A stretch of DNA of 16,138 bases, taken from contig JAFCCC010000012.1 of the NCBI GenBank assembly GCA_017610385.1, positions 1-16,138 on the forward strand, read 5' to 3'. Within the stretch, counting starts at the first letter, position 1. The number at the start of each line of letters is the position of its first letter. The position numbers and the translations under genes are program-made. Source of the DNA: Candidatus Nanohalarchaeota archaeon (GTDB taxonomy: Archaea > Nanohalarchaeota > Nanosalinia > Nanosalinales > JAFCCC01). This document shows, one piece after another, positions 1 to 16,138 of this stretch. The notes beneath the pieces are model-generated. The model was not told the origin of the DNA. It did not search any database and saw only the letters and a list, made by a program, of their open reading frames with translations.

Positions 1-208
1 TTTTCGCTTAAGCCTTTACTAAAAGGCTTATTTTGCTTGAATTGGAAATGCATTAATTTCCGATTTAGGAAACTTAACAAGTTTCCGTGAGCTTTTATCT
101 GAAAAGCTCATTTTCTTTTGGCTTAAGCCTTTTACTAAAAAGGCTTAGTGAGTTACACTCGTAACTCGCTGTTTAATTTTGGCTTAAGCCTTTTACTAAA
201 AAGGCTTA
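1..208. repeat. Chain of tandem hairpins including three copies of a palindromic unit TTTT(G/C)GCT-TAAGCCTTT(T)-ACTA-(A)AAAGGCTTA
   Basis: Copies at 1-30, 116-147 and 177-208; the last two are identical 32-mers. A stem variant lies at 88-110 (TGAGCTTTT-ATCTG-AAAAGCTCA). Unrelated hairpins at 40-65, 68-86 and 147-170. The chain may extend beyond the window edge. Confidence 0.9.
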
Positions 209-270
209 TGTTAATAAAGTTTTGTATGTTTATTAGGAATAAGTAAAAGTAGATTTATAGAGTGGTAAGT

Positions 271-558
271 ATGACAAGAAGTGCGGGAATCAGACGAAAA
301 ACAAGAAGTTTATTAAAGAAAGATAGACGAAGTAAATTAACACTTACACGACTTATGAAAAAACTGAAAATAGATGAAAAAGTTGTGATTAAAATCAATT
401 CATCAGTACAAAAAGGTATGCCACATCCGAGATTTCAAGGAAAATCAGGGGTAGTTGCAAATAAAAAAGGCCGAAGTTATGTTGTAAAAATAAAAGATGG
501 CGGGAAAGAGAAAACTCTAAATGTGCATCCTACGCATCTAAAGCGAGTTGAGGAGTAA
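271..558 (+). CDS. rpl21e: 50S ribosomal protein L21e (eL21)
   Basis: Motifs RRKTRSLL, SVQKGMPHPRFQGKSG and VHPTHLK; first gene of the conserved rpl21e-rpoF-DUF655-rsmA cluster. ATG 271 chosen; GTG 262 is an alternative start. Confidence 0.96.
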   Translation: MTRSAGIRRKTRSLLKKDRRSKLTLTRLMKKLKIDEKVVIKINSSVQKGMPHPRFQGKSGVVANKKGRSYVVKIKDGGKEKTLNVHPTHLKRVEE

Positions 559-563
559 ATAAA

Positions 564-905
564 ATGAAAATCTTAGCAAGACAAGAAATAACGGCAGCAG
601 AAACATTGGAAATTCTCTCTAAAACAGAGAAAAATAGGGATTTAGTTCGTGAACAACAAATCTGCCTAGATTTTCTAAGGAAACATCTTAAATTTAAAGA
701 AATTAAGGAATTCAATCATGTTAAAGAAGAATTGAAGGGAATTAAAGACTTTAAGGAACATCAATTAGACAAACTTGTAGAAATTCTTCCAGTAACTGAA
801 GAACAAGTGTATGCATTATTTTCCAAAGAAAGAATCAAGCTAGAAAAGGATGATGTTAAAAAAATTATTGATTTATGCACGTCCGTGATTAAAAATGGTA
901 AATAG
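564..905 (+). CDS. rpoF: DNA-directed RNA polymerase subunit F (Rpo4)
   Basis: 113 aa; EQQICLDFLRK and KLVEILP.TEEQVYALFSKE match the Rpo4 pattern; canonical position between rpl21e and DUF655. Confidence 0.9.
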   Translation: MKILARQEITAAETLEILSKTEKNRDLVREQQICLDFLRKHLKFKEIKEFNHVKEELKGIKDFKEHQLDKLVEILPVTEEQVYALFSKERIKLEKDDVKKIIDLCTSVIKNGK

Positions 906-916
906 AGGTTCGAAAA

Positions 917-1474
917 ATGAAAGACGAATATGGAATAGTATTAGATTTTTTGGAAAACGGTCATCCTTCTGGAAGAAGTCAGCCTATTGCACAAATAATT
1001 GGGGAACAATTTATGAACTTATTAGAAGTAGTTGTAAGAAAGGAAATTCGATTAAAATTAGAAGATCGTGTTTATATTGGTGAAGGTCTAAGAAAAGACG
1101 TTCAATTTATTAAAGGAAGAATTCAGTTACATGAATTAAGTGGAAACGCTAAATCTGAACTAGAATATGTTCTGGAAAAATTAATCAAAAAAAATGAGTC
1201 AAAATTCATAGAGTTCTTTAACACTGCAGAACCAATTAACTCTAGAATGCATACCTTAGAACTACTTCCTGGTGTCGGTAAAAAACATATGTGGGAGATT
1301 TTAGATGAAAGAGAAAGAAAAAAATTCGAGAGCTTTGAGGACTTAAAAAAACGGGTTAGTTTACTTCCAGACCCAGAGAGAATGGTTGTAAAAAGAATAA
1401 AAGAAGAATTATCCGGAACCACCAAAAGGTATCTTTTCATACAAGCTCCAAAAGAGAATAAAGAGTATTATTGA
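917..1474 (+). CDS. DUF655 family putative nucleic-acid-binding protein (OB-fold plus HhH)
   Basis: Motifs VLDFL..G, PIAQIIGE and FFNTAEPINSRMHTLELLPGVGKKHMWEIL; GAGGT upstream; conserved synteny. Confidence 0.93.
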   Translation: MKDEYGIVLDFLENGHPSGRSQPIAQIIGEQFMNLLEVVVRKEIRLKLEDRVYIGEGLRKDVQFIKGRIQLHELSGNAKSELEYVLEKLIKKNESKFIEFFNTAEPINSRMHTLELLPGVGKKHMWEILDERERKKFESFEDLKKRVSLLPDPERMVVKRIKEELSGTTKRYLFIQAPKENKEYY

Positions 1475-1475
1475 A

Positions 1476-2279
1476 ATGCTAGAAGAACTTTTGAAAAAAT
1501 ATAATTTAAAATTAAATAAAAATAGAGATCAATTCTTTCTTAAAAATGAAAAAATTTTGGATTTTGAAGTTAATTGTGCAAACATTTCTAAAGAGGAAAC
1601 AATTTTAGAAATTGGGGCGGGAATTGGGACGCTCACAAAAAAACTTGCTGAAAAAGCTAAAAAAGTTTATGCAATTGAAAAAGACAAAACTTTAATTCCC
1701 ATATTAAAAAATAACGTGAAAGACCATAAAAATGTTGAAATAATTCGGGGGGATATTTTAGAAATTACTCTTCCAAAATTTGATAAATGTGTTTCAAATA
1801 TTCCTTATAAAATATCATCAAAAATCACTGAATTATTAGCCAAAAATAAAATATTCTCAATAATATGTTATCAAAAGGAATTTGCAAAAAGATTAATTTC
1901 AGAACCTACCGAAAAAGAATACTCTAGAATATCAATATTATCTAATTTTTATTTTACACCTGTTTTTTTAAAAGAGGTCTCCAAAAAACAATTTATTCCA
2001 GAACCAAAAGTGGATTCTATGATTATTAAATTAGTTCCTAAAAATTTTAATTATAAGGTAAATGAAGAATTATTTTTCAAAATAGTTTCTGCATTATTTG
2101 TTCATAAAAATAAAAAAGTAAGAAATTCATTTTATAATTCTAGAGTGTTTTTTAATTTAGAAAAAGAACAAGCGAAAAAATTAATTAAAAATATGCCATA
2201 TAAAGAAATCAGAGTTATTTCATTAAGTATTGAAAAATTACTTGAGATATATAATTATATTTCAAATAAATGTAAATAA
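1476..2279 (+). CDS. rsmA: 16S rRNA m6,2A dimethyltransferase (KsgA/Dim1)
   Basis: QFFL, SAM-binding motif LEIGAGIGTLT, catalytic SNIPY, QKEFAKRL, YSRISI and F.PEPKVDS. Confidence 0.95.
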   Translation: MLEELLKKYNLKLNKNRDQFFLKNEKILDFEVNCANISKEETILEIGAGIGTLTKKLAEKAKKVYAIEKDKTLIPILKNNVKDHKNVEIIRGDILEITLPKFDKCVSNIPYKISSKITELLAKNKIFSIICYQKEFAKRLISEPTEKEYSRISILSNFYFTPVFLKEVSKKQFIPEPKVDSMIIKLVPKNFNYKVNEELFFKIVSALFVHKNKKVRNSFYNSRVFFNLEKEQAKKLIKNMPYKEIRVISLSIEKLLEIYNYISNKCK

Positions 2280-2320
2280 ATAAATTACAAATCAAAACTC
2301 ATGGAAATTCCTAGTAAAAA

Positions 2321-2902
2321 ATGAAATTTGAATACGAAGATTTAATTTTAGTTGTTCCCGAAGAGGTCTATGAACCTAGAGAAGATTCTTTTCTGATTGC
2401 TCAAGAAATTAAAAAAATCAATTTAAAAAATAAAACAGTTTTAGAGATTGGAGTTGGATCAGGAATACTTTCATTAATTGCAGCAAAAACTGCAAAAAAA
2501 ATAGTCTCAGTAGATATTAATAATTCAGCAGTGATTGCAGCACAAAAAAATTCAGAGAGAAATCAGATAAAAAATATTGAAGTTCTAAAAAGTGATTTAT
2601 TTGAAAAAATCAAAGATAAATTTGATTTAATAATTTTTAATCCGCCGTATGTTCCTTCAGAAGAAGTAAGTGAAATTCAAGATAAGTCATGGTCTGGAGG
2701 AAACTCTGGGAGGGAAGAAACAGATCGATTTTTAGCTCAGTTTAATTTCTATTTACGTAAAGGAGGCCAAATTCTACTTTTACAAAGCTCTCTTTCGAAT
2801 ATAGAACTAACTTTAAAGAAACTGGAAAAATTTAATCCAAAGGTTATTGCTTCTACGAAATTAGCGTGGGAGAAACTAGTGGTAATTCAAGCACATAAGT
2901 AA
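2321..2902 (+). CDS. HemK/PrmC-like (N6AMT1/Mtq2-type) methyltransferase, probable release-factor Gln methylase
   Basis: VYEPREDSFL, LEIGVGSG, FNPPY and WSGG..GR; follows rsmA, as is usual in archaea. Confidence 0.92.
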   Translation: MKFEYEDLILVVPEEVYEPREDSFLIAQEIKKINLKNKTVLEIGVGSGILSLIAAKTAKKIVSVDINNSAVIAAQKNSERNQIKNIEVLKSDLFEKIKDKFDLIIFNPPYVPSEEVSEIQDKSWSGGNSGREETDRFLAQFNFYLRKGGQILLLQSSLSNIELTLKKLEKFNPKVIASTKLAWEKLVVIQAHK

Positions 2903-2936
2903 TGTTTTTATACAAAGAAATGAATTTTATATTAGT

Positions 2937-5693
2937 ATGATAAGAAGAATCCTTTATCTATTTTTAATTCTATTTTTATTAGTTCCAGCCACACATGCTG
3001 CATGGACTTTAACAGCCACAAGTTTACCCATGGAACTAGATAGTAATTCATACACCGTACTTAGAGCAAAATTACTAAATGGAACAACCCCTATTGATGA
3101 AGAAACATGTATTCCGGGCCCCATTACAATAAAATACCAGTACGGGTCAACATTGGGCTTTCTAAATTCGATTGGGAATGGGATATGGGTTGCAGAACAT
3201 TCACCCACAGACTTACCTGCAACAATCACCATAACAGCTACAGGAGATTGTGGGGTAGCAAGTGATGTGACTACATTTTTAAATCTTCCAGCAAACGGTG
3301 GTCTTTCCGTAGACATTTTGAATTTCAACTCAGAAGCACCACAAGGAAGTTCAAAAGTACTTTTGGTTAATGTTAGTAATTCTAGCGGCGTTGTTTCTGG
3401 CGCTACGGTGCTATACAGAATATATAATTTATCAGGTTCTTCACAAGCAATAATGGAAGGCACATTTTCAGAATTCGGTGAATTTTATAATGCTACGATG
3501 GAACTGCCTACAGAACTTGGAAACTATTCATATGAAGTTACTGCAACGGCTCCAATTGGGACGGGAGTAACAGGTGGGGACGGACGTTTATTTCATACAG
3601 TTGAAACGATTTCTGGTCCAGTAAGCATTAATGGTACAGAAAACAAATGTGCAACCTCTAATGGAATTATTACTTCATGCGAATTAAATTCTATGCTAAG
3701 CTTTGAGTTTGAAGAAGAGGTTGGGGTTCCAGATAATGTTTGGGTAGAAATCTGGGGAACTGATTTAATAGAAAAAGTCAATTTAAGTAATGTAACAGAA
3801 GGTAGCCAAAGATATTGGCGGGGAACTTATTCTTTACCAGAAGATTATAATTTATCAAAAACAAAAGAATCTCAAAACAATGAGCTAACTTTAAAAGTTA
3901 TTGCAAATGACGAATTTGAAAATTACACCCTATTAACCTCAAATGTAAATTTAGTTACTTATTGGACAATTCCGTATTCTAAGTATTCTACTAGACCAGG
4001 AGAAGTATTAGATATTTCTTTTGAAGTTGTTAAACCATATAGTGGAGATCATTTGCGTATGGGGGATTTAGAAGGTTTTAATGTTTCTGTATTTTATATC
4101 ACCGATTCTGGGACAAAAACATCAGTAAAAAACTATACTCTCTCACAGATGACTTATGATAATGACTTATTTCATCTGCAACATACTGTACAAGAAGATA
4201 CTCTTGAAGGGACCTATGGATATCAGTGGACTATATTAAATGCTTTTGGTCAAAAATCATCAGATTCACTCACATACAAAGAATTTTCAGTAATTAGTCA
4301 AACACAATCTGGTCCAGTAATAATTAATCGGTCTGTGATTTCTAATTCATTTGAAGAATCAGGAATATTTTATGAAATTTTAAACTTTAATAACACAGAT
4401 TTAAGTAGAGTCATTGTTCGACCAATCGTTTTAGGCTCTATTTCCGAAATTGTTTTTGGGGATTTTGTTCTAGATGAAAATAACGCGAGTGAAGATAGCA
4501 AATACATAATTGAATCCAATACTTCAAAAGAATTTATTATTGGATATAATATAACTAATAATTTATCTGAAAACTACGATGGAACTTTGGTTATTCGGGT
4601 GTTCTCGGATTTACAGGGCAGCATAGAAAAGTACAGAACAGAAATACCGTTAGAAACGCAAATTGGTGGCAAAACAACAAACGGAACCCTTCAAGTTAAT
4701 GTAAATAAAATAGAACGAAACTTTATTGATTCGGGAACATATGTTCAAAATATTACCGTATTTAATAGGGGTTCTGAGACCATAAATGTAAGTATTAGCG
4801 CAGAAGGGACGATTAAACAAATAAATTCTATCTCGCCAACAGAATTAACAATTGCTGCAGGGGATGTAGGCTATGCTTTTTTCACTCAAACAGTATACGT
4901 AACTGATAATGGAATTTATGGGGGATATTATGTTTTTAATACCTCTGAAAATAAAATAAAAATTCCTGTAAATCTAACCACAGACATTTCTGGTATTGTA
5001 AGTGGAAAATTACAAGTAACTATTGAAAACGCTTCACTTGGTTCCGTTATTAAAGGAGATCCATTAAATATAACTGTAGAAGTAAAAAATATAGGGCAAT
5101 CTAATTTAAGCAATTTTACAGCCTCTACTCTAGTTATCTCTAACTTATATACCATCACAAATGCAGAAGGACTTGTATTAGAACCAGAAGAAAGTATTAA
5201 CTTAGAACTAACAATTCACACAGAAAAACTAAGTGAGGGAATAGACAATACAAGAAAATTAATTATTTCTGCAGATCTCAATGCGGAAAATTTTACATAT
5301 ATTTCATTAAAAGTAGATGCAAACTATTCGACTAAATTTGAGAGTCTAAATAGCTCTATATCAACATATAGAACTGACTTGGAGGACATTTTAACAGAAG
5401 AGTTAAAAGAAAACAAAACAGATTTAGAATCAAAAATTACAGATTTAGAAAATCTCATTGAAAAAGGAAAAGGAGAATGGGACACTAAAAACTATAATGC
5501 ATCTAAGACAACATATAGTGCTGCAGAAAGACTAAGTGAAGAAATACATTCTAGAATAAGAGCTTTGCAAAATTATACGCCAGCTCCCGATGAAACTCCT
5601 TCAGGGAACTCTAAAGCGTGGATTTTCATAGTTATTTTTATAATTTTAATTGTTATTGGAGTAGTAATTTACATGAGTTTAGTTCCAGAGTGA
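2937..5693 (+). CDS. Large secreted, C-terminally anchored surface glycoprotein with Ig-like beta domains
   Basis: Signal peptide (MIRR + hydrophobic core + ATHA/A); Thr/Ser/Asn-rich beta body with over 25 N-x-S/T sequons; CARDB-like motifs (ITVEVKNIG, LEPEES); coiled-coil near the C-terminus, Pro-rich linker and a single TM helix. Confidence 0.85.
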   Translation: MIRRILYLFLILFLLVPATHAAWTLTATSLPMELDSNSYTVLRAKLLNGTTPIDEETCIPGPITIKYQYGSTLGFLNSIGNGIWVAEHSPTDLPATITITATGDCGVASDVTTFLNLPANGGLSVDILNFNSEAPQGSSKVLLVNVSNSSGVVSGATVLYRIYNLSGSSQAIMEGTFSEFGEFYNATMELPTELGNYSYEVTATAPIGTGVTGGDGRLFHTVETISGPVSINGTENKCATSNGIITSCELNSMLSFEFEEEVGVPDNVWVEIWGTDLIEKVNLSNVTEGSQRYWRGTYSLPEDYNLSKTKESQNNELTLKVIANDEFENYTLLTSNVNLVTYWTIPYSKYSTRPGEVLDISFEVVKPYSGDHLRMGDLEGFNVSVFYITDSGTKTSVKNYTLSQMTYDNDLFHLQHTVQEDTLEGTYGYQWTILNAFGQKSSDSLTYKEFSVISQTQSGPVIINRSVISNSFEESGIFYEILNFNNTDLSRVIVRPIVLGSISEIVFGDFVLDENNASEDSKYIIESNTSKEFIIGYNITNNLSENYDGTLVIRVFSDLQGSIEKYRTEIPLETQIGGKTTNGTLQVNVNKIERNFIDSGTYVQNITVFNRGSETINVSISAEGTIKQINSISPTELTIAAGDVGYAFFTQTVYVTDNGIYGGYYVFNTSENKIKIPVNLTTDISGIVSGKLQVTIENASLGSVIKGDPLNITVEVKNIGQSNLSNFTASTLVISNLYTITNAEGLVLEPEESINLELTIHTEKLSEGIDNTRKLIISADLNAENFTYISLKVDANYSTKFESLNSSISTYRTDLEDILTEELKENKTDLESKITDLENLIEKGKGEWDTKNYNASKTTYSAAERLSEEIHSRIRALQNYTPAPDETPSGNSKAWIFIVIFIILIVIGVVIYMSLVPE

Positions 5694-5727
5694 ATCTTTT
5701 TAACCTAACAAAAACAAATTGTTTTGT

Positions 5728-6141
5728 ATGGCAATAACAGATTTTTTAGGAGTATTTCAGCTAAATAATCTTTTGTTATTTGTTCTAATTGTAATTATTC
5801 TAGTGATTGCATTCAAACTTCTTAAAATATTCTTTGAAACATTGTTAGTTGCGATATTATCTGCAGTATTTTACTTATTTTTAAGCTATTCTGGAGCGAA
5901 TTTAGACATGAATGCAACTAATATTCTATTTTTCTCTTTAATTGGAACAATAGTCTTCATAATTTATTCTATGCTCTCTCCGCTAGTTTCTTTGCTCTTT
6001 AAAACAGGCAATAAAGTAGTTAAAGGAACTTCAAAAGCATTAAAGGGAAGAAAATTCAAATCAAGAATAAAAAGCAAACCAAAAGAAAGTGCACATCCTC
6101 AAGAAAAAGAAGTGATCTTAAAAGAGATTAAAAATGACTGA
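5728..6141 (+). CDS. Uncharacterised multi-pass membrane protein with basic C-terminal tail
   Basis: About 3 hydrophobic helices. ATG 5728 preferred because TTTTTAAC (5697-5704) lies about 27 nt upstream. Confidence 0.8.
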   Translation: MAITDFLGVFQLNNLLLFVLIVIILVIAFKLLKIFFETLLVAILSAVFYLFLSYSGANLDMNATNILFFSLIGTIVFIIYSMLSPLVSLLFKTGNKVVKGTSKALKGRKFKSRIKSKPKESAHPQEKEVILKEIKND

Positions 6142-6328
6142 AGTGTATTTTATAGAAAATGGCAAAGTAGAGTACAAAAATTTTTATCATGTACTTACTA
6201 TTGCCGAAGCAAAGGCACAGGAAGAAAATAAACCTGTTTTAATTTTTAAAAAACTACAAGGGTATTCGAAACCAATTTCAAGAGTATATCCCACGGGTAA
6301 AAGAGAAGACATAAAAAATACAAAATAG
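6134..6328 (+). CDS. Small hypothetical protein (64 aa)
   Basis: ATG start overlapping the end of the upstream gene; globular, protein-like composition; fills the gap exactly. Confidence 0.65.
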   Translation: MTEVYFIENGKVEYKNFYHVLTIAEAKAQEENKPVLIFKKLQGYSKPISRVYPTGKREDIKNTK

Positions 6329-7009
6329 CTATTTTGTAAATTTAATAAGGGGTGTGCCTTCAATAAGTAATTTTGAAACATCCCCAACAAAAGAATATGT
6401 TTTATTTTCAAATAAGAAAACCGCAGAGCCTTCAAAATCTTTTATAGAAAGAGGTTTATCTTCTAAAAAGATTCTTGCTCCGGAAGAATTAACTTGCCCA
6501 TTAACTGAATCAAAACTAAATCCAGTTTTTGGAAATCCATTAATCTCTAATTTTTTAGGAATTAATTCTTTTGAAAATAACTTGGCGTTTTTAAGACTCA
6601 CGTCTCCGAATTTAAGTTCTCCTGCGTATCCATTTATACTAAGAACCTCTCCGAAAGTAAACAAACCCTTAAAATCAAGAATATGCAAAGTCAGACTACT
6701 GGCATTTGTAAAAACCTCTGATCCTCTTACTTCTACTGAACTTACTCTGGGATTATATGTTAGCTTTATTTCAGATACCGGGGTACTAAATATTTTAGTT
6801 CTAACTGGAAATTCATCGGTTGTAAACAGAGCAGAGATAGGAATTTCAGAATCTGGTGAAAAAGCTCCAAATAGATCAGTTACACTCCAACCGCCTGTTT
6901 TAAAATTACTAGTACTGATATCTGAAATATTAATTGATCCTTGCGCCATGCCGATTGCAATACCCCATAATGTAATAAATACTGCAATCAAAACTTTCCA
7001 ATCGAACAT
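6329..7009 (-). CDS. Hypothetical exported or membrane-anchored beta-rich protein (226 aa)
   Basis: N-terminal hydrophobic helix; BRE/TATA-like CGATAAC..TTATAAAA about 25 nt upstream on the minus strand. Confidence 0.8.
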   Translation of the reverse strand: MFDWKVLIAVFITLWGIAIGMAQGSINISDISTSNFKTGGWSVTDLFGAFSPDSEIPISALFTTDEFPVRTKIFSTPVSEIKLTYNPRVSSVEVRGSEVFTNASSLTLHILDFKGLFTFGEVLSINGYAGELKFGDVSLKNAKLFSKELIPKKLEINGFPKTGFSFDSVNGQVNSSGARIFLEDKPLSIKDFEGSAVFLFENKTYSFVGDVSKLLIEGTPLIKFTK

Positions 7010-7072
7010 AAATATAAATTGAATTGTATTTTATAATAAGTTATCGTACGAGGAATTATAAAGAAATTATAC

Positions 7073-7423
7073 TCATTTACGCGGCTTCTTTTTCTTCTTA
7101 GAATTTAAAAAGCTTGTAAAAAATAAAATTCCTGAAATACATAGAGGCACAGAAATTATAACTACAGAAATCCAAGAAACTTTTTGAGATGTAGCTAAAC
7201 CAAAATAGCCCAAACCATATAAAAAAAATAAAATGCCAAAGTTCTCCCATCTCCAAGAAAGAATTAAAGTTAATAAAAGGATGGTTCCTGGAACTGAACT
7301 CATTAAGAAGCTGTAAATATTAAATTGTTCAGCAAAACTTTTCGCGATAAACAAATAAAAGAACAGTACAATCAAGATTGTAAATATTCGTGTAGTCCAA
7401 AATAAAATTTTTCTAAAATCCAT
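7073..7423 (-). CDS. Uncharacterised 4-TM membrane protein
   Basis: Four hydrophobic segments, W..RI..IL and SWRWE.FG motifs, Lys-rich tail; TTTTTATA about 25 nt upstream. Confidence 0.8.
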   Translation of the reverse strand: MDFRKILFWTTRIFTILIVLFFYLFIAKSFAEQFNIYSFLMSSVPGTILLLTLILSWRWENFGILFFLYGLGYFGLATSQKVSWISVVIISVPLCISGILFFTSFLNSKKKKKPRK

Positions 7424-7503
7424 AATTCTTATTGGTTTAATTTATTATAAAAACAATTCCCTAAAGTTTATAATACAAGCTCTACAAACTATTATTGAGA
7501 AAA

Positions 7504-7671
7504 ATGAATTTAATAATCATAGAATTGGTAATCGGTTTGATCTTTGCTATCGTTGGTGTTCTTGGCTCTTTCGGATTATTTGGAATTGGAACAATAATTT
7601 CATGGATTCTTGTAGGCATAGGTTTTATTTTATTAATTGTCGCATTACTCCAGAATAAAAAGAAACAATAA
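7504..7671 (+). CDS. Small 2-TM membrane protein (55 aa; not in ORF track)
   Basis: Translated by hand: MNLIIIELVIGLIFAIVGVLGSFGLFGIGTIISWILVGIGFILLIVALLQNKKKQ; helical hairpin with a positive-inside tail; TTTATAAT at 7467-7474. Confidence 0.8.
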   Translation: MNLIIIELVIGLIFAIVGVLGSFGLFGIGTIISWILVGIGFILLIVALLQNKKKQ

Positions 7672-7696
7672 AAATCTTGGACACAAAGCCAAGATA

Positions 7697-8383
7697 ATGA
7701 GAGTTGTTTTTGTAGAACCAAAAATAGAAGGAAATATTGGTTTCTTAGCAAGAGTAATGGCCAATTTTGACTTTAATGAGCTTTACTTAGTTAGCCCTAT
7801 TTTTAAAATTTCAGATGAAGATAAAAATCGCGCGGTCCATGCAAAAGATGTTTTAGAAAAAATGAAAATTGTGGATTCTTTAGAAGATGCCCTGAAAAAT
7901 ATTGATTTTGTTATTGGAACTACTGGAATAAAGTCAGGTTCAAAAAACATCACAAGAAGAACAATTACTTCAAAAGAACTAGGCAAAATCATTTCAAATT
8001 GCAAAGGAGATTTTGCAGTATTAATTGGAAGGGAAGATGTTGGTCTTTTTAATACAGAATTAGAATTATGTGATATAATTGTTCGCATTGAAACTTCCTA
8101 TAAATATCCCATAATGAATGTAACTCACGCGGCAGCAATTATCCTTTATGAAATTTACACGTCCAAGTTTAGGGGAAAACGCGAAAGCGTTTTATTTGAA
8201 AAAAATCAAATAGAAAAAACATTTGAATCAATAATTAATCAGATGAATTATCCGGAGAATAAGAAAAAAATTACATATAAGTGTGCAAAACATTTAATAG
8301 GTAGATCTTTTATATTTAAGGAAGAAGCCAAGAATTTAATTGGTCTTCTAAAAAATATCAATCACAAGTTGAGGAATAAATAA
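7697..8383 (+). CDS. trmJ: tRNA (C32/U32) 2'-O-methyltransferase TrmJ, SPOUT family
   Basis: VEPKIEGNIGFLARVMANF, RAVHA, IGREDVGLFNTEL and YPIMNVTHAAAIILYE. The likely start is ATG 7697 (MRVVFVEP). Confidence 0.92.
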   Translation: MRVVFVEPKIEGNIGFLARVMANFDFNELYLVSPIFKISDEDKNRAVHAKDVLEKMKIVDSLEDALKNIDFVIGTTGIKSGSKNITRRTITSKELGKIISNCKGDFAVLIGREDVGLFNTELELCDIIVRIETSYKYPIMNVTHAAAIILYEIYTSKFRGKRESVLFEKNQIEKTFESIINQMNYPENKKKITYKCAKHLIGRSFIFKEEAKNLIGLLKNINHKLRNK

Positions 8384-9579
8384 TGATTTTTGAAGGTTTT
8401 TGGGCGGGTTTTGATCCCCTTAGAATTTTATTGTCCTTAGTGACATTAGTACTCTTTTTCCTACTGCTCCCAAAATTAATGATTTATACATCATTAGCCA
8501 AAATGAAACGCTCTTTATTAAAAATGCAGAATTATGCAAAGGACTCAGAAGAACTCTTCTTAAAAGCAGTCATGGCTAGACCGACAAAAGCTATCAAGGA
8601 AAGTTTAATACCAATGAAAAATTTAGTTATTGTGCCACCAACAGATCTTGATCCGTATGGCATTATTCAAAAACTAGAACATTTATTAGATGGTTCAGAA
8701 ACCAAAATTAAAAATTATATTGAAAAAATTGCACCGAAGAAGAGTAAAGATGAAAAAGCAAACTTAGCAATGGCTTTTAAAGGAGTTTATGGTGCACATC
8801 AACTTTATGTAATTATGAGGCATTTTACAAAGTTAATTGAAAAAACAAATAATTATCAGTTGGGTGCTGCTATTCAAATGTTTCTTCCTATGTACGAAGA
8901 AGTTTCAAAGTCTCAAAAAGATGCGACAGTCGCGTTTGTTAAAGCGCTTCCAATTGGAGATTCAATTGGACCTTTTGTAGCTGCAAGTTTCATTTCTAAA
9001 AAACCAAAAGAAGTTGCAGAGGATATTATACTTTCTACAGAAAAAGTAGGCGGTAAAAAATTACTTGTTTTGAAATCCAATGGTCCTGGTTCTCGTTTAG
9101 GTAAATACGGGGATGCTGTAAAAAAACTAATTAAAACTGAGAAAATTGAAGAAATTATTACAGTTGATGCTGGTTTAAGATTTGAAGGAGAAGAAACAGG
9201 TACTGTGGTAGAAGGTATTGGAGTTTTAATGGGTGGCCCGGGTGTTGAAAAATATAAAATAGAACAGGCGGCTACAGAAGCCAAAGTTCCTTTAGAGGGA
9301 TTTATAGTGAAAATGAGTGCACCGCAGGCGTCTGAAGCAATGAGCAAAAAGGTTTACGAAGGCGGTAAAAAGGCAGTTAAATCAGTTGAAAAACAGATTA
9401 AAGAAAGCGAAGCCAAAACGATCTTATTAATTGGAGTAGGAAATACTGTCGGCGTTGGAAATATTAAAAAAGAATTAGGTTCTGTTCCCAAGAAGTTAGT
9501 TGAGTATTGGAAAGAAAATAAAAAAGAATCAACATCATATGTGGGTCTAATGAAAGCGTTCCCATTAGGCGGCGGATAA
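8383..9579 (+). CDS. DUF1512 family archaeal membrane-anchored protein
   Basis: N-terminal TM; P.DLDPYGII.KLEHL, PIGDSIGP, ITVDAGLRFEGEETG.VVEGIGV.MGGPGVEK and IGVGNTVGV; TAATG overlap with trmJ. Confidence 0.88.
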   Translation: MIFEGFWAGFDPLRILLSLVTLVLFFLLLPKLMIYTSLAKMKRSLLKMQNYAKDSEELFLKAVMARPTKAIKESLIPMKNLVIVPPTDLDPYGIIQKLEHLLDGSETKIKNYIEKIAPKKSKDEKANLAMAFKGVYGAHQLYVIMRHFTKLIEKTNNYQLGAAIQMFLPMYEEVSKSQKDATVAFVKALPIGDSIGPFVAASFISKKPKEVAEDIILSTEKVGGKKLLVLKSNGPGSRLGKYGDAVKKLIKTEKIEEIITVDAGLRFEGEETGTVVEGIGVLMGGPGVEKYKIEQAATEAKVPLEGFIVKMSAPQASEAMSKKVYEGGKKAVKSVEKQIKESEAKTILLIGVGNTVGVGNIKKELGSVPKKLVEYWKENKKESTSYVGLMKAFPLGGG

Positions 9580-9689
9580 GTCTGTAGTCTTCTTGTATTG
9601 CTTCTTAGAAACTCTTAAAAAATTAAAAGTTTGAACGAGAGTAACACATTTAAATATATTCTGTATAATGAATTCAAGAAGGTGTAAAA

Positions 9690-10205
9690 ATGGCGTTAAG
9701 ACCAGCAAAAATTTACAGGAATTTTACTAGAAGGCCGTTTACTAGAACAGCTCAAAAACAAAAAAAGGCATTTATTACAGGAGCGCCAGGTTCAAGAATC
9801 ACTTTGTTTGAAATGGGAAATAAAAAAGATACTTTCGAAAAAACCCTAAAATTAAAAATTTCAAAAGATTGTATTATTAGGTCTAATGCCTTGGAAGCGG
9901 CACGTATTGCTTCAAATTCCTACATTAAAAACAAAATTGACGTAATGAGTTATTATTTGAAAGTCCATCCATACCCACACCATATTTTAAGATACCATCC
10001 CTTGGCGGGAGTAGCTCAAGCAGATCGATATTATAGTGGAATGAGTCATGCGTTTGGTCGACCAACCGGAAGAGCTGCAAGATGCAGAAAAGGACAGGAA
10101 ATTATTACTGTTCGAATTAATGAAGCTAATGTAAAAATCGCTAAAGAAGCATTAAAAAGAGCAAGTATGAAATTTTCAGTATCCTCTAAGATTTCTATTG
10201 AATAA
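9690..10205 (+). CDS. rpl10e: 50S ribosomal protein L10e (uL16)
   Basis: LRPAKIYR, IRSNALEAARIASN, HPYPHHILR and ADR...GMSHAFGRPTGRAAR; AAGGTG ribosome-binding site and TTTAAATA box upstream. Confidence 0.96.
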   Translation: MALRPAKIYRNFTRRPFTRTAQKQKKAFITGAPGSRITLFEMGNKKDTFEKTLKLKISKDCIIRSNALEAARIASNSYIKNKIDVMSYYLKVHPYPHHILRYHPLAGVAQADRYYSGMSHAFGRPTGRAARCRKGQEIITVRINEANVKIAKEALKRASMKFSVSSKISIE

Positions 10206-10293
10206 GCAAATAAGTTAGATTGAAGAATCAAATAAATTCTATTTAATAAAATGAATAAAAGTTCTTAAGCTTTAGTGAGAATATATTTTTGCA

Positions 10294-12276
10294 ATGCTTA
10301 TCGAATGGATTAATAAATTAAATCAGCAACAAGTGAATAGAGTTGGCAGTAAAATTAGTTTATTATCTGAATTACAATCTATGAGTTCAAAATTTGTTGT
10401 ACCACAAGCATTTATCTTAACAACTCAAATTGTAGAAGACTTTTTGAAAGAAAATAACTTACACACTCAGATCGACGCTATTTTAGCAGAAGTGGATTTA
10501 GAGGATATGAATCGTCTACAAGAAGCCTATGCACAAATTAAAGAACTTATTCTAAATGCTCATTTCAATAAAAATCAAGAACAACAAGTATGTGAAACAT
10601 ATAAACAAATTGGAATGAGCGAAGAACTCAGAAAGTATGGAAAAACTATGGATTTAGTTAGTGGAAGACGAGATAACCAACCCGTTGCAATTAGAGCATC
10701 TCCAATGGCGGGTGCAAATGTTTACAAAAGCATATTAAATGTAATTGGAAAAGAGTCAGTAATTATGAATATAAAAGAATGTATCGCATCATATTATTCT
10801 CCAGAAGCCATAATTTATCGTAAAAATATTAAAGAAAGTTCTGGACTTTCTATTTTAGTTCAAAAAATGATTATTTCTGAAAAATCAGTTAGTGTATTTA
10901 CTGCCAATCCTCTTGGAAATTCTTCAGAAATAGTTGTGGAAGCAGTGTGGGGCTTGGGAGCTTCTTTAAAACAAGGTATAACATCTCCAGATCAATATAA
11001 AATTGATAAAAATTCTGGGCAACTAGTTAAGGAACAAATAAATGTGAAAGAGTGGCTGTTTACAATAGATTCAATGTCTAATCAGGTTATCAAAGAAAGA
11101 GTTTCTTCAGAATTAAGAACTAGAAGTGTATTAACTACAAAAGAACTTCAAAACGTGGTTGAATCTGCATTATTAATCGAAAGTAAAGTAAATGTCCCAT
11201 ATAAACTTGACTTTTCTATAAATAGAGGTAAATTGAGTTTATTGGGTATAGAAAAAGCAGTTAGTCAAGATACGTCAAGTTTAGAGGAGTTTAATGAAGA
11301 AACTTTACTTATAGGCTCGGGTTCATCTGCGGGATCCTGCACTGGCTTGGCAAAAGTTATTTATGATTGTCAGGACATTTCGAATCTAAATGAACAGGAT
11401 ATTTTAGTTACAGTTAATCCGTCTTTAGAATTTTTGCCGGCCATAACAAAAATTCAAGGAATTATAACTGATGAAGGATCTATGAGCTGCAAATTAGCAA
11501 GCATACTTCGAGAAATTGGAATGCCTTTAATTACATCAACAAAAAATTCAACAGAATTATTAAATTCTACAGAGATTTCAATGAATGGTTTGACAGGAAC
11601 CATATCTGAAAAACCAATTCCACAGAGTTCTGAACCATCTTCCAAAAATTTTGATAGTGTCGAAATGATTACTGGAATTGAAGTCAAAACAATTGGAATT
11701 CAAAAAATTCCAGGATCTGATGGCGCGGTAGTTATAGATCATATTGGTTTTGAAGCTGCTAAAAATCTTGCATTAGATCACGCAAGCGGAAGCATTTGGA
11801 TGAAAAGCGCAGCTGCGGGTTTTGATTTTGATACCTCTTACTATGAAAATTATAACTCATTGGAGACTTTGCCAGAAAATGTAGAGTTTATCAATACTGA
11901 TTTTCATACAATTAATCAGAATCCACAAAGAGCTCAAGGAATTGTGCTTAAAGACTTTACATCTCTGATGCAATTAGAAGATTATTTGAGTGTTTTGAAT
12001 TTTGTGGTCATTGACTTAAATAATCTAAGTAGAAGCTTTGGGCATGCAGCAACACATCCTGCGGTCTTAAATTCTATTAAAAAAGTTCATGAAGTATGTA
12101 AAGACACAATCGAACTGTCTATATTATTAGAAAGTATGAACCCAAAATTAATTGAACGTTTAATTGAAATTGGGGCAGACTCTTTTGTAGTGCATCCAGA
12201 AGACTTTAATAAAATAAAAGCAATTTTAATGAAGAAGGAAAGAAAATTCATGATTAAAAAATTAAGAAAATTATAG
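10294..12276 (+). CDS. PEP synthase (PpsA)-like protein, degenerate and probably catalytically inactive
   Basis: ATP-grasp remnants (VGSK, VPQAF, VAIRAS, LVQKMI, FTANP, VEAVWGLG, PDQY); swivel domain GIITDEGSMSCKLASILREIGMP with His replaced by Lys; shortened C-terminal barrel (IDLNNL, HPAV). Confidence 0.85.
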   Translation: MLIEWINKLNQQQVNRVGSKISLLSELQSMSSKFVVPQAFILTTQIVEDFLKENNLHTQIDAILAEVDLEDMNRLQEAYAQIKELILNAHFNKNQEQQVCETYKQIGMSEELRKYGKTMDLVSGRRDNQPVAIRASPMAGANVYKSILNVIGKESVIMNIKECIASYYSPEAIIYRKNIKESSGLSILVQKMIISEKSVSVFTANPLGNSSEIVVEAVWGLGASLKQGITSPDQYKIDKNSGQLVKEQINVKEWLFTIDSMSNQVIKERVSSELRTRSVLTTKELQNVVESALLIESKVNVPYKLDFSINRGKLSLLGIEKAVSQDTSSLEEFNEETLLIGSGSSAGSCTGLAKVIYDCQDISNLNEQDILVTVNPSLEFLPAITKIQGIITDEGSMSCKLASILREIGMPLITSTKNSTELLNSTEISMNGLTGTISEKPIPQSSEPSSKNFDSVEMITGIEVKTIGIQKIPGSDGAVVIDHIGFEAAKNLALDHASGSIWMKSAAAGFDFDTSYYENYNSLETLPENVEFINTDFHTINQNPQRAQGIVLKDFTSLMQLEDYLSVLNFVVIDLNNLSRSFGHAATHPAVLNSIKKVHEVCKDTIELSILLESMNPKLIERLIEIGADSFVVHPEDFNKIKAILMKKERKFMIKKLRKL

Positions 12277-12302
12277 TTACCGTCCAAGAGAAATAAAGCC
12301 TA

Positions 12303-12318
12303 CCGCAAACTTTATAAA
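12303..12318 (+). promoter_or_regulatory. BRE + TATA box for a leaderless small ORF
   Basis: CCGCAAAC followed by TTTATAAA (12311-12318), centred about 27 nt before ATG 12342. Confidence 0.65.
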
Positions 12319-12341
12319 ACCTTGATTGATTTATATGTTTC

Positions 12342-12464
12342 ATGATTGTGAATTTTGGTGAGACGTTAAACACCATTTCAAAACTCGGGGAGTTTTATCA
12401 GTGGTTTGCTTTAGTCTACATTGCGCTTCTATATGTTTCTTTTGTTGGCGTATATCTAAAATAA
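12342..12464 (+). CDS. Small single-TM membrane protein (40 aa; not in ORF track)
   Basis: MIVNFGETLNTISKLGEFYQWFALVYIALLYVSFVGVYLK; consensus promoter at leaderless spacing; fills the intergenic gap. Confidence 0.7.
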   Translation: MIVNFGETLNTISKLGEFYQWFALVYIALLYVSFVGVYLK

Positions 12465-12494
12465 GTTTATGAAGTTATGTGTTAATTTCTTTTT

Positions 12495-13424
12495 ATGGAC
12501 TTAGAACAAATTTTAGATGAAATCAAAAAATTAGATTATAAAAAAATAGCAATTCAGGTACCTGACGGTTTAAAAAAAAGTGCTATAGATATCGCAGGAA
12601 AAATTAAAGAGCTTGGCAAGAAACCATTTATTATTTCTTCATCCTGCTTTGGCGCTTGCGATCTTCCGTACAATCAGATAATAGATTTTAATTGTGACTG
12701 TTTGATTCATATAGGGCATTCTAAATTTTATGGTAATTTTGAGGAAAAAATTCCAACATTTTATTGTGAAGTAAAATTTAAGGGGGATAGTCTGGGTCTA
12801 CTTAAAAAAAATTATGAAAAAATTAAAGAGACCAAAATTGGCCTAGTTTCCACAATACAGCACCTGCATGAACTTAAGAAAATAAAAGAATTTTTAGAAA
12901 GTAAGGGAAAAATTGTGATTATTGGTAAAAGAGGGTTAAGAACAAGACAGGAAGGTCAGATTTTGGGTTGTGATATAACTTCTGCTGAAAAAATTCATCA
13001 GGCAGTGGACTGCTTTTTGTTTCTCGGGAGCGGGGATTTTCATGTATCTAAACTACTAGAACTTAGGAAAAAAATATATCAACTAAATCCATACCAACAA
13101 ATATTTAGTGAACCGGTTTTGGATATAGAAAAAGAAAAACGAAGAGAAATTTTAAAGGTTTTAAAATACCAAAACGAAAAAAAATGGGGAATTATATTAA
13201 GTTCTAAACCAGGGCAATCTTTCCCAGAATTAGCAGATCAAATCAAAAAAGTATTACAAAGAAAAAATAAGGAAGTTTTCATGTTCATTGCAGATAAAAT
13301 TGTAGAATCAGATTATATGGGTTTTGGAATTAAAATTTTTGTGAATACTGCATGTCCGAGAATAACTGCAGATTTTACTGAATTCGCACTAGTGAATCCA
13401 TGGACATTAGAGTATTTAGAATAG
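12495..13424 (+). CDS. dph2: Diphthamide biosynthesis enzyme Dph2 (3-amino-3-carboxypropyl transferase)
   Basis: IQVPDGLK and IHIGHS; all three Fe-S cysteines are present (FGACD, GQILGC, TACPR). Confidence 0.95.
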   Translation: MDLEQILDEIKKLDYKKIAIQVPDGLKKSAIDIAGKIKELGKKPFIISSSCFGACDLPYNQIIDFNCDCLIHIGHSKFYGNFEEKIPTFYCEVKFKGDSLGLLKKNYEKIKETKIGLVSTIQHLHELKKIKEFLESKGKIVIIGKRGLRTRQEGQILGCDITSAEKIHQAVDCFLFLGSGDFHVSKLLELRKKIYQLNPYQQIFSEPVLDIEKEKRREILKVLKYQNEKKWGIILSSKPGQSFPELADQIKKVLQRKNKEVFMFIADKIVESDYMGFGIKIFVNTACPRITADFTEFALVNPWTLEYLE

Positions 13425-13469
13425 CATTACTTTTTAAATCTTATAGTTGAATAAATAGAGTGGATAATT

Positions 13470-13727
13470 ATGAAATTACGAGCCGAACAACATAAAGATC
13501 GATTAATTCTACACATGGAGAAAAACCATACAGTAGCTAATCTCCTAAGAAAAACCTTATGGGAAATAGGTTCAGAAGCCGGTTACGACAAGGGCCATCC
13601 GTATATAGGAGAAAGTACATTGGTTATTAAATCTAAAGATGCTAAAAAGGATCTTGAAAAAGCATTAACAAAGATAAAAAACGATTTAAAAGAATTCAAA
13701 GTTGAATTTGAAAAGAAATCAAAATAA
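13470..13727 (+). CDS. rpoL: DNA-directed RNA polymerase subunit L (Rpo11)
   Basis: NHTVANLLR and AGY...HPY; 85 aa; close to dph2 and tfs, as in the known archaeal cluster. Confidence 0.9.
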   Translation: MKLRAEQHKDRLILHMEKNHTVANLLRKTLWEIGSEAGYDKGHPYIGESTLVIKSKDAKKDLEKALTKIKNDLKEFKVEFEKKSK

Positions 13728-13733
13728 AGGGCA

Positions 13734-14321
13734 ATGAAATTTTTTGATGTGCGTTTTCCAAAAGATGTTAAGACAATTACGCTTTTTCTTGTTTTAGCAG
13801 TTATTTTAGCATACGGAGCATATAATACCGCAGGAACAGCATTACACACGACCATTCCGATTGTTTCTGTTGTCTCAGATTCTATGAAACATGATGAAAA
13901 AACTGGAAGTTCTTATTATGAGTATTTAATAACTAAATTTAGTTATACTAGAACATTTATTGATACCTGGCCACTAAAAAATGGTTTTGTGAGAGGGGAT
14001 TTATTAACAGTGACTGGTGCAAACACATCTACTCTAGATGTGGGGGATGTTATTGTTTATAATCTAAAAAACAGCGAATCAATAGATTGCGATAGATTTG
14101 AAAAAGCTTTAAAAGAGCAAGGAATCGATAAAGTAGTACACAGAATTATTAGAAAATTTACAGAAAATGGAGAGATTTATTTTATGACAAAGGGGGATCA
14201 TAACTTTCAGATGGACCCGTGCAGAATTCAGAATAAAGAGATTGAAGGAAAAGCCATTTTTAAACTTCCCTTAGTAGGTTATTTGAAATTAATCCCTGCT
14301 AAAATCTTTGGTGCAATTTAA
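13734..14321 (+). CDS. Signal peptidase I (S26, archaeal Sec11-like)
   Basis: N-terminal TM, catalytic VVSDSM, GDL, VGDVIVY, VVHRI and TKGDHN...D. Confidence 0.92.
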   Translation: MKFFDVRFPKDVKTITLFLVLAVILAYGAYNTAGTALHTTIPIVSVVSDSMKHDEKTGSSYYEYLITKFSYTRTFIDTWPLKNGFVRGDLLTVTGANTSTLDVGDVIVYNLKNSESIDCDRFEKALKEQGIDKVVHRIIRKFTENGEIYFMTKGDHNFQMDPCRIQNKEIEGKAIFKLPLVGYLKLIPAKIFGAI

Positions 14322-14434
14322 GTTTTTATAGGGGAGTATATACTTTTTTAAGCGTAATTCTTATTACAAGTTACGGGAGCCTTTTTATATTTAACTGAAC
14401 CATAAAGGCTGGTATCTTAACAGAGGTGAGTATA

Positions 14435-14761
14435 ATGAAATTTTGTGATGCATGTGGTGGAATATTAATTCCAAAAATGGGCTCAAATGGTACTGAATTA
14501 GAATGTAGATCTTGTAAAGCAGTCTACAGAGTAGAATCAGAAGATCTTAAAATTTCAGCTAAACACTCTGAAAAAACTACTGCTCGCATTAATATTTTGG
14601 AGAAAGACAAAACAGGATTACCAATAACTGAAATATTATGTAACAAGTGTGGACATAAAAACGCATACTGGTGGATGCAACAAACAAGAAGTGGTGATGA
14701 GCCAGAAACCAGATTTTTCAAATGTACGAAGTGTGGAAATACTTGGAGAGAATACGATTAA
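14435..14761 (+). CDS. tfs: Transcription factor S (TFS; transcript cleavage factor)
   Basis: Two zinc ribbons (CDAC/CRSC and CNKC/CTKC) and an intact acidic hairpin QTRSGDEP; GAGGTGA at 14423-14429 supports ATG 14435. Confidence 0.95.
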   Translation: MKFCDACGGILIPKMGSNGTELECRSCKAVYRVESEDLKISAKHSEKTTARINILEKDKTGLPITEILCNKCGHKNAYWWMQQTRSGDEPETRFFKCTKCGNTWREYD

Positions 14762-15420
14762 TCAATAAATAAAAATTCGACTTTGTATTTTTTCTCGAGC
14801 AATTCTCCTAGTTTTAAGATGCTCGTAATTTCGAGAATTTTTTTAGATCTATAAATAATATTCATATGGGTTTTATGTTTGAAAATTATTGGATTTTCTG
14901 TAGTCAGAATGGTTTCTACGCCCACTTTTTTAGCTTTTTCCATCCATTCTTTATCATTTAATTTTCCACCAATTGCAATTTTGCCAATTTTTTTGTTTTT
15001 CTTTTTTATTCTTGGTTTCTCTCCAGTTAAGTTGTATAATCTTTCTTTAAAACTATTCAAATCATTTAATTCACAAGTACCATATATTGAAGTTTCATCT
15101 AAAGAGCCCTCTACTGTAATCCCCAATTTATCTGCCAGAGACTGCTCTGCATGCATAAATTCCGAGGTTTTTAAGGGTATTTCAGATATATATGTAGAAC
15201 AATTAACCTTTTTTAAGAATCTGGACTTTACTTTTGAATTAAAAACAATTAAAAGATCTATGTTATTTTCCTCTGTTTTTCGAAGAATATTTTCATTTAA
15301 GTCTAGAGCAAATGCCACTTTTTCAATATAATTTCCTCTTTTAATTATTAAACCGTCTGTTGCTTTTGATTTAAAAATTTGATCCAAATAATTAACTATA
15401 TTTTCTAAGTTGGTACCCAT
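14758..15420 (-). CDS. Nif3/DUF34-like protein, degenerate (metal-binding His residues missing)
   Basis: IVNYLDQIF, DGLII, KVAFALD, IDLLIV, KIAIGG, GVETILTTE and LGELLEKKYKVEFLFID match the Nif3 scaffold; its stop overlaps the tfs stop (TTAA). Confidence 0.85.
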   Translation of the reverse strand: MGTNLENIVNYLDQIFKSKATDGLIIKRGNYIEKVAFALDLNENILRKTEENNIDLLIVFNSKVKSRFLKKVNCSTYISEIPLKTSEFMHAEQSLADKLGITVEGSLDETSIYGTCELNDLNSFKERLYNLTGEKPRIKKKNKKIGKIAIGGKLNDKEWMEKAKKVGVETILTTENPIIFKHKTHMNIIYRSKKILEITSILKLGELLEKKYKVEFLFID

Positions 15421-15459
15421 AAGTATATTTTATTTCATGAGAATAAAAACTAATAATTT

Positions 15460-15632
15460 GCGACTGTAATCTACCGGTATGATTCAAGCTTCCCAAGCTT
15501 GCTGAGCGGGTTCGATACAAACTGCTGTCAGCTTGACCCTTACAGGGGGTTAATAATAACCCACTTTAAAGTCCGAGTACTCGGACTTTTTAACACTTTT
15601 ATCAGCAGTTTGCGAAAATCCCGCCAGTCGCA
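15460..15632 (+). tRNA. tRNA-Gly(CCC) with a T-loop intron (exons 15460-15516 and 15619-15632)
   Basis: Acceptor stem GCGACTG/CAGTCGC, discriminator A, anticodon arm CAAGC-TTCCCAA-GCTTG, T stem GCGGG/CCCGC, spliced T loop TTCGATT; CCA not encoded. Confidence 0.93.
15517..15618 (+). other. 102-nt BHB intron at tRNA position 59/60
   Basis: Central helix TTCG/CGAA, 3-nt bulges AT|A and AA|T, and a 10-bp closing helix CAAACTGCTG/CAGCAGTTTG. Confidence 0.92.
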
Positions 15633-15684
15633 ATTATCTTTAACTGAGTTCCAAAATCCAAAAATAGAATGTAGAATTCGAAAT

Positions 15685-15774
15685 TTATTTCTTCCTGTGC
15701 CTCATCTTTCGTCTTCTTTTTCTTTGCTTGTGCTTCCTTAATTTTTGTCTTTTTCTCTTCTTTCCGCAAGGCAT
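15685..15774 (-). CDS. 29-aa basic protein, bS22/mS38 (AURKAIP1/COX24-domain)-like ribosomal protein
   Basis: MPCGKKRKRQKLRKHKQRKRRRKMRHRKK; GAGGT 7 nt upstream (15782-15786); TATA-like TTAATATA at about 15811-15818 on the minus strand. Confidence 0.82.
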   Translation of the reverse strand: MPCGKKRKRQKLRKHKQRKRRRKMRHRKK

Positions 15775-15927
15775 GTATAAAACCTCTCTCAGATAACATT
15801 ATCAGTTAACTATATTAACTTTATTATGGGGGTTCTGGAAGTGAACAACCAAAAAGCAAAAAACGTTATATATTCTTAGTATTAAAGGATAGTGGGTCAG
15901 CCGAGACTCGAACTCGGGTCTGGACCT

Positions 15928-16078
15928 CTTTCTTAGCGTTTAATAAACTCAAACATTTGATTTTAGCTTAAACTTTTTATTAAAAAGTTTTATTTTATTT
16001 TCGCTTAAAGCTTTTTGTTTTTATTTTGCTTAAGCTTTTATTTGAAAAGCTTATTTGCTTGAGCTTTGTGAAAGCTCA
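15928..16078 (-). other. 151-nt tRNA intron with a relaxed BHB
   Basis: 3' bulge AG|A; central helix TTCG/AGAA (3 bp plus G.A); weak outer pairing GAGCTTT/AAACGCTA. Confidence 0.85.
15961..16078. repeat. Tandem foot-plus-hairpin units of the same family as 1-208, inside the tRNA-Pro intron
   Basis: Units at 15961-15990, 15998-16016 (half unit), 16024-16053 and 16054-16078, each with a T-rich GCT foot before an A(G/A)CTTT..AAAG(C/T)T stem. Confidence 0.85.
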
Positions 16079-16138
16079 CCCGAAGGTCCAATGATACCAC
16101 TACACTACCGACCCAAACTTTACTCAAAACATTTCTCA

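Follow-up and report, generated by a model that had tools for sequence, protein, structure and literature searches.

A Short Open Reading Frame of the bS22 Ribosomal Protein Type in a Nanohalarchaeota Archaeon and Its Relatives in Other Archaeal Phyla

Introduction

The prefixes of ribosomal protein names, 'b', 'a/e' and 'u', assume a settled distribution of the proteins over the domains of life. The locus considered here raises the question of whether a family carrying the 'b' prefix is confined to Bacteria. It lies on contig JAFCCC010000012.1 of assembly GCA_017610385.1, from a Candidatus Nanohalarchaeota archaeon; the whole of the 16,138-nucleotide stretch analyzed is referred to as the window. 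The initial annotation, made from the letters of the window, read a 29-codon ORF near its end as a gene for a bacterial-type, bS22/mS38-like ribosomal protein, present instead of, or alongside, the archaeal protein eL41. Three questions arise. To which family does the peptide belong, does it act in the place of eL41, and is the ORF a gene at all?

Bacterial bS22 is described as a bent helix, 61% Lys/Arg, that sits in the h2/h27/h44/h45 pocket near the decoding center and contacts H68/H70 of the large subunit (10.1101/2023.04.16.537070; PMC12123416). For archaea, eL41 is described as the occupant of a pocket lined by h27, h44, and h45 (PMC7005279).

The Locus and Its Host

The assembly, genome G000 of our collection, has 788,277 bases in 18 contigs, with 32.4% G+C, and is 93.5% complete. 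The contig is archaeal and belongs to a small-genome archaeon. Within its 16 kb are archaeal genes for eL21, Rpb4/RpoF, DUF655, KsgA/Dim1, L10e (uL16), the diphthamide synthase Dph2, Rpb11/RpoL, and TFS, and the intron-bearing tRNAs of the contig are counted with these markers. The bacterial host implied by the 'b' prefix is thus not what is found here, which is a limit of the name and not of homology. Three window ORFs, at 2937-5693 (+) (918 aa), 5719-6141 (+), and 13734-14321 (+), have no Pfam match at E ≤ 0.001; they lie among otherwise well-annotated translation and transcription genes.

The features of the locus are as follows.

15685..15774, minus strand: bS22-type ORF with ATG start, 29 codons, and TAA stop (15687-15685), peptide MPCGKKRKRQKLRKHKQRKRRRKMRHRKK (ORF listing)
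15782..15790, minus strand: putative Shine-Dalgarno (SD)-like element GAGAGAGGT; its GAGGT core, at 15786-15782, is separated by the 7 nt TTTATAC from the ATG at 15774-15772
15811..15818, minus strand: possible archaeal TATA box TTAATATA, about 40 nt upstream of the ATG, proposed from sequence only
15653..15664, minus strand: oligo-T tracts TTTTTGGATTTT, 21-32 nt past the stop codon, which by their sequence may be an archaeal termination signal
15892-16114, minus strand: tRNA-Pro(CGG) with a 151-nt intron in the anticodon loop (ARAGORN with the intron option, aragorn -i)
~15460-15637, plus strand: tRNA-Gly(CCC) with a ~100-nt intron in the T-loop, a non-canonical position (ARAGORN after in-silico intron removal)

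The 29-codon ORF is located in the 254-base gap separating the two tRNA genes. It is hidden in the sense that the initial annotation had given to the word: the ORF listing places it in a different frame from a 65-aa ORF (15602..15799, minus strand), which overlaps it and has no Pfam match, and its GAGGT is well spaced, 7 nt from the ATG. An 80-aa ORF is listed in the same stretch. The 3′ end of the 16S rRNA of this genome reads ...GGATCACCTCC (contig C9), so that SD pairing is possible for the 29-codon ORF. Among 18 window ORFs checked, five have an SD-like motif, this ORF being one of the five. A scan for bacterial-type terminators found none. Taken together, the TATA-like box, the SD-like motif, and the oligo-T tracts would possibly make the ORF an independent small transcription unit.

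Both flanking tRNA genes are missed by default ARAGORN and by Rfam at gathering score. Rfam finds no family at gathering score anywhere in the window, the only matches near the ORF being two sub-threshold ones. The tRNA-Gly(CCC) is called only with the segment from ~15515-15521 to 15614-15623 removed, and its splice points are approximate. The minus-strand fold of the ~15460-15637 stretch is highly structured (z = -5.6).

Family Membership of the Peptide

The peptide has 29 residues, 72% of which are Lys or Arg. Its ORF is the most Lys/Arg-dense stop-to-stop frame of the 788-kb assembly, with 15 of 20 residues, the runners-up having 13. At 29 codons it falls within the length range of free-standing bS22 ORFs, ~28-35 codons.

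When 177,635 distinct PDB sequences were searched with the peptide by phmmer at E ≤ 10, just three matches were returned, and all are bS22 chains: 8fmw_V (E = 1.7e-4), 7jil_5 (7.5e-4), and 9i5v_10 (4.2e-3). Each is aligned end to end, over residues 1-28/29. The Bacteroidota/Chlorobi-type bS22 pattern that the initial annotation had named is thereby borne out, since bS22 chains, matched over 28-29 residues, are the sole PDB matches. Chain 8fmw_V is described as the bS22 of the Borrelia burgdorferi ribosome (10.1101/2023.04.16.537070). Chains 7jil_5 and 9i5v_10 are assigned to Flavobacterium johnsoniae and Porphyromonas gingivalis, respectively, from the text of the papers; the PDB table names no organism.

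Relatives of the peptide were retrieved with a 48-nt degenerate DNA pattern for MPxG[KR]KR-x7-HK, the reversed pattern serving as the control. G000 has one match to the pattern and none to the control. Searched against the PDB, a profile of 54 archaeal peptides, A2, again placed these bS22 chains first (2.8e-7 to 2e-6), followed by an mS38 chain (8a22_BC, 0.079), bL35 N-termini (0.15-0.25), and a yeast-type mS38 chain (5mrc_11, 3.7). That is, the archaeal profile reaches mS38 weakly. No eL41 chain is among the PDB matches of the peptide or of A2 at E ≤ 10. The family profile scores the window peptide at E = 8e-11. Comparison of the archaeal and bacterial bS22-type profiles by hhalign gave a probability of 99.05% (E = 2e-18, all 31 columns), a value that is not fully independent because both sets came from the same pattern.

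The retrieval pattern was derived from the window peptide, and positions 1, 2, 4-7, 15, and 16 are conserved by construction. Independent of the pattern are only the PDB searches and a shuffle test on the free positions. A PSSM was derived from 64 unique bacterial peptides. On it, the window peptide reaches 22.2 bits; composition-preserving shuffles average -75.4 bits, with a maximum of -8.9, and 0 of 200,000 reach the observed score. When only the positions left free by the pattern are considered, 1 of 200,000 does. Thus, the order of the motif (P2, G4, K6-R7-K8, H15-K16, R25-H26) is matched beyond Lys/Arg richness, and the suspicion that shuffled basic peptides might score as well against bS22 is answered: all 200,000 score below the peptide, and in the free-position test a single one equals it.

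The domain databases are less generous. At E ≤ 10, the threshold used for these counts, the Pfam COX24_C model (PF08213) recognizes 39 of the 54 archaeal peptides, with a best E of 1.8e-5, and 41 of the 64 bacterial ones; the model's own cut-off is 23 bits. COX24_C is the only recurrent Pfam family among the archaeal and bacterial bS22-type peptides. The window peptide alone has no Pfam or NCBIfam match (hmmscan, Pfam E ≤ 10), and PF08213 is blank across the genome. Accordingly, the COX24/AURKAIP1 link made in the initial annotation stands for the family but not for the window's own peptide. NCBIfam matched 0 of 64 bacterial and 0 of 54 archaeal peptides; its blank for the window peptide is therefore uninformative, since it misses all of these peptides too. 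Pfam Ribosomal_L41 (PF05162) likewise matched 0 of 54 archaeal and 0 of 64 bacterial peptides.

Distribution of bS22-Type ORFs

A near-identical pattern, applied to 185,579 species genomes, found at least 119 loci, and every match listed starts a short ORF. Among the 119 matches listed, 117 are complete ORFs of 28-35 codons and two run off the stored stretch. The labelled hosts among the matches listed include Bacteroidota, Balneolales, Chlorobiaceae, Cloacimonadota, Omnitrophota, Planctomycetia, WOR-3, Gemmatimonadota, and Spirochaetota. At least nine records among the matches listed are labelled as archaea, as follows: Aenigmatarchaeota, Altiarchaeales, 'Methanobacteriota archaeon', and 'uncultured archaeon'.

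Archaea were covered through four phyla and a sample of 81 other archaeal genomes. The window's phylum is represented in the genome collection by 70 species genomes of one order. Of these, two carry a bS22-type ORF, namely G000 and G001, each alone in its family, and the pattern and the profile agree on this count. The remaining 68 genomes yield no credible match to the bS22-type profile. Weak matches at L003, L004, and L266 were rejected, lying inside longer or unrelated frames. By the pattern, the ORF is present in 38 of 61 genomes of the Altiarchaeales-labelled phylum, in 55 of 371 of the Aenigmatarchaeota-labelled phylum, where the carriers are clustered in one part of the genome list, and in 12 of 42 of a fourth archaeal phylum. 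Each carrier genome in the four phyla has one match, and the reversed-pattern control gave 0 in every set. The bS22-type profile was blank in five sampled non-carriers. In sum, 107 genomes from four archaeal phyla (2 + 38 + 55 + 12) carry the bS22-type gene, and eL41 was detected in none of them. Conservation in related genomes, on which the initial annotation had staked its proposal, thus extends to G001 and to three further archaeal phyla. With 2 carriers in 70 genomes, the gene is nevertheless not a conserved core component of the window's phylum.

The gene neighbors vary. They are tRNA genes in the window, a HhH-GPD glycosylase gene in G001, and Memo, ATP-dependent DNA ligase, or TruB/Cbf5-like genes elsewhere. 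On some carrier contigs, the neighbors are of archaeal type (ATP-dependent DNA ligase, Memo, TruB/Cbf5-like), and some carrier contigs are large, e.g., the 511-kb contig that carries L115.

P2, G4, H15, K16, and R25 are invariant in common to the archaeal peptides and the ribosomal bS22 chains. The archaeal consensus is HK[LQ].K.R..KMRH where Bacteroidota have HKRKKRLRKNRH.

Proposed Role at the Decoding Center

With good confidence, we take the ORF to be a real protein-coding gene, missed by annotation, that belongs to the Bacteroidota/Spirochaetota type of the bS22 family, is distantly akin to mitochondrial mS38/COX24, and has a product that most likely fills the eL41 site. The last step is proposed because no eL41 gene is detectable in this archaeon. 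From the analogy with the bacterial protein, we infer that the peptide is translated, binds the ribosome, and occupies the eL41 site. As a bent helix, it would enter the pocket that h2, h27, h44, and h45 of the small-subunit rRNA line beside the decoding center; it would also contact large-subunit rRNA, providing an extra intersubunit bridge. The pocket that holds eL41/eS32 in other archaea and in eukaryotes would be filled here by a bS22-type protein.

The likeness to the three bS22 chains (8FMW chain V of B. burgdorferi, 7JIL_5, and 9I5V_10) comprises a length class of 28-30 aa, the MPxG[KR]KRK start, a hydrophobic position 12, H15-K16, R25-H26, and a K-rich tail. The Borrelia gene is described as likewise unannotated and found by a translated genome search (10.1101/2023.04.16.537070). 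The present case differs in that the host is archaeal, and in that ribosome binding, solved for the bacterial proteins, is here deduced from them. Mitochondrial mS38 (AURKAIP1/COX24, PF08213) is described as longer than the bS22-type protein (10.1101/2023.04.16.537070). The actinobacterial bS22 of the Mycobacterium smegmatis type (33 aa) is described under the same name and in the same pocket (10.1101/2023.04.16.537070; PMC7005279). It appears to be a more distant subtype, being absent from the PDB matches (E ≤ 10) of the peptide and of the archaeal profile.

A role away from the ribosome has to be weighed. The peptide could be a conserved, translated, small basic peptide, e.g., nucleic-acid-binding or chaperone-like, that resembles bS22 in sequence only. 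Its placement on the ribosome is, after all, reasoned by analogy, the gene lies outside ribosomal operons among variable neighbors, and its distribution within phyla (2/70, 55/371) is patchy, which is unusual for a core ribosomal protein. Patchiness is, however, normal for the bS22 family, because bS22 is dispensable or absent in many bacteria, E. coli being described as without it (PMC12123416). Bacterial bS22 genes, too, were retrieved at scattered loci across many lineages. Furthermore, an end-to-end match, at equal length, to three structurally verified ribosomal chains, with the five invariant residues P2, G4, H15, K16, and R25 in place, is not readily reconciled with a likeness in sequence only. 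We therefore regard a non-ribosomal role as improbable and a ribosomal bS22-type protein as the better reading.

eL41 and the Question of Replacement

Archaeal eL41/eS32 (PDB 6SW9 chain 0; 9FNY chain A2) is, like the window peptide, very short, Lys/Arg-rich, and often missed by annotation. It differs in its length of 30-44 residues and in its RWKW-KKR core, and it has no detectable sequence relation to the window peptide.

Detection of eL41 in archaea is not straightforward. Pfam PF05162 gave nothing above its cut-off in scans of 70 + 5 + 5 + 5 genomes; those of its weak matches in the 70-genome scan that were translated proved spurious. The model also missed genuine eL41 ORFs in G519 (L270) and G542 (L271) that were later found with the motif WKWxKKR, so blank PF05162 results in archaea are untrustworthy. 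WKWxKKR, a short eL41 motif, was searched as DNA in 151 genomes. It gave 22 matches, 17 of them genuine eL41-type ORFs of 30-44 codons, and all 17 are in the 81 archaea outside the window's phylum. The five remaining matches, among them all three in the window's phylum, were rejected as spurious. The RWKW-KKR core is invariant in the 16 archaeal eL41 sequences collected.

Some of these ORFs have unusual starts. L279-L282 and L272 seem to start with TTG. At L267, the conserved N-terminal part is preceded by no ATG, GTG, or TTG, and the ORF may start at ATA or ATT. The apparent use of non-ATG starts by several archaeal eL41-type ORFs is a further reason for eL41 being unannotated.

An archaeal eL41 profile, A4, was built from 16 of the ORFs. 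Against the PDB, it recovers 29 eL41/eS32 sequences and no bS22 chain. At E ≤ 10, it has no match in G000 (93.5% complete), in G001, or in three other carriers. The WKWxKKR motif is also absent from G000, and none of the other Lys/Arg-rich short frames of that genome is eL41-like. An eL41 gene may still lie undetected in G000, the genome being only 93.5% complete.

These results also bear on the idea that the peptide itself is a divergent archaeal eL41/eS32 orthologue and not of the bS22 type. The two proteins would be expected in the same pocket, both are Lys/Arg-rich helixes of ~25-37 residues, and the C-terminal ...RRKMRHRKK of the peptide resembles the C-terminus of eukaryotic eL41. Yet the two families do not find each other: the eL41 profile finds 29 eL41/eS32 sequences in the PDB without a bS22 chain, bS22-type queries find no eL41 chain at E ≤ 10, the hhalign probability for A2 (bS22-type) against A4 (eL41) is 2.85%, and none of the 54 archaeal peptides is matched by PF05162. 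The window peptide contains neither tryptophan nor the RWKW-KKR core, so that the initial annotation was right in noting the absence of the KW.KKR pattern of eL41. Descent from eL41 is thus very improbable, and we proceed with the bS22-type reading.

Is bS22 then present instead of eL41? In the Aenigmatarchaeota-labelled phylum, A4 found eL41 in 3 of 371 genomes, all of them non-carriers of the bS22-type ORF. The overlap between bS22-type and eL41-type ORFs is zero both among the 151 genomes (7 vs. 17) and among the 371 (55 vs. 3), which is not evidence of exclusivity, as independence predicts only ~0.8 and ~0.4 overlaps. Neither ORF was detected in 68 of 70 genomes of the window's phylum and in 313 of 371 of the Aenigmatarchaeota-labelled phylum. 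In these genomes, the pocket is either vacant or taken by a small protein of a third kind. A case in point is the closed genome G027, of the main family of the window's phylum, in which no credible bS22-type or eL41-type ORF was found. The best Lys/Arg-rich candidate in G027 (L255:9153-9233) was rejected as an alternative frame of an acidic protein. The pocket can therefore evidently dispense with either detectable protein, which weakens the notion of a replacement. The claim of the initial annotation that bS22 is there instead of eL41 thus holds to the extent that A4 finds no eL41 in a 93.5%-complete genome, but mutual exclusivity across genomes is not statistically supported. Replacement of eL41 by a bS22-type protein is plausible for this genome and compatible with the sequence data, not demonstrated as a rule.

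The bS22-type gene offers, in any case, a concrete candidate answer to some of the missing-eL41 problem. No paper on eL41 in DPANN was found in the full-text literature. If the peptide is on the ribosome, archaea would vary in the peptide that fills a pocket adjacent to the decoding center, these peptides being apparently unrelated.

Coding Signal and Annotation

The length of the ORF is conserved: 66 of 67 archaeal ORFs have 28-31 codons, the exception reading through masked N. One bS22-type ORF, L201 (G433:C1), runs into masked N, and its C-terminus is unreadable. In the ORF frame, pN/pS is 0.20 for 32 Altiarchaeales-phylum sequences and 0.12 for 30 Aenigmatarchaeota-phylum sequences; in the other two frames, it is 0.98-2.4. 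The third codon position has roughly double the entropy of the first and the second. These values show that purifying selection acts on the bS22-type ORF, and in this frame only. Conservation in four archaeal phyla is thus joined by selection on the encoded peptide.

A chance, untranslated ORF in the purine-rich spacer between two tRNA genes has next to no probability left: a 32% G+C genome and a purine-rich ORF easily give rise to K/R/E-rich frames, and the 65-aa and 80-aa ORFs come from the same stretch, but frame-specific purifying selection over 62 archaeal nucleotide sequences, conserved ORF length, reversed-pattern controls of 0, the shuffle test, and the finding that all 119 pattern matches listed from the species collection start short ORFs speak against it.

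The gene is overlooked by gene callers, as the initial annotation had expected. Of ten exact peptides, nine, including those of the window and of Capnocytophaga and WOR-3 records, are absent from a collection of 15 billion proteins, and the tenth is annotated 'hypothetical protein'. The bS22-type gene is thus a marker for annotation pipelines to add. No report of bS22 in archaea was found in the full-text literature, a scope that leaves supplements and subscription journals aside. The bS22 family is an established one; what appears to be new is its occurrence in archaea, across four phyla or more.

Phylogeny and Transfer

Tree inference by maximum likelihood used 118 unique peptides and 30 columns. 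The tree is unrooted, many of its forks are unresolved, and the bootstrap was unsettled. One clade, with support of 95/88, holds all 54 archaeal rows and two bacterial-labelled rows, L108 and L129. It is nested, in the unrooted tree, among rows of WOR-3 and Hydrothermia. The bS22 peptides of WOR-3 (Caldifarciminota) and Hydrothermia are thus the nearest bacterial relatives in the tree; their hosts are bacterial. The window peptide groups with rows of the Altiarchaeales phylum (91/94). The tree fits one old exchange between bacteria and archaea, in either direction since it is unrooted, which would have been followed by inheritance within archaea.

A more far-reaching proposal can be made, tentatively, and we consider it unlikely on present evidence. 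It holds that a bS22/mS38-type peptide is an ancient occupant of the decoding-center pocket, common to Bacteria, to mitochondria, and to much of the DPANN-like Archaea. This peptide would be a 'uS22' whose place eL41 has taken in eukaryotes and in the remaining archaea; alternatively, it would stem from an early transfer between domains, after which four or more archaeal phyla inherited it vertically over a long time. Irrespective of this proposal, the 'b' label of bS22 would be wrong if the archaeal peptide is on the ribosome.

The two bacterial-labelled rows of the archaeal clade merit a description. L108 comes from a WOR-3 record, and only 2 of 30 positions distinguish it from the archaeal L198. 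L129 is from a record labelled 'Bacteroidetes' and adjoins an RNase E/G gene; that is, an archaeal-type peptide is found in a setting that is bacterial by label and by neighbor. Both peptides have the archaeal-subtype sequence ...HKLKKRRKKMR[HY]... and may be a trace of transfer between the domains.

Follow-up and report, generated by a model that had tools for sequence, protein, structure and literature searches.

The 16,138 nt stretch of DNA analysed here, referred to below as the window, carries at its far end a gene for tRNA-Pro(CGG) on the minus strand (15892–16114; c[15892,16114]), which was called by ARAGORN with intron detection and is interrupted by an intron of 151 nt after position 37. 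Intron-aware prediction was required because both the default tRNA scan and Rfam at its gathering threshold missed this gene in the window. The 5′ exon in the ARAGORN call (16079–16114, minus strand) comprises the acceptor 5′ strand, the D arm, the anticodon stem 5′ strand and the loop through G37, and the 3′ exon (15892–15927, minus strand) runs from A38 through the anticodon stem 3′ strand, variable loop and T arm to the acceptor 3′ strand and discriminator. Read by eye, the exons form a full cloverleaf and pair at 7/7 positions of the acceptor stem, with one G-U pair. Across the genome, ARAGORN called 37 tRNAs and Rfam matched 31, and no second tRNA-Pro(CGG) was found in either set. The intron contained no curated RNA family in the Rfam search of the window at the gathering threshold, and a search of 15700–16138 at E<=1 returned just weak T-arm look-alikes in the 3′ exon. 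The 5′ leader (16115–16138, minus strand) extends for 24 nt to the contig end and has AAAGTTTG directly before tRNA position +1. Other tRNAs of the genome have a hairpin with the 3′ arm AAGTTTG abutting +1, and a leader composed of a GAGTTAC hairpin, TTGGTG and a second hairpin recurs before four tRNAs.

The intron (15928–16078, minus strand) occupies the canonical 37/38 position and was delimited from the ARAGORN call i(37,151), RNA folds and BLAST homology. A preliminary description, made from the letters of the window, had proposed an intron at these positions built from four tandem units, each consisting of a foot and a hairpin. This architecture was confirmed, with the qualification that three of the units are clean hairpins and the second is degenerate. 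Unit 4 (16054–16078, plus strand), which abuts the 5′ splice site, has a TTTGCT foot and the hairpin TGAGCTTT-GTG-AAAGCTCA, and unit 3 (16024–16053, plus strand) has a TTTTGCT foot and the hairpin TAAGCTTTT-ATTTG-AAAAGCTTA (16031–16053). Unit 2 (15993–16023, plus strand) consists of the foot TTTTATTTTCGCTTAA, a hairpin with only 4 consecutive pairs from its base and a T-rich run. Unit 1 (15961–15992, plus strand) consists of the foot TTTTAGCTT and the hairpin AAACTTTTT-ATT-AAAAAGTTT, a diverged form of the commonest hairpin type. The hairpins of units 1, 3 and 4 are perfect over 8–9 bp, that of unit 1 being found in both the MFE and centroid folds. The 3′ tail (15928–15960, minus strand) includes GTTTGAGTTTATTAAA (15939–15954, RNA sense), and in the fold its last 11 nt form, at the 3′ splice site, base pairs to the anticodon loop. 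As a whole, the intron RNA folded modestly better than shuffled sequences (z = −2.33; 5/200 shuffles fold as well).

The more detailed observations of the preliminary description also held. The last base of the hairpin TGAGCTTTGTGAAAGCTCA (16060–16078) lies precisely at the 5′ splice site, and the window carries its units in one and the same plus-strand orientation at its two ends. The string TTTTCGCTTAA is present at 1–11 and 15998–16008 (two matches vs 0.04 expected; 0/200 shuffles reach two). The hairpin at 88–110, TGAGCTTTT-ATCTG-AAAAGCTCA, differs from that at 16031–16053 by the compensatory stem pair that had been noted, a two-sided change from A-T to G-C, and by one loop base. A further string, GCTTRAGCYTTT, occurs four times in the window vs 0.04 expected.

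The geometry of the splice sites was read by eye. The anticodon stem of 5 bp is followed by a 3-nt 3′ bulge (A-G^A), a central helix of U32-A, U33-A and C34-G and then a G35.A mismatch, with a 5′ bulge of G36-G37^U. The outer helix is just AGC/GCU (3 bp), or else a long-range helix whose formation would compete with the first hairpin. In the standard archaeal bulge-helix-bulge, a 4-bp helix lies between bulges of 3 nt each; both bulges can be drawn here, and the modelled motif is relaxed. The intron of tRNA-Pro(GGG) has an equal central helix (3 bp plus G.A) and an outer helix of GCGC/GCGC. In an alternative pairing, GUUUGAGUUU near the intron 3′ end can engage the 3′ arm of the first hairpin, which would join the two splice sites in space. 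The genome encodes one splicing endonuclease EndA, a 184-aa open frame (C13:61589–61870; PF01974, 97.7 bits; C numbers denote contigs of the assembly), as well as the RNA ligase RtcB (C9:33031–34329; PF01139, 531.6 bits), and RNase P RNA is located at C6:3321–3594. A relaxed motif would count against splicing, and at 184 aa this EndA matches in size the homotetramer type, which we take to be the strictest for the motif.

The exons, the fold and these genes point to a genuine tRNA-Pro(CGG) gene whose intron, in the canonical 37/38 position, belongs to the archaeal class spliced by proteins, and splicing is predicted. The alternative, that no working intron-containing gene is present and that the locus is instead a pseudogene, an assembly chimera created via repeats, or split-tRNA-like halves with a trailer-like array, would be in keeping with the relaxed bulge-helix-bulge and with an intron that starts with a hairpin that trails complete tRNA-Ala genes. 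The intron also holds the element TTTATTAAA, which on contig C3 is found 36–50 nt upstream of an open reading frame, and upstream of the gene only 24 nt remain before the contig end, in an assembly where repeats of the same family lie at five or six contig ends. ARAGORN also found a tRNA-Pro(UGG) in the genome, which might read CCG by wobble. We nevertheless regard this alternative as very improbable, given that the exons are intact and complementary through all seven acceptor pairs and that tRNA-Pro(GGG) has an equal architecture. Furthermore, exact stretches of the intron that recur elsewhere in the assembly reach 25 nt at most, which is short for a k-mer mis-join, assembler settings aside. 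As for split halves, the TATA-like element lies 12–20 nt from the 3′ exon and would be too close to start a complete 3′ half.

Comparison of the intron with the 788-kb genome by BLAST revealed a near-identical copy of every piece elsewhere. Unit 4 matched the sequences directly 3′ of tRNA-Ala(GGC) (C3:27015–27039, 25/25) and tRNA-Ala(TGC) (C9:73–97, 24/25). The unit 3 region matched the interior of the tRNA-Pro(GGG) intron (C9:7284–7317, 33/34), and unit 3 itself was found in the leader upstream of tRNA-Thr(CGT) (C13:45325–45345, 21/21) and as part of a 47/49 match to C11:142965–143013, the leader of the tRNA at C11:143043. Copies of the unit 2 foot were located at C9:7192–7208 and C13:131949–131965 (17/17 each), and unit 1 matched C9:8024–8056 (29/33). 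Even the ‘non-repeat’ 3′ tail, through GTTTGAGTTTATTAAA, was identical over 16/16 nt to the trailer of tRNA-Arg(TCG) at C3:26235–26250, with equal order and orientation. Between introns, tRNA-Pro(CGG) and tRNA-Trp shared a 19/19 match, and tRNA-Trp and tRNA-Pro(GGG) shared 82-nt blocks at 93–98% identity. The ends of the Pro-CGG, Pro-GGG and Trp introns differ and the matches are limited to interior modules. The two tRNA-Trp introns have their ends in common and carry different interior modules.

The opposite end of the window begins with a composite block of four hairpins (1–115, plus strand), with stems beginning AAGCC, GGAAAT, GGAAACTT and GAGCTTTT, at the contig start. This block was 100% identical over 114 nt to C3:1–114 and C6:1–114, 96.5% to C9:7084–7196 within the tRNA-Pro(GGG) intron and 97.6% over 82 nt to C13:67229–67310 within a tRNA-Trp intron. 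It runs into an array with a 61-nt period (111–208, plus strand; from repeat finding), in which the AAGCC hairpin alternates with the GAGTTAC hairpin, 54 nt upstream of an L21e gene (assigned by Pfam) and with BLAST copies on C9, C11, C13, C3 and C6. The kinship first proposed between the intron and the units at 1–208 is thus borne out by shared strings, but the closest relatives lie on other contigs, at 96–100% identity. A CRISPR array was considered for the 61-nt-period arrays and ruled out, as the ‘spacers’ are the identical hairpin every time.

Tabulated across the genome, as had been suggested from the window, the hairpin family comprises 20 strict loci totalling 2139 nt, with approximately 35 hairpins. 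Loose matches to the foot were followed by at least eight Watson-Crick pairs from the exact base in 28/286 cases vs about 0.1 expected, and the perfect hairpins start with TAAGC (22), TGAGC (12) or TAAAC (1), which represent two-sided stem changes. Perfect hairpins in general were just slightly more numerous than in the shuffled genome (912 vs 770), indicating that the family signal sits in specific stems rather than in hairpins as such. Twelve of the 20 loci are in or at most 100 nt from tRNA or rRNA genes, compared to 13.4% of non-coding positions. Four blocks are inside three introns, and the rest are distributed among tRNA flanks, the rRNA spacer, intergenic DNA and contig ends. Arrays fill the rRNA spacer, in the order 16S, tRNA-Ala, arrays and 23S, divided over the starts of contigs C9 and C6, and other copies lie between protein genes (C9:8024–8183, C13:131927–132050 and window 1–208). 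The family is tied to the discarded parts of stable-RNA precursors, namely leaders, trailers, the tRNA-Ala–23S spacer and introns.

Strong family matches were present in just 3/15 introns of at least 40 nt, those of 276, 177 and 151 nt, which are three of the four longest. The fourth of the longest introns, of 167 nt, had no BLAST match, and the remaining introns measure 52–79 nt. In all, 11/15 of these introns and most of the 40 tRNA genes had no BLAST match to the family. This distribution supports the earlier proposals that the tRNA-Pro(CGG) intron was lengthened by a dispersed hairpin-repeat family and that a spliced-out intron is a permissive site for it.

Hairpins of the family lie 0–3 nt from processing sites (tRNA 3′ ends, the 5′ splice site and position +1 in leaders), and their orientation relative to the RNA is constant at 13/14 stable-RNA sites. 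Such constancy and abutment are unexpected under random neutral insertion and hint at a role or copying at the RNA level. It is thus conceivable, though we hold it to be rather unlikely, that the modules function in stable-RNA precursors as processing binding sites, folding insulators, or promoters or terminators, and that the intron recruited them as aids in presenting or shielding the pre-tRNA, so that they are selected rather than merely tolerated. Consistent with a function are the fixed orientation and abutment, the two-sided variation of the stems, the compound leader shared by four tRNAs and the potential pairing of the first-hairpin 3′ arm with GUUUGAGUUU, which would unite the splice sites. 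However, the modules cannot be a general requirement, since 11/15 long introns and most tRNA genes have no match. Their order, number and even relative orientation vary from site to site, several copies have uncompensated mismatches (C3:27093, C9:20, C11:142999 and C11:176304), and the copies between protein genes also argue against it. With regard to specific roles, U5 runs (RNA sense) lie within the Pro introns and, ahead of 23S, within the rRNA spacer, so they cannot terminate transcription efficiently unless separate promoters serve 23S and the 3′ exons. A promoter role of the A-rich tails (AAGCGAAAAUAAAA) was set aside, as other tRNAs have TTTAAA-like boxes approximately 25–35 nt upstream instead.

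The source genome was the only member of its family among the genomes compared. In same-order relatives, the genes for tRNA-Pro (CGG or GGG) were intronless in 8/8 cases, a comparison suggested by the preliminary description. BLAST gave no matches for window 1–208 among 40 relatives and none for the module sequences among 69 same-order relatives; searched against the same 69, the whole tRNA-Pro(CGG) gene had matches that were all exon-like, apart from two weak and AT-rich ones (L017 and L018) at which no tRNA is present. Exact patterns for the two commonest hairpins and one composite piece were likewise absent from species-representative genomes and from viral contigs. A 20-nt stretch of the 5′ exon had two matches in metagenomes, both attributed to chance, in ATPase genes (the 20-mer encodes G-I-I-G-P-S-G) and with no tRNA called at either, and no empty-site allele or recombination intermediate of the intron was found among these searches. 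Same-order relatives have hairpin modules of their own, common to introns of different tRNAs, as seen in loci fetched from three genomes of one genus. In several genera of family f5, orthologous tRNA-Pro genes are preceded by a GAAAA...UUUUC hairpin with a differing stem interior, and the same hairpin type is also present in tRNA introns of these relatives. This pattern looks like conservation for function and adds to the case for functional modules; the absence of the present module sequences from all other genomes searched weighs against it.

The preliminary description had likened the family to REP or MITE elements and had suggested a search for HUH/Y1 or reverse transcriptase genes flanked by the unit. 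The search for mobility genes covered Y1, TnpB zinc ribbon and reverse transcriptase families. In the genome, estimated to be 93.5% complete, there were no PF01797 matches to a Y1/RAYT transposase (the control search was positive in 6/14 reference genomes) and no reverse transcriptase, and a TnpB zinc-ribbon match scored 22.1 bits, below the cut-off. By eye, neither terminal inverted repeats nor target duplications were seen at block borders, and no direct repeat was seen where the 82-nt tRNA-Trp intron block is bordered or where the intron arrays end. In bacteria, RAYT (Y1/HUH) transposases mobilise REP elements, which also form mosaic clusters (BIMEs/REPINs). The present family resembles them in its short extragenic palindromes with a conserved foot (28 units of at least 8 bp), mosaic arrays, compensatory variation and frequent location at gene ends. 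In contrast to REP/BIME, it has an archaeal host, about 20 loci and 35 hairpins and no detected Y1/RAYT gene, and it is strongly tied to stable-RNA genes, including the interiors of tRNA introns. On our best reading of these sequence features, the modules fall outside REP and MITE elements as strictly defined.

Our preferred explanation, held with moderate confidence, is that the modules are self-folding spacer sequences which are copied, as DNA, from one discarded part of a stable-RNA precursor to another. The intron body is a mosaic of modules, each with a T-rich foot, a stem of the form T(A/G)AGC...GCT(T/C)A and a 3–5 nt loop, held in common with pre-tRNA leaders and trailers, the tRNA-Ala–23S spacer, two more tRNA introns and a few protein-gene spacers. 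Copying would most likely occur where feet are shared and at the borders of modules, through gene conversion or illegitimate recombination, and a dedicated transposase is unlikely. Copies would persist where the RNA carrying them is removed, RNase P and RNase Z acting on leaders and trailers and EndA with RtcB on the intron. Because the carrier RNA would be cut away, a canonical intron could swell to 151–276 nt cheaply. The gene structure, the mosaic homology, the genomic distribution, the orientation bias and the presence of EndA, RtcB and RNase P RNA are observed, and from them we infer that the intron is spliced, that the copying is of DNA and that the load is near-neutral.

A further alternative, also raised by the preliminary description, is spread by way of RNA. 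In that case excised intron or spacer RNA, linear or circularized by RtcB, would be the propagating form, joined into other precursors at EndA-type sites and returned to DNA. Orientation held relative to transcription, module arrays that begin exactly at RNA cleavage sites and the presence of both EndA and RtcB would all suit such a route. In addition, the mechanism of archaeal tRNA intron transposition is called unknown in a 2014 review (PMC4090602). Spread through RNA nonetheless appears very improbable, as the intron ends that carry the splice motif are unshared and interior modules alone are shared, and copies are found beside protein genes. The lack of a reverse transcriptase among the genes found counts mildly in the same direction.

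A more tentative reading is that new tRNA introns draw their raw material from the modules, which may even act as the vehicle. A piece of ordinary pre-tRNA spacer, made of trailer and leader modules, would have been inserted as a copy in the anticodon loop of tRNA-Pro(CGG) and of tRNA-Pro(GGG), genes that are intronless in the same-order relatives, and retained since it could be excised by EndA and RtcB. This is a doubtful proposal; if true, the lineage would display intron birth and growth under way, and the constant orientation and the exact contact of modules with RNA cleavage sites would allow for a copying step at the RNA level.

The introns described here can be compared with several known systems. 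Canonical archaeal tRNA introns, for example the long tRNA-Trp introns that carry box C/D guide RNAs, are removed at the bulge-helix-bulge by EndA, with joining by RtcB. The tRNA-Pro(CGG) intron agrees with canonical archaeal tRNA introns in its 37/38 position and the encoded EndA and RtcB, and with the box C/D-bearing introns in a length far beyond the need of splicing and in having extra RNA modules inside. It departs from the latter in that its cargo consists of dispersed-repeat copies with no Rfam match and its splice motif is relaxed.

Families of transposed tRNA introns in Thermoproteales were reportedly described by Fujishima et al. in 2010 (Mol Biol Evol 27:2233). They are also treated in a review (PMC4090602) and in section 2.5 of a preprint (10.64898/2026.10.13.758758). 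Similar to these families, near-identical sequences occur here in introns of different tRNAs of one genome (Pro-CGG/Pro-GGG 33/34; Pro-CGG/Trp 19/19), and the sequences are lineage-specific, with copying probably at the DNA level. Unlike them, interior hairpin modules are shared rather than whole introns with splice-motif ends, all three module-bearing introns are at the canonical position, and the modules are not confined to introns, since they also stand free in the leaders and trailers of tRNAs, in the rRNA spacer and in some protein-gene spacers. Mobile hairpin or palindromic repeats of organelle genomes are reported to colonise spacers and introns (for example, PMC7218506 and PMC4524435). 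The present modules are alike in being small and spread via non-coding spacers and introns of a compact genome, but the genome type is different and the introns of organelles are group I/II introns. A full-text literature search, of incomplete coverage, returned no description of such modules in DPANN-type archaea.

The acquisition of introns by archaeal tRNA genes is an old question, on which a 2026 preprint on Asgard archaea concludes that ‘how they arrive remains open’ (10.64898/2026.10.13.758758), and the modules offer a concrete handle on intron growth and origin. In a single small genome they are both free-standing and within three tRNA introns, at 96–100% identity, and since relatives lack the Pro introns, donor-like and recipient-like sites are visible together. 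Precise junctions are now available for RNA and population data. The modules also matter for annotation: tRNA-Pro(CGG) is invisible to a default scan and to Rfam, and in the assembly five or six contigs terminate in arrays of the family.

The tRNA-Pro(CGG) gene was located at c[15892,16114] of the window using ARAGORN with intron detection on, which placed a 151-nt intron after position 37 (window 15928–16078); neither the default tRNA scan nor Rfam at the gathering threshold reported anything in the window. The exons form a complete cloverleaf with seven of seven acceptor pairs, one of them G-U, and no second tRNA-Pro(CGG) was found among the 37 ARAGORN genes and 31 Rfam tRNA matches of the source genome (788 kb in 18 contigs, 31–35 % GC per contig, estimated completeness 93.5 %). 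The window makes up the entire contig C12 of this archaeal assembly, and the genome size suggests a DPANN-like organism. The neighbouring genes belong to archaeal information processing, namely L21e, an Rpb4-like subunit, DUF655, an rRNA adenine dimethylase (RrnaAD, KsgA-type), L10e, diphthamide synthase, an RNA polymerase L-like subunit, TFS and NIF3. Amid these otherwise well-annotated genes for translation and transcription lie an ORF of 918 aa at 2937–5693 (+) and shorter ORFs at 5719–6141 (+), 6329–7009 (−) and 13734–14321 (+), all without a Pfam match at E≤0.001.

The best-supported reading of the intron is that its position is canonical and that its body consists of the self-folding modules that also make up the organism's pre-tRNA leaders and trailers and its rRNA spacer. 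By BLAST, intron segment 16054–16078 was identical (25/25) to C3:27015–27039, immediately 3′ of tRNA-Ala(GGC) on contig C3 of the same genome, and matched C9:73–97, immediately 3′ of tRNA-Ala(TGC), at 24/25. Segment 16012–16060 matched C11:142965–143013 at 47/49, ending 30 nt upstream of the tRNA at C11:143043–143177; 16021–16054 matched C9:7284–7317, within the 276-nt intron of tRNA-Pro(GGG), at 33/34; and 16034–16054 matched C13:45325–45345, upstream of tRNA-Thr(CGT), at 21/21. Segment 15939–15954 recurs at 16/16 in the tRNA-Arg(TCG) trailer on C3, where it likewise follows a family hairpin, with order and orientation unchanged. Altogether, approximately 140 of the 151 intron nucleotides have counterparts in tRNA leaders, trailers or other introns, leaving as intron-specific sequence the final 11 nt, which pair with the anticodon loop.

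The preliminary description had reported four tandem foot-plus-hairpin units in the intron, related to those at window 1–208. Its intron coordinates agree with the ARAGORN call, and all of the strings quoted there were found in place. The window holds two copies of TTTTCGCTTAA (0.04 expected), a count reached by none of 200 shuffles, and four of GCTTRAGCYTTT (0.04 expected). As described, the hairpins at 16031–16053 and 88–110 differ by one two-sided stem change, together with one loop base, and the last hairpin (16060–16078) ends at the 5′ splice site. Three of the four units are perfect hairpins of 8–9 bp; the unit at 15993–16023 is degenerate. Membership of the same family as 1–208 was borne out, but a BLAST comparison of the intron with the genome placed its nearest relatives on other contigs. 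Folded as a whole, the intron RNA modestly outperformed shuffled sequences (z = −2.33; 5 of 200 shuffles as good).

The predicted splice motif of tRNA-Pro(CGG) is relaxed, and splicing of the intron is putative. In the predicted fold, a 5-bp anticodon stem leads into a 3-nt bulge that holds the 3′ splice site, A-G^A. Beyond it, the central helix comprises U32-A, U33-A and C34-G together with a G35.A mismatch, and the 5′ bulge is G36-G37^U. The weak outer helix is AGC/GCU or, alternatively, a long-range pairing between AAAGCUCAAGC and GUUUGAGUUU in competition with the first hairpin. An identical central helix (3 bp plus G.A) is predicted for the tRNA-Pro(GGG) intron, with an outer helix of GCGC/GCGC. 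The genome encodes a single EndA, in an open frame of 184 aa, and RtcB is present.

Strong family matches were found in three of the 15 introns of at least 40 nt, those of tRNA-Pro(GGG) (276 nt), the tRNA-Trp on C13 (177 nt) and tRNA-Pro(CGG) (151 nt); one further intron had a single weak match and 11 had none. Introns without family matches were 52–79 nt long, with the exception of the second tRNA-Trp intron (167 nt). Together with the tRNA-Trp introns described next, this makes expansion by the repeat family, as originally proposed, a fair description. The two tRNA-Trp(CCA) genes are different genes, at C13:67127–67376 and C17:23520–23757, and their introns have the first ~25 nt and the 3′ ends in common, with differing interior hairpins. 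ARAGORN also reported a ‘tRNA-Pro(AGG)’ at C6:4145–4296, whose 67-nt intron it put at position 39. An AGG anticodon would be unusual for archaea, which makes an error in the intron placement or in the identity probable.

Iterated strict BLAST of the source genome recovered 20 family loci totalling 2139 nt. The four-hairpin composite at window 1–115 has 100 % identical copies opening contigs C3 and C6, a 96.5 % copy within the tRNA-Pro(GGG) intron and a 97.6 % copy over 82 nt within a tRNA-Trp intron. Twelve of the 20 loci, which are mutually non-independent, lie inside or no more than 100 nt from a tRNA or rRNA gene, versus 13.4 % of non-coding positions, a conservative comparison since this null counts RNA genes as non-coding. 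Three more loci sit at contig ends, where their surroundings are cut off. Family arrays terminate five or six contigs (C3:1–119, C6:1–114, C9:1–97, C9:42451–42590, C11:176197–176421 and, in the window, C12:1–209), which points to the repeats as a main cause of the assembly breaks, and true copy and unit numbers may therefore exceed the assembled ones. The rRNA operon is split across two contig starts, C9:1–1748 and C6:1–3594. On C9 the 16S gene (281–1748, minus strand) is followed by tRNA-Ala(TGC) and then by hairpin modules to the contig start; on C6 the 23S gene starts at 248, 134 nt beyond the composite block, and is followed by RNase P RNA. The spacer between tRNA-Ala and 23S thus consists of family modules. 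The 5S gene lies apart, at C11:142109–142223, flanked by two arrays.

No copy of the family modules was found in 40 relatives, in 69 same-order relatives, in a collection of species-representative genomes or in viral contigs. A metagenome scan with a 20-nt stretch of the tRNA-Pro 5′ exon gave two matches, both in ATPase genes and attributed to chance. The source genome is the sole member of its own family among the genomes compared, and comparison of the Pro introns rests on another family of the order (f5), the other families giving no usable match; in f5, tRNA-Pro(GGG) is intronless in seven genomes and tRNA-Pro(CGG) in one. Within f5, genus g10 carries a 103-nt hairpin-rich intron in tRNA-Glu(TTC) at locus L015 (G013:C27) and none at L014 (G016:C10) or L016 (G010:C31). 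The exons are near-identical, providing a filled/empty pair for the study of intron gain or loss. When pieces of this intron and of a 169-nt tRNA-Arg intron were used as queries, three genomes yielded 12 non-self matches. Nine of the 11 examined lay within introns predicted for other tRNAs (Ala three times, Gln twice, Thr, Lys, Trp and Cys), one was at a contig end and one was outside any tRNA; the twelfth adjoins an examined match in the same tRNA-Lys gene. A similar GAAAA...UUUUC hairpin, with variable stem interior, lies upstream of tRNA-Pro genes at five loci in two genera of relatives. Sharing of hairpin modules by introns and flanks is thus not peculiar to the source genome; the module sequences themselves are lineage-specific, those of relatives differing in sequence and behaving alike.

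Of 286 loose foot-motif matches, anchored without pairing as a search criterion, 28 were followed by at least eight consecutive Watson–Crick pairs from the exact base, against ~0.1 expected with downstream sequence shuffled. A search demanding perfect stems yielded hairpins beginning TAAGC (22), TGAGC (12) and TAAAC (1), the 3′ arm being complementary in each; uncompensated mismatches occur in the family copies at C3:27093, C9:20, C11:142999 and C11:176304. The T-rich foot strand lies antisense to the RNA at 13 of 14 sites in or adjoining stable-RNA genes, so that the order in the transcript is hairpin and then AAGC(G/A)AAAA; the block within the C13 Trp intron is the exception. Hairpins lie 0–3 nt from processing sites, including tRNA 3′ ends, the tRNA-Pro(CGG) 5′ splice site and, in several leaders, tRNA +1. 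With the orientation fixed in this way, hairpins abutting cleavage sites and leader hairpins recurring across genera of relatives, a functional RNA role of the modules stays a serious, if rather unlikely, rival, and an RNA-level copying step an outside possibility. Module number and order differ at every site, and hairpins of the GAGTTAC type are inverted relative to their neighbours at some sites. These mosaic orders and flips, with blocks bounded at module boundaries and near-identical copies, favour a mechanism in which modules would be copied between arrays at the DNA level, the copies persisting wherever the RNA carrying them is discarded.

DNA-level copying is also favoured by the results for mobility genes, which were searched for as Y1/RAYT transposase, reverse transcriptase and the TnpB zinc ribbon. 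The first two gave no matches in the source genome (estimated 93.5 % complete) and the third gave only one sub-threshold match of 22 bits. The REP/MITE-like nature initially suggested for the element was not supported. The locus partially resembles REP/BIME systems but no RAYT was found, and it partially resembles MITEs but bounding repeats were not seen on inspection by eye and no transposase was found among the types searched. There is also a partial likeness to the whole-intron transposition of Thermoproteales, where a review takes similar introns at different positions to suggest large-scale transposition by an unknown, supposedly DNA-level mechanism (PMC4090602); here, however, intron ends are unshared and copies also occur outside introns. 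According to a 2026 preprint, cross-isotype families comprise 28.3 % of Thermoproteales intervening sequences versus 1.5 % in Asgard lineages, and no general arrival route of introns was found (10.64898/2026.10.13.758758). Intron gain in Caldiarchaeum has been linked to a recombinase-bearing element (PMC3293823). Full-text literature searches, with most subscription journals outside their scope, turned up no account of hairpin modules like these in tRNA introns of DPANN archaea.

A second, unrelated hairpin-array family was also observed, with the forms CTTGTGAA-loop-TTCACAAG, AAAACTC-loop-GAGTTTT and CAAACTT-loop-AAGTTTG, at C11:33581–33653, C11:122009–122080, C11:129883–130072, C13:18383–18454, C13:146484–146555, C17:30217–30287, C9:27055–27182 and window 16115–16138. 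Its last hairpin abuts the 5′ ends of two tRNAs, tRNA-Arg(CCT) and the one at C6:4145, and the 24-nt leader of tRNA-Pro(CGG) at window 16115–16138 likewise terminates in AAAGTTTG. Another leader is common to four tRNAs (Phe, Ser-GGA, Leu-GAG and Leu-CAA; C9:6505–6560, C10:10192–10250, C11:122230–122290 and C13:47550–47607). No TATA-like box was seen at −25 to −35 in this shared leader, which runs from a GAGTTA..TAACTC hairpin through TTGGTG to a second hairpin ending at tRNA +1.
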